64,000 nucleotides of DNA from an uncultured Bdellovibrionales bacterium (GTDB taxonomy: Bacteria; Patescibacteriota; Minisyncoccia; Moranbacterales; UBA2206), in assembly GCA_964406815.1 (NCBI GenBank), contig CAYOTC010000001.1, forward strand, positions 70 to 64,069, given 5' to 3'. The notes under the pieces are model-generated. The model ran no database searches. It saw nothing but the letters and a program-made list of their open reading frames with translations, and had not been told where the DNA came from. Position numbers and translations under genes: made by a program. Numbering within the stretch: the stretch's first letter is position 1; every line of letters starts with the position of its first letter. Positions 1 to 64,000 of this stretch are shown here, one piece after another.

Positions 1-154
1 TGGACTTTATTGTAAAATATATATAGACAGAGATCCTGAATTTAAGATTGTCATGCTGAATAAATTTTCAGCATCTGTTAACACAGATTCTAAAACAAGT
101 TCAGAATGACAGTAAAGAGAATTCAGGATGACATAGAGAAATAAAAATAAAAAA

Positions 155-3100
155 ATGAATCTCAAAAAGAAAACCAAATTAGGTTCCAGGTTTAAATTTT
201 ATAAGGGAAGCAGTTTTAGGGCTGGTTCTTTTTTGTTTTCGAAAAAGATAATTCTTGTATTAGCTTTGTTGATTTTATCGGCAGGGTTTCTTAGTTTTGC
301 TGGAAATGCACAAGCAATGGCTGGCGATTTGGATTTGAGTTTTTCTCCCGGAGTATTAAATGGTGCAAATGATTTGATACAATCCACAAATATCCAATCC
401 GACGGAAAAATATTAATCGGGGGATTTTTTACAACATACAATAATTACTCTATGTATTGCTCGTCTCAATTCTGATGGAACGTTGGATACATCTTTCAAC
501 CCTGGCACTGGAGCAAATAATAGTATATATGCCGTTGCTATCCAATCCGACGGAAAAATATTAATCGGAGGATCTTTTTCCTCATATAACGGCACAATAA
601 TAAATCGCATTGCCCGTCTAAATTCTGATGGTTCGCTTGATACATCTTTTAATCCCGGTATCGGCGCAAGTAGCACTATTTATTCTCTTGCCATCCAATC
701 TGATGGAAAAATATTAATTGGAGGAATTTTTTCCTTGTATAACGGTACGACAAGAAATCACATTGCCCGTCTAAATTCTGATGGATCATTAGATACATCC
801 TTTAACCCCGGCACTGGCTCAAATAGCGATATTAAATCTCTTGCCATCCAATCTGATGGAAAAATATTGATTGGAGGATATTTCACCTCATATAACGGGA
901 CTACAAGAAACTATATTGCCCGTCTAAATTCTGATGGATTATTAGATACGTCTTTTGATCCCGGCACTGGTGCAAGTAGTTTTATTTATTCTTTCTTCAT
1001 CCAATCCGATGGAAAAATAATTACTGGCGGAAACTTTACTTTATATAACGGCACGACAAGAAACCACATTGCCCGTCTAAATTCTGATGGTTCGCTTGAT
1101 ACATCCTTTGATCCAGGTACAGGCGCAAATTATGCCGTAAACTCAATTATCGTCCAATCCGATAAGGTGTTAATTGGAGGAGCCTTTACATCATATAATG
1201 GCACGACAAGAAACCACATTGCCCGTCTAAATTCTGATGGTTTACTTGATACATCCTTTGACCCCGGCACTGGCGCAAGTGGCACAATTAATTCCCTTAT
1301 CATCCAATCTGATAGCAAGCTAATTATAGGTGGGAGTTTCGGCTCATATAGTGGTGCATCTATAAATTGCATTGCTCGTCTTGATTCTGATGGAACACTG
1401 GATACTTCCTTTAATGTTAATAGTACAGGAATAAATAGTTATATAAATTCTGCAGTCATTCAATCCGACGGAAAAATATTGATTGGAGGAGCTTTTACGT
1501 CACATAATGGAATCTCTAGAAACCGCATTGCCCGTCTAAATTCTGATGGTTTACTTGATACATCCTTTGACCCCGGCACTGGCGCAAGTGGCACAATTAA
1601 TTCCCTTATCATCCAATCTGACGGGAAAATACTGATTGGTGGATCATTTTCGAACTATAATGGCATATTTAGAAACAGCATTGCTCGTCTCAATTCCGAT
1701 GGTTCACTGGATACATCTTTCAATCTTGGTACTGGTCCAAATAACTATACTCAGTCGATTGCCATTCAATCGGACGGAAAGATAGTTATTGGAGGAGGTT
1801 TTACGACATATAATGGCACAACCAGAAACTATATTGTTCGCCTAAATTCTGATAGATCATTGGATACATCATTTGATCCTGGTGCAGGAGCAAATAATAG
1901 TGTAACTTCTGTTGCTATACAATCTGACAGTAAAATATTAATCGGAGGAGGTTTTACAACATATAATGGTACAACTATAAATCGCATTGCTCGCCTTAAT
2001 TCCGATGGATCATTGGATACATCTTTTAATGTTGGTACGGGAGCGAGCAGTACTGTTCAATCTATTACCATTCAATCCGACGGAAAAGTACTAATAGGAG
2101 GATCTTTTACGTCATATAACGGCACAACTATAAACCGTATCGCTCGTCTAAATTCTGATGGTTCGCTTGATACATCTTTTAATACTGGTACTGGCACAAA
2201 TGCTTCAATTTATTCCATCAACATTCAATCCGACGGAAAAATATTAATCGGAGGAGGTTTTTCATCATATAACGGAACGGCTAGAAATAACATTGCACGG
2301 ATTAATTCTGATGGATCATTAGATAATGATTTTAACCCCGGAGCAGGAGCAAATAACTATGTGGCTTCTATTGCTCTCCAATCCGACGGAAAAGTGATCG
2401 CTGCAGGAGGTTTCAACAGCTATAACGATATTCCTGTCGCATACATCGCCAGAATCAACAATCCTCCGGTTACCACTCCAACTGTTACAACTAATGCGGT
2501 TTCTTCGATTTCATACACCATCGCCACAGGCAACGGAAATCTGACGTCAACCGGAGACGGTTCCACAACTAGATATATCCAATGGGGAATATCCTCCGGA
2601 ACATATACCTCAAGCTGTAACGCCGGAGCGACAACTTCTACCGGAAACTATTCTTGTTCTATGACTAGTCTTACTGCTGGCACGACATATTATGTCCGAG
2701 CTTATGCTACTAATTCCTCCGGAACCGGATACGGAGACGAAATAAGTTTTTCAACAACCGCCATAGCTGTTCCTACGGTAACTACTAATACTGTTACATC
2801 GATAAATTATACTACGGCTACTGGAGGAGGAAATGTCACGGCAACTAATGGCGCTAATCCGACAATCAGAGGAGTTGAATGGGGCACAGCTACTGGCTCT
2901 TACACTAACTCTTGTAATGCTGGAGCAGGAGGAATCGGAGCCTATACTTGCTCTATGACCAGCCTTACTTCCGGAACAACATATTATGTCAGAGCTTTTG
3001 CTACCAACTCCGCTGGAACCGGTTATGGAACAGAAATTAGCTTCAACACTTTATCTGGTTCTCCAACCGTTACTACTAATTCCACCACCAGCATTACTTC

Positions 3101-4373
3101 CATAGGAGCTACTGGCAATGGAAACATCACTAATACCGGAGGCAATAATCCCGAAAGATTTATCCAATGGGGAACAACTTCAGGAATCTATACCAGTGAA
3201 TGTACCGCCGGAACCGGAGGAACTGGAACGTATTCTTGTGCAATGAACAGTCTTACTCCTGAAACTACTTATTACTATCGAGCTAAAGCAACTAACTCAG
3301 GAGGAACCAGTTATGGAGATGAAAGTTCTTTTACTACTATTCCCGAAGGCATAATTATTCCCGATCCAATCCCTCAAGACATGACTGACGCTTACAATGA
3401 AGGATATATATCTATAGGAACCGGAACTCTTAATAGCACTAACCAAGTAACTACAAATCTTGACCTGACTATCACATCCAATAATGGCCAAGCCACTCTT
3501 CCCGTAAACACCCAAATCACCAACACCGACTCAGGCAACATCGATATGTCTCAATTCTCCATCTCTAACGTAACCACCCAGACCAAATCAACAATCTCCA
3601 CCACCAGAGGCTCAATCGAGATCGGTATCCCCAATACTAACTTAACTTTCTCCCAACCGATAGAAATATCAATAAGTGTAGGAACTCAATACAATGGAGA
3701 TATCCTGACTATCCAATCCCGATCCTACAACCAATCAGATTGGACCGATGAAGGCACCTGCACCGTCACCAACGGAATCTGCAGCTTCACTACCACCCAC
3801 GCCACCACCTATACCGTGAACGGAGACGGAACTATTACCGGAGAGACCAACATCAATACCAATCTCCCCATAGAATCAACCATCTCTCTCAGTTGTCCCG
3901 ATTCATTGGATCTAACCTCTATCACCGGCACCGGACAATCAACAATCGATACAAGCAACGAAGCTACCTGCAACATCGCCACCAACAACTCCAACGGCTA
4001 CAAGCTGGAATGGCAAGCTTCCAGTAATAATATGCAAAATTCCAATTCCGATACTATCAGTTCCTATACCCCAATAACTCCCAATGCTCCCGAACCTTGG
4101 CTCATCGACAATACCGCAAGTGAATGGGGAGCCAGACTAAAGAGCACCTCTACCGATAACGATACATCCACTTGGGGATTAAGTGATGGATATGACGGAA
4201 ACTGGTTAAACATAGATAACTCCACTCCATTTGAAATCATAAGAAGAACAGAAGAAACCGACCAATCCGGATCAGATGAAATCATCCAATTCGGAGCGGA
4301 AGTCGGATCAAACAAATTCCAACCTTCTGGAACTTACACTACTACAGTTACTATGACGGCGACGACGTTGTAA
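155..4373 (+). CDS. Giant secreted repeat protein. N-terminal signal peptide, then about 14 tandem ~51-aa repeats (LDTSFNPGTGA..IQSDGKILIGGSF.SYNGT.RN.IARLNSDGS; delta-60/TIGR02608-like from memory), then 3 FN3-like ~97-aa repeats and a T/S/N-rich C-terminal region. The two track ORFs (155..475 and 483..4373) look like one gene split by a frameshift near 440-482.
   Basis: Track ORFs 155..475 (signal peptide MNLKKKTKLGSRF...AGNAQA) and 483..4373. The first repeat unit is cut short (TYNNYSMYCSSQF*) while the other frame continues IARLNSDGTLDTSFNPG, matching the repeat consensus. Nucleotide periodicity 153 nt (about 330..2460) and ~290 nt x3 (about 2470..3345). Confidence 0.6.
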
Positions 4374-4443
4374 GACATATATCATATATCATGTAGCATG
4401 TAGCAGGAATCGGAGAACAAAAAACATAAAATACAAGATACGA

Positions 4444-4476
4444 AAAACAGTCTGCGGGAAGCGGGCTGTTTTTGTT
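4444..4476. terminator. Weak bidirectional terminator-like hairpin between the convergent giant-protein gene and the relA-like gene (A-run, ACAG...CTGT stem, T-run).
   Basis: aaaaACAGtctgcgggaagcgggCTGTtttt. Short stem, flanked by A and T runs. Confidence 0.3.
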
Positions 4477-4506
4477 AAATTCAACATTTAAAAATACGGA
4501 TAAATC

Positions 4507-6033
4507 TTATTTTTGATGAATTCCTATATTATCTTCGGTTTTTTTTAAGCTTTTTTTAATATGCGCTTTCGCAATGGAAGTTTTGACAAATTTCAGCCAG
4601 TCCCGACTGGGCTGTTTTTCTTCTTTAGAAGTTAATATTTCAATTACGTCTCCGTTTTTTATCGCGTAATCCAAAGGAACCATCTTACCATTCGCCTTTG
4701 CCCCAAGAGTCCTATTTCCTATGGAACTGTGAACCTTGAAAGCAAAATCGACCGGAGTGGATTCTTCCGGCAAATCGATTATATCTCCGAGCGGAGTGAA
4801 AGCGAAAATATGATTTTTGAAAAAATCAATTCGGAGACCTTCAACAAATTCTTGATTGTCTTTACCGAGTTCATTTTGCCATTCTCTAAGTTGTCGGACC
4901 CATGCCAATTCTTTTTCTGGAATATCAACCTTCGGTTTGCTTCGAAAAAAATAATCCCGAATTCCTTTTTTTCTTTCGGAATATAACCAGTGTGAAGCGA
5001 TTCCAAACTCAGCCTCGTCATCCATTTTTTTTGTACGAATCTGTATTTCCAAGAAATTTCCTTCTGGTCCAAAAATCGTTGTGTGAATCGATTGATACCC
5101 ATTGGGTTTTGGAAGAGAAACATAATCCTTAATCCTTCCGACCAAAGGGCGATATTTTTTATGGACTATTCCCAAAGCTTCATAACAATTGGTAACTTCC
5201 GAAACGATGATTCGGATCCCGATTAGATCATAAATCTTATTGATGTCCATGTCGTGTCTTTTCATTTTTTGGAATAGGCTGAAAAGATGTTTGGTTCTTC
5301 CGAAGATATCTATCACTTCAATTCCTTCAAGCTGAAGTTCTTTCTTGAGTTCCGTTATGACTTCATTAATGTATTTTTTTCGCAAATCATATTGGTCGCG
5401 AGTTAATTTGCTGACAAAATCATAATTTTCTCTGTCAAGAAATTTAAAGGATTGATCTTCGAGACGCGCTTTCATTTCTCCGATTCCCAAGCGATTGGCA
5501 ATTGGTGCAAATATTTCCAATGTTTCCAAGGCGATTCGATGGCGTTTTTCCGGTGGCAAATATTCGAGAGTTTCGATATTATGCAACCTGTCGGCAAGCT
5601 TTATAAGAACTACTCGGATATCAGCCGCCATTGCCAGAAACATTTTCCTTAAATTTTCCAAATAGAGCTCTTCTTTTGTTCCATGGAGTCTTATTTTTCC
5701 CAGTTTTGTTACACCATCAACCAGTCCGGAGATTTCTGGACCGAATTTTTTCTCTATATCTTTAAGTGTGACTTGGGTATCTTCTGAAACATCATGGAGA
5801 ATTCCGGCAGAAATCGTCTTAGATCCCATCCCGAGTTTAGCAAGATTGAGAGCAGTATGAAGTGAATGCTGGATATAATCACGGCCGGACTTTCTCAGTT
5901 GTCCTTTGTGGGCTAAGTTGGCTGTTTCATAAGCGCCACGTATCAAAGCTTCTCGTTTAAAATCTAAATTAAACCTAACGCTCTTGAGAACATCTTCAAT
6001 TGTGATTATTTCCGTGGCTGACATATTTTTCAA
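4507..6033 (-). CDS. relA: Bifunctional (p)ppGpp synthetase/hydrolase, RelA/SpoT family (HD domain, synthetase domain, TGS domain; no ACT).
   Basis: HD motif ILHDVSEDT. Synthetase-domain block KHLFSLFQKMKRHDMDINKIYDLIGIRIIV...YQSIHTTI. TGS-like IFAFTPLGDIIDLPEESTPVDFAF. Confidence 0.85.
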   Translation of the reverse strand: MKNMSATEIITIEDVLKSVRFNLDFKREALIRGAYETANLAHKGQLRKSGRDYIQHSLHTALNLAKLGMGSKTISAGILHDVSEDTQVTLKDIEKKFGPEISGLVDGVTKLGKIRLHGTKEELYLENLRKMFLAMAADIRVVLIKLADRLHNIETLEYLPPEKRHRIALETLEIFAPIANRLGIGEMKARLEDQSFKFLDRENYDFVSKLTRDQYDLRKKYINEVITELKKELQLEGIEVIDIFGRTKHLFSLFQKMKRHDMDINKIYDLIGIRIIVSEVTNCYEALGIVHKKYRPLVGRIKDYVSLPKPNGYQSIHTTIFGPEGNFLEIQIRTKKMDDEAEFGIASHWLYSERKKGIRDYFFRSKPKVDIPEKELAWVRQLREWQNELGKDNQEFVEGLRIDFFKNHIFAFTPLGDIIDLPEESTPVDFAFKVHSSIGNRTLGAKANGKMVPLDYAIKNGDVIEILTSKEEKQPSRDWLKFVKTSIAKAHIKKSLKKTEDNIGIHQK

Positions 6034-6094
6034 AAGACTTGTTTTTTTGGTTATTTATGGAAGCCGAGTCAAAAGCTTGGAAATCTTTTTAAAT

Positions 6095-8377
6095 TTATTC
6101 TTCGTACCCGCATTCTTTGTTTGAACATTTGGTTTTTCCCTTAGCGGCAAAAACCATAAGGCTTTTGCATTTCGGACAGTTTTTTCCAGTAGGCTTATTC
6201 CAAATAGCGAAGTCACACTTAGGATAGGCATTGCATCCATAAAATAATCTTCCGCGTTTTGATTTTCTTTCTATGATGTCTCCCGAATTGCATTTCGGAC
6301 ATTTTACTCCAACCTTATTTTCTATTTTCTTTATATTACTACATTCCGGATATTTGGAACATCCCAAAAAAGCTCCGAATTTTCCCCGTTTCAAAATCAT
6401 TTTTGATCCGCATTTGTCGCAAACTTCTCCGGAAAACTCTTCATCCATCTTTTTTTCTTCCGCTGTCTTTTCGGTATGTTTGCACTCCGGATAATTTGAG
6501 CAAGCGATAAATTTTCCAAAACGCCCAAACTTGATAATCAAATCTCCTCCGCAATCCGGACACTGCTTATCGATTTTTTCTTGAAAAGATTCTTTTTTAA
6601 CTTCTTTTGTTTTTGTTTTCAAATTTTTGTGGAAAGGAACATAGAAATCTCGGACTACCGGTACCCATTCTTTTTCTCCATTGGCGATGGAATCGAAATT
6701 TTCTTCCAAGGTGGCGGTAAATTCTGTGTTAACGATTTGAGGAAAATGTTCTACTAAGGCATCATTTACAACTGCTCCGATTTCCAACGGGAAAAGTCTT
6801 CGCTCTTCGTTTTTGTCGACATATTTTCTTTCGATTATGGTCGAAATGGTCGGCGCATAAGTTGAGGGCCGTCCGATTCCGTGTTCTTCCAAAATTTTTA
6901 CCAGTGTCGCTTCATTATATCTTGGCGGAGCTTGAGTTAATTTCTGGTTCGGCAAAAGTTCAAGAAGATTTAGCCTATTTCCAATTTCCATTTTGGGTAA
7001 GATGTTTTCTCCGTCTTTAGCAGGTACTTTTTTTCCTCCGCCATAAACTTTCAAAAATCCATCGAATTTCAAAGTTGATCCGAGAGCGGAAAAAGAATAT
7101 TCATTTTTTGATTTCTTATTTTCCGCCTTTATTTCAACTTTCATCGAATTGAAAATTGCTGGTGGCATTTGGGAAGCGATCATTCTTTCCCAAATAAGCT
7201 TATAAAGCTTGTAATGCTTCGGATCAATTGATAGTTTTAATTCATCAGGAGTTTTTTCCGGATAAGCCGGACGGATGGCTTCGTGAGCCTCTTGAGCGCC
7301 CTTCGATTTATTTTTGAAGAATCTTGGGCTTTCCAAGGCATATTTTTTCCCGAAATTCTTAGTGATAATTTTTTGAGCGGACAGAAGCGACTCCAAGGAA
7401 AGATTAACGCTGTCAGTTCTCATATAAGTTATAAATCCTTCCTCATATAGTTTCTGAGCAATCATCATTGTTTGCTTAGCGGAATATCCTAGGGTATTTA
7501 TGGCAGATTGCTGGAGAGTGGATGTTGTAAACGGAGGAAGAGGCGATCGGGTAGTTTCTTTTTCTGCAATATCGGAAACGGAGAAATCCGATTCATTGAG
7601 ATCAGATATTATTTTTTCTGCATCCGGCTGATTTTTTATTATAGTCTTCTTTATTCTATAGTCCCCGGCAAAAAGTTTGAGAGTCTCTGTGCTTTCTATT
7701 TTTTCTCCATTATTTTTCGTAAGTTCAGCTTCAAAAGTATTTTCCGCATCAATCCCATCTTCTTTTTTAAGTCTGGCAGAAATTTTCCAATATTCTTCTG
7801 GGTGGAATTTTTCAATTTCTCTCTCTCTTTCAACAATCAGTCGTACGGCGACAGATTGAACACGTCCAGCAGAAAGTCCCCGGCGGATTTTTTTCCAAAG
7901 AAAGGGGGAAAGTTCATAGCCGACTAGACGATCAACGATACGTCTGGCTTGTTGCGCATTAACAAGATTCACATCCAATTCTCTCGGATTTTCCAGCGCT
8001 TTTTCAATGGCGGTTTTTGTAATCTCATGAAAGACGATTCTTTCCGTTTTTTTCTCATCTTTCTTTGGCTTTTTTCCATCAGAGAGATCCAGCGCTTGGA
8101 CTAAATGCCAGGAAATCGCTTCTCCTTCGCGGTCTTCGTCGGTTGCAAGGATGACCTTATCTGATTTTTTAGCAAGTCTCTTAAGTTCTTCCACCCTATC
8201 GACAGCTTTTCCCGGAATGACATATTGCGGAGTGAAATCATTTTCAATATCAATACCCATTTCTTTAGTGGGTAAATCGCGAATATGGCCATAACTGGAC
8301 TTTACGGTATATTTTTTTTCTAAGAATTTAGAAATTGTTTTAGCCTTAGTGGGGGATTCGACAATTATCAGATTCAT
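6095..8377 (-). CDS. topA: DNA topoisomerase I with C-terminal multi-C4 zinc fingers.
   Basis: TOPRIM N-terminus MNLIIVESPTKAKTISKFL. Topoisomerase IA core. C-terminal repeated CPxCG / CxxC zinc-ribbon modules. Confidence 0.9.
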   Translation of the reverse strand: MNLIIVESPTKAKTISKFLEKKYTVKSSYGHIRDLPTKEMGIDIENDFTPQYVIPGKAVDRVEELKRLAKKSDKVILATDEDREGEAISWHLVQALDLSDGKKPKKDEKKTERIVFHEITKTAIEKALENPRELDVNLVNAQQARRIVDRLVGYELSPFLWKKIRRGLSAGRVQSVAVRLIVEREREIEKFHPEEYWKISARLKKEDGIDAENTFEAELTKNNGEKIESTETLKLFAGDYRIKKTIIKNQPDAEKIISDLNESDFSVSDIAEKETTRSPLPPFTTSTLQQSAINTLGYSAKQTMMIAQKLYEEGFITYMRTDSVNLSLESLLSAQKIITKNFGKKYALESPRFFKNKSKGAQEAHEAIRPAYPEKTPDELKLSIDPKHYKLYKLIWERMIASQMPPAIFNSMKVEIKAENKKSKNEYSFSALGSTLKFDGFLKVYGGGKKVPAKDGENILPKMEIGNRLNLLELLPNQKLTQAPPRYNEATLVKILEEHGIGRPSTYAPTISTIIERKYVDKNEERRLFPLEIGAVVNDALVEHFPQIVNTEFTATLEENFDSIANGEKEWVPVVRDFYVPFHKNLKTKTKEVKKESFQEKIDKQCPDCGGDLIIKFGRFGKFIACSNYPECKHTEKTAEEKKMDEEFSGEVCDKCGSKMILKRGKFGAFLGCSKYPECSNIKKIENKVGVKCPKCNSGDIIERKSKRGRLFYGCNAYPKCDFAIWNKPTGKNCPKCKSLMVFAAKGKTKCSNKECGYEE

Positions 8378-8448
8378 TTTTGAATTGTTAAACTGTTAAA
8401 TGGTTGAATTGTTTCAAAAATCAATTTAGCCCTTTAGCAATTAAGCCG

Positions 8449-9564
8449 TTAAATTATTATATAATTTTGTCCGCCGATATTTTTCACCCAGCCTTTTATT
8501 TCCATTATGGAAAGACTGGAAGCAACGACAGCAGTTTCCAGTTTAGTAATTTTTGCAATATTGTCAATGTGAGTAGGGGAAGAAGACAAGGAATTAAGTA
8601 TTAGTTTCTCTTCCTCATTCTCAGGATTTTTCTTGATGATTTCATTTTTTTCCGGGATGGGCGAGAAACTGAATTCTTCCAATATGTCCCCGACACTGGA
8701 AACCAATTTGGCGCCTTTTTTTATAAGATTATTTGTTCCTTCTGAAGCGGGAGAAAAAATACTTCCCGGAACGGAAAAAACTTGTCGATTAGATTCTAGT
8801 GCGTAATTTGCAGTTATCAGGGCGCCACTTTTTTCCGAAGCCTCAATAACGATTGTGCCCAAAGACATTCCGGCAATGATTCGGTTTCGGGCTGGAAAAG
8901 TCATTTGAGTGGCTGGAGTTTTTGGCGGATATTCGCTCAAAATCGCTCCCCCGGAAGCGATTATTTCCTGAGATAATCTGAAATTAGCGCGTGGAAAAAT
9001 ATTTTCATTATCAGGACTGCTTCCTAAAACAGCAACGGTTTTACCTTTACAATCAAGCGTGCTTCTATGAGCAATAGCATCAATACCGATTGCGAGACCT
9101 GAAATAATAATGAATCCCGCTCGGGCCAAATCATTAGCCAGTTGCGCCGCCACTTGTTCTCCATAAGGCGTAAATTTTCTTGATCCGACAATTGAAATCG
9201 ATGGATAATGATTGAAATTTAAATTGCCTCTCATATATAAGATATGGGGCGGTCGGGAAATTTCCTTGAGCAATTTCGGGTAATATTCATCATCAATGGT
9301 CAGCACGCGAATATTTTCTTTTTCAATTAGCGCCCATTCTTTGTTTGGATTAATGGAATTTCTTTCATTAGTGAATTTTTGAGCGAGTTTTTCTCCGATG
9401 CCACTGGCTATAAGTTGGGACAAATCAGCTTTCCAGGCAATTTCCGAGTCATGAAAATGGTCCAAAATCATTTGCATTTTTTGCGGACCGATTCCGGATA
9501 TTTTATTTATAGCGTGGAGGTATTTCATGGAGAAAGGATAACACAACTTGTTGCCCCTTGACAA
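8449..9564 (-). CDS. dprA: DNA processing protein DprA (Smf). The true start may be the internal Met at 9528 (MKYLHAINKISGIG).
   Basis: DprA Rossmann-like core GLAIGIDAIAHRSTL...SGALITANYALESNRQVFSVPG. Conserved dprA-topA synteny. Confidence 0.8.
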   Translation of the reverse strand: MSRGNKLCYPFSMKYLHAINKISGIGPQKMQMILDHFHDSEIAWKADLSQLIASGIGEKLAQKFTNERNSINPNKEWALIEKENIRVLTIDDEYYPKLLKEISRPPHILYMRGNLNFNHYPSISIVGSRKFTPYGEQVAAQLANDLARAGFIIISGLAIGIDAIAHRSTLDCKGKTVAVLGSSPDNENIFPRANFRLSQEIIASGGAILSEYPPKTPATQMTFPARNRIIAGMSLGTIVIEASEKSGALITANYALESNRQVFSVPGSIFSPASEGTNNLIKKGAKLVSSVGDILEEFSFSPIPEKNEIIKKNPENEEEKLILNSLSSSPTHIDNIAKITKLETAVVASSLSIMEIKGWVKNIGGQNYIII

Positions 9565-9587
9565 ATTCTGATGTTATGTGTTAGTAT
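9558..9587 (+). promoter_or_regulatory. Candidate sigma70 promoter TTGACA-N18-TAGTAT upstream of the 9627 gene.
   Basis: ccccTTGACAaattctgatgttatgtgtTAGTATttcg. Confidence 0.4.
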
Positions 9588-9626
9588 TTCGTGAAGCTAA
9601 AATAATTAATTTATTGCATAATATAT

Positions 9627-10697
9627 ATGAATAAGGAAAAGAATGCTAATAATATATCGCCTGCAAAAAAGGCTAAGGAAATTTTCGAATTTTATAACCT
9701 TATAGACAGGATGATTTTGACTTTGCCGGAAAGATCGCGGGATATAATCAAAAAAAGATTCGGAATAGTTGAGGATGGGACTCAACATACGCTTGAAAAA
9801 ATAGGCAAGGATTATAAGATAACGCGGGAAAGAATCCGCCAAATTATTGCTGACGCCATAAAAACGATCTGCAAAAGTGAACATAAGGATGATTTTCACA
9901 AAGCGGAAGATGAAGTGGTTTTTGCAATCGAAAAAAATGGTGGTATAATAAAAGAAATAGATGCGATAAAAAAATTGAATCTGGACGGCCTGAAGGAAGA
10001 AAACGCTATTCGGTTTTTTGTTGCTTGTTCAGAAAGAATAAAAGTTAAATTTGAAAATGGCAGAGTGGAAAAATCTTGGATTTCTGACGAAGCGGTAATG
10101 GATCAGTTTGGTCGAGTTGAGAAGGAAGCAAAACTTATTCTTACGGAGAAAAAAAAGCCGCTTAAGGATGAAGAAATAATCACTCATCTTTCTGAAAAGA
10201 TGCCGGATTTTTCCAAAGAGCATATTATGTCGCATCTGAGCGTTATGTCTCAAGTCAAAAGAAATGTTTTTGGAAAATGGGGACATCATAACTGGATGGA
10301 TATAAGACCGAAAGGTAGCAAAGAAAGAATTCATTTGGTTCTCAAGGAAGAAGGGAAGCCGTTGCATTTTACCGAAATAGCCAAACTTATAGACAAATAT
10401 GGACTTGGTAAGAAAAAATCTCATCCGCAAACGGTTCACAACGAACTTATAAAAGACGATCGGTTTGTTCTTATTGGTCGGGGAATATATGCGCTTAGAG
10501 ATTGGGGATATTACGAAGGCACGATCAAGGATGTTATTAGTAATATTCTCGAAAAAAGCGGACGTCCGATGAGGCGGGAAGAAATAATAGATGAAGTCCT
10601 GAAAATCAGAAAGGTGAAAAAAACTACGATTATGATTAATCTCAACAATCCGAAATTCTTCAAAAAAAACGGTGAATTATACAGCTTGAACAGATAG
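9627..10697 (+). CDS. Sigma-70 region-4-like HTH protein with a C-terminal winged-helix (HARE-HTH-like) domain.
   Basis: N-terminal LEKIGKDYKITRERIRQI resembles a sigma70 region 4 HTH. C-terminal HFTEIAKLI...DDRFVLIGRGIYALRDWG resembles a HARE-type wHTH. Confidence 0.4.
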   Translation: MNKEKNANNISPAKKAKEIFEFYNLIDRMILTLPERSRDIIKKRFGIVEDGTQHTLEKIGKDYKITRERIRQIIADAIKTICKSEHKDDFHKAEDEVVFAIEKNGGIIKEIDAIKKLNLDGLKEENAIRFFVACSERIKVKFENGRVEKSWISDEAVMDQFGRVEKEAKLILTEKKKPLKDEEIITHLSEKMPDFSKEHIMSHLSVMSQVKRNVFGKWGHHNWMDIRPKGSKERIHLVLKEEGKPLHFTEIAKLIDKYGLGKKKSHPQTVHNELIKDDRFVLIGRGIYALRDWGYYEGTIKDVISNILEKSGRPMRREEIIDEVLKIRKVKKTTIMINLNNPKFFKKNGELYSLNR

Positions 10698-10722
10698 GCC
10701 GGAAAGAAAATAAAAAGACTGG

Positions 10723-12024
10723 TTGCTGTTCCTGTTATTTGGTAAAAACAAAAAAATGGATACATTGGGAGGCGACTTAAATATCTTTCAAATAGCCGGC
10801 AAAATAGTTTATTTTGGCTGGTGGTTGATTCTGCCAATAATTTTTTGGCAACTTTTTAAAGTTATCTGGATTGATTTTGTGGCTTTTTATTCCAAGAACA
10901 GCTGGTATCTTAATCAAAAATGGTCTGTTCTGGAAATTATTCCGCCTCGTGACATTGAATCCGGTCCTAAACCGATGGAGTCGGTTTTTACCGGTATTGC
11001 CGGAGCGATAGCAGCGCCGAATACTTTTGATACTTGGATTAAGGGTCAGATTCCTGACCGATTTAGCGTGGAGCTTGTCGGCGAGGAAGGAAAAGTGCAT
11101 TATTATATCCGAACTCAGAAAAAATACCGCAATATGATTGAGGCGCAGATTTATGCCCAATATCCGAATGCGCAGGTTATCGAAGTGGAAGATTATTACA
11201 GTAAGTTTCCCAAAATTGTTCCTAATCGTGATTGGGATCTTTGGGGAACTGATTTTGAATTTACCAGAAAAAAATACTTTCCTATTCGGACATACGATAA
11301 ATTCCAAGAGGATATTACCGGCAATATGGTTGATCCTATGGCGGCGATGGTGGAGGTTTTGGGAACGCTTGGTCCGGGTCAGCATATCTGGCTGCAATTT
11401 GTTCTGCAAGCGGTTCCTGAGCCGGATATTATAAAAGAAAGCAAAGAAGTGATTGATGAACTTAAAGGAAAAAAGGCAGTTCAATTTTTCGGTTTTTTAG
11501 ATAATATAATGGATGTTTTTTCAAATGTTTTTAAACTTATTTTCAAAGGAGAACTCAGTTTTGAAACGGCGGATAAAAAAGATGAACAGCCATTGGAATT
11601 TCGTCTTTCCCCGATGGAAAAAGAAATCCTGAAAGCAGTTGAGGAAAATGCCGGCAAGAATCAATTTACAACCAAAATGAGGATGATAATTTTGGGAAAA
11701 AGGGAAGTTTTTGATAAAAATTTGATCAGTATTTTTATCGGATCGCTCAAGCAGTTCAATGATATGAATGCCAATCAATTCAAGCCGGAAGATATTTCGA
11801 AAACTTATGGAAAGATTTTTTTCACCGAAGGCATTGCCAATTTAAGAAAGAGAAAAATTTATGACAGATACAGAAAGAGAAATATGGATGGTGTGAATGT
11901 GCAATTTTCCGTTAAAGAATTGGCTACAATCTTCCATTTTCCGAATATCGTGGTAAAATCTCCGGCTGTAACTCAAACTTCCGGAAAACTCGGTGCAGCG
12001 CCTTCAAATCTGCCAGTGGAATAA
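10723..12024 (+). CDS. Membrane-anchored hypothetical protein (N-terminal TM helix). Likely partner of the downstream ATPase.
   Basis: Hydrophobic N-terminus IVYFGWWLILPIIFWQLFKVIWIDFVAFY. No recognisable catalytic motifs. Confidence 0.4.
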   Translation: MLFLLFGKNKKMDTLGGDLNIFQIAGKIVYFGWWLILPIIFWQLFKVIWIDFVAFYSKNSWYLNQKWSVLEIIPPRDIESGPKPMESVFTGIAGAIAAPNTFDTWIKGQIPDRFSVELVGEEGKVHYYIRTQKKYRNMIEAQIYAQYPNAQVIEVEDYYSKFPKIVPNRDWDLWGTDFEFTRKKYFPIRTYDKFQEDITGNMVDPMAAMVEVLGTLGPGQHIWLQFVLQAVPEPDIIKESKEVIDELKGKKAVQFFGFLDNIMDVFSNVFKLIFKGELSFETADKKDEQPLEFRLSPMEKEILKAVEENAGKNQFTTKMRMIILGKREVFDKNLISIFIGSLKQFNDMNANQFKPEDISKTYGKIFFTEGIANLRKRKIYDRYRKRNMDGVNVQFSVKELATIFHFPNIVVKSPAVTQTSGKLGAAPSNLPVE

Positions 12025-12097
12025 TAATTGAATTGCTAAATTGTTAAATGGCTTGATGGCTGTAAAAATATAGCAACAAATACTGAAGAAATTTAAC

Positions 12098-12129
12098 TAT
12101 TTATCAATTTAACCATTTATCAATTTAAC
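12098..12129 (+). repeat. Tandem 16-nt direct repeat (tATTTATCAATTTAAC x2, plus an extra AATTTAAC) immediately upstream of the ATPase start codon.
   Basis: gaaATTTAACtATTTATCAATTTAACcATTTATCAATTTAACaaATG. Confidence 0.5.
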
Positions 12130-12131
12130 AA

Positions 12132-13970
12132 ATGACTCAAATAAATTTTTTCGCCAAAACTAATTTTAGGAACCAGGAAAGGATTTTCGGAATCAAGGAG
12201 GATGATCGCCGCCGACATATGTATATTATCGGAAAGACCGGTATGGGAAAATCCAACTTGCTGGAGAATATGGCGATTCAGGATATTCGCAATGGCAAAG
12301 GAGTATGCGTTGTTGATCCGCACGGAGAATTTGCGGAAAAGATGCTTCGCGCCATTCCAGCCGAACGGATAAATGATGTGGTTTATTTCAATCCGGCGGA
12401 CGCGGAATTTCCGGTGGCTTTTAATATTTTGGAAGCGGTCGAAGAAGATAAAAAAAACTTGGTCGCTTCCGGAATGATGGGGGTTTTCAAAAAAATCTGG
12501 CCGGACGTGTGGAGTCCGAGGATGGAATATATTCTTAACAACACTATTCTTGCACTTTTGGATTATCCTGGTTCGACGATGCTTGGAGTGAATCGGATGA
12601 TGAGCGATAAAGATTACAGAAAAAGAGTCTATCCGAAAATCAAAGATCCGGTGGTGAAATCTTTTTGGATAAATGAGTTCGACAAATGGGAAGACCGATT
12701 TCGAAAAGAAGCGGTGGCAGCGATCCAAAACAAAGTCGGACAATTCTTGTCCTATACCTTAGTCCGTCATATTATCGGTCAGCCAAAATCGACCATCGAT
12801 ATGCGAGAGATTATGGATAATCAGAAAATCTTGATTGTTAATCTCTCCAAAGGCAGGATCGGGGAAGACGCGATGCGGCTTTTGGGAGGAATGATAATCA
12901 CCAAAATCCAGCTGGCGGCGATGAGTCGGGTGGAAATTACGGAAGAGGAAAGAAAAGATTTCTATCTTTATGTCGACGAATTCCAGAATTTTGCGACGGA
13001 ATCTTTTTCCAACATCCTTTCTGAAGCGAGAAAATATCGCTTGTGTTTGATTTTGGCTCATCAATATATTAATCAGTTGATATTTGACGGAAATTCGACA
13101 GTGCGTGATGCAATTTTTGGAAACGTCGGAACACTCATATCCTTCCGGGTCGGTGCGGAAGACGCGGAACATCTTGAGAAGGAATATGAGCCGGTTTTTA
13201 TGATGAACGACATTGTCAATCTTTCGAAATATAATATTTATCTGAAATTGATGATCGACGGAATTGCCGGTGACGCTTTTTCCGCGACGACGCTTCCGCC
13301 GATTTCCATCGCTGATACGAAAGATAATGAAGAAAAGGCTATTCGGATTTCACGGGAACGGTATGGAAAATCCAGAAAGGAAGTTGAAGATAAGATCGCG
13401 CGTTGGAGCGGTATGGGCGGATATGACGAGCCGGAAGTGATGGTTGATAAAAAATCTTCTGAAGTTGAAATGAAAGACGAATTTGTTCCGGAAATTAACA
13501 ATATCAAAAATGTAAGTATAGTGAAGGAAACTCCCTCAGCTAAACCAGCGGTGGCTGTTTCTGAGAAAAAAATTCCTGCCGTGTCTTCGGAGGCAAAAGA
13601 GGAGAAGGTGATGTATGAAGCGACTTGCGATACCTGCGAAGAAAAGATAATGGTGCCGTTCAAGCCGGACAAATCTCGGCCGACTTTCTGCCGGGAGTGT
13701 CTTAAGGATTACCAGCGTCTACGGGCGAGAAAGCAGGAAGAGATGCAGCAAACTGCGAGAAAGAATTATCCTCCGAAAATATCAAACAGCAATCCTAAGG
13801 CTGAAGAAAATGATTATCAGCCGGGCGTTGTTGTTCCGAAAGACAAACCGATGTCCCTTTCTCAGATGTCGCATATCGCGCCGAAAAAATTCAAGTCGCC
13901 AAAAAGAAATCCCAATATCGATTTGGGAGGGCTAAGAGATTTAATAAATAAGAGTCGGAAAGAAAATTAA
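12132..13970 (+). CDS. FtsK/HerA/TraD-superfamily P-loop ATPase (DUF87/AAA_10-like) with a C-terminal CxxC...CxxC zinc ribbon and a basic tail.
   Basis: Walker A IIGKTGMGKSNLL. DPHGEF motif typical of HerA/DUF87 ATPases. Walker B LYVDEFQNF. C-terminal CDTCEEK...FCRECL. Confidence 0.55.
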   Translation: MTQINFFAKTNFRNQERIFGIKEDDRRRHMYIIGKTGMGKSNLLENMAIQDIRNGKGVCVVDPHGEFAEKMLRAIPAERINDVVYFNPADAEFPVAFNILEAVEEDKKNLVASGMMGVFKKIWPDVWSPRMEYILNNTILALLDYPGSTMLGVNRMMSDKDYRKRVYPKIKDPVVKSFWINEFDKWEDRFRKEAVAAIQNKVGQFLSYTLVRHIIGQPKSTIDMREIMDNQKILIVNLSKGRIGEDAMRLLGGMIITKIQLAAMSRVEITEEERKDFYLYVDEFQNFATESFSNILSEARKYRLCLILAHQYINQLIFDGNSTVRDAIFGNVGTLISFRVGAEDAEHLEKEYEPVFMMNDIVNLSKYNIYLKLMIDGIAGDAFSATTLPPISIADTKDNEEKAIRISRERYGKSRKEVEDKIARWSGMGGYDEPEVMVDKKSSEVEMKDEFVPEINNIKNVSIVKETPSAKPAVAVSEKKIPAVSSEAKEEKVMYEATCDTCEEKIMVPFKPDKSRPTFCRECLKDYQRLRARKQEEMQQTARKNYPPKISNSNPKAEENDYQPGVVVPKDKPMSLSQMSHIAPKKFKSPKRNPNIDLGGLRDLINKSRKEN

Positions 13971-13991
13971 TTTGTTTTGTAAGAGTTATAT

Positions 13992-15164
13992 ATGAATAAT
14001 AATCAAAAACATTTGAATCATGTAGATAAAGTTAATTTGGGGTCCTACTATACTCCAGAAATTGTTGTTGATTTGACTTATTCTATCTTGTATAAAAATA
14101 TTTCTAATATTAAGAGCTTTACAATTTTAGATTCATCTTGTGGTTATGGATCATTTTTGGAAAAAAAAGATTTAATAAAAAGATTTGTGGGTGCGGATAT
14201 TGATAATATAGCTATATTGGAAGCTACGAAAAAAAATAAACACGTTGATTTTATTTGCCAGAATTCACTTATGAATGTGTGCAGGGATAATCTTACTATT
14301 AAGAAAGAAGAAAAAATTATAGTTATAGGAAACCCTCCATATAATGATACAACCTCTATAATTCGTAGCTCTATAAAAGACGCATCTATTCAGAATAAAA
14401 TTGATTTAGATATAAAAACCAGAGATTTAGGAATGTCTTTTTTGCTTTCTTATGACAAACTTAAGGCTGATTATGTTTGTGTTTTACATCCATTATCTTA
14501 TTTAATTAAAAAAGCTAATTTTTCTCTACTCTCAAAATTTTCTAGAAATTATAAATTAATTGACGGATTAATTATAAGTAGTCATGAATTTTCCGAGACT
14601 TCTCGTGGAATAGCCTTTCCGATTTTAATTGCTCTTTACAAAAGAGATGAAATAGGGATGGGCTATGATTATATTCAAAATTATCAGTTCAAAGTAAAGG
14701 ATGATGGAGTCTTTCGACTAAAAGATTTTGATACGATAGTAAACTATGTTCAAAAATATCCAAATAAAAAATTTTTAAATAAAAATGATAAACCAGTAGC
14801 TAAGTTTTGGACTTTGAGAGATATAAATGCTCTTAAACGAAACCGGACTTTTATTAATGAGGATACTTATAATACCGTTTATGTGTTAATGGAAAAACTC
14901 CCTTATTATTGTTATATTGATGTGTTTAAACAATATGCTGATAAAATGCCATATTTTATTGGAAATTGCGATATTATTATTGATAATAATAAATTTGGAA
15001 AAATAAAGGAATGCTTTATCGATCAAAGTATTCACACAAATCCAGTTTTAAAAAATAAGTTTAATTTTAGAAAAATTCCTAATGCTAAACTAAAAATAGA
15101 TAATTATTTTAAAGAATTATTAGGAAGTAAGCTAGGTAAAAAATATGCCAAAAATTTTAATTAA
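13992..15164 (+). CDS. Gamma-class N6-adenine DNA methyltransferase (M.TaqI/Eco57I-like architecture).
   Basis: Motif X GSYYTPEIV. Motif I ILDSSCGYGSFL. Motif IV IVIGNPPYN. C-terminal ~270 aa would be the target-recognition domain. Very AT-rich relative to flanks. Confidence 0.7.
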   Translation: MNNNQKHLNHVDKVNLGSYYTPEIVVDLTYSILYKNISNIKSFTILDSSCGYGSFLEKKDLIKRFVGADIDNIAILEATKKNKHVDFICQNSLMNVCRDNLTIKKEEKIIVIGNPPYNDTTSIIRSSIKDASIQNKIDLDIKTRDLGMSFLLSYDKLKADYVCVLHPLSYLIKKANFSLLSKFSRNYKLIDGLIISSHEFSETSRGIAFPILIALYKRDEIGMGYDYIQNYQFKVKDDGVFRLKDFDTIVNYVQKYPNKKFLNKNDKPVAKFWTLRDINALKRNRTFINEDTYNTVYVLMEKLPYYCYIDVFKQYADKMPYFIGNCDIIIDNNKFGKIKECFIDQSIHTNPVLKNKFNFRKIPNAKLKIDNYFKELLGSKLGKKYAKNFN

Positions 15165-15906
15165 TGAAATTGAACATAAAATTGAAGTGCCAATTTTACT
15201 AACTGCAGTAAGTGGAAAAATTCGCATTAAGAATCGTTCAATCGTAAATGAATACGGAACTCCTGTCGCAGTTAGACGAGACGGTTTTGCTTTAAACAAC
15301 TATGTTGAATGGCAAATCGGCTATGATGTTGTCAAAAAGGAAGCTGATAAATTAGCAGAATCATCACTGCCAGAAACAGAGTTTATTGGTGCAAATGGTA
15401 AAAACAAAGCACTTTACGAGTTATCAGAGTATATTTGGTATTTTCATAAATGGAATATTATATCCAGAGAAGAGCTAGAGAGTGTTGCTAATTACCTCAA
15501 TTCGATACTAGCTAATGACTTGATTGATAATAACTCTGAATTACAGATTGATCGTAGTCATCCGATAGCAAAAAATATAAATGGATTTGATTTTGAGTAC
15601 ACCCAAGTTAAATATCCTCTTTTAATTTACAAATTCAATGGATATGAAATAGTTACCGAAATAAAAATTACCGAAAAACAATATGCAGTTGGCACTCAGC
15701 CAATGCTATATTTATGTTTTTCGATTACAGAATTAAAAGCTAGAACTAACTTAGTCGGACGAACCGCCGAAATGAAAGAAATAGCTCACTTTGAAATTAC
15801 AGAAAGTAATATTAAAGTATTTTTGGAAATGTTAAAAATGTTTGGCACTCTATCTGATAGTCATAGACATGATATTTTACAAATTATAGATGTAATATTG
15901 ACTTAA
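15145..15906 (+). CDS. Hypothetical protein. Candidate cognate restriction endonuclease, by operon context only.
   Basis: Overlaps the MTase stop by 20 nt and has the same extreme AT-richness. No clear PD-(D/E)xK motif is visible by eye. Confidence 0.3.
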   Translation: MPKILINEIEHKIEVPILLTAVSGKIRIKNRSIVNEYGTPVAVRRDGFALNNYVEWQIGYDVVKKEADKLAESSLPETEFIGANGKNKALYELSEYIWYFHKWNIISREELESVANYLNSILANDLIDNNSELQIDRSHPIAKNINGFDFEYTQVKYPLLIYKFNGYEIVTEIKITEKQYAVGTQPMLYLCFSITELKARTNLVGRTAEMKEIAHFEITESNIKVFLEMLKMFGTLSDSHRHDILQIIDVILT

Positions 15907-15943
15907 AATAAACTCGCTTAAGTTTTAAATATAGATATTTTTG

Positions 15944-15975
15944 AAAATATTAAAAAGCAATACTCACAGATTGCT
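15944..15975 (+). terminator. Rho-independent terminator after the MTase/partner pair.
   Basis: aaaAAGCAATactcacagATTGCTTttttttc. Confidence 0.6.
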
Positions 15976-15998
15976 TTTTTTCTTTTTTTAGTTTATTC

Positions 15999-17069
15999 TT
16001 GGAAATTATGGACGATGTAAATAAGAAAAAATTGAAAGTGTTGGTTGGGATGAGCGGCGGAGTGGATTCGTCGACGACTGCGGCCATTCTCAAGAGTCAG
16101 GGCTATGAAGTTTCCGGGGTGTTTTTACGTTTCTGGAAAGAGGAAGAAAGCAAAGAAAATAAATCTTTGGAAGACGCAAAAAAAGTCGCAGAAATACTAA
16201 ACATCCCATTTTATATTGTGGATGCCAGAGAAGATTTTAAAAAAACTATCGTGGATAATTTTCTCAATGAATATGAAAGCGGACGCACTCCCAATCCGTG
16301 CATTATTTGCAACCGGGAAATGAAATTCAAGATACTTCTTGAAAAAGCGGATGAGATTGGCGCGGATTATGTTGCAACAGGTCATTATGCGATTGTTAAG
16401 AAAGAAGATGATTTCTATAAATTATTTGCGGCTAAGGATAAAAATAAGGATCAATCATATTTTTTGTATCGTCTGACGCAAAAGGAACTCAGTCGCCTTA
16501 TTTTTCCTCTGGGTGAATACGAGAAAAAAGAAGTGCGAGAGATGGCGAAGAATTTCAATCTTTCGGTCTTTGCCAAGGAAGAGTCGCAGGATATCTGTTT
16601 TTTGAAGAGTTCGGTGGCGGAATTTCTTGGAAAAAATCTGAAAAGCGAAGAAGGCGATATGATAAACGAGAAAGGCGAAAAAATCGGAACGCATAAAGGT
16701 TTGCCGTTCTATACCATCGGACAAAGAAAGGGGATTGATATCGGCGGAGATGGCCCATATTTTGTTGTCAGCAAGGATTTAAAGAATAATGTTCTTGTCG
16801 TTACGAATAAAAACAAAGAAAAACAATTTGAAAAAGAGATAGAAATAAATTCGGTGACTTGGACAGGAGATATTCCTGATTTTCCGGCTCATCTTTTGGC
16901 CCGGACGAGATATCGTAATCCCTTGATTTATGCTACAATAAATGCGAAAAAGGATGACGGAGGTTTAAGAATAGTTTTTGGAGAACCGCAAAAAGCCGTT
17001 TCTCCCGGCCAATCAGTCGTGTTTTATTCAAAAGAGGAAGAGGTTGTCGGAGGAGGAATAATAAGATAA
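15999..17069 (+). CDS. mnmA: tRNA-specific 2-thiouridylase MnmA.
   Basis: PP-loop VGMSGGVDSS. CNREMKF. C-terminal beta-barrel region. Confidence 0.85.
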   Translation: MEIMDDVNKKKLKVLVGMSGGVDSSTTAAILKSQGYEVSGVFLRFWKEEESKENKSLEDAKKVAEILNIPFYIVDAREDFKKTIVDNFLNEYESGRTPNPCIICNREMKFKILLEKADEIGADYVATGHYAIVKKEDDFYKLFAAKDKNKDQSYFLYRLTQKELSRLIFPLGEYEKKEVREMAKNFNLSVFAKEESQDICFLKSSVAEFLGKNLKSEEGDMINEKGEKIGTHKGLPFYTIGQRKGIDIGGDGPYFVVSKDLKNNVLVVTNKNKEKQFEKEIEINSVTWTGDIPDFPAHLLARTRYRNPLIYATINAKKDDGGLRIVFGEPQKAVSPGQSVVFYSKEEEVVGGGIIR

Positions 17070-17100
17070 TTTTAAATTTCTAATTTCTAATTTCTAAAAA

Positions 17101-17376
17101 ATGAATAATGATTTTAGCAATTTGAACGAGGAAGAGAAGAAGCGCAAACAACGTTCTGTCCAAATGGAGGTTGTTATTTTGGAATCCGATCTGCGGAAAT
17201 TTACCCGCGAAAAGGATGTTTTGGAAGCGGAAATGAGAAAGATCCGCCAAGACCAGGAACGTCTCCGGATCGAAGCCGATGAAAAAAGAAAAAAATTCGA
17301 CCGGATCGTCCAGGACATCGCGACGAAAGAAATAGAAATTAAAAAACTTAAGAAAAGTCTTTATTTAATCAAATAA
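17101..17376 (+). CDS. Small coiled-coil hypothetical protein.
   Basis: K/E/R-rich heptad pattern. No known motif. Confidence 0.3.
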   Translation: MNNDFSNLNEEEKKRKQRSVQMEVVILESDLRKFTREKDVLEAEMRKIRQDQERLRIEADEKRKKFDRIVQDIATKEIEIKKLKKSLYLIK

Positions 17377-17387
17377 AATAAAAAAAT

Positions 17388-17684
17388 ATGCGAGACCTCA
17401 AATCAGGCATCTATGATATTTTTTTGGAAGAAATAAATGCGCAACTCGGAAAAATTCAGGATGAAGCGGTGAGAAAGGAAAAGAGCGAGAAAGCCCAGAA
17501 ACGTCTTCGAGAGTATGAATCCCAATTCGACAAGGAGATTGGTCAGGCAGTGGCGCGTCTTATGGACAATGTCGTTTATAAACTGAAAAACGACATCAAT
17601 CAGGATCTCAATCTTTCACCGGACAAATTCGATGACATCTTGAGGAAAAAGATTTTGGAAAAATTATATAAGAATAATAAGTAA
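17388..17684 (+). CDS. Small hypothetical protein.
   Basis: ORF with moderate codon regularity. No known motif. Confidence 0.3.
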   Translation: MRDLKSGIYDIFLEEINAQLGKIQDEAVRKEKSEKAQKRLREYESQFDKEIGQAVARLMDNVVYKLKNDINQDLNLSPDKFDDILRKKILEKLYKNNK

Positions 17685-17709
17685 ATCTTTCCTAATATAA
17701 AATTATTTT

Positions 17710-19608
17710 ATGACTGCCAATGAACTGCGTCAGAAATATTTGGAATTTTTCAAATCCCATGGCCACGCGATAATTCCGTCGGCCTCACTGGTACCGGAAA
17801 ATGATCCGACCGTACTTTTCACAACCGCCGGAATGCATCCATTGGTCCCATATTTGATGGGCGAGAAACATCCGATGGGAAGCCGGCTTACTAATTGTCA
17901 GAAATGCGTGCGGACCGGAGATATTGATGAAGTGGGTGATAATCGCCACCTGACTTTTTTTGAGATGTTGGGAAACTGGAGCTTAGGAGATTATTTCAAG
18001 AAAGAGGCGATTGAATGGAGCTTCGAATTTATGATCGATTCAAAATGGCTTGGGCTTGATCCGAAAAGAATTTATGTGACGGTTTTTGCCGGAGATGAAA
18101 AATCAGGCGTGGCAAAAGATGATGAGTCGATTGAAATTTGGAAAAAACAATTTGAGAAAGTTGGAATAAAAGCTGAAATTTGCGAACTTAATCAAGAGGC
18201 ACAAAAAGACAGCCGGATATTTTTGCTCGGCAAGAGGGACAATTTCTGGGGACCGGCCGGTGAAACCGGACCATGCGGACCGTGCACTGAAATATTTTAT
18301 GATACTCGTCCGGAAGAAGGGGAAATTATTGGAACACACGAAGAACTGGTGGGATCTTTTCGACTGATGGAAATCTGGAATGATGTTTTTATGGAATTTG
18401 AAAAAACTAAAGACGGAAAATTTGAAAAAATGGCGCAAAAGAATGTGGACACCGGAATGGGTTTGGAAAGGACTATTACAGTTTTGTCCGGTAAGGAAAA
18501 TGTTTTTGACACCGATCTATTCTTGCCGATAATCAAAAAGATTGAAGAATTGTCCGGAAAATCATATCAGGAGGAAGAGAATAAGAAATCAATTAGGATA
18601 ATCGCCGATCATTTGAAAGCCAGCGTGTTTATTATCGCTGACGGAATAAATCCTTCAAATACAGAAAGAGGATATGTATTAAGAAGATTGATTCGTCGTG
18701 CTATTAGGGAAGGTCAAAGACTGGGATTAATTAATAAAATCTTTGCATCGGATATCGCTAAAATTATTCAAATAATGTATGGCGAAATTTATCCAGAAAT
18801 AAAAAATGAAAAAATAATAAAAGAACTAAATGAGGAAGAGGAAAAATTTAGAAGAACAGTGATGAGAGGATTAAGTGAATTATTTAAAACAATAGGAATA
18901 GAAGAAACGATTGTATTTGGAAAAATTGAAGAATTAAAAATTGATTTGAATAAAATAAATGGCAAAAAACTATTTGATTTATATCAAAACCATGGATTGC
19001 CTATTGAGATGAGTATTGATGAAATTGATAGGCAATTATTATCAGAGAAAAGAAGAATTGATGAAAAAGATAAGAATCAGTGGATCGCCGAGTTTAATGA
19101 AGAGTTAAAAAGGCACCAAGACCTTTCCCGCACGGCTTCGGTCGGGATGTTTAAAGGAGGTTTAGCGGATGCGGGAGAAATTGCGACGAAATATCATACT
19201 GCCACTCATTTGCTCTTGGCGGCGCTTCGTGAAGTTCTTGGGCCGGAAACCTATCAAAAAGGTTCCAATATTAATGCGGAAAGATTGCGCTTCGATTTCA
19301 GCTATCCGGAAAAACTGACTCCCGAGCAAATCAAAAAAATTGAAGATCGTGTGAATGAAAAGATAGGGGAGAATATTCCGATTGAAATGGTTGAGATGAA
19401 AAAAGATGAAGCGTTGAAACTGGCTAAAGTTTCTTTTGATCCGGCGAAATATGGTGATGTTGTTAAAGTCTATAAGATCGGGGATTTCAGCACGGAACTT
19501 TGCGGCGGACCGCATGTAAAGAACACCGGAGAAATCGGAAAATTCAGGATTAAAAAAGAAGAAAGCTCCAGCGCCGGAATTCGGCGGATTAAAGCGGTTA
19601 TTAAGTAA
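17710..19608 (+). CDS. alaS: Alanyl-tRNA synthetase, short form (catalytic, tRNA-recognition and editing domains; the C-terminal C-Ala/oligomerisation domain is absent).
   Basis: N-terminal LRQKYLEFFKSHGHAIIPSASLVPENDPTVLFTTAGMHP. Editing-site HTATHLL and CGGPHV. 632 aa versus about 870 aa typical. Confidence 0.85.
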   Translation: MTANELRQKYLEFFKSHGHAIIPSASLVPENDPTVLFTTAGMHPLVPYLMGEKHPMGSRLTNCQKCVRTGDIDEVGDNRHLTFFEMLGNWSLGDYFKKEAIEWSFEFMIDSKWLGLDPKRIYVTVFAGDEKSGVAKDDESIEIWKKQFEKVGIKAEICELNQEAQKDSRIFLLGKRDNFWGPAGETGPCGPCTEIFYDTRPEEGEIIGTHEELVGSFRLMEIWNDVFMEFEKTKDGKFEKMAQKNVDTGMGLERTITVLSGKENVFDTDLFLPIIKKIEELSGKSYQEEENKKSIRIIADHLKASVFIIADGINPSNTERGYVLRRLIRRAIREGQRLGLINKIFASDIAKIIQIMYGEIYPEIKNEKIIKELNEEEEKFRRTVMRGLSELFKTIGIEETIVFGKIEELKIDLNKINGKKLFDLYQNHGLPIEMSIDEIDRQLLSEKRRIDEKDKNQWIAEFNEELKRHQDLSRTASVGMFKGGLADAGEIATKYHTATHLLLAALREVLGPETYQKGSNINAERLRFDFSYPEKLTPEQIKKIEDRVNEKIGENIPIEMVEMKKDEALKLAKVSFDPAKYGDVVKVYKIGDFSTELCGGPHVKNTGEIGKFRIKKEESSSAGIRRIKAVIK

Positions 19609-19652
19609 TTTTCCTTGGATTTTTTTAGTTGAATATTTAGCTTATATAAAGC

Positions 19653-19677
19653 AAAAAAGGCCTTGAAGGCCTTTTTT
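19653..19677. terminator. Bidirectional rho-independent terminator after alaS.
   Basis: aaaaaaGGCCttgaaGGCCtttttt. Confidence 0.7.
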
Positions 19678-19679
19678 GC

Positions 19680-19708
19680 TTGACAAATTTCAAAAAATAG
19701 TGTATATT
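19680..19708 (+). promoter_or_regulatory. Near-consensus sigma70 promoter TTGACA-N17-TATATT driving the 19800 gene.
   Basis: gcTTGACAaatttcaaaaaatagtgTATATTtcc, followed by a strong SD (aagGGAGGaaagaaaATG). Confidence 0.6.
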
Positions 19709-19799
19709 TCCAAGTCATCTTTTTGTTTAAATTAACAAAAAATAGGCGCTGTGCCTTAACAATATAAACTATTAAATTTTAAGGAAGGGAGGAAAGAAA

Positions 19800-20387
19800 A
19801 TGGACAGAGGTATGGAAATATTTGAAGATTTGGGTTGTGGCGAGTTTATTAATTTCGTCATCGACTCAATCATAGCTCAGGCTAGAGCTAGTGGCCTTGA
19901 AAAAGCAATGGTCCGCCTGGATGACGATAGGCTGACGACTATTATGTTGGCGTTGTCAGTCCAAACAGGACTCAAGGTTTCGGCAATCTCAATTCTGACT
20001 GACAAGCCTGTTGGAAAAGAATCGAGAATAGCTGAATTGTTTTGCCAAAGGTATGGGATTACTTTGGAAGTCTTTGATTCACTTGGTATTTATAAAGCGG
20101 CCAAGTTGCTTAGGTTTCCTCGAAGTGAGGAGCGGCTTAACGAATTTATTGAATCATCCGTTAGGGATATGGCGGATGAATATGAAGCCGTTCTGATTGG
20201 GCTGGAGCCACTTCGATTCCTTACAGAAAATCAAGTAGGGGATTTAAGCAGGTATCTCAGATTAACCGGTTTTGGGGAGGTTGTTCCTGTAGAAAATAAG
20301 CAGGAAGAAGATAAACCCGAAGAATTCCTTGAATTCTTCACAGAGATGGGAAAGCAAATGGAGGCGCTTTCCATTTCTAGCAATTAA
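19800..20387 (+). CDS. Hypothetical protein (195 aa) with its own strong promoter and RBS.
   Basis: Strong SD GGGAGG 8 nt upstream. No recognisable motif. Confidence 0.4.
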   Translation: MDRGMEIFEDLGCGEFINFVIDSIIAQARASGLEKAMVRLDDDRLTTIMLALSVQTGLKVSAISILTDKPVGKESRIAELFCQRYGITLEVFDSLGIYKAAKLLRFPRSEERLNEFIESSVRDMADEYEAVLIGLEPLRFLTENQVGDLSRYLRLTGFGEVVPVENKQEEDKPEEFLEFFTEMGKQMEALSISSN

Positions 20388-20509
20388 GAAATCCGAAAAA
20401 AAGTAAGGCTTGTTGAATTTTCAGCAAGCCTTCTTTTAATTTGTGAAATAGAGGAAAAAGTGATAAATTAGGTATATATAAAACTATTAAAACATAAATC
20501 TGAAATATT

Positions 20510-21730
20510 ATGGTTAAAGTTATTACTGATGAAAAAAAGATTGAAGAAATTCTGACTCGCGGAGTGGAACAGATTTTTCCCGACAAAGAATCTTTGAAAA
20601 AGAAGCTTATGAGCGGAGAGCGCTTGAAGCTTTATTGCGGATTTGATCCGAGCGCCAATGCGCTTCATATCGGAAACGCCATCCAACTCAATAAACTCCG
20701 GCAGTTCCAGGAACTTGGTCACGAGATTATTTTTCTTATCGGCGATTTTACCGGAATGATTGGTGACCCGACTGATAAAAGCGCGGCGCGCAAAAAAATG
20801 ACTCGCGAAGAAGTTTCGGAAAATTCCAAAGAATACCAGAAGCAAGCTTCCGGATATTTGAAATTCGATGGCGAAAATCCGGCGCGTGTTCTTCGCAACA
20901 GCGAATGGTCGGACAAAATAAATTTTAAGGATTTGATTGATATTTCATCCAATTTTACTGTCCAGCAGATGATTGCTCGCGATATGTTCCAAAAGAGAAT
21001 AAAAGAAGAAAAGCCGATCTATCTTCATGAATTCTTATATCCTCTGGCGCAGGGCTATGATTCGGTGGCGATGAATGTCGATTTGGAAATTGGCGGCAAT
21101 GATCAGATGTTCAATATGCTTTGTGGGCGCGATCTTATGAAGGCGATGAAAAACAAGGAGAAGTTCGTGCTGACCAATAAGCTTCTCTCTGATGAGACTG
21201 GCAAAAAAATGGGAAAGAGTGAAGGTAATGCGGTATTTCTCGACCAAACACCGAACGATATGTATGGCGCAGTGATGAGCTGGGCGGACGGAATGATTGT
21301 GCCGGGATTGGAGTTGGCGACTGCTCTTCCAACTTCTGAAATTGAAGAGATTAAGAAAGCTTTGGCTGATCCGGATAATAATCCGCGCGATTTCAAAATG
21401 AAGTTGGCGTTTGAAATGGTGAAAATCAATCATGGTGAAGAGGCGGCCAAATCCGCGCAAGAATATTTTGTGAATACTTTTTCCAAAAAAGAAATGCCGA
21501 CGGAAATAATGGATCTTAAGGTTAAGATTGGCGATTCGTTTCTTGACGCTATGTTTTCGGGTAATTTGGCTAGCAGTAAAAGTGATGCCAGGAGGAAACT
21601 TGAGCAAGGCGGAGTAGAAATTGATGGAAAAAAAGTTGAAGATGTTAAGGCGGAAATTACGAGAGATATGGACGGAAAAATCCTGAAAGTCGGGAAGAGG
21701 GATTTTCGGAAAATTGTAATTGAAAAATAA
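20510..21730 (+). CDS. tyrS: Tyrosyl-tRNA synthetase with C-terminal S4 domain.
   Basis: HIGN (HIGH-class) motif. KMGKS (KMSKS) motif. S4-like C-terminus. Confidence 0.85.
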   Translation: MVKVITDEKKIEEILTRGVEQIFPDKESLKKKLMSGERLKLYCGFDPSANALHIGNAIQLNKLRQFQELGHEIIFLIGDFTGMIGDPTDKSAARKKMTREEVSENSKEYQKQASGYLKFDGENPARVLRNSEWSDKINFKDLIDISSNFTVQQMIARDMFQKRIKEEKPIYLHEFLYPLAQGYDSVAMNVDLEIGGNDQMFNMLCGRDLMKAMKNKEKFVLTNKLLSDETGKKMGKSEGNAVFLDQTPNDMYGAVMSWADGMIVPGLELATALPTSEIEEIKKALADPDNNPRDFKMKLAFEMVKINHGEEAAKSAQEYFVNTFSKKEMPTEIMDLKVKIGDSFLDAMFSGNLASSKSDARRKLEQGGVEIDGKKVEDVKAEITRDMDGKILKVGKRDFRKIVIEK

Positions 21731-21769
21731 TAAAAGACGTGCGTTTTATATCATTAAATATATAAAAAT

Positions 21770-22054
21770 ATGGAATTTAAAGAATGGCCGGTTAAAAAAC
21801 CAATCAGGGAAAAGGTTGAAGAAGAAACTGTATATGAAAAAAATATAGGCGGAGAGGTTGTTACAGATAAAAGAATGGACAATATAACCAATGAGACGAA
21901 TAAATTCAGTGAAATCAATCTTCCTCCAGAAAAAGATGTTAATTTTGAAATGACTCCGGACGGCCAAAAGCGTGAAGGATATCGAACGAAAAAAGAATTG
22001 AAAGCGCTGAGAAAGCAGAAGGCAAAATATGAAATAAAAGATAGGGGATTATAG
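21770..22054 (+). CDS. Small basic hypothetical protein.
   Basis: ORF only. Confidence 0.3.
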   Translation: MEFKEWPVKKPIREKVEEETVYEKNIGGEVVTDKRMDNITNETNKFSEINLPPEKDVNFEMTPDGQKREGYRTKKELKALRKQKAKYEIKDRGL

Positions 22055-22086
22055 GACATAAAGTTTGTTAAAATAATATTAGTCTG

Positions 22087-22114
22087 ACCATCGCATCAAG
22101 CGATGGTTTTTCTT
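22087..22114 (+). terminator. Rho-independent terminator.
   Basis: gACCATCGCatcaaGCGATGGTttttt. Confidence 0.65.
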
Positions 22115-22116
22115 AT

Positions 22117-22145
22117 TTGTCAAAAACCCTCAGGTATTTTATAAT
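22117..22145 (+). promoter_or_regulatory. Near-consensus sigma70 promoter TTGTCA-N17-TATAAT upstream of ftsA.
   Basis: atTTGTCAaaaaccctcaggtatttTATAATtaaa. Confidence 0.6.
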
Positions 22146-22174
22146 TAAACCAATAAAATAAAAACATTTTACAA

Positions 22175-23440
22175 ATGGGATTTTTTTCAAAAATCTTGGG
22201 GAGAGGTTCTTCTTCGGGTTATTTTCTCTCTCTTGATATCGGGACGGAGGTCGTTAAGGCCTTGGTCTTTAGAATTGATTCCGAATCAGGAAATATTATC
22301 GTGAAAGGTGTTGGACGCGCTCGGCAAGGACTTAAGGATATGCATTCCGGTTCGGTTTCGGATATTTCCGGTGTGATTGAAAATTCCGCTCGCGCGATTG
22401 AACTGGCCAAACAAATGGCGGGCGTGAAAAAAGTTGAAAAAGCTATAATCGGAATTGCGGGAGAATTGGTGAAGGGAACAACTACAACCGTTCATTATGA
22501 AAGAATAAAACCGGAAATGAGAATTGACTTGCCGGAACTTAAAAATATTATCCAGAAAGTTCAGTGGAAAGCTTTTGATCGAATCAGAGCGCAACTGGCT
22601 TGGGAAACCGGACACAGTGAAATCGAAGTGAAGCTTATAAATGCCGCCATAGTCGATGTGCGGATTGACGGATATAAAGTAAACAACCCCTTGGGATTTC
22701 AAGGGCGCGATGTTTCCATTTCTGTTTTTAACGCTTATGCGCCGATGGTCCATTTGGGCGCTTTGCAAACGATTGCAGAAGAACTCAAACTTGATCTTTT
22801 GAGCATTGCTGCTGAGCCTTATGCGGTTGCAAAATCAATGGGAGTGGAAGATATAACTGATTTCAGCGCGATATTTATCGACATCGGAGGCGGAACGACT
22901 GATATTGCGGTTGTCCGAAATGGCGGATTGGAAGGGACAAAAATGTTTGCTCTTGGTGGTCGGGCTTTTACTAAGCGATTATCGCAGGAATTGGGCGTGA
23001 GTTTTGAAGAGGCGGAAGCTTTCAAGATTCGTTATGCAGAAGGAAAGCTTGGCAAAGATGTATCTATAAAAATCGAAAAAATACTTTCCGATGATTGCGG
23101 AATATGGCTTTCCGGAGTGGAATTATCTTTGCAGGAATTTGCCGACAATGATGTTTTGCCTTCAAAAATATTTCTTTGTGGAGGAGGTTCCGGGCTTCCC
23201 GGGATAAAAAGAGCTTTGATTTCTTCCGGTTGGGTGAAAAATTTGCCTTTTGCCAAGGAAGTTGAAGTGAGTTTTTTGCAACCAAGAGATGTTATTAATG
23301 TTATTGATGAGACTAGGGAGCTTAAGGATCCGCAAGATATAACACCGATGGGACTGGCCAATCTCTCGCTTGATCTGGTCGGAGAAGAAAAAGTTCTTTC
23401 GGGAATTTTGCGAAGAGCGGTTAAAATGATACAAAAATAA
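22175..23440 (+). CDS. ftsA: Cell division protein FtsA (actin-like ATPase) with a C-terminal amphipathic membrane-targeting helix.
   Basis: LSLDIGTEVVKALVF. FIDIGGGTTDIAVV. LCGGGSGLPGI. C-terminal GILRRAVKMIQK amphipathic helix. Confidence 0.7.
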   Translation: MGFFSKILGRGSSSGYFLSLDIGTEVVKALVFRIDSESGNIIVKGVGRARQGLKDMHSGSVSDISGVIENSARAIELAKQMAGVKKVEKAIIGIAGELVKGTTTTVHYERIKPEMRIDLPELKNIIQKVQWKAFDRIRAQLAWETGHSEIEVKLINAAIVDVRIDGYKVNNPLGFQGRDVSISVFNAYAPMVHLGALQTIAEELKLDLLSIAAEPYAVAKSMGVEDITDFSAIFIDIGGGTTDIAVVRNGGLEGTKMFALGGRAFTKRLSQELGVSFEEAEAFKIRYAEGKLGKDVSIKIEKILSDDCGIWLSGVELSLQEFADNDVLPSKIFLCGGGSGLPGIKRALISSGWVKNLPFAKEVEVSFLQPRDVINVIDETRELKDPQDITPMGLANLSLDLVGEEKVLSGILRRAVKMIQK

Positions 23441-23456
23441 ATTTATTTAATCATAT

Positions 23457-25511
23457 ATGAGTCATCAAACTTTTTTTATCGACATTGACGAAGAAATAAC
23501 TTCGATTGCGGAACGTATTCGCAAGGCGGAAAACAAAGAAGTCATTCTGGTTGTCCCCAAGAGAGCGCTTCTTATCCAAAGTATCGTTAATCTCAAGCTT
23601 CTTCAAAAAGAGGCAAAAAATCTTAAAAAGAAACTCAGTATAGTTACGCAAGATAAGCTCGGTAAAATGTTGATAGAGAAGGTCGGTATAGAATTAAGGC
23701 AGAAATTGGAAGATGATGAAGAAGCAATATCGGATAATCCTTCTGATATTAACAATAAAGAAAATATAACAAAAGAAAACGTGGAAGACTTAAAAATAAC
23801 AAAAATAAAAAAACGTTCAAAAAAAATGGGATCAGAAAATTTCTTTGATGATTCCGCCAATGAAACTATTAAGGATAATGAAAAGGATAGTGAAAAAGAC
23901 AAAAAGATCTTGCCGGTTATTGAAAATGACTGGAAAGAAGTGTCTTCTCAAGGTTTGGAAGATATGGAAAAAGATGGCTCCGAGGAGAAAATTATTAATC
24001 GAGAACTGGTTGTTGATATAGCGTCGGATATTAAGAAAAAACGTCCAACGAGCATGGATGTTTCCGTCCGGCGCAAAAAGGACAAACCTGTCGAGACCAT
24101 AAAAAGCGAGGGAGAATTAGAAATAAATTCTCAACCGGAATCTTCATTTTCTAGAATTGAAAGAGTTTCCAATATTTCAAGAGAGAGAATTATTCCAGCT
24201 GATTTTTCCTCAGAGGATATCGAAGAGGAAGAGCCCACAGTTTCCAATCGGGATGATAAGTTGGAGAATTTCTTTTCCGGGATGAAAAAAAATGAAGAAG
24301 ATGAATCGGAAAATATTTCCAATGGAAAGAAAGCTGGAAATTTAGGGAAAATTGTTAAAATGATTTTTGTTATTATTCTTATTCTTGGAATAGGCGCACT
24401 CGGTTATGTCGCTTATATTTTTGTTCCAAAAGCTACAATAACCATTGCTACTAAAAATGAACAAAAATCGGGAGAAATAGAGGCAATAGGCGATGTTCAG
24501 TTATCGCAGCTGGATTATTCCAGAAGGGCTGTTCCGGCCAAATTGGTTAAAATTGAAGATGAAGTTTCCAAAAGCTACAATTCAACCGGAAGCAAATCGG
24601 TATCAAACAAAAAAGCTCGAGGAATAATAACGATATATAACGAATATAGTTCTGCTTCTCAGCCACTGGTCGCCACGACGCGCTTTTTGAGCGAAGATAA
24701 TAAACTTTTCCGGCTTGTTAAACAGACTACTGTTCCCGGAATGACTGTTGAAAATGGAGTTTCAAAGCCGGGTTCGATTGAAGCGGAAGTTGTGGCGGAT
24801 GAATCCGGAGAAAGCTTCAATATCGGTCCTGCGAAATTTACTATCCCGGGATTTAAAGATAGCGGAACGGAAAAATATTCCAAATTCTATGCCAAATCGA
24901 CTTCTTCCATGACTGGTGGTGGAAATGGAAATGAGGAGATGACTTCAATTTCTGATCATGATATTGCTAATGCTAAAATGGATATCAATAACACTATTCA
25001 AAATTCTATCAAGGAAAAACTTAAATTGGCGGCCGGTAGCGGATTTATAATCCCAGACGATGCTTTCGATATTAAAGAACCGACATATAAGATTTCCAAT
25101 TCTCTAGGCGAAGTGGTTAAAAATTTCGAAGTCACTGCTAATGCTTCCGCTCAAGCGATTGCCTTTTCGGAAAGTGATCTTAGGAAATTAGCTAGTTCGA
25201 TAATTGCAAAATCAGGAAGTGGAAAATCGGACATTGATTCAAAAAATATAACCTTAGAATATGGAAAATCTACGCCTGATTTCACGCTCGGAAAAATTGA
25301 TATTCGCGCCCATGCCGAGAGCAGTTTTAAAAGAAGTATCGATATTGATAATTTTAAAAAAGGGCTTTTGGGAAAAAATAACGAAGAATTAGAGGCTTAT
25401 ATAAGGAATTATTCTGAAATAGAAAAGGCTGAAATAAGCTATTCTCCGCAGTTTTTCAACAACCGTGTGCCGATATATGAAAGTCGGGTAAATGTGGTAC
25501 TTGACAAATAA
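23457..25511 (+). CDS. Hypothetical bitopic membrane protein. N-terminal cytoplasmic domain, long acidic low-complexity linker, one TM (about residue 300), large extracytoplasmic domain.
   Basis: TM IVKMIFVIILILGIGALGYVAYIFV. D/E/K-rich linker. No known motif. Confidence 0.4.
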   Translation: MSHQTFFIDIDEEITSIAERIRKAENKEVILVVPKRALLIQSIVNLKLLQKEAKNLKKKLSIVTQDKLGKMLIEKVGIELRQKLEDDEEAISDNPSDINNKENITKENVEDLKITKIKKRSKKMGSENFFDDSANETIKDNEKDSEKDKKILPVIENDWKEVSSQGLEDMEKDGSEEKIINRELVVDIASDIKKKRPTSMDVSVRRKKDKPVETIKSEGELEINSQPESSFSRIERVSNISRERIIPADFSSEDIEEEEPTVSNRDDKLENFFSGMKKNEEDESENISNGKKAGNLGKIVKMIFVIILILGIGALGYVAYIFVPKATITIATKNEQKSGEIEAIGDVQLSQLDYSRRAVPAKLVKIEDEVSKSYNSTGSKSVSNKKARGIITIYNEYSSASQPLVATTRFLSEDNKLFRLVKQTTVPGMTVENGVSKPGSIEAEVVADESGESFNIGPAKFTIPGFKDSGTEKYSKFYAKSTSSMTGGGNGNEEMTSISDHDIANAKMDINNTIQNSIKEKLKLAAGSGFIIPDDAFDIKEPTYKISNSLGEVVKNFEVTANASAQAIAFSESDLRKLASSIIAKSGSGKSDIDSKNITLEYGKSTPDFTLGKIDIRAHAESSFKRSIDIDNFKKGLLGKNNEELEAYIRNYSEIEKAEISYSPQFFNNRVPIYESRVNVVLDK

Positions 25512-25698
25512 AAGCAACCTCGCTAATATAGTTAAAGATACTTATTAAAAGTAAATATTTGCAAATAGAGGGAAGTTTTTTATGCAAGAATTCGGATCGG
25601 TCCGTTTCCCGAATTATACGGATGCGTCCCAAAAAGGCGCCTTTGTTGTTTCGGGAAAAATTCCGTCTATTTTTTTATTTAATCCATTAAAGATTTTC

Positions 25699-25920
25699 AT
25701 GTCTAACGACAAAGAATTGGTAAAATTAGAAGGAGTCGTCGAGGAACTTTTACCAAGCACGACTTTCAAAGTTAAGTTGGATAATGGGCACGAAATACTT
25801 GCTCATATTTCAGGCAGAATGAGAGTGAACTATATCCGGCTAATTCCAGGAGATAGGGTTTTGGTTGAGATGAGTCCTTACGATCTTACTAAAGGAAGAA
25901 TAATTCAAAGAATGAAATAA
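25699..25920 (+). CDS. infA: Translation initiation factor IF-1. The track ORF 25582.. over-extends; the likely start is ATG at 25699.
   Basis: [60 protein letters not shown] matches the IF-1 S1-like fold. Confidence 0.85.
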
Positions 25921-25928
25921 TAAATTTT

Positions 25929-26042
25929 ATGAAAGTCAGAGCATCAGTAAAAAAAATATGCGATAAGTGCAAATTGGTTAAGCGCAAAAGAAAACTTTAT
26001 GTTATTTGCGAAAACCTGAAGCACAAACAAAGACAAGGATAG
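25929..26042 (+). CDS. rpmJ: Ribosomal protein L36 (37 aa; below the ORF-track size cutoff).
   Basis: Manual translation [37 protein letters not shown] shows a canonical L36 zinc ribbon. Confidence 0.85.
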
Positions 26043-26123
26043 CATTTGTTGAAAGTTGAAATTGTCAGAGTTTTGATAATCTCAATTTTTAATCAATTAC
26101 AACAATTATAACAATCCAACATT

Positions 26124-26510
26124 ATGATAAGAATTGCCGGAGTAAATATTCCAGATGAAAAGTTAATAGAAGTTTCCTTAACCTATATTTTCGGAATAGG
26201 CAGAAAGACTGCAATAAAGATTTTGGACGAACTTAAAATTGATCGTTCCAAAAGAGCTAAGGATTTGACCGAAGAAGAACAAAATAAAGTTCGGACATAT
26301 GTTGAAAAGAAAGCTAAAGTTGAGGGAGAATTGAAACTAGAAATCAGGGATAATGTCAAACGTTTGAAAGAAATCGGTTGTTATCGTGGCACTAGGCATC
26401 AAAGAGGGCTTCCTTCCAGAGGACAACGGACAAAAACCAACAACAGAACCGTTCGAGGAAATGTCAGGAAAACTATGGGATCCGGAAGAGTTAAGACCGA
26501 GAAGACTTAG
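26124..26510 (+). CDS. rpsM: Ribosomal protein S13.
   Basis: [30 protein letters not shown]... Confidence 0.9.
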
Positions 26511-26558
26511 AATGTTTTTAGTAGTGTTTAATTTTATGATTTTCAATTAATAATAAAT

Positions 26559-27038
26559 ATGGCTGAAGAAAAAGATTTAAAAAAAGAAATAGAAACCACG
26601 AAAGAATCATCCGCAGAAAAAACGGCCGTTTCTGAAAATGCGACTCCGACTGAGGCGGAAATCAAGAAAAAAGTCAAAAAAATCAAACGCCAAATCATAA
26701 AAGGGAGAGCGACTGTCAAATGTTCTTATAATAACACCATTATAAGCATTGCTGATATGAATGGGGGAACATTGGCTTGGGCTTCATCCGGACTTATCGG
26801 TTTCAAGGGAGCGAAAAAAGCTACTCCTTATGCATCAACTCAAGTTGTGGCGAATGTCAGTGAGAAAGTTAAGAAATACGGACTCAAAGAATTGGAAGTT
26901 TTTGTTAAGGGAGTGGGTTCCGGAAGAGAGGCTTCTATAAGAGCTTTGGCGAACAATGGTTTTGATTTAGTAAGTATAAAAGATATCACCCCAATACCGC
27001 ATAACGGTTGCCGGCCGAAAAAGCCGAGAAGGGTTTAA
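26559..27038 (+). CDS. rpsK: Ribosomal protein S11 (K-rich N-terminal extension).
   Basis: TPYASTQVVANVSEKVKKYGLKELEVFVKGVGSGREASIRAL. Confidence 0.9.
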   Translation: MAEEKDLKKEIETTKESSAEKTAVSENATPTEAEIKKKVKKIKRQIIKGRATVKCSYNNTIISIADMNGGTLAWASSGLIGFKGAKKATPYASTQVVANVSEKVKKYGLKELEVFVKGVGSGREASIRALANNGFDLVSIKDITPIPHNGCRPKKPRRV

Positions 27039-27067
27039 AATAAGCATATAAATTTATCAAGTTAAAT

Positions 27068-27700
27068 ATGGCAAGAGAAACTAACGCAAAATGTAGAAAA
27101 TGCAGAAGAGCAATGGAAAAACTTTTTTTGAAAGGTGATCGTTGCTATAGCGCCAAATGTGCTGTGGTTAAGCGCGCTTATGCTCCCGGAGTTCATGGAA
27201 AAAACATGACAAGGAATAAGAGCGAATACGGAATGCAACTTGCGGTCAAACAGAAAATAAAGAGAATATACGGAGTTTTGGAAAGACAATTCCGCAAACA
27301 TTTCGAGGAAGTCAGACACAAGAAAGGAGTGACTGGAGATCAATTGATACAAAGACTAGAAATGCGTCTTGATAACATTGTTTATCGCATAGGTTTTGCC
27401 ACTTCAAGAGCATTGGCCAGGCAACTCGTTAACCACGGTCTTATTGCTGTAAATGGCAAAAAACTTTCCATACCTTCCTATGAAGTAAAGGTTGGACAAG
27501 TAATTTCCATAAAAGATAATAAGAAAAATAAGAATTATTTCAAAAATATCGAACAATATTTGAAAAATAAAAAAGATTTTCCTTCGTGGATCAGTTTTGA
27601 TGAAAGCAAGTTGGAAGGAAAAATATCAAATCTCCCAATTAAAGATGAAATCGGCATCAATGTTGATGCCCAGGCAGTTGTCGAATACTATTCAAGATAA
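27068..27700 (+). CDS. rpsD: Ribosomal protein S4.
   Basis: MARETNAKCRKCRRAMEKLFLKGDRCYSAKCAV, with an S4 domain. Confidence 0.9.
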   Translation: MARETNAKCRKCRRAMEKLFLKGDRCYSAKCAVVKRAYAPGVHGKNMTRNKSEYGMQLAVKQKIKRIYGVLERQFRKHFEEVRHKKGVTGDQLIQRLEMRLDNIVYRIGFATSRALARQLVNHGLIAVNGKKLSIPSYEVKVGQVISIKDNKKNKNYFKNIEQYLKNKKDFPSWISFDESKLEGKISNLPIKDEIGINVDAQAVVEYYSR

Positions 27701-27788
27701 ATTAAAAAAGCCGACGTTGCTGGCTCCGGATTTTGAAATAATAATTTTCAAAATTTAAAAAAGCCAGAGAGTTACGGCCAAAAGCAAT

Positions 27789-28763
27789 ATGCAAATATCA
27801 CTCCCTCAAAAGCCAAAATTTACTCCGATTGACGAAAAAAGCGGAAAATTTGAAATTGAAGGATGCTACCCGGGTTATGGAATGACGCTAGGAAACGCTC
27901 TTCGTCGAGTGCTTCTGTCTTCTCTTTCCGGAGCAGCTATAATTTCCGTCAAAATCAAGGGAGTGAAGCACGAATTTTCAACGATTCCGAATGTCTTGGA
28001 AGATGTTATCCAGATAATTCTTAATCTCAAGCAGGTTCGTTTTAAATCTCATAAGGAAGAAGGAACTGTTACTGTTTCTCTTAAGGTTAAAGGCGAAAAG
28101 AAAATTACAGCTGGAATGATAGAATGTCCTTCAGATGTCGAGGTTATTACCAAGGATGCTCATATTGCAACTATCACTAGTCCGAAAGGCGAGATTGAGA
28201 TAGAAATGGAGATTGGAACAGGTATTGGCTACGTTCCGGTTGAACAGCAGAATCGCGAAACTAAAGAAGTTGGAACGATTGCAGTGGATGCGATTTATAC
28301 TCCGTTGAGAAGAGTCAATTATACGGTGGAAAATATGCGTGTCGGAAAAAGAACCGATTTTGAAAAGATAAATCTTGATATTGTTACTGATGGAAGTATT
28401 TCTCCGGAAGAAGCTTTTTCTAAAGCAGTAAGAATTCTTGTTGATCAGTTTTCGGTATTTTCTGATTTTGAAGAAAAGAAGATTGAAATTGAAAAAACTG
28501 AAAAAGTGAAAGAAATCAAAGAGGAAAAAGTGGAAGAAATTTCTGAAGATAAGAATGAAGATCCGAAGGAAACTGCAGTTGCTGATCTTAAAAGTCTCTC
28601 CACCCGAACACTTAATGTCTTGGAAAAAGAAGGCATAAATACAATAGGGGATATAATGAAGCTTACAGAGGATCAAATTGCCGAATTGGAAGGGATGGGA
28701 GAAAAAGGAATTAAGGAAATAAAAAAAGCTATTGGAGATTTCGGAATAAATTTAAAAAAATAG
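27789..28763 (+). CDS. rpoA: DNA-directed RNA polymerase alpha subunit.
   Basis: GYGMTLGNALRRVLLSSLSGAAI. C-terminal alpha-CTD HhH region. Confidence 0.9.
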   Translation: MQISLPQKPKFTPIDEKSGKFEIEGCYPGYGMTLGNALRRVLLSSLSGAAIISVKIKGVKHEFSTIPNVLEDVIQIILNLKQVRFKSHKEEGTVTVSLKVKGEKKITAGMIECPSDVEVITKDAHIATITSPKGEIEIEMEIGTGIGYVPVEQQNRETKEVGTIAVDAIYTPLRRVNYTVENMRVGKRTDFEKINLDIVTDGSISPEEAFSKAVRILVDQFSVFSDFEEKKIEIEKTEKVKEIKEEKVEEISEDKNEDPKETAVADLKSLSTRTLNVLEKEGINTIGDIMKLTEDQIAELEGMGEKGIKEIKKAIGDFGINLKK

Positions 28764-28835
28764 TAAAGATTAAATCGTGATTATGGCGGGATATATGTGT
28801 TATTTGTTTCGCCAGACGTTTTATACTAGATAATT

Positions 28836-29204
28836 ATGCGTCATCTAAAGAAAGGAAAAGAACTGGGAAGAGTCAGTGATAAGAGAAAAGCGTTGTTTCG
28901 TACAATGCTGGGAAGTTTGATAATGAATGAAAATATCAAAACCACTGAAACCAAAGCTAAGGAAATTAAAGGCAAGGTTGATCGTATTATAAATAAGGCC
29001 AAAAAAAGCAAGGATGAGAAGAAAAAAGTGGCAGTTATTCGTGATTTGAAAAAATATATTCCGGCTATGGCAGTTAAGAAAATAGTTGGTGAATTTTTGG
29101 ATAAGTTTTCAAAAAGAAACAGTGGCTATGCCAGAATAATTAAATTAGCTCCACGGAAGAGCGACGGAGCAAAAATCGCAGTTATAGAACTTATTACAGA
29201 TTAA
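28836..29204 (+). CDS. rplQ: Ribosomal protein L17.
   Basis: MRHLKKGKELGRVSDKRKALFRTM... Confidence 0.9.
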   Translation: MRHLKKGKELGRVSDKRKALFRTMLGSLIMNENIKTTETKAKEIKGKVDRIINKAKKSKDEKKKVAVIRDLKKYIPAMAVKKIVGEFLDKFSKRNSGYARIIKLAPRKSDGAKIAVIELITD

Positions 29205-29208
29205 ATTT

Positions 29209-29613
29209 ATGAAAAAACCAATTGACAGAAAATATCATTTATTCGATGCCGAGGGAAAGACTCCTGGAAGATTCGCTACTCAAATCGCTACGATTCTTCG
29301 CGGAAAGAATAAGATTGATTTCACTCCGCATATTGATGCGGGAGATTTTGTTGTTGTTATAAACTCTGACAAGATGAATGTTTTGGGAGGAAAAGAGCAG
29401 AAAAAAGTTTATTATCGATATTCAGGATATCCGGGCGGAATCACTGCTACGAGATTTGAAGAGCAGATGGAAAAAGATTCCAGAAAAATAGTCCAAGATG
29501 CGGTTTATGGAATGCTTCCGAAGAATAAATTGAGAAGCAATATGATGAATAGATTGCTTGTCTACAAGGACGATAAGCATGATCATAAGATAGAAATAAA
29601 TCATAATGCATAA
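29209..29613 (+). CDS. rplM: Ribosomal protein L13.
   Basis: KTPGRFATQIATILRGKNKIDFTPHIDAGDFVVVINSDK. Confidence 0.9.
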   Translation: MKKPIDRKYHLFDAEGKTPGRFATQIATILRGKNKIDFTPHIDAGDFVVVINSDKMNVLGGKEQKKVYYRYSGYPGGITATRFEEQMEKDSRKIVQDAVYGMLPKNKLRSNMMNRLLVYKDDKHDHKIEINHNA

Positions 29614-29683
29614 AATATTATAATGAGCATCATGAAATGTAGTCGGTTATAATTTACGATTCATGAGGCCAAGATTTGTTAAT

Positions 29684-30121
29684 ATGGCAACTAAGAATGC
29701 TAAAAAAGAAAATATCAAGAAAGACGATGTGAAATATTTCTATGCCGTCGGAAAAAGAAAGACTGCTATCGCTCAAGTCAGGATTTATCCGGTTGAAAAG
29801 TCGAAAGATTTTTCCGTAAATGATAGGAAGCTGGAAAAATATTTCACTATTCCAAGGCACGCTGAAGCGGCTAAGGCTCCTTTGGTGGCGACTGGTCAAG
29901 AAGAAAAATTCGATGTTTCCGTGCATATTATAGGCGGAGGAATTAATGCGCAATCTGAAGCAGTGAGGCTTGGAGTTGCAAGAGCTATTTTGAAATATGA
30001 CGAATCTTTCAGGAAGGCTTTAAGAGACTTGGGTTATCTTACTCGGGACTCAAGAATGGTGGAAAGAAAGAAACCTGGACTCAAAAAAGCAAGACGTGCT
30101 CCGCAGTGGGCAAAAAGATAA
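29684..30121 (+). CDS. rpsI: Ribosomal protein S9 (start at MATKNAKKEN; the track ORF begins at 29663).
   Basis: YFYAVGKRKTAIAQVRIYP...GGGINAQSEAVRLGVARAIL...KARRAPQWAKR. Confidence 0.85.
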   Translation: MATKNAKKENIKKDDVKYFYAVGKRKTAIAQVRIYPVEKSKDFSVNDRKLEKYFTIPRHAEAAKAPLVATGQEEKFDVSVHIIGGGINAQSEAVRLGVARAILKYDESFRKALRDLGYLTRDSRMVERKKPGLKKARRAPQWAKR

Positions 30122-30148
30122 AAGCGCTGAAGCGCTTTTTTTCTTTTT
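30122..30148 (+). terminator. Rho-independent terminator of the ribosomal-protein/rpoA operon.
   Basis: aAAGCGCTgAAGCGCTttttttctttttt. Confidence 0.7.
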
Positions 30149-30267
30149 GCCCACTGCGGACAAAGGGGGTCGGGGAAAAGTATTTTCCCCGTTTGGGGTG
30201 ACCGAGCGACTAAGCGAGGACAAGAGGGCGGAAGCCCTATTGGGAGCAAAGAGACCCGTAAGTGGGC
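30149..30267 (+). ncRNA. Candidate structured small RNA (GC-rich island). Possibly SRP (4.5S-like) RNA; strand uncertain.
   Basis: 7-bp closing stem GCCCACT...AGTGGGC. Internal hairpins GGGGAAAAgtaTTTTCCCC and AGGGC-GGAA-GCCCT (a GNRA tetraloop as in SRP helix 8). About 60% GC inside an AT-rich spacer. Overlapping track ORFs 30034..30249(-) and 30096..30389(+) look spurious. Confidence 0.3.
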
Positions 30268-30344
30268 AAAGCGTTAGTTTTTATAGAGAAATTTATGAAA
30301 GCATCCAATTTTTATCGGGTGCTTTTTTTATTGATTTTTTAGTG

Positions 30345-30373
30345 TTGACATATGTACAGAACGGCCTTATATT
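30345..30373 (+). promoter_or_regulatory. Near-consensus sigma70 promoter TTGACA-N17-TATATT.
   Basis: gtgTTGACAtatgtacagaacggccTTATATTattg. Confidence 0.55.
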
Positions 30374-30510
30374 ATTGACAGTTATTTGAAATATTATTAT
30401 TGGTCGTAGCCAAAAGACACCAAAATCAAGGTATTTTTGGCTATGACCAAATTAGTGGATTAGATGAGGGTAAAAATAAAAAAGCGCAATTTAGCGCGAA
30501 GGAGGAGATT

Positions 30511-31176
30511 ATGAGAGAAAATTTTGCAATTGCAGAAGTGTTGCCAAGAAAGCTCAATGCGATGGTGAAACGTATCATGAGGCAAATGGGAATTAATGAT
30601 CCCAATGAGGCGGTCCGTCGGATTAATTCTGAAGAATGGGTTGTTTCCAAAGCCATAATAAGTAACTGGCGTGGACTCAGTGGAGTAATTTCTCTTGGAA
30701 CTTTTACTTCTGATGGCACGACTGGTTCGCAGTGGATTAATCGTCTTGAGTTAAATGGATCCATAATTACAGGCTTGGCGAAGGATGTGCTTAATTCTAA
30801 GAGTTTCAAGCCGACAAATGGATTAACATTTGAAATTGTGGTACTCAAGGGAATGCTGTGGGAAGATGGTGACCGTATCACAAGGATGATTCGCGAGGGT
30901 GCCTATTCGGGAAATTTTGCTGGTGGCAACAAACTCATTGATCCAAATCCAGAATTCGCTTGTCTTATTCGGGAAAAATTATCAAATAAGGAAATTGAAG
31001 ATATGAATCTTAACCATATCGTTGTCATGCATAAATCCATCAACGATTCCGATGGTGATCCGAGTCTGCTTGGCCTTCACTGCATTGGTGGCAAGTGTCT
31101 GGATACTTTAATTGAAGGATATGATGATGATTGGGGGGGCGATTGCTATGGGTTTGCTTTTGCTCTTGCAAGTTAG
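30511..31176 (+). CDS. Hypothetical protein (start re-assigned to the ATG with the strong SD; the track ORF starts at 30400).
   Basis: SD gcgAAGGAGGagattATG. No recognisable motif. Confidence 0.4.
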   Translation: MRENFAIAEVLPRKLNAMVKRIMRQMGINDPNEAVRRINSEEWVVSKAIISNWRGLSGVISLGTFTSDGTTGSQWINRLELNGSIITGLAKDVLNSKSFKPTNGLTFEIVVLKGMLWEDGDRITRMIREGAYSGNFAGGNKLIDPNPEFACLIREKLSNKEIEDMNLNHIVVMHKSINDSDGDPSLLGLHCIGGKCLDTLIEGYDDDWGGDCYGFAFALAS

Positions 31177-31352
31177 TGCTTGGGGTTTGAAATATTAGAA
31201 TAACCCTAAATTCAGTCTTTAAAAAAAGAGTCTTGCGTTGAATCTTCGCGCGGGGCTCTTTTTATTTTTTTCATATTGACAAAATGTTTCCAAAGCGCTA
31301 GTTTTTAGGAAGTTATTTTTATTTGAAACCTTTTAAAACAAGGAGAGAAATT

Positions 31353-31682
31353 ATGGAAAATGTAGTCCATGCTTCTCCTTGTAATGATTGCAAGGAGAGA
31401 GAAAAGTTCGATTTTTTCGGATGCACGAAAAATTGCAAAGCATTCTTTGAACATCTGAAAAAGGTTTTTGAGAAAGAGTGTAGTCCCTGTATGGATTTCC
31501 GCTGTGCTATTCCTAGGGTAAATGAAAAAAACCGGGAAAAATGCAGGAAATGTCCTTTGCCAGGAATCTATTCGGAGAGGGTAGGTATTGGACCAAAAAG
31601 CAAATTGGGCAGAAGGATAGAAACTGATTCATATCTCTATCCGTATGAAGGAAAATATCCTTGGGAAGGGAAAAGAAGATGA
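31353..31682 (+). CDS. Small cysteine-rich protein (10 Cys in about 109 aa), hypothetical.
   Basis: SD aacAAGGAGagaaattATG. CNDC...CTKNC...CSPC...C...CRKC pattern. Confidence 0.4.
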   Translation: MENVVHASPCNDCKEREKFDFFGCTKNCKAFFEHLKKVFEKECSPCMDFRCAIPRVNEKNREKCRKCPLPGIYSERVGIGPKSKLGRRIETDSYLYPYEGKYPWEGKRR

Positions 31683-31736
31683 AAGTGCCGGTTAATATTA
31701 TTAATCGGCACTTTATTTATTATTATTTTAAAATAA

Positions 31737-31768
31737 AAAAACCCCGAAAACTTTCTCGGGATTTTTTC
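31737..31768. terminator. Bidirectional terminator between the convergent Cys-rich gene and rpmE.
   Basis: aaaaaaaCCCCGAaaactttcTCGGGatttttt. Confidence 0.6.
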
Positions 31769-31785
31769 AAATTTTCTTTCAAGAT

Positions 31786-32082
31786 TTATTTCTTCTTTTT
31801 CTTCGAAGTCACTTTTTTAGTTTCAGCTTTCGGTTTTTTGACTCTTTCTTTCTTATCGGCCTTGGCTGTTTTCTTTTCCGCAGCTTTTTCTGAAAGTTTT
31901 TTGAAACGATCCACTCTTCCAGTTGAGTCAACAATCTTCTTCTTTCCGGTATAGAAAGGATGGCAAGCTGAACAGATTTCAACTTTCATTTCCGGCACTG
32001 TGGAACCGGTTTTGATTATGTTACCACAGGCGCACATAATTCTTGCTTCCGGATTATAGCTAGGATGGATCTTTTTCTTCAT
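31786..32082 (-). CDS. rpmE: Ribosomal protein L31 (with a lysine-rich C-terminal extension).
   Basis: [46 protein letters not shown]. Confidence 0.85.
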
Positions 32083-32181
32083 TTAATTTATGCGACAATG
32101 CAAATCTGTCTAATCGGCAGAGTAATTGCAAGTTTGATTATTAATTGAATTTCCTAATAAATTTAGCATACATTAAGTTAA

Positions 32182-32210
32182 TTGACAAGAGCGAGGTCAA
32201 CTGGTATATT
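32182..32210 (+). promoter_or_regulatory. Near-consensus sigma70 promoter TTGACA-N17-TATATT for rpsB-tsf, followed by a ~150-nt structured leader.
   Basis: aaTTGACAagagcgaggtcaactggTATATTtatt. The leader contains the hairpin GGCGTTTTGCCctattGGCAAAACGG and a GGCTTC...GAAGCC enclosing stem. Confidence 0.55.
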
Positions 32211-32366
32211 TATTAGGTAATAAATCACATACTTTTTCTGGCTTCGTCCTGTCCCATTCCTTTAGGAAATTGGGTAAAAGAAGCCAAATTCGGCAAAACC
32301 GGAAAAGAAGAAGTAGAGGCGTTTTGCCCTATTGGCAAAACGGTAATAATTAAGGAAAAAATATCT

Positions 32367-33173
32367 ATGAAAAAAGAAACGAATGTTTCTGCTAAGGAAG
32401 CAGAGGCAAAAGTGGGCGATGCGAATCTCGGGAAAAATAAAGGCGGCGAAGATTACTTTGCCGATTTTGATTTCTCAAAATTGGATTTGGATATAAATGA
32501 AATGTTCAGATGCGGGGTACATTTTGGACATCATAAATCTCGGAAAAATCCGAAAATGAACGAATATATTTTTGGAGTGAGGAACGGTATAAACATAATC
32601 GATCTCGAAAAAACAATTGAAAAGATTAAGGAAGCTTTTGCTTTTATTGACAAGTTGGTTTCAGAAGGAAATAATATTATTTTTGTTGGAACAAAAAAGC
32701 AAGCCAGTAATTTGATTGCTTCGGCTGCAAAAAGAGCCGCTATGCCTTATGTGGTGGATCGATGGCTGGGAGGAACATTTACCAATTTTGAAGCTATTTC
32801 AAAAAGAACCAAGTTTCTTCGTGAAGGAGAGGAGAAGATGAAAAAAGGTGAATATTCGAAATATACAAAATTTGAACAAATGAAGATTGCGGAAAATTTG
32901 CAAAAACTTGAAAATCGAATGGGTGGAATTAAATATATGGAAAAAATTCCCGGGGCGATTTTCGTTACAGGAGTTATTGAAGACAAACTGGCTATTAAAG
33001 AAGCGAAGATAAAAGGAGTTCCGGTTATTGCTTTGGTTGACTCGAATGTTGATCCGAAAGATATTGATTATCCAATTCCAGCCAATGAAGACGCTGTTTC
33101 TTCTTTGAAACTTCTTATCGGCTATATCACAAAAGCTATTCTTGATAGTAAGCAGAAATATGCTAAAAAGTAA
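32367..33173 (+). CDS. rpsB: Ribosomal protein S2 (N-terminal extension).
   Basis: MFRCGVHFGHHKSRKNPKMNEYIFGVRNGINIIDLEKT. Confidence 0.9.
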   Translation: MKKETNVSAKEAEAKVGDANLGKNKGGEDYFADFDFSKLDLDINEMFRCGVHFGHHKSRKNPKMNEYIFGVRNGINIIDLEKTIEKIKEAFAFIDKLVSEGNNIIFVGTKKQASNLIASAAKRAAMPYVVDRWLGGTFTNFEAISKRTKFLREGEEKMKKGEYSKYTKFEQMKIAENLQKLENRMGGIKYMEKIPGAIFVTGVIEDKLAIKEAKIKGVPVIALVDSNVDPKDIDYPIPANEDAVSSLKLLIGYITKAILDSKQKYAKK

Positions 33174-33238
33174 TTCAAAAGAATCCGCAGTTTTAAAATA
33201 AAATTTTTTAAGAATTGCGTGGTTCCAACCTTAAAAAT

Positions 33239-33823
33239 ATGCCAAATCTTGAACAAATAAAAAAAATAAGAGAAATTACCGGTGCCGGTATCGTTGAGGT
33301 TAAGAAGGCTTTGGAGGAGTCGGAAGGAGATGAAAAAAAAGCAATGGAAATTCTCAAAGAAAGAGGACAGCAAAAAGCTTTTAAAAAATCTGAAAGGACG
33401 GCTGGAGAGGGAATTGTAACTTCCTATGTGCATTCCAACGGTAAAATTGGAGTTTTGGTCAAACTTTTGTGTGAGAGCGATTTTGTGGCAAGAAATGAGG
33501 AGTTTATAAGCCTATCGAAAGATGTTGCTATGCATATAGCGGCAATGTCTCCAAAATATCTGAAACCCGAAGATGTTTCTTTTGAAGAAATCGAAGAAGA
33601 AAAAAAGAGTTGGATAAAAACCCTGAAAGACGAAGGGAAGCCGGAAAATTTGATTGGGAAAATTATTGAAGGCAAGGAGAAGAAATATCGTGAAGAAGTG
33701 GCGCTCATTTCTCAACCGTTTGTGAAAAATCCTGATATAACCGTTGGAGATCTTATTATCGAAAAAATTTCCAAAATAGGAGAAAATATCCAAATAAGTG
33801 ATTTTGTTAAAATGGAATTGTAA
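33239..33823 (+). CDS. tsf: Elongation factor Ts (short form).
   Basis: UBA-like ITGAGIVEVKKALEES.GDEKKAMEILKERG. VHSNGKIGVLVKLLCESDFVARNEEF. Confidence 0.85.
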   Translation: MPNLEQIKKIREITGAGIVEVKKALEESEGDEKKAMEILKERGQQKAFKKSERTAGEGIVTSYVHSNGKIGVLVKLLCESDFVARNEEFISLSKDVAMHIAAMSPKYLKPEDVSFEEIEEEKKSWIKTLKDEGKPENLIGKIIEGKEKKYREEVALISQPFVKNPDITVGDLIIEKISKIGENIQISDFVKMEL

Positions 33824-33844
33824 AATAATAAACCAAAAATACCG

Positions 33845-34615
33845 ATGAATTTTTTAGTCAAGATATATTCATGGGAAAACCCGAGAATCTGCCAGTCTGA
33901 TTTGCGCTTGGAAAAGGGAGATGAGGTAATTGTATTAACTGAATCTTTTAATGAGTTTGGCATTGTCGAAGGAATCGGTTCTGAAAATGAGAATAGCGCT
34001 TGTGATATCTTGCGTAAAGCTACAAAAAAAGATGTTAATGCTTTTGAACAGCAGGAAAAAGATAAGGAAAACCTTATTGTTATTTGCAAAGAAGAAGTTA
34101 AGCGCTTGGAGCTTGAAATGAAAATAGTTGATGCTCGCTTAAGTTTTGACGGTAAACAAATAATATTTGTTTTTACGGCTGAAGGTCGGGTGGATTTTCG
34201 CGAATTAGTTCGAATACTCTCCGGAAAATTTAAAAAAGTCATCAGGATGCAGCAAATTGGATCAAGAGACGAAGCTAGAAAGCTTGGAGGCTACGGTATT
34301 TGCGGGAGGAGACTTTGTTGTGTTAATCTCAAGGGCAATCTTCCAAGTATCACAACGGAAATGGCTCGTGCCCAGCAAATTGCTCATAGGGGAACGGAAA
34401 GAATCTCCGGTCTTTGTGGAAGGCTTATGTGTTGTTTGGCATACGAGGAGAGTCAATATAGAGAAATGCTTTCCGGAATGCCAGAGATTTATAGTATTAT
34501 CGAAACCAAAGAAGGTAGGGGAACAGTTATTGAAATCAATGCTGTTTCTCAAGAAATAAAAGTAAAATTGGAAAGTGGAAAATATATAATCATAAAGAAG
34601 GAAGATACAAAATAA
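33845..34615 (+). CDS. PSP1 C-terminal domain protein (YaaT/RicT-like).
   Basis: ICGRRLCCVNLKGNLPSITTEMARAQQI...GLCGRLMCCLAYEE matches the conserved Cys block of PSP1/YaaT. Confidence 0.7.
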   Translation: MNFLVKIYSWENPRICQSDLRLEKGDEVIVLTESFNEFGIVEGIGSENENSACDILRKATKKDVNAFEQQEKDKENLIVICKEEVKRLELEMKIVDARLSFDGKQIIFVFTAEGRVDFRELVRILSGKFKKVIRMQQIGSRDEARKLGGYGICGRRLCCVNLKGNLPSITTEMARAQQIAHRGTERISGLCGRLMCCLAYEESQYREMLSGMPEIYSIIETKEGRGTVIEINAVSQEIKVKLESGKYIIIKKEDTK

Positions 34616-34618
34616 TTT

Positions 34619-35275
34619 ATGCCATATTCAATTATTTCTCCCATCCTAGTTGTTTTGAGCGTGATTGGCATTATTCTGATTCTTATGAAAAAAGCTCCGG
34701 AAATTGGTCGCCTGGATGCTTTAAAAGAAAATGAAAAAGACAATGTGAAGAATGGGGAAAAGGAAAATTATTTTACCAAAACTGCCGTTAATCAGGCTGA
34801 AAAAAAATCATGGCTTAAAAAAAATATAAGCCTTATATTTTTAGCGCTTCTTGGAATTATAAAAATATTATTTTTAAGTCCGAAAAAGTTTTTTAACAAA
34901 TGGCGAGAATATTCAAGAAAAAGGAAAGCTGACCGAGAGGCGGAAAAAGAAAATTTTTTTAAAAAAAATATCGTTTCAAAAATATCCAATGAAGAAAAAG
35001 TTATTCGTCCGTTTATAAGTGATAAAATTGTTCAGCCAAATATCGATGAGGATAAAAGAAAAGAAATAAAAGAACGTTTAGAAGAGCTTTTGATTAATCG
35101 GATCGCTTCCAATCCTAAAGATTTTGAAGCCTATGAAAAATTAGGAGAATATTATATGGAAACAGGAAATTTAGAGCACTCCAAAGAGTGCTTTAAGCAA
35201 GTAATGAGGCTGGATTCCAGCAATCGGAGTGTTCTTTATAAAATTAGGAAATTGGAGAGAATGCTGAAAAAATAA
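34619..35275 (+). CDS. Hypothetical membrane-anchored protein with a C-terminal TPR-like helical region.
   Basis: N-terminal TM ISPILVVLSVIGIILILM. No motif. Confidence 0.35.
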   Translation: MPYSIISPILVVLSVIGIILILMKKAPEIGRLDALKENEKDNVKNGEKENYFTKTAVNQAEKKSWLKKNISLIFLALLGIIKILFLSPKKFFNKWREYSRKRKADREAEKENFFKKNIVSKISNEEKVIRPFISDKIVQPNIDEDKRKEIKERLEELLINRIASNPKDFEAYEKLGEYYMETGNLEHSKECFKQVMRLDSSNRSVLYKIRKLERMLKK

Positions 35276-35402
35276 TTATTATTCTAGCATATAGACAAGG
35301 GGGATAATTTTTTGTATCATAGCAAGGTAGCCAAAATAATTGGCATATTTGGGTTATGTCAAGTTGGACTCTCATTAGCTTTTTTAGATGAATTTGTAAT
35401 TA

Positions 35403-35475
35403 GCCACCTTAGCTCAGTTGGTAGAGCAACAGTTTTGTAAACTGTGGGTCGTCAGTTCAAGTCTGACAGGTGGCT
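35403..35475 (+). tRNA. tRNA-Thr (anticodon TGT).
   Basis: Manual fold. Acceptor GCCACCT/AGGTGGC, D-arm GCTCAGTTGGTAGAGC, anticodon stem ACAGT/ACTGT with loop TTTGTAA, T-arm GTCAG-TTCAAGT-CTGAC. Confidence 0.85.
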
Positions 35476-35584
35476 CGGAAACATATATCATATATCTTAT
35501 AACATATAGCAGAAGTGTAGTGGTATTTTTCACGTTATTAATTTTTTATTATATGATTTATGTTCTGTGATATAGAGGATTATT

Positions 35585-35667
35585 GGGTAGGTGGCGGAGT
35601 GGTCAATCGCAGCTGACTGTAAATCAGCCGACTTCGGTCTACGGGGGTTCGAATCCCTCCCTGCCCA
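35585..35667 (+). tRNA. tRNA-Tyr (anticodon GTA) with long variable arm.
   Basis: Anticodon stem-loop GCTGA-CTGTAAA-TCAGC. Long variable arm. T-arm GGGGG-TTCGAAT-CCCTC. Acceptor GGGTAGG/CCTGCCC (one G-U). Confidence 0.8.
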
Positions 35668-35753
35668 CAGAGAAAGTTAAAAATAAAATATAAAAAAGTA
35701 AGAAGTCTTTATATGATTTTTGATTTTTAAATTTTTATTTTTGATATTTTTCT

Positions 35754-35826
35754 GCCGTTGTAGCTCAGCTGGTAGAGCATTTCCATGGTAAGGAAAAGGT
35801 CTCCGGTTCAATCCCGGACAACGGCT
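35754..35826 (+). tRNA. tRNA-Thr (anticodon GGT).
   Basis: Acceptor GCCGTTG/CAACGGC. Anticodon stem-loop TTTCC-ATGGTAA-GGAAA. T-arm CCGGTTCAATCCCGG. The order Thr(UGU)-Tyr-Thr(GGU) mirrors E. coli thrU-tyrU-(glyT)-thrT. Confidence 0.85.
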
Positions 35827-35915
35827 CCGTAATTAAATGATCAAATTGTTAAATAGCTAAATTGTTGTTGATTTATTGACAATTTAATAATGTAGCAATT
35901 TAGCAATATAAATAT

Positions 35916-36071
35916 ATGACTAGAGAAAATCTGGTGAAGATGAGATGTGAAGTTTGTAAGAGAACGAATTATTTCACTTCAAAAAACAAGAAAAAACTTA
36001 AGGAAAAACTGGAACTTAAGAAATATTGCCTGAAATGCAAGAAGCATACCGCGCACAAAGAGGTGAAATAA
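35916..36071 (+). CDS. rpmG: Ribosomal protein L33 (51 aa; below the ORF-track cutoff).
   Basis: Manual translation [52 protein letters not shown]33 signature Y.T.KNK...KLEL.KYC..C.KH..HKE.K. Confidence 0.8.
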
Positions 36072-36119
36072 CATAATGCTATGGCAGAAGCGGGCTTGCT
36101 CGCCGAAGCTAAAGATTCG

Positions 36120-36186
36120 GCGGGATTCGTACAGTGTTAGTACGGCGGTCTCCAACCCCGCCTTTCGCGAAAGGCGGGGCGATTCC
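36120..36186 (+). pseudogene. Degenerate partial copy of tRNA-Trp. The 5' 36 nt are 35/36 identical to the intact gene; this is followed by a perfect 10-bp GC hairpin replacing the anticodon-3'/variable/T-stem region, then CGATTCC (a T-loop remnant).
   Basis: GCGGGATTCGTACAGTGtTAGTACGGCGGTCTCCAA versus the intact GCGGGATTCGTACAGTGgTAGTACGGCGGTCTCCAA. Then CCCCGCCTTTcgcgAAAGGCGGGG, then cgattcc. Confidence 0.6.
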
Positions 36187-36194
36187 ATAAAAAT

Positions 36195-36443
36195 ATGTAT
36201 TATGTATATTTGCTAAAAAGTCGTAAAGATCAGGGATATTATATAGGGTTTTCAGAAAATATTGATTTTCGATTTCAACAACATTGTAACGGATTGGTTG
36301 TTTCCACAAAAAATAGAAGGCTTCTGGATTTGATTTATTTTGAATCATATTCATCAAAAGAGTTGGCACAAGAAAGGGAGAAGAATCTTAAAAAATTCGG
36401 ATCGGCCTACAGCGGACTTTTGAAAAGATTGTGCGAAAAATAA
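36195..36443 (+). CDS. GIY-YIG nuclease-family small protein (82 aa).
   Basis: MYYVYLLKSRKDQGYYIGFSENIDFRFQQHCNG matches the GIY...YIG...R..H...N core of the GIY-YIG superfamily. Confidence 0.65.
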   Translation: MYYVYLLKSRKDQGYYIGFSENIDFRFQQHCNGLVVSTKNRRLLDLIYFESYSSKELAQEREKNLKKFGSAYSGLLKRLCEK

Positions 36444-36447
36444 AACT

Positions 36448-36518
36448 GCGGGATTCGTACAGTGGTAGTACGGCGGTCTCCAAAACCGTTGACGTAGGTT
36501 CGATTCCTACATCCCGTG
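36448..36518 (+). tRNA. tRNA-Trp (anticodon CCA).
   Basis: Acceptor GCGGGAT/ATCCCGT (terminal G-U). D-arm GTAC-AGTGGTA-GTAC. Anticodon stem-loop GCGGT-CTCCAAA-ACCGT. T-arm GTAGG-TTCGATT-CCTAC. Confidence 0.8.
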
Positions 36519-36617
36519 CATCGTGAATTCGAACCATAAAGAGGCTTGAAGAAGGCCTCTTTTTTGGTTGTAATATTTTGTGATAAAATTAATTTATTGG
36601 TATTAAACTAAAAAATT

Positions 36618-37178
36618 ATGAATCTTGAACAATCAAAGGAAACAAAAAAAACAAAAGAAAAATTACTTGAAATAACTGTTGAAACTAAACGGCTTATTTT
36701 AAAACCAGTATCTTTAGAATATAAGAATATAATCTTTTCAGAATTTACTGATTATACGACAAAGTTTATGTATCCCTCAGCACCAAAAGATGTAGCAGAT
36801 ACTGAAAAATTTATTAAAAAGTCAATGGAGGATATAAAAAAAGGGACAGATTTCGTAGCAAGTATTTTTGATAAGAAAACAAACGATTTTTTAGGTGGTG
36901 TAGGAATTCATCATATAGATACAAAGACGCCTGAATTGGGGATATGGATCAAAAGATCAGCTTATGGCAACAAATATGGGCAAGAGGCAGTGGCTGGTTT
37001 AAAAAAATGGGCTGATAAGAATTTAGAATATGAATATTTATTATATCCAGTTGCGAAAGAAAATATTGCTAGCCGAAAAATTCCAGAATCTATGGGCGGT
37101 AAAGTGGTAAGGGAATTCATTGGTAAAAAAGAAAACGGAGAGGATATGGAAGAAGTGGAGTATAGGATTTATAAATAA
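36618..37178 (+). CDS. GNAT-family N-acetyltransferase (RimJ/RimL-like).
   Basis: TKRLILKP...LGGVGIHHID...LGIWIKRSAYGNKYGQEAVAGL matches GNAT motifs A/B. Confidence 0.65.
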   Translation: MNLEQSKETKKTKEKLLEITVETKRLILKPVSLEYKNIIFSEFTDYTTKFMYPSAPKDVADTEKFIKKSMEDIKKGTDFVASIFDKKTNDFLGGVGIHHIDTKTPELGIWIKRSAYGNKYGQEAVAGLKKWADKNLEYEYLLYPVAKENIASRKIPESMGGKVVREFIGKKENGEDMEEVEYRIYK

Positions 37179-37550
37179 GATTAGGTTAAATTTGAAATAT
37201 AGATTATTTCATTTTTTTCATAAATAATTCTAACATCATCAACTAACCTGCGTATCTTAAATTCGGACTAATTAGAGGCTTTTTAGAAGCCTCTTTTCAT
37301 TATAATTTGACTAGTGATTTTTTAAGTGTTAGTCTTTCGGCAGTTCTTAAAATTTTTAGTATTGATATGAAAAGTATTGTTTATCTAAAATTAAAATATC
37401 AAAGGGAGGAAAGACAGAATGGATGATGCAGATTTAAAAGAAATAGCGGCAGAAAATCTTATGAAGTTGGAGGATAATACTTATCCCGGGAGAGGAATTA
37501 TCACGTGAATAAGCGAAGATGGGAAAGATCTTCTTCAGATTTACTGGATT

Positions 37551-38165
37551 ATGGGCAGGAGCTCAAGTAGTCGTAATCGCAGGTTTATTGATGATGGCGA
37601 CGGATATATGCGGACAGATTATGCTGATTCATCAAAAAAATCTGACGATTCGAATATATTCTATTCTGCAATGACGGAAGGTGGCGGTATTTATGTTGTA
37701 AGCAATGGTCATCAGACAAAGGATATTTTCCAGGCGCTTTCTAATGGGTTCGGTCATTTTATAGCCATTCAGGATTGGAATTATGAAAACGATCATCCGA
37801 ATTTTACTCCGATAATTTCATCTTCTTGTATGCTTATACTTGGAGATGAAGGCACGGATTGTTTCGTTGATATATCCATTATTAAAAAATCCCGATTCGG
37901 AACCGCCGGTTCTGAAAGACAGCTTTTTAACTATGCTGATTTTATTCCCGGATTAGGATATTGCATCACAACATATCAATGTGATGGAAACCCGTTGTCG
38001 TCATTTGTAGGCGAGCCATATCTTTTGCCACTTGTCGGTTCGGCCGAACAAGCTGCGCAAAATATTTGGAACATTTTGAATGAGGCCAATCGAGTGGCTA
38101 TTGCGATAAAATCAATCAGTTTGAAAAATGGAGAAAGTTCCATTTTTATAATCAATAAGTATTGA
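37551..38165 (+). CDS. Hypothetical protein. Probably the C-terminal 204 aa of a longer product starting at ATG 37419 and containing an in-frame TGA at 37506-37508. There is a faint, memory-based resemblance to archaeal-type IMP cyclohydrolase PurO (VVSNGHQT).
   Basis: Same reading frame from 37419 (strong SD aaaGGGAGGaaagacagaATG) through TGA and into 37551. ATG 37551 has no SD. Confidence 0.45.
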   Translation: MGRSSSSRNRRFIDDGDGYMRTDYADSSKKSDDSNIFYSAMTEGGGIYVVSNGHQTKDIFQALSNGFGHFIAIQDWNYENDHPNFTPIISSSCMLILGDEGTDCFVDISIIKKSRFGTAGSERQLFNYADFIPGLGYCITTYQCDGNPLSSFVGEPYLLPLVGSAEQAAQNIWNILNEANRVAIAIKSISLKNGESSIFIINKY

Positions 38166-38291
38166 TTTAATTACAGGAGAGTTGGAATAACAGGCAATTT
38201 GTCATTGGACAAATTGCCTGTTTTTAGAATTTTTTATGAAAAATATGCTATAATAAAAGCATATTTTTTAATGGAGAAATAGATAAATCGC

Positions 38292-40592
38292 ATGTCTAAG
38301 CATGAATATTCAAAAGAAGTTTGTGATAAGCTTTTTAAGATAGCTAATAATCCGATTTTAAAAATAGGTTATCGGCGCACTCGTTATGAATCCGGAGATA
38401 AACTAAATGTTGAAATTGAGAGTGTTTTTCCAGCGGTTAGGGGGCTGGCAATTTTTGGGGTTGAAAAATTTATAGGCGGAGGTTTCGCGGGACAAGTTTA
38501 TCGCTGTCGATTGGAAAAATTGGAAATTTCAGGAGAAAAATATATTAAGGAACTTGAATTGGGTAAGTTATACGCGATAAAAATAAATGTTCCACCTTCC
38601 GGATTTTCTTTATGGTTTAGAAATGTTATCTATTGGATTGCCTTTCAGGGACCTTTTGGCGCCCAGCATAATTTAGGCGCTTGCAGATCAGGACTTCTTT
38701 TGCAAAAACTTATCCGTCGCGGAGCAAAATTAAAATTCGGGAGAGAAACTGCCGTTAAGGATGCGATAGCGTCTTTTTATGATCCGCAAATTGGTTCTTA
38801 TGGTGAAATAACAGAGTGGATTGAAGGTCGGATGTGGCTTCTTGAAACTGACTGGGAAATGAAAGGTCGTAAGGAGTGGAAAACAATTCAACTCGATCAG
38901 ACAGGTAGCCCGGAATATATTGCTAAGAGACGTTTTATGTCGGAAATGAAAAATCTTCTTCATGAAATGGGTGCAATTGAGCTTGCAAGACAATATGAAT
39001 GGTGGACGATGAAGAGTCAAACCAACTCTATAAAACGCACGGATATTTTGGATTCTTTCGGTCCTGGTAATGGCCTCTGCGCGATTGATTTTCGCTCAGG
39101 ATTGGCTCTTTTGCCATTTTTTCCAATGAGTCCTGTTGATTTCAAATTGATTTTTGAAGGATTAGTTCGAGGATCAATCGTTCAATTTGACCGTTGTGAT
39201 ACACGTAAAATGCGTGAATTTTTTGAAAAAAATTATTCTAATTTTTCCGATCTTCAGCCGGCAATTGAAGAATTCTTCAGACAAAATGAATTTTATAGAA
39301 GATCTGTTCCTGATATTGCTCATCAAGGAACGAGACTATTTTACGATTCAGGACTCAGAAATGATGTTAAAAATGGTCTTATTGGTGGTTATTTTTCAAA
39401 AAATATTATTGATAATAATTTTTTTGAAAGTTTGAAAAATGATAAATTTAGATTTTTTGTTTTTTATCTTCTTGGTATTTTTCCTATAGTAGGGAAATTT
39501 ATCAGGAAAATTTGGGGCAATCGTATTTATCGGGAACATTTTCTGAAGATATTTTCATCTTCTAGCTATATAAATATTTTTCTTAAATCTCATGTTGCTG
39601 GAAGACTGATTGATTGGTATCGCGCAGGAAGAATTGATGAAAGGCATATCGAATTTCTTTTAAGATTTCCTTTTTTCTTTACCGTTGAAAGAATTATGTT
39701 GGGTTTTCTTCCTTCTTCCTTACATATTATTTTTATAAGGCCTCTAAAAATATGGCACAAAATTAGAAATTGGCTTATCTTTATTAAGAAATTTATTAAT
39801 ATTTCTGAATTTCGTGAAAAATGGTTTCTTAATGAAATAGAACTTGGCAAAAGAGATGGAATGATTACGGAAAAAGAATTTTTAAAACTTAAAAATTCAA
39901 TCAGAGATCCTTTTGTTGTAAACTACCTCAGATGTCTCGGGATTCACTTTTCATCGGTTATAATAACCAGGCTTGTTGGGATTTCAGCTGGATTATTTTT
40001 GTCTGCCTGGGTTCTTTTTGATGGTCACTCTTGGGCCGAATCATTGACAGTTTTTGGCCTCACTTTGATATTTTTTCAGTTGATTCCAATTTCTCCAGGG
40101 TCGTTGTTTCGTGGGGGATTTGTCATATATATGATGATAAAAGAGAAGAATATCAAAAATTATATAATAGCTGCTCCGGTTTCTTTTTTGAAATATGTTG
40201 GATATCTGGCGTTTCCTCTTCAGATGGTGGCTTCTTATCCACACCTGGCGCGATTTATGGCGAGCCGATGGTCTACTAATATAGCTCATCATATTCCGGT
40301 TTTTGGCGAGAAGGGAGCGCTTCTGGAACATTGGGTTTTTGATATTTTCTTTAATTATCCTCAGAAAATTTTCAGATGGTTGAAATTCCGCATACATTTT
40401 GTGCTTGATGGATGGATGATTTTCGGTTTTGGAATTATAACTTCGCTATTTTATTTTTGGCCACTGAAAATTTTTGATCCAAAGATTTATATAAACATCA
40501 TCCTTTTTTTAATAGTTATTTTTATTTTTCCAAGAATAGTTTTTTATCCAATAATTAAAAAAAGAATTGAAGAGGAAAATCCAGTTCGCTAA
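38292..40592 (+). CDS. Fusion protein: N-terminal atypical protein-kinase-like domain (ABC1/UbiB-like, divergent) plus a C-terminal polytopic membrane domain (8 or more predicted TM helices).
   Basis: Gly-rich loop GGGFAGQVYRC with ...YAIKI (VAIK-like). DSFGPGNG...CAIDFRSG resembles the HADPHPGN...IDFG catalytic/DFG segments of UbiB-family kinases. Hydrophobic C-terminal half. Confidence 0.45.
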   Translation: MSKHEYSKEVCDKLFKIANNPILKIGYRRTRYESGDKLNVEIESVFPAVRGLAIFGVEKFIGGGFAGQVYRCRLEKLEISGEKYIKELELGKLYAIKINVPPSGFSLWFRNVIYWIAFQGPFGAQHNLGACRSGLLLQKLIRRGAKLKFGRETAVKDAIASFYDPQIGSYGEITEWIEGRMWLLETDWEMKGRKEWKTIQLDQTGSPEYIAKRRFMSEMKNLLHEMGAIELARQYEWWTMKSQTNSIKRTDILDSFGPGNGLCAIDFRSGLALLPFFPMSPVDFKLIFEGLVRGSIVQFDRCDTRKMREFFEKNYSNFSDLQPAIEEFFRQNEFYRRSVPDIAHQGTRLFYDSGLRNDVKNGLIGGYFSKNIIDNNFFESLKNDKFRFFVFYLLGIFPIVGKFIRKIWGNRIYREHFLKIFSSSSYINIFLKSHVAGRLIDWYRAGRIDERHIEFLLRFPFFFTVERIMLGFLPSSLHIIFIRPLKIWHKIRNWLIFIKKFINISEFREKWFLNEIELGKRDGMITEKEFLKLKNSIRDPFVVNYLRCLGIHFSSVIITRLVGISAGLFLSAWVLFDGHSWAESLTVFGLTLIFFQLIPISPGSLFRGGFVIYMMIKEKNIKNYIIAAPVSFLKYVGYLAFPLQMVASYPHLARFMASRWSTNIAHHIPVFGEKGALLEHWVFDIFFNYPQKIFRWLKFRIHFVLDGWMIFGFGIITSLFYFWPLKIFDPKIYINIILFLIVIFIFPRIVFYPIIKKRIEEENPVR

Positions 40593-40804
40593 TACTTTAT
40601 TAATCATTGATTTTTAGTTTTTGAAAATATCTAAAGTTTTATAATTTTGGGCGATTTGCAGCTAGCTGCAAATCGCTCGTTTATTTATCCGAGAAAATTG
40701 ACAAATAAGGAAAATTGATATAGTATGCAATGTTGTTATTTGACAACAAAATAAAGCCAAAAAGTGGCTTAAAATTAACCTAAAAAACGAAAGGAGCGAG
40801 GATT

Positions 40805-41995
40805 ATGGAAAAGATCGAAAGATTTTTATCAGATTATTCCTGGCTTCTTAAGTCGGGGATATGGCTGGCGCTTGTCCTTTGGGCGGCACAGTTCAGTTGG
40901 GTAATTTCTGAGATTTATAAAGAGGAGAGCTGGAAGGTTGAAAGGAAACTCGAATTGGAAGAAAAATTTTCCATAGAGTATCACAAAATTTATAAAAGAT
41001 TACTGAAGGAAGCTAAAGCTAAGGGAGAGTTTTATGGTCCCAAGGATTACTTTGATGACTATAAGGAAATAAAAATCCTGCAGAATGAAATCGGAATCGA
41101 ATATGATTCTGAACCGTTTATGCTTTCAGATATTGGGGAATTGAATTTGCTGATGAGGGGAAATATAGGAGAAGGCAGAAAATACTCTTGGGATGATGTT
41201 TCAAGCGAATCTAGAAAACTTCATGAATGGTTGAATCGTGGCGGAGCAGCAGGGGATGAATTTTATGCCGATTTGGATAAATTACCCTGGAGTTATAAAC
41301 TTGGAAAAATTTGGAGTTGGTTCTCTTCTTTGTATTGCCGAGGATTTTTTCTGGTGATATTTTTGTATCTTATCAGGATGTCTGAACGGGAAGGAGTTCT
41401 AAGAATATTTTTTTCTGAAAAGAAAAGGTTCTTCCTTGCGATTATTCTTTGGCCGGTAATGGTCTTTAAATATCCCTTTAATATTTTTAGGGAAATAATT
41501 ACTGAAGCTGAATACCGGAGAAGAAAAGAAAAACTCTTCTCTTTCCTCAGTGGTGAAGAAAAAAGACTGATTCGGGAAGTTTCAAGAAATTGTTTATTCA
41601 AAAAGCAGCAATTTGGTTTCTTTGAATTAAAGCCAGTCCATTCTTTTGCGGGAGCTTTAGTTGTAACTTTGTTTTTTGCAGTATTGCCTTATTCGAACAA
41701 GGTGGAAGCCAGGCCTCTTTATGATTGCAATCAAATTTCTGTTTCTCATGAGGAATTCAGTGATCATCTCGCAAGGATGGAAATTGATGAAGATGATGAA
41801 TTGTCATCTTCCTTCGGAGGATTTTCAGTGGATTGTTTAGTAGGAACATTTATTCAGGAATATTTTCCGCTAGTTGCAAGGTTCTTCTGTTTAATGCGGA
41901 AGTTTCATTTGCAGGAAGTCTTCCGAAAAATTGCACATATCCCGCTTTATGGCTGTTTAAATTTAGTGTCTAATTATTATGAATGCACAATTTAA
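40805..41995 (+). CDS. Hypothetical membrane protein.
   Basis: TM segments (GIWLALVLWAAQFSWVI; FFLVIFLYLI; FLAIILWPVMVF; ALVVTLFFAVL). No motif. Confidence 0.35.
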   Translation: MEKIERFLSDYSWLLKSGIWLALVLWAAQFSWVISEIYKEESWKVERKLELEEKFSIEYHKIYKRLLKEAKAKGEFYGPKDYFDDYKEIKILQNEIGIEYDSEPFMLSDIGELNLLMRGNIGEGRKYSWDDVSSESRKLHEWLNRGGAAGDEFYADLDKLPWSYKLGKIWSWFSSLYCRGFFLVIFLYLIRMSEREGVLRIFFSEKKRFFLAIILWPVMVFKYPFNIFREIITEAEYRRRKEKLFSFLSGEEKRLIREVSRNCLFKKQQFGFFELKPVHSFAGALVVTLFFAVLPYSNKVEARPLYDCNQISVSHEEFSDHLARMEIDEDDELSSSFGGFSVDCLVGTFIQEYFPLVARFFCLMRKFHLQEVFRKIAHIPLYGCLNLVSNYYECTI

Positions 41996-42041
41996 ATAGC
42001 CGAAGAAAAAAAGCTTTTCTCCGGCATTAAAGGAGAAAAAT

Positions 42042-42686
42042 ATGCGCAAATTAATTATTGTAGTAGTATTATTATTAACTATTATTATAACTGTCTCAGT
42101 TTCAGCAGAAGACAAAAAAATTTCCACCACTATCAACCTGAAAAATGACTGGGGTGATGCTTCAGGAAAAACGGTTGATACCCAAAGAGCCTTCATCTTC
42201 TGGAACTATAAGGATGTTGGCGGAGGCGGGATAGATATGGCTATAACACGAAGGAAGGATTATTTTCAAGTCGATCCGTTTCTGACATTCAATCGAGGAT
42301 CGTGGTATTTCGTTGGCGGAGCGTCCGTTGATAATTTTTCCCAGTATATCCAAGGCGGTTTCTGGTATATGAATTCTATTGGAAAAACATTTGTTTTTGC
42401 TGATATCAGAAATTATTTTGCCACCGGGGGAAATGCCAAAGATTATGTTGAAGGATTTTTTGAAGTAACGCATCCAATTGGAAAACGTTTTTTTATGGGA
42501 GCCGATTTGGATTATGTTCTTTGGTGGGAGGGAAGTCACAAGTGGCTTCTTGTAGGGCCGATCATTGGCATGAAGTTCAATAAGAATATTTCATTTTATA
42601 CGAGAATTTCTCGCGAGTGGAATATTATTGATGATAAATCCGACGGTTCTAACCGGTTCCGTTTAGGGATGACTATCTCGTTTTAA
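42042..42686 (+). CDS. Secreted beta-rich protein with a signal peptide and a C-terminal aromatic residue (OMP-barrel-like signature).
   Basis: Signal peptide MRKLIIVVVLLLTIIITVSVSA. Alternating hydrophobic pattern. Terminal ...RFRLGMTISF. Confidence 0.4.
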   Translation: MRKLIIVVVLLLTIIITVSVSAEDKKISTTINLKNDWGDASGKTVDTQRAFIFWNYKDVGGGGIDMAITRRKDYFQVDPFLTFNRGSWYFVGGASVDNFSQYIQGGFWYMNSIGKTFVFADIRNYFATGGNAKDYVEGFFEVTHPIGKRFFMGADLDYVLWWEGSHKWLLVGPIIGMKFNKNISFYTRISREWNIIDDKSDGSNRFRLGMTISF

Positions 42687-42793
42687 AAACGACGGGCAAC
42701 TTGTCATTAGACAAGTTGCCCGTTTTTGTATCTTTAAAAACAAAAAAATTGGCGCCGGATTTGCCATTTGGTGTATAATGAAAGCGATAAATA

Positions 42794-43714
42794 ATGATAA
42801 AAAATATGCTCGAAAAAATGGAATTTACAAAGAAAGCTGAAAAGCCTGGCGAAAAATTGGCTCGTTTTATGGAGGATATTTCCCATAAATTAAACAAAGA
42901 GATTTTCGAATATGGTGAAGAAAAGCCTCTTTTGGATAAGAATAACTCTATTAATATGGAGGCGTTCGGATATTCCGATGTCGAAGTTGACAAACAGAAA
43001 GTTTTTAACAAAGATATTGAATGGAGCGGAGCTACTGATCCGGAAATCATGGAGTTCTATGGAGGGAAATATGGAACTGTGAGCACTAGCGATGTAGTTA
43101 GGGAATTTCGCAAAAACAAGGAAAATAATCCCAGCGCCCAATTGGAAAAGGCAATCACGGGACTTTTACATAAAGTTTTAGGATCGGAATTTATGGTTAT
43201 GCGTTCATCGGACTATGATGATTATTTTTACGGAATCGATAACGTGATTGTTAACCGGGAAACTGGAGATGTGATTTGCGCTTTTGATGAGGTTCACGAT
43301 GAGAAAGATGGTAAGCGTCAGTTGAAGAAAATCAAGAAAATAAAAGATGTTGCGGGAAGAGGTGGAGCAACCTTGAAATACGGAATAACTTTTGAAAAAG
43401 ACGAGGTGACCGGAAAAAACAAGCTGGTAAAAAAATCCATCAAAAATATTCCGGTTTTCTATCTTGGACTTTCGAGCAAAGAACTTTCCGGACTTGTTTC
43501 CCGGATGGATTTTTCTTCTGGCAGTGAAGCTAATTCTTTCGAGTTGGAAATATTTGGAAATCTTGTCGAATCATTGAAAGGTCAGATTGGAATTTTGGAA
43601 AAATATGAAATTGAAGAAGGAAAAATCATCCATCATGAAGTTAAGAAAAAACTGGACAAATTCAAGATTTTATTGTCTGAATTGATTGAATCAAGGCTTA
43701 AAAAAGCCGCTTAG
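42794..43714 (+). CDS. Hypothetical protein.
   Basis: ORF only. No motif. Confidence 0.35.
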   Translation: MIKNMLEKMEFTKKAEKPGEKLARFMEDISHKLNKEIFEYGEEKPLLDKNNSINMEAFGYSDVEVDKQKVFNKDIEWSGATDPEIMEFYGGKYGTVSTSDVVREFRKNKENNPSAQLEKAITGLLHKVLGSEFMVMRSSDYDDYFYGIDNVIVNRETGDVICAFDEVHDEKDGKRQLKKIKKIKDVAGRGGATLKYGITFEKDEVTGKNKLVKKSIKNIPVFYLGLSSKELSGLVSRMDFSSGSEANSFELEIFGNLVESLKGQIGILEKYEIEEGKIIHHEVKKKLDKFKILLSELIESRLKKAA

Positions 43715-43867
43715 TCGAGGTATTCCGATAAAATTCAAAAATTGATATTTTATAGTCCGGTTCTTGACAGCTTTTTTACCTTAGTGTAGACTTAACTAGT
43801 AATTTATTTGAAATAAATTTGGGGCGATTAATAAGCCTCGAATTTTTATTACTAAACAGGAAATTTT

Positions 43868-44260
43868 ATGCTGGCAATAAGACTTGCAAGAGTAGGAAAA
43901 AGGAATAAAGCTCAATTCAAAATAACGCTTCAGGAGAAAACAGTTGCTCCTGGGGGACGTCATGTTGAGATTTTGGGGTCATATGACCCTCATTCTAAGC
44001 AGGTAGTTCTCAAAGAAGATAGAATTAAATATTGGATTTCTAAAGGAGCGGAAGTTTCCGATACAGTTAACAATATTTTGGTTGGAAAGCAGGTTATTTC
44101 CGGAGAAAAAATAAAGGTTAAGGTTCCCAAGAAAAAAGTTGAGGAAGTGAAGGAGGAAGCAAAGCCTGAAGGCGAAGTCTTAAAAGAGGAAGCTAAGAAA
44201 GAAGAAAAAATTGAAGAGAAAAAAGAAGAAGTGAAGCCGGAAAAAGAGGATAAGAAATAG
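43868..44260 (+). CDS. rpsP: Ribosomal protein S16 with a K/E-rich C-terminal extension.
   Basis: MLAIRLARVGKRNKAQFKITLQEKTVAPGGRHVEILGSYDP...WISKGAEVSDTV. Confidence 0.85.
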   Translation: MLAIRLARVGKRNKAQFKITLQEKTVAPGGRHVEILGSYDPHSKQVVLKEDRIKYWISKGAEVSDTVNNILVGKQVISGEKIKVKVPKKKVEEVKEEAKPEGEVLKEEAKKEEKIEEKKEEVKPEKEDKK

Positions 44261-44283
44261 TATTAAAAAAGGTCAAATATTTT

Positions 44284-44378
44284 CCGCAGATAATAGGCGT
44301 CCAAATAAGTCCTATTGAGGAAATAATAGCAAGAGATTGCGATTATTTTGTCTGCGGAAACGCAGATTTTTATTTTTT
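44284..44378 (+). promoter_or_regulatory. rplJ leader: long-range stem plus intrinsic attenuator hairpin (L10-leader-like autoregulatory element).
   Basis: CCGCAGAT...GTCTGCGG enclosing stem. Attenuator CTGCGgaaaCGCAG followed by atttttatttttt, immediately upstream of rplJ. Confidence 0.45.
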
Positions 44379-44392
44379 AACCATTAAAAAAT

Positions 44393-44914
44393 ATGCAAAC
44401 AAGACAGCAAAAAGAAATAATCGTGAAGGATTTGGCTGAAAAGCTAAAAAATTCCAAAGCGGCTGTTTTTGCCGAGTTCAAAGGATTGGCAGTCAAAGAT
44501 ATGACGGCTCTTCGCAAAGAACTTAGAAAAAATGGAGTTGACTTTAAAGTTTTAAAAAAGACTTTGATTAGTCTATCTCTGAAAGATGCCGGAATTGAAG
44601 CAAAAGATAATAATCTAGAAGGACAAATTGCCATTGCAGTGTCATCCGGAGATGAAGTGGCGGCAGCAAAAATTATAGCTGATTTTGCCAAAGCAAATGA
44701 GAATTTGAAGATTGCCGGAGGAATATTGGGAAAAAATATTCTTTCCAAGGAAGAAACGGTTGCCTTGTCAAAACTCCCTTCAAAAGAAGAACTGCTTGCA
44801 AAATTTGTCGGTTCTATCAATGCTCCCGTTTCTGGATTCGTCAACGTTTTGGCTGGGAACATTCGAAATTTTGTGCAAGTTATTAAAGCTATTTCCGATA
44901 CGAAGCAAGTTTAA
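44393..44914 (+). CDS. rplJ: Ribosomal protein L10.
   Basis: MQTRQQKEIIVKDLAEKLKNSKAAVFAEFKGLAVKDMTALRKELRKNGVDFKVLKKTL. Confidence 0.85.
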   Translation: MQTRQQKEIIVKDLAEKLKNSKAAVFAEFKGLAVKDMTALRKELRKNGVDFKVLKKTLISLSLKDAGIEAKDNNLEGQIAIAVSSGDEVAAAKIIADFAKANENLKIAGGILGKNILSKEETVALSKLPSKEELLAKFVGSINAPVSGFVNVLAGNIRNFVQVIKAISDTKQV

Positions 44915-44992
44915 TTTTTTAAATAAATTATTAATTTTAACAGGCTAAGAAAGTATTTTTAAAAAACTTATTAGCTTGCAAATCTAAAAAAT

Positions 44993-45400
44993 ATGACAGA
45001 AGAAAAGAAGGATGTACAAGTTCCAGAAAAATTCCAAAAACTTGTTTCTGAAATAGAAACTATGAGTGTTTTGGAACTTTCTGAACTCGTGAAAGTTTTG
45101 GAAGAAAAATTCGGAGTGTCAGCTGCTGCTCCAATGATGATGGCTGGTGCAACTCCAGCCGCAGCTGGTGCGGCTGCGGCCGAAGAGAAGTCTGAATTTG
45201 ATATTGAGATTGCTGAAGCGGGAGCTTCTAAGATCAATGTTATAAAAGTTGTTAGAGAAGTTACTGGACTTGGTCTTAAAGATGCGAAAGATTTAGTTGA
45301 CGGAGCTCCAAAAGTAATCAAAGAAAAAGTTGCTAAGGCTGAAGCAGAAGAAATGAAGAAAAAATTGGAAGCAGCCGGCGCTAAGGTTAATTTGAAATAA
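44993..45400 (+). CDS. rplL: Ribosomal protein L7/L12.
   Basis: Ala-rich hinge [24 protein letters not shown]-terminal [27 protein letters not shown]. Confidence 0.9.
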
Positions 45401-45420
45401 GAGGTTTGAATTTTTCTTAA

Positions 45421-45459
45421 AAAACCTGTCCTGAAATACGGACAGGTTTTGTTTTTTTT
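45421..45459 (+). terminator. Rho-independent terminator after rplL.
   Basis: aaaACCTGTCCtgaaatacGGACAGGTtttgtttttttt. Confidence 0.7.
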
Positions 45460-45773
45460 GGAATATTTCATATTCTTTAAATGTAAAATTGATACAGGGA
45501 GAAAAAGCCTAAATAAGGGTTTCTTACTTGACTAAAATTGATAAAGCTGGTAGTATTTCCGGAACAGAAAATAATTGTTGAAAAAAAGTATGGAAATTAT
45601 CGCTAAATTAATTTTTTCCCTTATTTTAAAGGATTTATCCGTTCTTTCAGTTTGGGATTTTATTGCTCCTAAAGAAGCTGGAAATCAATTTTTTTGGCAT
45701 ATTGCCAAATCATAATTTATAAATCGCTTTTTAAGGGCGATTTTTTAGTCTATTCTATTTTAATTTCAGGCAT

Positions 45774-47204
45774 ATGATATTCGACTCATTATTCCAATGT
45801 TTCAAAAAAATTAGGACACTTAAAGAAAGCGAGCAAAAGTTCCGTGTTCTTTTTGATAATATTCCGGTGATGGCTTATGTCATTGATAAGGATCATAAAT
45901 ATATCGCCTACAATAAAGCCAGTGCGGAATTTTTTCGCGAAAATATCGGGAAAACTACCCAGGAATTAAAAGGGCTTCCTCCCGAAATAAGAGAAGTCTG
46001 GTATAGAGCGGAGGATCAAGTTATAAAATCAGGAAGACCGGCTTGGTATATTGAAAAATCAAAATCTCGCTATGATCAAGAGAGTGTGTATTATGAAAAC
46101 TGGCTGAGTCCGGTGAAAGATAAGGAGGGGAATGTCGAGATTATGATCGGAGTTTCTCATAATATAACCAATCTCAAAAAGAGATACGATATTGCCAATC
46201 AGAGAAAACAGATGCTTGAGGAACTTGTGAAAAGTCGTACGGAAGAATTGGAAAATATGAATAACAAATTGAAGCGCACATTGTCAGAATATGAAATAGT
46301 CCAAAAAGCTTTGGAAGAAAGCGAGACTAAATATCGTATGCTGGTTGAAACATTGAATGATAGCCTGATATTTAACAATGAAGATGGAATAATTACTTTC
46401 GTCAATCAAAGGACTTGTGAGATGTTGGGTTATGAAAAAAACGAATTGATTGGTAGGGAGCTGACTTCTTTGATTCATGAAGAAAGCCTGAAGGTTTTTC
46501 AACACAACATCCAACAGAAAAGCATCAAAGGTTTGAATAAGAAATATCGGGGGAAATTTTTGAAAAAAAATGGGGAGTTTGTAAATGTGATTGTTTCCCC
46601 CAAGTCCATATTAGATGAAAAAGGACGCTACAAGGGAACTCTTGGAGTTATTATGGATATAACCGAATTGAAAGAAACTGAAAATCGTTTGTTCGAACTT
46701 TATAAGCATTTAGGAACTATAAATCTTCAGATATCTGTTTTGCTTGACGTGCATAAATTCAGCAATAAGATAGCGGATCGGGAAAAAATAAATGATTATA
46801 CATTAGTTTCTGCTTTAAGTCTTTCCAACGCGGATGTGGCAGCTCTTTATAAATTTGATCAGGAAAATTTTTCTTTTAATATCATATCTTCAACTGATAG
46901 AAATGGAAAAGATGATTTTGATCTTAAAACTATTCCAGGAAAATTATCAGAAATTCAAAAACTCATAGAAAGACGCAAGATAATTCAAGGAAGTGTTATT
47001 GATGAGGAAGATGCGGTGGGAATGCTTAAAAGCAAGTTTTCCTATTTTTTGGCTTTGCCTTTGGTAAAAGGGGATAATGTCGGCGGAATGCTTATTTTGG
47101 GATATTATGGTCATCGAGAGGGAAGCATTCATGAACTTGATCTTTATGAAGCTTTTGCCGCTCAGATTTCTTTCGTGCTTTTCAACGCCGGAACTATAAG
47201 TTAA
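45774..47204 (+). CDS. PAS/GAF-domain sensor protein without an obvious output domain.
   Basis: Two PAS-like blocks (FRVLFDNIPVMAYVIDKDHKYIAYNKASAEFF; YRMLVETLNDSLIFNNEDGIITFVNQRTCEMLGY). C-terminal GAF-like region. No HisKA/HATPase motifs. Confidence 0.55.
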   Translation: MIFDSLFQCFKKIRTLKESEQKFRVLFDNIPVMAYVIDKDHKYIAYNKASAEFFRENIGKTTQELKGLPPEIREVWYRAEDQVIKSGRPAWYIEKSKSRYDQESVYYENWLSPVKDKEGNVEIMIGVSHNITNLKKRYDIANQRKQMLEELVKSRTEELENMNNKLKRTLSEYEIVQKALEESETKYRMLVETLNDSLIFNNEDGIITFVNQRTCEMLGYEKNELIGRELTSLIHEESLKVFQHNIQQKSIKGLNKKYRGKFLKKNGEFVNVIVSPKSILDEKGRYKGTLGVIMDITELKETENRLFELYKHLGTINLQISVLLDVHKFSNKIADREKINDYTLVSALSLSNADVAALYKFDQENFSFNIISSTDRNGKDDFDLKTIPGKLSEIQKLIERRKIIQGSVIDEEDAVGMLKSKFSYFLALPLVKGDNVGGMLILGYYGHREGSIHELDLYEAFAAQISFVLFNAGTIS

Positions 47205-47257
47205 ATATTTTCCTTGATCTTTATTTATAGTACAAATAATGAGAATATAATAAATTT

Positions 47258-47300
47258 AGGCTGGGACGAATCTTGATTCGAACCAGCCTGTTTTTTATAG
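47258..47300 (+). terminator. Terminator-like hairpin after the PAS gene.
   Basis: AGGCTGGgacgaatcttgattcgaaCCAGCCTgtttttt. Confidence 0.5.
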
Positions 47301-47489
47301 AAAAGATAGTTTTATTAATGTTGAGGCTCTGGGACGAAGTTGGAACTTATTTATCTCTTAGAGTTGAATAATTTTCTTGGTATATATTATGATTTCTATA
47401 TGTTTTTATTTTCTCAAAATATGGTGTAAAATAAAGAAAATAGCAATTTCTTTTAATTAAGGGGGTTTTATAAAATAAATTTAAAAAAT

Positions 47490-48197
47490 ATGGCAGATTT
47501 AAAAAAGGATATTATTGGCATCACTATCGGAATAAGATTTGGCAGATCATTTAGAATGTCTGATATATCCGGTGAAATAATTGATAATATCTTATACAGC
47601 GAAGAAACTCCATTTGGAACAGATTTTTTTCCTCAAGTTCAAGAAAATTCAAAGAGAGAGAAAACTTTATTTAATCCTAGTACCTCCGAATATCTAAGAA
47701 TCAATACCGATGATTTAATCTTGGGAATAGAGATTAACAATAATTTCGAAGAAAAATTTAATTGGCTTAAGGATGATGTTATAAAATATTTAAAAGATAT
47801 CCTTTTCCACAAATATAATATAAAAAATATCCAGAGGTTAGGTATTATCTTTTCTCATAAAATCGCTAAAAATAAAAAACTTAGCGAAGCAATAAATATA
47901 CTTACTGCAAGCAATGTATCTGATCCTGATAATATAAGCATTTCTTTTTCAAAAAAAGCTTCAACTGAGGAGGCTCTTATTAGAAAAGGTGTTAGTGATT
48001 ATAAAAATAGAATTTATAATTTTTACGATTTAAAAGAGTCACTTAGAGTGGATCTCGATTATCAATACTATTACGAACCAGCTATTGAAGATTTGCGAGA
48101 ATGTTTTACTGAAAAAATACTTGAAAATTCTAAGAAATTCCTAGAAAGTGATTTTCATAATTGGTTAAATGCATATAAAAATGAAGAAACCGAATAG
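47490..48197 (+). CDS. Hypothetical protein (AT-rich island cargo).
   Basis: SD aaGGGGGttttataaaataaatttaaaaaatATG. No motif. Confidence 0.3.
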   Translation: MADLKKDIIGITIGIRFGRSFRMSDISGEIIDNILYSEETPFGTDFFPQVQENSKREKTLFNPSTSEYLRINTDDLILGIEINNNFEEKFNWLKDDVIKYLKDILFHKYNIKNIQRLGIIFSHKIAKNKKLSEAINILTASNVSDPDNISISFSKKASTEEALIRKGVSDYKNRIYNFYDLKESLRVDLDYQYYYEPAIEDLRECFTEKILENSKKFLESDFHNWLNAYKNEETE

Positions 48198-48648
48198 ATA
48201 TAATCGGGTCGGAAAAGATTGGAACGAAAAAGAAGCTTATAAAAATTTTTTATCTTCAAAATTTTATTTAGATAAAACTGAAGAAGATTCTGTTGATATA
48301 AGCAAAACAGACGAGTCATCTTTCAATGAAGAAGAGATGAAAACTCCAAATGTTCAAAAAAAATCAAGTCGCTTAAAAGTGAAAGATTTCTTTTTAGAAA
48401 ATTTTGCTATATCAATATTTTCAGGTATACTAATAATTATTTTCGGTGGTTACGTTTATATTAATCGTGAGCAAGGAATACAGGGATCACAAATAAGCTC
48501 TTTAAAAGAAGATGTAAAAGATATTAAAGATGACATTAATAATAATGAAAAAAATCAGACTGAGATCAAAGAGAATTTTAATATTTTTAAAGCTCAAATA
48601 ACCACAGAACTAGATTTTTTAAAAAAACAATTAAATGCTAAAGAATAA
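48169..48648 (+). CDS. Hypothetical protein with one TM helix and a C-terminal coiled coil.
   Basis: TM FAISIFSGILIIIFGGYVYI. Heptad-like C-terminus. Confidence 0.3.
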   Translation: MHIKMKKPNRYNRVGKDWNEKEAYKNFLSSKFYLDKTEEDSVDISKTDESSFNEEEMKTPNVQKKSSRLKVKDFFLENFAISIFSGILIIIFGGYVYINREQGIQGSQISSLKEDVKDIKDDINNNEKNQTEIKENFNIFKAQITTELDFLKKQLNAKE

Positions 48649-48653
48649 AAAAT

Positions 48654-57668: not shown

Positions 57669-58718
57669 ATGTCTATTCATAAACCGGTTTTACTCAAAGA
57701 GTCGATTGAAAGCTTGAATTTGAAAAAAAGAGACATTGTTGTTGACGCGACATTGGGCGGAGGAGGTCATAGTCTGGAAATTCTGAAAATCATAGGAAAC
57801 GAAGGAAAGCTTGTTGCGATTGATGTCGACAAAAAATCCATAGAAAATTTCAAACTTAAAATAGAAAAACAAAAACAAAATCAAGAGGGGGAGATTTTTC
57901 CGGTTCAGGGAAACTTCGCGGATATTAAAAATATTCTTGAAGAACTTAAAATCGGAAAAGTTGACGCTATCTTGGCGGATCTTGGATACTCTTCTGATCA
58001 ATTGGAAGATGAAAATATCGGAATGAGTTTTCTTAAAGATTCGCCATTAGATATGCGGCTCAATCGTTCAGGCGAAATCAGTGCGGAGAAAATCGTGAAT
58101 GATTATTCGGAAGAAGGTATTAAAAAAATTCTTGAAGATTTTGGTGAAGAGCGTTATGCAAAACAGATTGCCAGAGCGATTGTGGAAAAAAGAGAAGAAA
58201 AAAGAATAACCACAACAAAGGATTTGGTTTTGGTTATCGAGTCGGCTGTGCCGGAAAGTTATAAGCACCGCAAAATCAATGCGGCGACGAAAACTTTTCA
58301 AGCCATCCGGATAGAAACCAATAAAGAATTTGAAAATTTGGATAAGTTTATAGATTCGGCCATTGACTTGATAAAGCCTAGGGGACGGCTTTCCATCATA
58401 TCTTTCCATTCATTGGAAGACCGAATCGTAAAATCGAAGTTCAGGGAAAATGCTAGGGGATGCATTTGCCCGCCGGAACTCAAACTTGAGCGACTGCAGA
58501 AAGAATATATTTCTGCTGTTTCCGAAGGAAAGCTGGATGTTTCAAGGCTGGAAAAGGCGCTCAAGTCGGGTTTTTTTGAATCTTTCGATTGTCCTTGCGG
58601 ACGCGTTCCCAAGATAAGAGTAATCACAAAAAAGCCGATAGTTCCAAGCGATGTAGAGATCGGGGATAATCCCAGATCCAGAAGTGCCAAGCTCAGAGTC
58701 GCTGAAATGATCGGCTAA
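57669..58718 (+). CDS. rsmH: 16S rRNA (cytosine1402-N4)-methyltransferase RsmH (MraW).
   Basis: KPVLLKESIESLNLKKRDIVVDATLGGGGHS. DLGYSSDQL. Confidence 0.9.
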   Translation: MSIHKPVLLKESIESLNLKKRDIVVDATLGGGGHSLEILKIIGNEGKLVAIDVDKKSIENFKLKIEKQKQNQEGEIFPVQGNFADIKNILEELKIGKVDAILADLGYSSDQLEDENIGMSFLKDSPLDMRLNRSGEISAEKIVNDYSEEGIKKILEDFGEERYAKQIARAIVEKREEKRITTTKDLVLVIESAVPESYKHRKINAATKTFQAIRIETNKEFENLDKFIDSAIDLIKPRGRLSIISFHSLEDRIVKSKFRENARGCICPPELKLERLQKEYISAVSEGKLDVSRLEKALKSGFFESFDCPCGRVPKIRVITKKPIVPSDVEIGDNPRSRSAKLRVAEMIG

Positions 58719-58762
58719 AAATAAAAAGAGATAAAAAAGTTTTCAGGGGGACTGAAAACAAA

Positions 58763-59188
58763 ATGTCGAGCGTATTAATAATGAACGGAAGAAGCAGAAG
58801 GATCTTTGCGGGCGGAATTCGCGAGTCTTGTGGAAATCGAGCAAAGAGATCCACGGCTCTTTCGTTTAAAGAAAAATCAAAAAGAAACATAAAAAATGAA
58901 AATGGCGATGCCGGTCTTTTTGGTGTCGGTTTTTTTGTAGTTTTATTCGCAGTTTTTTCCTGCGCTTTTTATTTGTTCCAAGTCAATGATATGGCCACGA
59001 TGGGATATCAGATGCGCGATATTGAGAGCACTATCCAAAGTCTTGAAAAGGAAAATAAAAAAATGCAAATTAAGGAAATCGAGCTGAAGTCGATGCATAA
59101 TCTTGAGAAGGCAACGGAGAATTTAGGCTTGATCGGTTATTCCGATATAACTTATATGGAATTGAAAGGGCCGGTGGCGATGAAGTGA
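58763..59188 (+). CDS. ftsL: FtsL-like cell-division protein (single TM plus coiled coil).
   Basis: TM GLFGVGFFVVLFAVFSCAFYLF followed by a coiled-coil. Position between rsmH and ftsI. Confidence 0.45.
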   Translation: MSSVLIMNGRSRRIFAGGIRESCGNRAKRSTALSFKEKSKRNIKNENGDAGLFGVGFFVVLFAVFSCAFYLFQVNDMATMGYQMRDIESTIQSLEKENKKMQIKEIELKSMHNLEKATENLGLIGYSDITYMELKGPVAMK

Positions 59189-59197
59189 TGTTTCTCA

Positions 59198-61147
59198 ATG
59201 GGGGAATATAATTTCAATATTGAGAAAATAGAGATGGTTAAAGAAAAAAGAACAAAAAATTTTAAGATCGGAAATCATTGCAATTTTCCTATCAATAAAA
59301 AAAAGAAAGATGGTTTTGCGCCAACAAGGATTAATTTTTTGATTCTATTCATTTTTTTGGCGGTCGGAGTTATTTTTATCAAGCTTTATGTTCTTCAAGT
59401 CAAGGCTTATGACTATTATAAAAATCTTTCCAATAATCAACATTCGGTTTTCAAGGATCTTGTTCCTGAACGGGGAGAAATATTTTTGAGAGACGGCAAT
59501 GGATATTTTCCGGTGGCGATGAATAAGGAAACAAAAATGGCCTATGCTGTTCCGAAGGAAATTGAAGATATGGACAGCACGATCAACGGTATTTCAGAAA
59601 TATTGCAGCTTGAAAAAGAAATACTCAGGGAAAAATTCAAAAATAGGGAGGATATGTATGAAGTTCTGAAACATCGTTTGAGTGAGGAAGAAATAGGAAG
59701 ATTGACAAAGGAAAAAATCAAAGGAATTCGTTTGGCGGAGGAGAGTTATCGATATTACCCGGCCAGAGAATTGGCGGCGCACGCTCTCGGGTATGTTGGA
59801 TGGCGGGAAGATAATTTTGGCGGAAGATACGGAGCGGAACTATTTTTTGAAGACAAACTGAAGGGAGAATTCGGATCAATGTTCCATCACCGCGACACTT
59901 TGGGACGTTGGATATCGATCGGAGAAAAAGAAATTATCCAAGCAAAGAAGGGGAATGATATCATTCTTTCCATAGACAGCGCCGTTCAGTATGAAACTGA
60001 AAAAATTCTGGAAGCAGCGGTGAGCAAATACGGTGCGGATCGGGGAACAATCATTGTCATGGAATCGCAAACCGGACGTATTCTGGCGATGGCGAGCAAC
60101 CCGAGTTTTGATCCCAATGATTATGCCAAAGTGGAAAATATGGAAGCTTTCCGGAATTTGGCGGTGAGCGATACCTATGAGCCGGGAAGCATTTTTAAGC
60201 CTTTTACCATGGCGGCGGCGTTGGATAGCGGGAAAATAAATCCGCAGACGACTTATTATGATTCCGGAATGGTCAAGGAAGCTGGCTATACGATTAAAAA
60301 TTCTGACTTGAAAGCTAATGGCAAGCAAACAATGACGGAAGTTTTGGAAAAATCTCTCAATACTGGAGTGATTTTTGCGGAAAAACTTTTGGGGAACAGG
60401 AATTTTTCCGATTATATCAAAAGATTCGGATTCGGCCAGCGTACTAACATTGACCTTCCGGGGGAAGCTGTTGGAAATATAAATAATCTTAAAAATTTAA
60501 AAAGCGATATTCAATTTTTTACCGCTTCTTTCGGACAAGGAATAACCGTAACTCCCATACAATTAGTCAGCGCTTTCAATGCGATTGCCAACAATGGAGT
60601 GTTGCTCAAACCTCAGATAGTCGATAAGATAATCCACAGTGACGGGAGGGAAGAAAATATCGAATCTCAAGAAGTAAGGCGGGTGATTTCACCGATGGCC
60701 AGTCAAGCGACATCGAATATGCTTCTTTCTGTGGTGAGAAACGGTCACGGAAAAAGAGCCGGAGTGCCGGGATATAAGGTCGGAGGAAAAACCGGAACAG
60801 CTCAGGTGGCTAAAAGCGATTCACGAGGATATGAAGATGGAAAAAATATCGGTTCGTTCGTCGGGTTTGCACCGATTGATAATCCGAAATTTACCGTCCT
60901 TGTGAGACTGGATAATCCAAAGAATGTTGAGTGGGCCGAATCATCAGCGGCACCGGCTTTCGGAGAACTTATGAAATTTCTTCTGGATTATGCGCATATT
61001 GAACCGACAGAACAGTATTCTCAAAAAGAACTGGACGATTTTTATAAAAACCATACCTTGAAAGAATATCTGATTCAAAAGGAGAAGGAAGATAAAGAAT
61101 TGGAAAATAAAACTGAAGATAAGAAAGATAAAAAAGATAAGGAATAA
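59198..61147 (+). CDS. ftsI: Penicillin-binding protein 2B/FtsI-type transpeptidase.
   Basis: SxxK SIFKPFT. SxN SLN. KTG KVGGKTGTA. N-terminal TM and dimerisation domain. Confidence 0.85.
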   Translation: MGEYNFNIEKIEMVKEKRTKNFKIGNHCNFPINKKKKDGFAPTRINFLILFIFLAVGVIFIKLYVLQVKAYDYYKNLSNNQHSVFKDLVPERGEIFLRDGNGYFPVAMNKETKMAYAVPKEIEDMDSTINGISEILQLEKEILREKFKNREDMYEVLKHRLSEEEIGRLTKEKIKGIRLAEESYRYYPARELAAHALGYVGWREDNFGGRYGAELFFEDKLKGEFGSMFHHRDTLGRWISIGEKEIIQAKKGNDIILSIDSAVQYETEKILEAAVSKYGADRGTIIVMESQTGRILAMASNPSFDPNDYAKVENMEAFRNLAVSDTYEPGSIFKPFTMAAALDSGKINPQTTYYDSGMVKEAGYTIKNSDLKANGKQTMTEVLEKSLNTGVIFAEKLLGNRNFSDYIKRFGFGQRTNIDLPGEAVGNINNLKNLKSDIQFFTASFGQGITVTPIQLVSAFNAIANNGVLLKPQIVDKIIHSDGREENIESQEVRRVISPMASQATSNMLLSVVRNGHGKRAGVPGYKVGGKTGTAQVAKSDSRGYEDGKNIGSFVGFAPIDNPKFTVLVRLDNPKNVEWAESSAAPAFGELMKFLLDYAHIEPTEQYSQKELDDFYKNHTLKEYLIQKEKEDKELENKTEDKKDKKDKE

Positions 61148-61153
61148 GCTATT

Positions 61154-62527
61154 ATGAAAAAAGAGAAAAAAATGAAAAATAAAGATGAGACATTAAAGCC
61201 GAAAAAAATAATAATTCTGGAGCGTATTTTGCGGTTTATGGCGGCGGAAGTTCTGAAGAAATACAAACCGAAAATTATCGGCATCACCGGATCAATCGGA
61301 AAGACTTCGACTAAAGAAGCAGTTTTTTCCGTTCTTTCCGGGCATTTCAATGTCCGGAAAAACGAGAAGAATTATAACAATGAAATCGGACTGCCGCTCA
61401 CCATAATCGGGGCGGAATCCGGCGGGCATTCCATCTTCAGATGGTCTTTGGTATTTTTCAAATGGCTCGGAATAATAATCTGGCCGATCAAATATCCGGA
61501 AATCCTGGTTCTTGAAATGGGCGCGGACCGTCCTGGCGACATCCGCTATCTCACCGGTTTTATAAGGCCCAATATCGGAATCCTCACTGACATTTCCTCG
61601 AGCCATCTGGAATTTTTCAAAACCATAGAAGCAGTGGCCAAGGAAAAAACCATCCTCCTGCAGTCGATATCGGAAGACGGATTGGCGGTTATGAACATCG
61701 ACAATCCCAGGATTATGAAGATCAAACAGCAGCTCAAGCACTATGAGATCGGGGCGAAAATAATGTCGTTCGGCATCAAGGAGAACGCCGATTTGCAGGC
61801 GGAAGACATTTCGTTCAACTATGCCAATGTCGGCGAAGGCTCAGGAAATAAAGAGCTTAAAGGCCTGAGTTTCAAATTGAATTACGAAGGAGCGCACATT
61901 CCTTTTCGGCTCAATAATATCCTGGCGCGCCACAATATCTATGCGGCTCTCTCCGCCATAGCGGTGGGTCTGCGCTTCGGACTCAACCTGGTGGAAATCG
62001 GGGAAGGCATCGAGAATTTTTCCCTGCCGTCCGGCCGGATGAATCTGATCCGGGGGATCAAGAATTCCTATCTTATCGACGATACCTATAACGCTTCGCC
62101 GGCTTCGACCATTGCGGCATTGGATCTTCTGGGAGAAGTGAAAGGTGGAAGGAAGATTGCGGTTCTTGGCGATATGCTCGAGCTCGGACCGGATACGGAA
62201 AATGGCCACAAGGAAGTGGCGAAGAAATTTTTGGAAATCAAAGGTGATATTTTCATTGCGGTCGGGCGCCGGATGCATTTTGCCGCCCAAGAATTGGAAA
62301 GGCATAATTTCGGAAAAGACAGGTTGTTCATATTTAAAAATCCGATGGAAGCCGGAAAGAAGCTGGAAGGGATGCTTATGGAAGGAGATTTTATTTTGGT
62401 GAAAGGCTCGCAAGGAATGCGGATGGAAAAAGTGGTGGAGGAAGTGATGGTGGAACCACTGCGTGCTAAAGATTTGCTCTGCCGGCAAAATAACGAATGG
62501 CGGAAGAAAGAATGGAAGGAGATTTGA
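61154..62527 (+). CDS. murF: UDP-N-acetylmuramoyl-tripeptide--D-alanyl-D-alanine ligase.
   Basis: Mur-ligase P-loop IIGITGSIGKTSTKE. C-terminal ILVKGSQGMRMEKVVEEV typical of MurF. Confidence 0.75.
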   Translation: MKKEKKMKNKDETLKPKKIIILERILRFMAAEVLKKYKPKIIGITGSIGKTSTKEAVFSVLSGHFNVRKNEKNYNNEIGLPLTIIGAESGGHSIFRWSLVFFKWLGIIIWPIKYPEILVLEMGADRPGDIRYLTGFIRPNIGILTDISSSHLEFFKTIEAVAKEKTILLQSISEDGLAVMNIDNPRIMKIKQQLKHYEIGAKIMSFGIKENADLQAEDISFNYANVGEGSGNKELKGLSFKLNYEGAHIPFRLNNILARHNIYAALSAIAVGLRFGLNLVEIGEGIENFSLPSGRMNLIRGIKNSYLIDDTYNASPASTIAALDLLGEVKGGRKIAVLGDMLELGPDTENGHKEVAKKFLEIKGDIFIAVGRRMHFAAQELERHNFGKDRLFIFKNPMEAGKKLEGMLMEGDFILVKGSQGMRMEKVVEEVMVEPLRAKDLLCRQNNEWRKKEWKEI

Positions 62528-62627
62528 TTGATTTGTCATTCCGAATTTATTTCGGAATCTGGAGATTATGAACCCCGTCTGCCGACTAGGCAGGTAAGTT
62601 CAGAGTGATACAATGAACATTTTTTTG

Positions 62628-62706
62628 CTCCGCGGTCCCGCTCAAAAGCGGGACCGCGGCTTTCATTTCTGCCCAAAGCCCCAGTGGGCCTGTTTTGGTT
62701 TTGGCT
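62628..62706 (+). terminator. Terminator region after murF: perfect 12-bp GC hairpin, then a second hairpin with a T-rich tail.
   Basis: CCGCGGTCCCGCtcaaaaGCGGGACCGCGG...GCCCAaagccccagTGGGCctgttttggttttgg. Confidence 0.55.
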
Positions 62707-62756
62707 TTATATTTTTCTTAACAAATATTAATAATATTAAAGGAGTCGATAAAAAA

Positions 62757-62781
62757 GCAATATGCAAAAAATGCATATTGC
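62757..62781. promoter_or_regulatory. Perfect 10-bp palindrome upstream of the DUF3800 gene (candidate operator).
   Basis: GCAATATGCAaaaaaTGCATATTGC. Confidence 0.35.
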
Positions 62782-62820
62782 AAATTCAGATAAAATTATT
62801 GCGGGTTTATTGGAAATCAT

Positions 62821-63447
62821 ATGGCTTATATATTTCTGGATGAAAGCGGAGATTTGGGTTTTAAGCAAAAATCAAGCAAATGGTTTTTCACTATTGTTCT
62901 TATTGATAATCATAAAAAAATAGAAAAAGTCATAAAAAACATCAGGAAAGGACTTAAGAAAAAATTCAAACTCAAGGAATTACATGCATATCATGCGGAT
63001 TCAATAACCAAACATAGGATGCTTAAAAAGCTTTCAGAGATAGAAGATTTGAAAGTTCTTTGTGTGATTTTAAATAAGAAAAAAGTTTATATAGATTTGC
63101 AGAATCAAAAAAATTATCTTTACAACTATACCGCCAATATTTTATTGGATAGATTGCACAACAAAAAGATCATCAGAACTGATGAATCGATAAGTTTATA
63201 TATAGATCAGAAAGATACCAGCAAATTTATCAGAGAAAATTTTGAAAAGTATCTCAAGGAAAATCTGACGAAAAGAGGGAATAATGGAATTATTGAAATA
63301 AAAATAAAACCATCGCACACGGAGAAGTGCTTGCAGGCAGTTGATTTTGTAAGTTGGGCGATTTTCAGGAAATATGAGAAAGGCGATTACGAATATTATG
63401 AAGATATAAAAGACAGGATTATCGAAGAAAATCTGTTATTTTCGTAA
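62821..63447 (+). CDS. DUF3800-family protein.
   Basis: N-terminal MAYIFLDESGDLGF is the hallmark of DUF3800 (PF12686). Confidence 0.55.
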   Translation: MAYIFLDESGDLGFKQKSSKWFFTIVLIDNHKKIEKVIKNIRKGLKKKFKLKELHAYHADSITKHRMLKKLSEIEDLKVLCVILNKKKVYIDLQNQKNYLYNYTANILLDRLHNKKIIRTDESISLYIDQKDTSKFIRENFEKYLKENLTKRGNNGIIEIKIKPSHTEKCLQAVDFVSWAIFRKYEKGDYEYYEDIKDRIIEENLLFS

Positions 63448-63568
63448 AAGAAAACCCCCTGCTTTGACGAGACGCCTTACGGTATCTCAACACAGGAGGA
63501 CTTACTTCTATGAGATAATACTAGCATATATTAAAAATATTTCAAGTATTGTTGGAAAAAACGCTATG

Positions 63569-63600
63569 GCAAGCCTAAAAATAGGCTTGTTTTTGTTTTT
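63569..63600 (+). terminator. Rho-independent terminator.
   Basis: gCAAGCCTaaaaatAGGCTTGtttttgtttttt. Confidence 0.55.
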
Positions 63601-63857
63601 TGGTGTTAAAAAGCAACTATCCGGAATTTCCGGATAGTTCAAAAAGAAGGCAATAGAGAGATTGCTCGTGATATTAAGCATTATAATCTCGACATGATTT
63701 TCTGGAAAATTTACACAAAAAAGCCTTGATAGGCTTGTTTTGGTTTTGGCGGAAAATTGAGGAAATGTGGTATGATTAAATTGTAGTCGGGTTTATTTAT
63801 TTTTTAGGAGGATTAGACATAATTTATAGTTACATTTTAATTAGTAACTTATCGATT

Positions 63858-64000
63858 ATGTCAAAGATAAAAAGACTTTCGAAACATGAGATGCCTAGAG
63901 AGAAGCTTATTGAAAAGGGAGTAACTAGCTTGAAGGATAGTGAGCTTATGGCAATATTGTTGAGAACAGGTATTGAGGGAAAAGATGTCCTGAAAGTTTC
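63858..64000 (+). CDS. radC: RadC-like (JAB/MPN) protein, N-terminal fragment; runs off the window end.
   Basis: [47 protein letters not shown] matches the RadC N-terminal HhH-like region. Confidence 0.55.

What the first reader, a model, noticed from the sequence alone, without database searches (positions are those of the whole stretch)
36077..36520. GIY-YIG nuclease ORF wedged between a degenerate 5' half-copy and an intact copy of tRNA-Trp
Seen in sequence:
- 36120-36155 is 35/36 identical to the first 36 nt of the intact tRNA-Trp(CCA) at 36448-36518.
- Identity ends right after the anticodon loop, about position 37/38, the canonical tRNA intron/insertion point.
- The copy then runs into a perfect 10-bp GC hairpin (CCCCGCCTTT-cgcg-AAAGGCGGGG) followed by CGATTCC, which matches the T-loop of the real gene.
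- Between the two copies sits an 82-aa ORF with the GIY-YIG motif (YVYLLKS...GYYIGFSENIDFRFQQH).

Inference: this looks like the footprint of a small mobile endonuclease gene (homing-type insertion or integrative event with partial target duplication) at a tRNA gene, just downstream of rpmG. The GC hairpin replacing tRNA sequence is unusual and could be a structured remnant.
Basis: partly seen in the sequence, partly recalled or inferred. Interest (0 to 1): 0.7.

Follow-up and report, generated by a model that had tools for sequence, protein, structure and literature searches.

The report
Selfish nuclease cassette at tRNA-Trp
A tiny nuclease gene sits between a disabled copy and a working copy of the tryptophan tRNA gene; the same three-part cassette, with a conserved GC-rich palindrome, recurs across many ultra-small (CPR/Patescibacteria) bacteria while close relatives lack it, so it looks like a mobile element, which I did not find described, that keeps its target gene working by duplicating it instead of splicing itself out.

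Summary
Position 36120-36155 is 35/36 identical to the start of tRNA-Trp(CCA) at 36448-36518. A perfect 24-nt GC palindrome (36156-36179) follows, then the T-loop remnant CGATTCC, an 82-aa GIY-YIG ORF (36195-36443) and the intact tRNA.

This is not a one-off footprint. The same module occurs in at least 20 Patescibacteria loci, next to tRNA-Trp or tRNA-Cys. The module is tRNA nt 1-37, the palindrome replacing nt 38-55, a GIY-YIG gene, then the intact tRNA. The palindrome stem co-varies. The ORF is under purifying selection (dN/dS about 0.23) and folds like the Slx1/UPF0213 structure-selective nucleases.

Syntenic relatives have rpmG followed by a single tRNA-Trp with no insert. In some genomes the half-copy matches the tRNA-Trp of another lineage. 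Mirror-image forms and tandem arrays also exist.

Related ORFs sit in the loop of GC-rich inverted repeats inside 16S, 23S and RNase P RNA genes, other tRNA genes and intergenic sites.

Best reading: a selfish nuclease cassette that lives in a duplication of its target and moves by recombination through tRNA homology. The palindrome is probably its cis-acting DNA hairpin. The mechanism is inferred, not shown.

The parts
35916..36071 (+). rpmG (ribosomal protein L33). This is the upstream host gene and the probable source of transcription for the cassette.
   Evidence: PF00471 at E 8.6e-17. No promoter-like site lies between it and the tRNA.
36120..36155 (+). Disabled tRNA-Trp copy ('tRNA*'), nt 1-37: acceptor 5' strand, D arm, anticodon-stem 5' strand and anticodon loop up to A37.
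   Evidence: 35/36 identical to 36448-36483. Not called as a tRNA. The same piece is present in more than 20 related loci.
36156..36179 (.). 24-nt GC palindrome ('PAL'), CCCCGCCTTTCGCGAAAGGCGGGG, replacing tRNA nt 38-55. It is the conserved cis element of the cassette.
   Evidence: Unique in the window. Conserved in 26 genome loci plus metagenome loci. Stem 96% paired with compensatory changes, 0/500 shuffles as good. Confined to one GIY clade.
36180..36186 (+). Remnant of the 3' part of tRNA* (T-loop/T-stem CGATTCC). In younger copies elsewhere this runs on to the 3' end of the tRNA.
   Evidence: Identical to 36501-36507. Full 3' ends are kept in L001 and L045. It follows the local tRNA variant, for example CAATTCC in L051.
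36195..36443 (+). 82-aa domain-only GIY-YIG nuclease gene. The stop codon lies 4 nt before the intact tRNA.
   Evidence: PF01541. Catalytic residues invariant in 27 homologues. AF2 pLDDT 94.5. Closest folds are UPF0213 and Slx1. dN/dS about 0.23.
36448..36518 (+). Intact, presumably functional tRNA-Trp(CCA).
   Evidence: ARAGORN. Rfam tRNA 66.3 bits. 68/71 identical to the tRNA-Trp of the insert-free relative L127.
36538..36570 (+). Intrinsic terminator closing the rpmG - tRNA* - GIY-YIG - tRNA-Trp unit.
   Evidence: The only terminator-like site in 35300-36700. Conserved in the insert-free locus L127.

Best explanation
Window 36120-36519 is one copy of a three-part cassette common in Patescibacteria.
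1. A disabled copy of the tRNA-Trp gene, in which nt 38-55 are replaced by a 24-nt GC palindrome. Here its 3' end has further decayed to 7 nt.
2. An 82-aa, domain-only GIY-YIG nuclease gene of the Slx1/YhbQ/UPF0213 branch.
3. The intact tRNA-Trp gene.

It is a selfish nuclease-gene cassette that lives inside a tandem duplication of its target. The essential tRNA is kept working by duplication, not by splicing.

Because tRNA sequence flanks the cassette on both sides, it carries portable homology arms. This allows three things.
- It can be copied or integrated into a naive tRNA-Trp gene by homologous recombination or break repair.
- It can be lost precisely by recombination between the repeats.
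- It can be exchanged between lineages.

It has no promoter of its own. It sits between rpmG and the tRNA, so the host can hardly silence it without losing tRNA-Trp.

The palindrome is the cassette's cis element. Most likely it is extruded as a DNA hairpin or cruciform and nicked or cut by the structure-selective nuclease to start recombination.

Shown:
- the anatomy;
- conservation of the cassette;
- co-variation of the palindrome stem;
- presence/absence among syntenic relatives;
- foreign tRNA halves in some genomes;
- mirror-image isomers and tandem arrays;
- purifying selection on the ORF;
- the fold of the protein.

Inferred:
- nuclease activity;
- the palindrome as its substrate;
- recombination as the means of spread;
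- co-transcription with rpmG.
For: Conservation
- The layout [tRNA 1-37]-PAL-GIY-tRNA recurs in at least 15 tRNA-Trp loci and 2 tRNA-Cys loci from genome bins of Moran-, Magasanik-, Uhr-, Doudna-, Falkow- and Parcubacteria. More copies occur in metagenomes.
- PAL stem: 96.2% of cells paired, 24 cells changed on both sides, covariation 0.272 against 0.121 in shuffles, 0/500 shuffles as high. Slid controls give 53-64% paired.

Mobility
- Insert-free syntenic loci (tsf-PSP1-TPR-tRNA Thr/Tyr/Thr-rpmG-tRNA-Trp-terminator) are L123, L124, L127 and L128. L127's tRNA is 68/71 identical to the window's and has the same terminator.
- The half-copy is 36/36 identical to the neighbouring tRNA in about 13 loci, but only 27-30/36 in L011, L012, L016, L036 and L038. 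In those it equals the genuine tRNA-Trp of another lineage: the L012 and L016 half-copies match the L011 tRNA, and the L036 half-copy matches the L016 tRNA.
- Mirror-image form: tRNA - ORF - [28-37]-PAL-[56-76] in L042 and L043.
- Solo PAL copies occur after the tRNA in L025 and L027.
- Tandem arrays occur in L041, L043 and L017.
- ORF remnants occur in L001, L039 and L043.

The nuclease
- Y2, Y3, Y16, G18, H30 and E62 are invariant, and R26 is nearly so.
- dN/dS is 0.16-0.42, median 0.23.
- The model has pLDDT 94.5.
- Best structural matches are 1zg2 (UPF0213) and Slx1 (TM 0.68, rmsd 1.5 A), ahead of I-TevI at TM about 0.5.
- Slx1, YhbQ and YazA form one family of structure-selective nucleases (PMC7017083).

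Link between hairpin and nuclease
- All PAL-associated ORFs form one protein cluster.
- In the sister cluster the ORF sits inside GC-rich inverted repeats: 43 of 102 ORFs have inverted repeats of at least 10 nt.

Transcription
- No promoter-like site lies between rpmG and the tRNA, and there is one terminator after the tRNA.
- The insert-free L127 has TTGACT-17-TATAAT just upstream of its tRNA.
Against: - The GIY-YIG protein is as conserved between loci as ribosomal protein L33 (mean identity 61% against 56%, r = 0.49).
- All ORF pairs are old (dS > 0.8). The cassette is therefore a long-term resident, largely inherited vertically, and no very recent transfer was caught.
- No circular junction or within-population empty/filled polymorphism was observed.
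- No activity data exist for any member.
- In this clade the ORF lies outside the hairpin, unlike its relatives.
- The event that replaced nt 38-55 by PAL cannot be reconstructed. A simple 4-bp target duplication does not fit.
- A break at PAL would, in cis, favour loss of the cassette by annealing of the repeats.
- Wobble versus C.A mismatches in PAL show no strand bias, so an RNA hairpin and a DNA hairpin cannot be told apart.
Confidence: 0.55

Rival explanations
1. Classical sequence-specific homing endonuclease, as with I-TevI or T4 SegB. The protein recognises the naive tRNA-Trp gene, cuts in or near nt 38-55, and the break is repaired from a cassette-bearing allele. PAL merely marks the cleavage-resistant copy.
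For: - The segment replaced by PAL is the same in the tRNA-Trp and tRNA-Cys versions, whose anticodon arms are nearly identical (GGTCTCCAA and GGTCTGCAA).
- Empty and filled alleles both exist.
- Phage SegB is a GIY-YIG enzyme that cuts tRNA gene DNA, is enriched next to tRNA genes and drives tandem amplification of a tRNA+segB segment (PMC2330249, PMC13096335).
Against: - The protein is only the 82-aa catalytic domain. It has no linker and no DNA-binding domain.
- TIGR01453 scores 14.5 bits against a cutoff of 56, and the PHROG homing-endonuclease families give only E of about 0.02.
- The fold is nearer to Slx1/UPF0213 than to I-TevI.
- An intact, and therefore cleavable, tRNA-Trp lies 4 nt from the ORF in every carrier.
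- Relatives sit in many unrelated targets.
Confidence: 0.2
2. Domesticated host gene with a structured leader. The nuclease serves the cell, for instance in repair or RNA-gene maintenance. The tRNA-like piece plus hairpin is its 5' regulatory or stabilising RNA element within the rpmG-tRNA-Trp operon.
For: - The ORF is as conserved as L33 and partly co-diverges with it.
- Selection on the ORF is purifying.
- The hairpin co-varies.
- Co-transcription with rpmG and the tRNA is likely.
- The hairpin always lies on the 5' side of the ORF in the window-type layout.
Against: - Close syntenic relatives lack the whole module.
- ORF remnants and solo hairpins are common.
- The target switches between Trp and Cys.
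- The mirror-image layout puts PAL 3' of the ORF.
- Tandem arrays exist.
- Foreign tRNA halves exist.
- Relatives lie inside rRNA and RNase P RNA genes.
- tRNA* carries disabling changes: D-loop GG->GT here, anticodon CCA->CTA in L042, and indels in L022 and L043.
Confidence: 0.15
3. Chance tandem duplication of tRNA-Trp that is now decaying, with an unrelated small ORF in between.
For: The window copy has lost its 3' part and has one D-loop mutation.
Against: The same breakpoints, the same palindrome and the same ORF family recur in more than 20 independent loci and at two tRNA species, with co-variation in the palindrome.
Confidence: 0.02
4. Integrase-mediated island, or an intron: an att-site duplication at a tRNA gene, or a group I / bulge-helix-bulge intron carrying the ORF.
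For: tRNA genes are classic integration sites. The breakpoint lies in the anticodon loop. [quoted passage not shown]
Against: - No integrase or recombinase lies next to the window cassette.
- The duplicated part is the 5' half, not the 3' end.
- No Rfam group I intron or other ribozyme hit appears at E<=10.
- The functional tRNA is uninterrupted.
- The cited intron study reports HNH enzymes, not GIY-YIG, and does not mention Trp.
Confidence: 0.02

Closest known systems
Mitochondrial mobile endonuclease ORFs (mORFs) that carry a duplicate of part of their target gene (Allomyces atp6; Glomus atp6, atp9, cox2, nad3; PMC3630166)
   Same: - A free-standing endonuclease ORF (LAGLIDADG, or GIY-YIG in atp9) is inserted in an essential gene.
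- Function is preserved because the element brings a copy of the interrupted gene segment.
- The displaced native segment stays beside it as a pseudo-copy.
- The two copies can differ in origin, which shows horizontal transfer.
   Different: - Here the host is a bacterial chromosome, not an organelle.
- The target is a tRNA gene, not a protein gene.
- The duplicated arm is the 5' part.
- The disabled copy carries a conserved GC palindrome.
- The nuclease is a minimal 82-aa domain.
Phage T4/T6 SegB, a free-standing GIY-YIG homing endonuclease in tRNA gene clusters (PMC2330249, PMC13096335)
   Same: - A GIY-YIG gene lies next to tRNA genes.
- tRNA gene DNA is involved in its mobility.
- It produces tandem repeats of a tRNA+nuclease segment by recombination.
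- In phages, segB is statistically enriched near tRNAs.
   Different: - From my own knowledge, SegB is about 220 aa with a DNA-binding region and is sequence-tolerant but site-specific.
- It has no palindrome and no disabled tRNA copy.
- It is phage-borne.
- The window protein fails the intron/Seg-type profiles and folds closer to Slx1.
Slx1 / YhbQ / YazA (UPF0213, URI-domain) structure-selective nucleases (PMC7017083; PDB 1zg2, 7cq3)
   Same: These are the best sequence and fold matches. The catalytic core is the same. Slx1 cuts branched and stem-loop DNA, which suits a hairpin-associated enzyme.
   Different: - There is no zinc-finger domain and no Slx4-like partner.
- YhbQ and YazA are not, to my knowledge, linked with tRNA duplications or palindromes.
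- Sequence similarity to 1zg2 is weak (E 7e-4).
GC-rich palindromic clusters of fungal mitochondria (TE-like GC clusters; PMC4478555) and the non-intron 'insertion sequences' with GIY-YIG ORFs in CPR rRNA genes (PMC11270868)
   Same: - Short GC-rich palindromes occur in an AT-rich genome, with sporadic distribution, short target duplications, mergers and tandem copies.
- The CPR rRNA study already saw GIY-YIG ORFs in rRNA insertions that are neither group I nor group II introns.
- L060 and L088 are such cases.
   Different: - Mitochondrial GC clusters encode nothing, and no dedicated nuclease is known for them.
- The CPR rRNA paper does not mention inverted repeats, hairpins, tRNA or RNase P RNA targets.

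Membership tests
GIY-YIG nuclease superfamily (PF01541) | Profile score above the curated threshold | tested here: met
   51.9 bits against a cutoff of 22.6, E 9.7e-14, residues 1-67.
GIY-YIG nuclease superfamily (PF01541) | Conserved catalytic residues: Tyr of 'GIY', Tyr/Gly of 'YIG', Arg, His/Tyr, and the metal-binding Glu | tested here: met
   Y2, Y3, Y16, G18, H30 and E62 are invariant and R26 is at least 90% conserved in 27 homologues.
GIY-YIG nuclease superfamily (PF01541) | beta-beta-alpha-beta-alpha-alpha fold | tested here: met
   AF2 model with pLDDT 94.5: strands E2-9 and E15-20, helix H23-31, strand E44-52, helices H55-66 and H70-78. Foldseek hits to GIY-YIG structures.
Slx1 / YhbQ / UPF0213 branch | Closest sequence and structure neighbours belong to this branch | tested here: met
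   1zg2 is the only PDB sequence hit (E 7e-4). Foldseek ranks 1-9 are 1zg2, seven Slx1 chains and 1ywl (EF2693, a small uncharacterised protein whose family I did not check). Slx1 7cq3 gives TM 0.68 and rmsd 1.5 A. I-TevI follows at rank 10 and UvrC at rank 15.
Slx1 / YhbQ / UPF0213 branch | C-terminal PHD/RING-type zinc finger (Slx1 proper) | tested here: not met
   The protein ends at residue 82, right after the catalytic core.
Slx1 / YhbQ / UPF0213 branch | Structure-selective cleavage of branched or hairpin DNA | not testable with these tools
   Needs biochemistry.
I-TevI / Seg-type homing endonucleases | Catalytic domain joined to a C-terminal DNA-binding module | tested here: not met
   82 aa, single domain.
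I-TevI / Seg-type homing endonucleases | Family profile above threshold | tested here: not met
   TIGR01453 scores 14.5 bits against a cutoff of 56.05. phrog_5123 gives E 0.016.
I-TevI / Seg-type homing endonucleases | Filled and empty alleles of a conserved target among relatives | tested here: met
   The window, L011, L016 and others are filled. L123, L124, L127 and L128 are empty.
I-TevI / Seg-type homing endonucleases | Cleavage of the empty allele by the encoded enzyme | not testable with these tools
   Needs an in vitro or in vivo assay.
mORF-type insertion (endonuclease ORF plus duplicated piece of target gene) | Endonuclease ORF flanked by one functional and one displaced copy of the same gene segment | tested here: met
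mORF-type insertion (endonuclease ORF plus duplicated piece of target gene) | The two copies can have different phylogenetic origins | tested here: met
   In L011, L012, L016, L036 and L038 the half-copy matches the tRNA-Trp of another lineage. In the window itself the copies are 35/36 identical.
Functional tRNA (for the upstream copy) | Cloverleaf recognised by tRNA models | tested here: not met
   No ARAGORN call. No RF00005 hit at E<=10 in 36072-36200. The 3' anticodon strand, variable loop, 5' T-stem strand and 3' acceptor strand are all absent.
Group I intron in a tRNA gene | Ribozyme core between two tRNA exons | tested here: not met
   No intron family among the Rfam hits at E<=10. The downstream tRNA is complete.
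Integrase-type island at a tRNA gene | Integrase/recombinase gene and a direct repeat of the tRNA 3' end | tested here: not met
   The neighbouring ORFs are L33 and a GNAT acetyltransferase. The repeat is the 5' half.
Inverted-repeat (TIR/MITE-like) transposable element | Terminal inverted repeats bracketing the unit, and a short target-site duplication | tested here: inconclusive
   - Window: no inverted repeat longer than 6 nt brackets the ORF, and PAL is a closed palindrome beside it.
- Relatives: 43 of 102 ORFs are bracketed by inverted repeats of 10-21 nt.
- Several relatives show 4-bp direct repeats: TAAA, TTGA and TCCA.

The most novel reading that the evidence does not exclude
The window element is the tRNA-Trp-resident branch of a new class of prokaryotic mobile element whose only protein is an ~80-aa Slx1-like, structure-selective GIY-YIG nuclease and whose cis element is a GC-rich DNA hairpin.
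- Autonomous copies carry the ORF in the hairpin loop.
- ORF-less hairpins such as PAL are MITE-like derivatives.
- The elements colonise genes for structured RNAs (tRNA, 16S, 23S, RNase P RNA). There they are tolerated either as extra stem-loops or, in tRNAs, by duplicating the target.
Probability: 0.3. Interest if true: 0.85.

Novelty: new variant of a known kind. Interest (0 to 1): 0.72.

Why it matters
1. It would be a bacterial, chromosomal counterpart of the mitochondrial 'mobile ORF with duplicated target piece'. It would be a third way, beside splicing (introns and inteins) and att-site restoration (integrases), for a selfish gene to live in an essential gene.

2. It ties a large, uncharacterised family of domain-only GIY-YIG proteins to a concrete, testable cis element, namely GC hairpins. 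The family has 2,695 50%-identity clusters at E<=1e-3 and is related to YhbQ, YazA and Slx1. This could reveal what the enzymes cut.

3. It gives a common architecture (an ORF inside GC-rich inverted repeats) for some of the non-intron insertions in CPR rRNA genes: one 16S case (L060) and one 23S case (L088) were seen here. It extends such insertions to tRNA and RNase P RNA genes.

4. Practically, the hairpin-bearing pseudo-tRNAs and ORFs that end inside tRNAs can mislead tRNA counts, gene calling and assembly in reduced CPR genomes.

Tried and rejected
- Exact-sequence look-ups of the window's GIY-YIG and L33 proteins found nothing. The PSP1 look-up gave only a 2-kb contig that stops before the locus.
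- The 27-sequence alignment was too diverse for a locus scan, so a closer 8-sequence alignment was used.
- Folding 36072-36200 as RNA gave only modest z-scores (-2.0 and -1.7). The structure is dominated by the palindrome, with no convincing larger fold.
- Pairing of the orphan anticodon-stem strand with the T-stem strand, or of PAL with the tRNA 5' end, is not general across loci (by eye).
- A search for inverted repeats bracketing the window ORF, as in its relatives, found none.
- Deriving PAL from one or two insertions with a 4-bp target duplication, as in L050 (TCCA|hairpin|TCCA), does not reproduce the CAA|PAL|CGATT junctions without ad hoc shifts.
- Comparing G.U with C.A mismatches to decide between an RNA and a DNA hairpin showed no strand bias.
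- NCBIfam, PHROGs and PADLOC gave no family above threshold.
- Nine literature searches found no description of this tRNA-linked cassette.
- The other GC-rich hairpins in the window look like ordinary intergenic terminators or palindromes and were not linked to the cassette.
Full report
**Observation**
- The window is AT-rich (36.5% GC) and Patescibacteria-like. The best L33 relatives are Moranbacteria.
- Downstream of a tRNA-Thr/Tyr/Thr cluster and rpmG (35916-36071, PF00471), position 36120-36155 repeats the first 36 nt of the tRNA-Trp(CCA) gene at 36448-36518. There is one mismatch, in the D-loop GG.
- Identity ends after tRNA position 37.
- A perfect 24-nt palindrome follows: CCCCGCCTTTCGCGAAAGGCGGGG (36156-36179). 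It is unique in the window, with none expected in shuffles.
- Next come 7 nt identical to the T-loop/T-stem (CGATTCC), then an 82-aa ORF (36195-36443) that is a clear GIY-YIG domain (E 9.7e-14).
- Four nucleotides later the intact tRNA begins.
- Only the downstream copy is recognised as a tRNA.
- No other Rfam family, intron or ribozyme is detected at E<=10.

**The arrangement is a conserved module, not a private scar**
- Homologues of the ORF are Patescibacteria proteins of 82-85 aa.
- L011 is syntenic with the window (tsf, PSP1, TPR, tRNAs, rpmG). It has the same order: half-copy, palindrome, ORF, tRNA-Trp.
- So do L012 to L015.
- In Magasanikbacteria (L001 to L010) the same ORF family sits next to tRNA-Cys(GCA). 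It is preceded by a full-length tRNA-Cys copy in which exactly nt 38-55 are replaced by the same palindrome. It is followed by an ORF remnant and a second palindrome-bearing copy.
- The junction pattern CAACCNCGCNNNTCGCGANNNGCGNGGCGATT was scanned against one genome per species. It hit 26 contigs. Most are labelled as Patescibacteria groups (Moran-, Magasanik-, Uhr-, Doudna-, Falkow- and Parcubacteria). Seven TPA bins are labelled Gammaproteobacteria or Bdellovibrionales, which I take to be mislabels but did not check.
- At least 15 tRNA-Trp loci and 2 tRNA-Cys loci show the canonical layout.

**The palindrome**
- Four of its ten stem pairs were left free in the search pattern.
- Across 26 distinct copies the stem is 96% paired.
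- The pair types are CG, GC, UA, AU and GU at one variable pair, and CG, UA and UG at the next.
- 24 cells are changed on both sides. The covariation score is 0.272 against 0.121 in shuffles, and 0 of 500 shuffles reach it. Slid registers give 53-64% pairing.
- The hairpin is therefore maintained by selection, or by a mechanism that copies one arm from the other.
- G.U and C.A exceptions are about equally common, so an RNA hairpin and a DNA hairpin cannot be distinguished.
- The nucleotides just after the palindrome follow the local tRNA (CAATTCC in L051, CGATCCC in L045). They are therefore tRNA-derived, whereas the palindrome is foreign to the tRNA.

**Evidence for gain, loss and exchange**
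- Insert-free loci were found through L33 homologues. L123, L124, L127 and L128 have the same upstream synteny, then rpmG, a spacer of about 120 nt, a single tRNA-Trp and a terminator. They have no ORF, no palindrome and no half-copy.
- L127's tRNA is 68/71 identical to the window's, and the downstream terminator is conserved.
- The half-copy is 36/36 identical to the neighbouring tRNA in about 13 loci. In L011, L012, L016, L036 and L038 it is only 27-30/36 identical.
- In those loci it is still a well-formed tRNA-Trp 5' half, and it equals the genuine tRNA-Trp of another lineage. The L012 and L016 half-copies match the L011 tRNA. The L036 half-copy matches the L016 tRNA.
- A mirror-image isomer exists: tRNA, ORF, then [nt 28-37]-palindrome-[nt 56-76] (L042, L043).
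- Palindrome-bearing 'mini' copies keep perfect identity only on their 3' side. They follow the intact tRNA with the ORF present (L001, L021, L037, L038) or without it (L025, L027).
- Tandem arrays occur (L041, L043, L017), as do ORF remnants (L001, L039, L043).
- The two isomers are circular permutations of one unit {disabled tRNA + ORF}. They are what single crossovers in the 5' arm or the 3' arm of a tRNA would give.

**The nuclease**
- The catalytic residues are invariant in 27 homologues.
- The AlphaFold model is confident (pLDDT 94.5).
- Its best matches are the domain-only UPF0213 protein 1zg2 and the nuclease domain of Slx1 (TM 0.68, rmsd 1.5 A, 28% identity). These rank ahead of I-TevI (TM about 0.5) and UvrC.
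- Slx1, YhbQ and YazA form one family of structure-selective nucleases (PMC7017083).
- The intron/Seg-type profile (TIGR01453), the PHROG homing families and the defence-system profiles all fall below threshold.
- The ORF is under purifying selection (dN/dS 0.16-0.42, median 0.23), but all pairs are old, with dS > 0.8.
- Across 14 loci the protein is as conserved as L33 (61% against 56% mean identity) and partly co-diverges with it (r = 0.49). Residence at this locus is long-term and largely vertical, punctuated by exchange and loss.
- The family is large: 2,695 50%-identity clusters at E<=1e-3 and 144 at E<=1e-10.

**The wider family gives the key context**
- A metagenome scan returned more than 486 relatives.
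- Among 102 complete ORFs the census is as follows:

| Context of the ORF | Number |
|---|---|
| Intact tRNA just downstream, no bracketing repeats (Trp, Cys, Ser, Glu, Gln) | 31 |
| tRNA downstream, ORF bracketed by inverted repeats (Ala, Val) | 8 |
| Bracketed by 10-21-nt GC-rich inverted repeats, no tRNA | 35 |
| tRNA upstream | 5 |
| Neither | 23 |

- In the inverted-repeat type (5' CCCCCACACCAATT ... ORF ... AATTGGTGTGGGGG 3') the ORF sits in the loop of a long-range hairpin.
- Its host sites include a 16S rRNA gene (L060), a 23S rRNA gene (L088), the 5' end of RNase P RNA genes (L048, L063) and junctions between protein genes. Several show 4-bp direct repeats (TAAA, TTGA).
- ORF-less hairpins occur singly and in tandem (L061, L066, L096).
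- In the Ala/Val group the hairpin-bracketed ORF is flanked by a direct repeat of the first 9-11 nt of the tRNA, so an intact tRNA is again regenerated on the right.
- In the other tRNA-linked members the upstream pseudo-tRNA is interrupted by one or two short GC hairpins (CCCCGC...GCGGGG-like) in the D-loop, the anticodon loop or the variable region. In L050 the hairpin is flanked by TCCA on both sides.
- An Omnitrophota genome has the ORF between two tRNA-fMet-like fragments.
- Protein clustering puts all palindrome-associated Trp/Cys ORFs in one clade and the inverted-repeat type in a sister clade. Hairpin type and nuclease lineage therefore travel together.

**Expression context**
- No sigma-70-like site is found on the + strand between rpmG and the tRNA.
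- The only terminator follows the tRNA (36538-36562).
- The insert-free L127 has TTGACT-17-TATAAT just upstream of its tRNA-Trp.
- I infer that in the window tRNA-Trp is made from a read-through transcript rpmG - tRNA* - ORF - tRNA. That guarantees transcription of the ORF.

**Mechanism**
- What is shown is listed in the paragraphs above.
- What I infer is this. The cassette is a selfish nuclease gene that persists inside a duplication of its target.
- It uses the only sequence conserved between divergent hosts, the tRNA itself, as homology arms. These serve for integration (single crossover of an excised or incoming unit, or break repair), for precise loss, and for gene conversion between the copies.
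- The palindrome is its cis element, most plausibly a DNA hairpin or cruciform cut by the Slx1-like enzyme.
- I put about 0.75 on 'mobile cassette with target duplication' and about 0.35 on 'the palindrome is the nuclease substrate'.
- Weak points:
  - there are no activity data;
  - no recent transfer or circle was seen;
  - the ORF lies outside the hairpin in this clade;
  - a break at the palindrome would in cis favour loss;
  - the origin of the nt 38-55 replacement is unexplained.

**Rivals**
- A classical sequence-specific homing enzyme of the SegB or I-TevI type is possible. It is disfavoured by the missing DNA-binding domain, the failed family profiles, the Slx1-like fold and the intact target 4 nt away.
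- A domesticated gene with a structured leader fits the conservation. It does not fit the empty sites, remnants, isomers, arrays, host switches and rRNA-resident relatives.
- Chance duplication, integrase islands and introns are excluded by recurrence, the missing integrase, the 5'-side duplication and the missing ribozyme.

**Relation to known systems**
- The logic matches mitochondrial mobile ORFs that bring a duplicate of the interrupted gene end (PMC3630166).
- It also matches phage SegB, which is linked to tRNA genes and amplifies a tRNA+segB segment (PMC2330249, PMC13096335).
- The hairpins recall the mobile GC clusters of yeast mitochondria (PMC4478555).
- GIY-YIG ORFs in non-intron insertions of CPR rRNA genes have been noted, without mention of hairpins, tRNA or RNase P RNA (PMC11270868).
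- I found no description of the tRNA-linked, palindrome-bearing cassette. I rate it a new variant of a known kind. There is a real chance (about 0.3) that the hairpin plus mini-nuclease combination is a mobile-element class of its own.

Noticed in passing
L060 2013-3815; L088 about 2440-2790; L048 about 2460-3250; L063; L103/L105: Relatives of the ORF, bracketed by GC-rich inverted repeats, lie inside a 16S rRNA gene (L060), a 23S rRNA gene (L088) and at the 5' end of RNase P RNA genes (L048, L063, L103/L105). The host RNA sequence resumes right after the right-hand repeat.
   Followed up: partly
L066 about 2350-2500; L096 about 2350-2500; L061 about 500-615: ORF-less copies of the inverted-repeat hairpin, some in tandem, lie next to ORF-bearing copies. 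They look like MITE-like derivatives.
   Followed up: no
L130 1385-1500 and 1757-1800 (Omnitrophota CP070837.1): Outside the CPR, a GIY-YIG homologue is flanked by two tRNA-fMet-like 5' fragments. The upstream fragment is interrupted by two hairpins. No intact tRNA is called nearby, and the ORF reads through the second fragment (112 aa).
   Followed up: no
L011 3310-4911 (- strand): A large serine recombinase (Resolvase + Zn_ribbon_recom) lies directly downstream of the tRNA-Trp in the syntenic relative. It is possibly a separate integrated element using the same tRNA.
   Followed up: no
L001 3243-3252; L050; L086; L120: In several loci the GIY-YIG reading frame runs into the downstream tRNA and stops at its conserved U8-A9-G10 (TAG), so gene and tRNA overlap by 9-14 nt.
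   Followed up: no
window 55105-55134, 62630-62659, 38189-38222 and 42692-42723: Other GC-rich perfect or near-perfect palindromes lie in intergenic positions. The last two are related to each other (GGCAAyTTGTCATTrGACAArTTGCC). They are probably terminators or a small repeat family, and none resembles the cassette's palindrome closely.
   Followed up: no
window 36448-36518 and most related loci: The tRNA-Trp genes have G1 opposite U72 (a G.U pair at the top of the acceptor stem). From memory, bacterial tRNA-Trp typically has A1-U72. L020 has A1.
   Followed up: no
window 36090-36103; L012 281-294: A short GC hairpin (GCGGGCTTGCTCGC) follows rpmG just upstream of the disabled tRNA copy and is conserved in L012. 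Insert-free loci also have a GC hairpin after rpmG, so it is probably a host feature, the 3' stem of rpmG.
   Followed up: partly
L123 and L124 (same sample ERZ27233565): Two contigs from one sample share identical L33 and near-identical spacers but carry different tRNA-Trp sequences (D arm GTGA/TCAC against GTTT/GAAC). This hints at replacement of the tRNA gene between co-existing strains.
   Followed up: no

Follow-up and report, generated by a model that had tools for sequence, protein, structure and literature searches.

An in-frame TGA at a conserved glycine codon of a bacterial-type purO gene: a probable recent nonsense mutation

Bacterial homologues of PurO have already been described, and the 14 active-site residues of the enzyme are reported to cluster toward its N terminus (PMC6486802). 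The side chains involved in catalysis by PurO are those of an Arg, a Glu and a Tyr (Kang et al. 2007, cited after PMC6797443). The decoding of UGA as Gly has been reported only for the Gracilibacteria/JAEDAM01/SR1 lineage (PMC13293708). The locus described here touches on both subjects, as it has the features of a bacterial-type purO gene and carries an in-frame TGA where its homologues encode Gly.

In the window, i.e., the whole stretch of 64,000 nucleotides that was analysed, a GGGAGG sequence precedes the ATG at 37419, which opens a frame of 29 sense codons, MDDADLKEIAAENLMKLEDNTYPGRGIIT, that runs into a TGA at 37506-37508 (+). Past this TGA the same frame remains free of stops for 218 further codons until a second TGA, and the internal TGA is the sole interruption of the frame that starts at ATG 37419. 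An earlier note on this DNA had described the Shine-Dalgarno-backed start, the in-frame TGA and the continuing frame, all with correct coordinates, and had argued against a frameshift, which agrees with the presence of one and the same frame on both sides of the TGA. The first canonical in-frame start downstream of the internal TGA is the ATG at 37551, which gives rise to an ORF of 204 aa; no GGAGG-like sequence was found ahead of it, bearing out the same note's remark that this ATG has no Shine-Dalgarno sequence. The 204-aa ORF is the one predicted by gene callers (P0001), and this truncated call, which belongs to the genome itself (NCBI, on a contig of 123,263 nt, and Logan), was the sole 100% match in the protein search described below. 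The features of the locus are collected in Table 1.

Table 1. Features of the purO unit and of its boundaries, with positions in the window.
Feature	Position	Strand	Remarks
GNAT acetyltransferase gene	36618-37178		Upstream of purO; PF13302 match
Terminator-like hairpin	37274..37294	+	9-pair stem followed by a T-run; ends the upstream GNAT gene; 5' boundary of the purO unit
Sigma-70-like promoter candidate TTGATA-18-TAAAAT	37362..37391	+	10/12 consensus matches; a match to the consensus only, of a kind not commoner than in shuffled sequence
Shine-Dalgarno GGGAGG	37404..37409	+	Direct reading of the sequence; 9 nt before ATG 37419
purO 5' segment	37419..37505	+	29 codons; N-terminal helix and strand b1, YPGRG motif
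In-frame TGA	37506..37508	+	At a nearly invariant Gly (residue 30), just past strand b1; presumably derived from GGA
purO 3' segment	37509..38162	+	218 codons without stop or frameshift; 21/21 invariant family columns kept
ATG of Met45	37551..37553	+	Start of the 204-aa ORF P0001; without Shine-Dalgarno sequence; end of strand b2
True purO stop, TGA	38163..38165	+	Homologues end 0-12 residues past the aligned ...INKY; terminator downstream
Intrinsic terminator	38189..38225	+	Perfect 15-bp hairpin, 3' arm running into TTTTT; 23 nt past the TGA

The intrinsic terminator downstream of the gene has a minimum free energy of -27.3 kcal/mol (z -6.9), and none of 200 shuffled sequences folded as well. 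The gene stands alone between the GNAT acetyltransferase gene, which has its own terminator, and a gene for a 766-aa protein, and the scanned ORFs of the 64-kb window included no further pur gene. The 766-aa protein, encoded directly 3' of purO (38292-40592, +), is apparently membrane-spanning and has no Pfam match, and the same lack of a Pfam match applies to the three ORFs that follow its gene (40805-43714).

The conceptual read-through product of 248 aa matched the PF07826 profile with 108.7 bits (E 3.7e-31), above the cut-off of 28.1 bits. The match extends over residues 22-234 of the product and over profile positions 1-189 of 192; as it begins ahead of the TGA, at residue 22, the part before this codon is not just open by chance. 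The 29 residues before the TGA include the invariant Y22, G24 and R25 together with the nearly invariant N20, P23 and G26, and the 204-aa ORF alone also matches PF07826. Among 5.8 billion proteins searched, 134 relatives were found, and, P0001 aside, the best identities were 51-54%. The 119 aligned homologues are ~240-260 aa long and all of them cover the N-terminal segment, i.e., their alignment with the product begins before the TGA; none of them starts only at the counterpart of Met 37551, which would have refuted the reading of the earlier note. An AlphaFold2 model of the read-through product, computed from 120 aligned sequences, had a pLDDT of 96.4 and a pTM of 0.93, and its top three Foldseek matches in the PDB were the PurO structures 1KUU, 2NTK and 2NTM, all with a probability of 1.00 (E 4e-11 and TM 0.74-0.78, normalised to the target, for the archaeal PurO MTH1020). 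The resemblance to PurO, which the earlier note had put forward only as a loose one, is therefore upheld by the profile match as well as by the fold match. The product keeps each of the family's 21 invariant columns, including R25, R47, R54, Y82 and E123, whose mapping onto the published catalytic residues is uncertain, and the nearly invariant Arg of the TPRI motif is Ile in this gene (R132I). Judged by its sequence, the locus is a monocistronic bacterial-type purO, predicted to encode the IMP cyclohydrolase of the FAICAR-to-IMP step of purine synthesis.

We then compared the interrupted codon with its counterparts in homologues. The TGA falls on the column of the last residue of the motif YPGRGIIxG, which is Gly in at least 90% of the sequences in alignments of 29 and 120 sequences. 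At the DNA level, the codon at this position is GGN in 80 out of 80 other homologous loci (GGC in 29, GGA in 27, GGT in 13 and GGG in 11), and a stop occurs in none of these 80 loci, none of which is closer than ~54% identity; the TGA was seen only in this genome. The earlier proposal that the TGA aligns with a conserved position thus holds both in the protein alignments and in the DNA of the homologous loci, with Gly as the conserved residue. No sequence of more than 54% identity was present in the protein database, among the best 80 GTDB loci or in the JGI metagenomes, and homologues from the GTDB scan were at most 45% identical. Given GGN in all 80 loci and GGA in 27 of them, a single G-to-T change explains the TGA. 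Within the window, 36% of the sense codons that are one step away from TGA are GGA, which is also the commonest Gly codon of this AT-rich DNA (646 of 1,219 Gly codons). As no other codon one step from TGA is so common, a stop that falls on a Gly codon is unremarkable, and the likeness to code 25 amounts to a weak coincidence.

The window uses the standard genetic code. Its 63 non-overlapping ORFs end in TAA (44), TAG (10) or TGA (9), and TGA ends at least seven ORFs besides purO. Full-length Pfam domain matches were obtained for TopA, RelA/SpoT, DprA, AlaRS, TyrRS, S11, S4, RpoA, S2, EF-Ts, L10, DnaX, MraZ, RsmH, FtsI and MurF. As the earlier note had stated, murF is ended by TGA and the long genes are intact. 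On the coding strand, only two pairs of in-frame ORFs are joined by a TGA, namely the two parts of purO and a 141-aa ORF followed by ftsI. The 141-aa ORF has no Pfam match, ends 9 nt before ftsI and, by its position only, occupies what we take to be the place of ftsL in the dcw cluster; we read the 141-aa ORF and ftsI as two separate genes. In the 64-kb window, purO is the only gene with an in-frame TGA inside it. A global reassignment of UGA (code 4 or 25), which the earlier note had already thought unlikely, is ruled out within the window by the stop usage, the intact housekeeping genes, the scan for TGA-joined ORFs and the terminator that follows purO's own TGA. The window encodes five tRNAs (Thr, Tyr, Thr, Trp(CCA) and Gln), none of them with a UCA anticodon. 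The best named matches of TopA, at 69-74% identity, are from Candidatus Moranbacteria / Parcubacteria, which makes the organism a Moranbacteria-like CPR bacterium outside the UGA=Gly lineages.

We consider it probable that the TGA is a real and recent GGA-to-TGA nonsense mutation that inactivates purO, the gene being either a young pseudogene or a null allele dominant in the sampled population. A single G-to-T transversion would have made a TGA of the GGA codon for the conserved Gly at residue 30, translation from ATG 37419 would stop after 29 residues, and PurO function would be lost. In the model, residue 30 lies just after strand b1 (residues 26-28) and Met45 closes strand b2 (residues 37-45), and a product from ATG 37551 would be devoid of helix 3-19, strands b1 and b2 and the invariant residues Y22, G24, R25 and Y42. 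With the N-terminal helix, both strands and these invariant residues missing, and with active-site residues that cluster N-terminally, the truncated product would be expected to be inactive.

The age of the mutation can be approached through the state of the remaining gene. There is no second stop or frameshift in purO, and the Shine-Dalgarno sequence, the promoter-like site and the terminator are all kept. Because an unconstrained frame of 218 codons would soon be closed in a genome of 35% GC, we infer that the mutation is recent. Of the 61 columns with at least 90% conservation, the protein deviates at 7 (the TGA, L79N, I81F, P124N, R132I, P194S and V230I); for the same columns, the median in the other 119 sequences is one deviation, and only seven sequences deviate as much. 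This gives a mild hint that constraint was perhaps relaxed before the TGA arose. The overall divergence of purO is about that of its nearest relatives (about 1% more), and the relative-rate comparison is uninformative on decay.

The earlier note had left three options for the TGA, of which the pseudogene is the one that we favour; an assembly error is less likely, given the identical Logan sequence, and recoding found no support. An error would mean that the base is a sequencing or consensus mistake or a minority strain variant caught in the assembly, with GGA and an intact purO in the living population. The genome is a MAG (a 123-kb contig), the rest of purO is flawless and functional-looking, and a single-base substitution is the smallest possible artefact, all of which would fit this explanation. 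However, a Logan contig from run SRR8925738, the product of an independent assembly, carries the same base and is 100% identical over positions 37400-38321 (922 of 922 nt, TGA included), possibly from the same reads as the MAG, which argues against an artefact of the assembler or of polishing; furthermore, the lack of any other interrupted frame in 64 kb suggests that the assembly is not generally error-prone. Overall we regard an error as unlikely. An apparent split gene at 62613-63447, examined as a sign of poor assembly, turned out to be merely overlapping ORFs that are unrelated in sequence.

Slightly less credence is given to a functional purO that is expressed by read-through of the UGA, either inefficiently, by near-cognate tRNA-Trp, or by means of a dedicated suppressor, e.g., a tRNA-Gly(UCA), encoded outside the window. 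The stop lies exactly on Gly, the amino acid for which UGA stands in code 25, there is no further decay and the expression signals are intact. Indeed, with no second lesion and 21 of 21 invariant residues kept, a gene sustained by read-through would look the same. The internal stop has the context UGA-A, whereas the leaky context in E. coli is UGA-C and UGA-A is not classically leaky. The 96 nt around and after the TGA showed no structure better than that of shuffled sequence (z -0.6) that could be stimulatory, and a scan of 37180-38300 against Rfam (E up to 1) returned nothing relevant. Against read-through also stand the TGA stops of purO itself and of the at least seven other ORFs, the restriction of in-frame TGA to this one gene of the window, the lack of a suppressor among the five tRNAs of the window and, as shown above, the weakness of the Gly coincidence. 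The Moranbacteria-like affiliation of the organism likewise disagrees with the confinement of UGA=Gly to Gracilibacteria/JAEDAM01/SR1 (PMC13293708). We regard as very unlikely the more specific proposal that this one UGA is decoded as Gly or read through, keeping PurO active, while the other UGAs act as stops. If true, UGA would be decoded ambiguously or in a site-specific way in an organism that does not belong to the Gracilibacteria/SR1 clade, which might give a glimpse of an early stage on the way to code 25.

Alternatively, the 204-aa ORF from ATG 37551 could be a real and functional product, an N-terminally shortened PurO, as its prediction by gene callers (P0001) and its persisting PF07826 match might suggest. 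This ATG has no Shine-Dalgarno sequence, in contrast to the GGGAGG at ATG 37419, and the N-terminal segment that it omits, with helix 3-19, b1, b2 and the four invariant residues, is present in 119 of 119 homologues. The archaeal enzyme itself starts at the equivalent of Y22 (MYLGR), and the active-site residues are concentrated N-terminally (PMC6486802), and we find a functional short form highly improbable. Insertion of selenocysteine has nothing but an in-frame UGA codon in its favour and can practically be dismissed, the homologous position being Gly in 80 of 80 loci and never Cys or Sec, with neither a SECIS-like hairpin after the UGA (z -0.6) nor an Rfam match.

A nonsense mutation in purO is an ordinary feature that matters little beyond annotation; its wider interest would depend on a demonstration that the UGA is decoded, to which the evidence does not point. 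For annotation, the 204-aa P0001 in public databases represents a purO of 248 codons that is disrupted and was called in truncated form, and its entry should carry a flag as a pseudogene or disrupted gene. Provided that the mutation is real, the locus would provide a small example of ongoing loss of purine-metabolism genes in a reduced CPR genome.

Several other features of the window were recorded. A low-GC block (0.29-0.32) at 47400-52900 contains genes for a Rep protein (PF23343, 50392-51312) and a large serine recombinase (51345-52889), and the 3' end of the recombinase gene overlaps a tRNA-Gln(ttg) on the opposite strand (52802-52874); the block looks like a mobile element integrated at tRNA-Gln. 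Within this putative element, just upstream of an ORF at 49352-49954, lies a LOOT RNA (RF03000, 49252-49374, +) with a full-length Rfam match (83.2 bits; gathering score 46.4). The region at 13992-15906, where GC is lowest in the window (0.275), holds a likely restriction-modification pair made up of an R.Pab1 endonuclease (PF09522, E 2e-43) and a weak match to an Eco57I-like methylase, and is preceded by a gene for a VirD4/TraG-like coupling ATPase (12132-13970). A stand-alone GIY-YIG ORF of 82 aa (36195-36443, +; PF01541, E 1e-13) is situated inside a tRNA cluster, between tRNA-Thr(ggt) and tRNA-Trp(cca). At 483-4373 (+), a 1,296-aa protein with ~13 DUF5122 beta-propeller repeats (E 3.5e-191) is encoded, and the 106-aa ORF before it contains one DUF5122 repeat, lies in another frame and ends in TGA.

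Compared with bacterial-type PurO (PF07826), which is listed in PMC6486802 and is also found annotated for CPR MAGs of Falkowbacteria, Andersenbacteria and Taylorbacteria, the read-through product has the same full-length match to the domain, a similar length of ~245 aa, the N-terminal helix before YPGRG and 21 of 21 invariant residues, and is likewise encoded by a stand-alone gene. It differs in the TGA at the conserved Gly30, in an identity of at most 54% to any known sequence, in the lineage-specific substitutions L79N to V230I listed above and in the lack of a nearby pur gene in 64 kb. Other CPR-like contigs also carry intact homologues as stand-alone genes, in unrelated contexts and without synteny to this locus, and a purL-type FGAR amidotransferase gene is present within a few kb of one of them. 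The archaeal PurO MTH1020 of Methanothermobacter thermautotrophicus (1KUU, 2NTK, 2NTL and 2NTM) shares the Ntn-hydrolase-like fold, the motifs YxGR at the start, SNG, YExD and TPRI and a match at the level of sequence profiles. In contrast, its sequence identity is only 18-19%, the bacterial proteins have an extra N-terminal helix of ~20 residues, and the Arg of TPRI is Ile in this purO. Finally, code 25 of Gracilibacteria/Absconditabacteria offers a parallel in that a UGA stands at a Gly position of homologues in a CPR bacterium, but here purO is the only such case among about 57 ORFs, UGA also serves as a terminator, in purO itself as well, and the organism is from another CPR lineage, Moranbacteria.

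Follow-up and report, generated by a model that had tools for sequence, protein, structure and literature searches.

The four co-directional open reading frames found between positions 38,292 and 43,714 of the window (the whole 64-kb stretch of DNA analysed) do not make up one cluster. They form three independent units: a monocistronic gene (P1), a gene pair (P2-P3) and a gene standing alone (P4). As judged from its sequence, P1 is most likely an atypical ATP-using membrane enzyme, and the copy present in the window was probably acquired horizontally. Taken as a whole, this is an explanation that we hold with moderate confidence.

Four genes, three units

P1 (38292..40592) specifies a 766-aa protein that joins a kinase fold to a membrane domain, as delineated from the ORF and its homologues. 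P2 (40805..41995), the first gene of the pair, encodes a 396-aa membrane protein; P3 (42042..42686), the second, a 214-aa secreted beta-rich protein; and P4 (42794..43714) a soluble protein of 306 aa from a separate family. All four genes, and the features ascribed to them below apart from the bidirectional hairpin 3′ of P3, lie on the forward strand. The ORFs were located exactly where the initial annotation had placed them and, since each one has homologues, they are real genes. The properties attributed to the smaller products were equally recovered: P2 carries three strong hydrophobic segments besides a conserved N-terminal one, P3 has a hydrophobic signal-like segment at its N-terminus and a Phe as its last residue, and P4 is devoid of hydrophobic segments. 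Pfam matches confirmed rpmG (35916-36071) and rpsP (43868-44260) on the two sides of the locus; however, a GIY-YIG gene, a tRNA, a GNAT gene and an IMP-cyclohydrolase-like gene separate rpmG from P1. The spacers, previously described as short, measure 212 bp (P1-P2), 46 bp (P2-P3) and 107 bp (P3-P4), with strong intrinsic-terminator hairpins in two of them. The first hairpin, followed by a T-rich tail, lies 3′ of P1 (40648..40679); its stem comprises 14 pairs (13 in the RNA fold), with a dG of -21.4 kcal/mol and a z of -5.1, none of 200 shuffled sequences being as stable. Upstream of P2 are a promoter-like sequence, TTGACA-17-TAGTAT (40698..40726; 10/12 match, to the consensus only), and a GGAG ribosome-binding site (about 40793). 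The second hairpin is a strong bidirectional terminator 3′ of P3 (42691..42724), with a 15-bp stem, a dG of -26.8 kcal/mol and a z of -9.1.

These features bear on the proposal that P1 to P4 are a single co-transcribed module of four genes involved in envelope signalling or lipid metabolism. The genes are adjacent and co-directional both in the window and in a contig from a second sample, and, apart from that of P4, their products reside in the membrane or are secreted. That contig, however, is 100% identical to the window, so that it most likely stems from the same organism and does not constitute independent evidence. On the other side, the terminators predicted 3′ of P1 and P3 contradict a single P1-P4 transcription unit, and the promoter-like site before P2 and the 212-bp P1-P2 spacer likewise speak against it. 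Co-occurrence, on which the initial annotation had staked the cluster, was lacking in 81 P1 loci, five P2-P3 loci and 36 P4 loci. A tblastn search within 10 kb of P1 homologues returned zero matches to P2, P3 or P4 in the 81 loci, and neighbour clustering revealed no family recurring next to P1 in more than 10 of them; most P1 homologues are flanked by genes on the opposite strand or by gaps of at least 250 bp. Conversely, the P2-P3 pair occurs in five other loci without P1 or P4, and none of P1, P2 and P3 was found near P4 relatives in 36 metagenome loci. The P4 family (677 cluster representatives at E<=1e-3, proteins of about 300 aa, with no Pfam and no PDB match) is an unrelated soluble family that occurs alone, without conserved neighbours. 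A single module appears scarcely credible, and the operon call, tempting but wrong, can be corrected for genome annotation.

The P2-P3 pair was found only in CPR-type contigs (Patescibacteria); like the family of P4, it is present in such contigs without being covered by any Pfam model. P2 belongs to a small family; it has nine homologues, sharing the conserved motifs YSWLLK, EAExRR and IxHxP, and a P3 homologue (29-31% identity) lies 3′ of every P2 homologue examined in the five loci. For P3, two homologues were obtained, in addition to five tblastn loci that represent three distinct homologues. P3 and four aligned homologues all begin with a hydrophobic segment or signal peptide and have ISF or W[SA]F as their last residues (5/5). 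The Sec-type signal peptide, a composition of 9-12% Gly and about 15-19% aromatic residues, and the C-terminal ...[LV]x[MLV]x[IW][SA]F, which resembles the OMP beta-signal in all five aligned sequences, would suit a small outer-membrane-type beta-barrel of 8-12 strands, the size of OmpW or KdgM. The AF2 model is also all-beta, at low confidence; built from two sequences, it is however unusable (pLDDT 33). Further evidence points away from a barrel: no Pfam OMP family was matched, one member hitting DUF6733 at E=0.05; segments of alternating hydrophobicity (dyads) were not more numerous than in shuffled sequences (p 0.17-0.5); and PDB profile matches were weak, non-significant and to soluble lipocalin-like barrels. 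The absence of an outer membrane has moreover been proposed for Patescibacteria (PMC12102498), and the 64-kb window showed no BAM gene. We consider the barrel doubtful; if real, it would imply an outer-membrane-like layer, or a porin inserting into the membrane of a host, in a CPR bacterium.

The P1 protein and its family

An AF2 model of P1 (pLDDT 83.8, pTM 0.80) showed the N-terminal 300 residues (38292..39191) to have a protein-kinase-like fold. Kinases accounted for all of the top 50 Foldseek matches, so that structure comparison bears out the kinase-like domain of the initial annotation. Likewise, the motifs quoted there are all found in P1: GGGFAGQVY (aa 62-70, 38475..38501), YAIKI (aa 94-98, 38571..38585) and DSFGPGNG...AIDFRSG (aa 253-270). 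In an alignment of 123 homologues, G62, G64, A66, G67, Q68, V69 and Y70 of the Gly-rich loop are invariant, as are Lys97 of the beta3 motif, equivalent to the VAIK Lys (123/123), and D266, F267, R268 and G270 of CAIDFRSG (aa 263-270, 39078..39101; 123/123), the counterpart of DFG. The Gly-rich loop and K97 fall in the model strands 50-63, 68-79 and 93-98, K97 being in the last of these. What did not stand is the reading of DSFGPGNG as a catalytic segment: it sits in a variable insert, TDILDSFGPGNG (aa 250-261, 39039..39074), whose alignment columns show gaps or deletions in homologues of the Pontiella type. The segment resembling a catalytic loop is ARQYEWWTMKSQTN (aa 232-245, 38985..39026), conserved as ARQYEWWTMKSQxN and including the invariant residues K241, S242, Q243 and N245. 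Its assignment follows the order of secondary-structure elements in the model rather than a residue-level superposition; by the same order, N245 and D266 would represent the metal-binding Asn and the DFG Asp. Model confidence is lowest in the catalytic-loop and post-DFG segments (pLDDT <50 at 239-242 and 269-280).

The position corresponding to the HRD Asp, 240, is a Met in the window copy; among the 123 sequences its four commonest residues are M (69), C (33), L (15) and A (5), and an acidic residue (D/E) never occurs. Nor do the alignment and the model show any invariant acidic residue in the alphaC-region helices (104-118 and 128-149); a substitute for the alphaC Glu may come from elsewhere in P1, e.g. 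from E172, E175 or E236. P1 is thus predicted to keep the nucleotide and metal ligands (Gly-rich loop, Lys97, Asn245, Asp266) while lacking the canonical catalytic Asp. The head is presumably cytoplasmic, as it has no signal peptide.

DSSP of the model and hydropathy define a middle region (aa 301-540, 39192..39911) that is all-helical and K/R-rich, with two hydrophobic helix pairs broken by Gly and Pro; a polytopic helical membrane domain (aa 541-766, 39912..40592) follows. The eight or more TM helices counted in the initial annotation are uncertain. Family-averaged hydropathy produced 12 overlapping windows that merge into about eight segments; membrane spanning by 383-405 and 460-482 is doubtful, the modelled helix pairs being too short to cross and more likely forming re-entrant interfacial hairpins. 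Three motifs of the membrane domain, QxxPxSPGSxxRG (596-608), GYLAFPxQ (637-644) and PVFGExGALxEH...N (669-688), are as invariant in the 123-sequence alignment as the active-site residues, the amino acids involved being Pro, Gly, Ser, Arg, Glu and His. This domain was covered neither by the structure matches listed nor by any sequence search.

P1 has full-length homologues, at 45-59% identity, in over 2,050 protein clusters, and none of them carries a Pfam domain. At least 551 species genomes, assigned by name to more than 10 phyla, encode members of the family, which share 41-61% identity along their entire sequence. The family is found mostly in PVC, Planctomycetota, Acidobacteriota and KSB1, its main groups being Kiritimatiellota, Verrucomicrobiota, Lentisphaerota, Planctomycetota, Acidobacteriota, KSB1, Zixibacteria and Hydrogenedentota. 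In PVC, Planctomycetota, Acidobacteriota, KSB1 and others, about 150 positions of this stand-alone protein of some 750 residues have remained nearly invariant; since no Pfam or NCBIfam model describes the family, and every source naming a member calls it a "hypothetical protein", it qualifies as well-defined functional dark matter.

In an NJ tree and in the identity matrix, the window P1 is sister to a Kiritimatiellales subclade, inside the Kiritimatiellota sequences; this is a single tree without support values, in which the window branch is long. Identity amounts to 58-61% with that subclade, 52% with Pontiella and 43-49% with other phyla, and a search of 5.8 billion proteins gave no match between 100% and 59%. 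The window copy deviates at 12 of the 150 columns conserved at >=95%, the median being 1. Because it branches inside Kiritimatiellota sequences, the gene probably was acquired horizontally; we infer a Kiritimatiellales-like donor, a CPR-like host and fast evolution since the transfer. Such a host, also envisaged by the initial annotation, is plausible on the basis of the P2-P3 relatives and gene content rather than of marker-gene phylogeny: the sole named P2 relative belongs to Ca. Moranbacteria, a member of the Patescibacteria group according to NCBI.

Possible functions of P1

Retention of the ATP and metal ligands without the catalytic Asp is the signature behind the new chemistries of SelO, SidJ and NiRAN. 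This pattern, together with the invariance of both halves of the protein, turns the P1 family into a concrete candidate for new membrane-associated chemistry, perhaps in the envelope lipid metabolism of anaerobic sediment bacteria. In the mechanism that we propose, the cytoplasmic kinase-fold head would bind Mg-ATP and the membrane domain would hold the substrate, to which the head would transfer either a phosphate or, in the manner of SelO, a nucleotidyl group. Most plausibly a lipid or an envelope intermediate of the polyprenyl-phosphate type, this substrate would be bound by the invariant PxSPGSxxRG and PVFGExG motifs at helix N-termini. The P1 gene neighbourhood provided no functional hint in the 81 loci. 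In its most specific form the proposal is tentative: P1 may exemplify a new class of membrane-integrated kinase-fold enzymes that use ATP without the canonical catalytic Asp, performing, for example, SelO-like nucleotidyl transfer, or else phosphotransfer through the invariant K241-S242-Q243 triad, on a lipid or on a polyprenyl-phosphate-linked envelope intermediate presented by an undescribed membrane domain, and whose gene crossed into a CPR bacterium.

The same loss of the catalytic Asp, together with the apparent lack of an alphaC Glu, would be expected of a purely regulatory, ATP-binding pseudokinase. The head of P1 might accordingly be non-catalytic, binding nucleotide to gate or scaffold the membrane domain, which would act as a transporter or flippase; the mycobacterial MviN (MurJ), in which a pseudokinase is fused to a polytopic envelope-lipid flippase, offers a precedent (PMC12599244). 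The MviN pseudokinase, however, no longer binds ATP and Mg (PMC12599244); in P1, by contrast, the corresponding ligands and K241-S242-Q243 are all invariant. The order of the domains is also opposite, and neither Pfam nor the listed structure matches disclosed a MurJ/MOP or any other transporter family. As both halves of P1 are invariant, an enzyme is favoured over a decayed pseudokinase, and we regard the non-catalytic role as rather unlikely.

A Hanks-type receptor Ser/Thr kinase, whose membrane domain would sense a signal and whose kinase would phosphorylate proteins, appears improbable. No Pkinase (PF00069) match was obtained in 51 members, and both the HRD Asp and an invariant acidic residue in the alphaC region are missing. 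Sensor domains of receptor kinases are variable, unlike the membrane domain of P1, which is as invariant as an active site. Finally, the family has no conserved neighbour of any kind, hence no FHA or PP2C partner.

Relation to known kinase-fold proteins

The initial annotation had likened the head of P1 to UbiB/ABC1, and a divergent COQ8-like atypical kinase with a role in quinone or lipid homeostasis was therefore considered. UbiB proteins contain a Gly-rich loop ending in ...GQVH and a beta3 motif VAVKV..P, which ...AGQVY and YA[IV]KI..P of P1 resemble (GQV[HY] and [VA]xK[VI]..P); hhalign pairs K97 with the UbiB beta3 Lys, and both proteins are membrane-associated, with hydrophobic segments at the C-terminus. 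The likeness did not hold up, P1 failing as a member by Pfam, hhalign, the KxGQ motif and the ranking of structural neighbours. ABC1 (PF03109) did not match P1 at E<=1 or any of 51 members at E<=10, NCBIfam gave no match either, and the hhalign comparison with E. coli UbiB yielded a probability of 0.2% over 13 aligned columns. KxGQ is absent from the P1 sequence, DSFGPGNG, reminiscent of HxDxxPGN, sits in the dispensable insert, and the catalytic Asp kept in UbiB is missing. In addition, UbiB has one or two C-terminal TM helices, compared with the conserved polytopic domain of P1. Membership in this family is very improbable.

The closest known systems to P1 include the alpha-kinases (TRPM7/ChaK, MHCK-A) and the RIO kinases. 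SelO (YdiU) comes near in its residue pattern: this AMPylating protein with a kinase-like fold conserves the Lys, the Asn and the DFG Asp, but its HRD loop is replaced by HGVMNTDN (PMC12599244, Table 1 and text). In P1 the same three residues (beta3 Lys, catalytic-loop Asn, DFG Asp) are likewise retained and the HRD Asp is absent, the sequence corresponding to HGVMNTDN being WTMKSQ[PT]N; SelO illustrates that such a pattern can signal changed chemistry, not inactivity. However, no sequence relationship to P1 is detectable, and SelO is a soluble protein, in contrast to the head of P1, which continues into a polytopic membrane domain; the flipped ATP binding of SelO, like its AMP transfer, is only putative for P1. 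In architecture, the counterpart is mycobacterial MviN (MurJ), where a pseudokinase domain is fused to a MOP flippase: in both cases a kinase-fold domain without catalytic residues shares one polypeptide with a polytopic membrane protein, envelope-related in MviN (PMC12599244). In MviN, though, the pseudokinase is C-terminal and the membrane part is a recognisable MOP flippase, whereas P1 has its head at the N-terminus, with the predicted ATP and metal ligands kept, and a membrane part that matches no known family.

Organization of the P1-P4 region

The initial annotation described four co-directional open reading frames (ORFs) as one cluster between rpmG and rpsP. All four were found on the forward strand exactly where they had been placed: P1, encoding a kinase-fold and membrane protein (38292-40592, 766 aa), P2 (40805-41995, 396 aa), P3 (42042-42686, 214 aa) and P4 (42794-43714, 306 aa). 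The peptide motifs quoted for P1 are present in the translated sequence, and rpmG and rpsP do flank the region. Each of the four has homologues elsewhere; hence, all are real genes. Searches of Pfam, NCBIfam, PHROGs and PADLOC gave no match for P1, P2 or P3 and none at a meaningful level for P4, for which they returned only sub-threshold noise (LIC13305, E 0.07; Csx1, E 0.006).

Between rpmG and P1 lie a GIY-YIG gene, a tRNA, a GNAT acetyltransferase gene and an IMP-cyclohydrolase-like gene. The latter (37551-38165, +) specifies a PurO-type protein (PF07826, E 6.5e-22) directly upstream of P1, with no terminator predicted in the gap between the two. The GIY-YIG gene (36195-36443, +), located between rpmG and the tRNA, encodes a small stand-alone protein. 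In other contigs, related ORFs (L083 13425-13709, L084 9073-9357, L091 9278-9481 and L104 7458-7655) recur near the P2-P3 pair and near P4 relatives, at distances of a few kb, which points to a mobile element frequent in these genomes.

The existence of a four-gene module did not withstand the co-occurrence check. No tblastn match to P2, P3, P4 or the window's other neighbours was obtained in the genomic surroundings of 81 P1 homologues (up to 10 kb per side). Clustering of the ORFs adjacent to P1 yielded no family present in more than 10 of these 81 loci, and the few neighbours that recur reflect synteny with housekeeping genes at the level of clades. On their borders, most P1 homologues have genes on the opposite strand or gaps of at least 250 bp; that of Pontiella desulfatans stands alone. 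Nine relatives of P2 were identified, one of them named, from Ca. Moranbacteria (NCBI: Patescibacteria group). Every P2 locus examined has a P3-like ORF directly downstream (29-31% identity), whose product has a signal peptide and ends in W[SA]F, and P1 and P4 are absent from these loci; P2 and P3 are a separate gene pair. P4 is a third family, distinct from the others, comprising proteins of about 300 aa (677 cluster representatives) with the conserved motifs E...DDY..G.D...TG....DE...K. Neither P1, P2 or P3 nor any conserved neighbour was found near P4 in 36 metagenomic loci retrieved with eight closer family sequences as query. In the alignment of the P4 family, which Pfam does not model, E118...D142-D143-Y...D149...G158...D165-E...K179 is an invariant pattern in a strand-turn-strand layout, which at the sequence level is reminiscent of a PD-(D/E)xK-like nuclease core.

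Signals in the intergenic regions delineate the same units. P1 is followed by a predicted terminator hairpin with a T-tail (40648-40679; 13-14-bp GC-rich stem, dG -21.4, z -5.1) and P3 by a second hairpin (42691-42724; 15-bp stem, dG -26.8, z -9.1), while P2 is preceded by a GGAG ribosome-binding site and a promoter-like TTGACA-17-TAGTAT site, the latter by consensus match only. Together, these elements divide the region into P1, P2-P3 and P4; the operon interpretation is not supported.

P3 had also been likened to an outer-membrane beta-barrel. Its signal peptide, its high content of Gly and aromatic residues and the conserved terminal Phe motif would fit such a protein, but no OMP family in Pfam matches it, and we consider this identity improbable. 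Amphipathic dyads, counted by the alternating-hydrophobicity method, did not exceed those of shuffled sequences (p 0.17-0.5), a test with little discriminating power, and an AlphaFold2 model from two sequences was unusable at a pLDDT of 33. One member matched DUF6733 at E 0.05; a literature search for this domain found nothing.

The P1 family

Homologues of P1 fall into over 2,050 protein clusters. The best 120 of these are nearly all full length (~745-820 aa; 45-59% identity), every one annotated as "hypothetical" and without a Pfam domain. With each species represented by a single genome, a scan revealed a relative encoded in at least 551 species, whose record titles include Kiritimatiellota, Verrucomicrobiota, Lentisphaerae/Victivallales, Planctomycetota, Acidobacteriota (including Aminicenantes), KSB1, Zixibacteria, Hydrogenedentota and Deltaproteobacteria, among others. 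In an alignment of 123 sequences, conservation reaches 95% or more in 150 columns, which is extreme for so broad a spread. A literature search with the Pontiella locus tag found nothing.

The proposal of a kinase-like N-terminal domain was borne out by structure prediction. An AlphaFold2 model from 51 homologues was confident (pLDDT 83.8, pTM 0.80), and the top 50 Foldseek matches in the PDB were protein kinases only; these results support a kinase-like fold for residues 1-300. A sequence search of the PDB returned nothing for P1, with either the single sequence or a 51-sequence profile, and none of the 51 members gave even a weak match to the Pfam kinase families Pkinase, ABC1, RIO1, APH and Kdo. 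Judged by these searches, the family is isolated at the sequence level. One of the 51 members matched PilZ (E 0.003), but eight extended members did not when re-scanned, and the match was dismissed as chance. We infer the placing of the active-site residues from secondary-structure order. The Gly-loop GGGFAGQVY, the beta3 Lys97, Asn245 and Asp266 (DFR) are invariant in 123/123 sequences, as is the triad K241-S242-Q243. Where the HRD catalytic Asp would stand, five positions ahead of the Asn, the family has Met, Cys, Leu or Ala and in no sequence an acidic residue; no invariant acidic residue was found in the alphaC region of the family alignment.

Residues 301-540 are all-helical and Lys/Arg-rich, as seen in the AlphaFold2 model and family hydropathy. 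In two segments within them (383-405 and 460-482), paired hydrophobic helices are interrupted by conserved Gly/Pro, each half being too short for the bilayer; presumably they form interfacial re-entrant hairpins. About six further hydrophobic helices follow in residues 541-766, a portion carrying the invariant motifs QxxPxSPGSxxRG, GYLAFPxQ and PVFGExGALxEH...N. Thus, the figure of "8 or more" transmembrane helices is an upper estimate. The membrane part was covered by none of the listed structural matches and by no sequence search. P1 is a well-defined new family in the kinase-like superfamily, widespread, strongly constrained and architecturally distinctive.

Origin of the window P1 and other elements

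After itself, the best match of the window P1 in the protein search is 59% identical, as opposed to the 80% reached by relatives of P2 and P3. A neighbour-joining tree without branch support and the identity matrix place it on a long branch within PVC, sister to a Kiritimatiellales subclade (58-61% identity); identity is 52% to Pontiella and 43-49% to other phyla. The protein deviates at 12 of the 150 near-invariant columns (median 1) but retains all residues that are fully invariant. In G+C content, the gene (0.343) matches the window (0.365). If the host belongs to the candidate phyla radiation (CPR), as we infer from the P2-P3 relatives, the P4 loci and a TrwB-like coupling protein, the simplest reading is that P1 was an old horizontal acquisition that then evolved fast. 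The coupling protein (12132-13970, +), TrwB/VirD4-like with a zinc-finger tail, is followed by a dip in G+C to 0.275 at 14-16 kb; its presence agrees with a report that T4SSs of the monoderm type are common among Patescibacteria (PMC12102498).

The Rfam LOOT RNA (RF03000) has a full-length match at 49252-49374 (+; 83 bits, gathering score 46), which extends into the beginning of ORF 49352-49954 and falls where the window is poorest in G+C (0.29-0.30); a literature search on this RNA gave no taxonomic information. The low-GC stretch (~46-52 kb) adjoins a 514-aa large serine recombinase ORF (51345-52889, +), whose 3' end overlaps an opposite-strand tRNA gene (52803-52874, -), an arrangement that could be one boundary of an integrated element using a tRNA att site. 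Elsewhere, the window encodes a 1,296-aa protein with 12 DUF5122 beta-propeller repeats (483-4373, +; E 3.5e-191) and a 684-aa ORF that matches nothing in Pfam at E<=1e-5 (23457-25511, +).

Possible function of P1

The invariance of the nucleotide and metal ligands, equalled by that of the membrane domain, speaks for an active enzyme and not for a pseudokinase in decay. The lack of a catalytic Asp counts against phosphorylation of proteins in the ordinary way, and a Hanks-type receptor kinase is a less likely identity. For these reasons, and on the precedent of SelO, we favour the idea that P1 is an atypical ATP-dependent transferase. The membrane domain would present the substrate, plausibly a phosphorylated lipid or polyprenyl carrier, which might bind at the Pro/Gly/Ser/Arg motifs at helix N-termini.

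The main alternative is that the head binds ATP as a regulatory pseudokinase and gates a transporter, on the pattern of MviN, the mycobacterial MurJ with a fused pseudokinase domain. However, the pseudokinase of MviN no longer binds ATP (PMC12599244), whereas the ATP-binding residues of P1 are kept. Kinship with UbiB, likewise a less likely reading, had been proposed from catalytic segments resembling UbiB/ABC1; of these, DSFGPGNG sits in a variable insert deleted in Pontiella-type members. Neither P1 nor the 51 members match PF03109 in Pfam, hhalign against E. coli UbiB gave a probability of 0.2%, and the KxGQ motif is absent from P1; the UbiB interpretation is not supported. The atypical transferase proposed here has a parallel in SelO, a pseudokinase that AMPylates its substrates (PMC12599244): in both proteins the Lys, the Asn and the DFG Asp are kept and the HRD Asp is lost.
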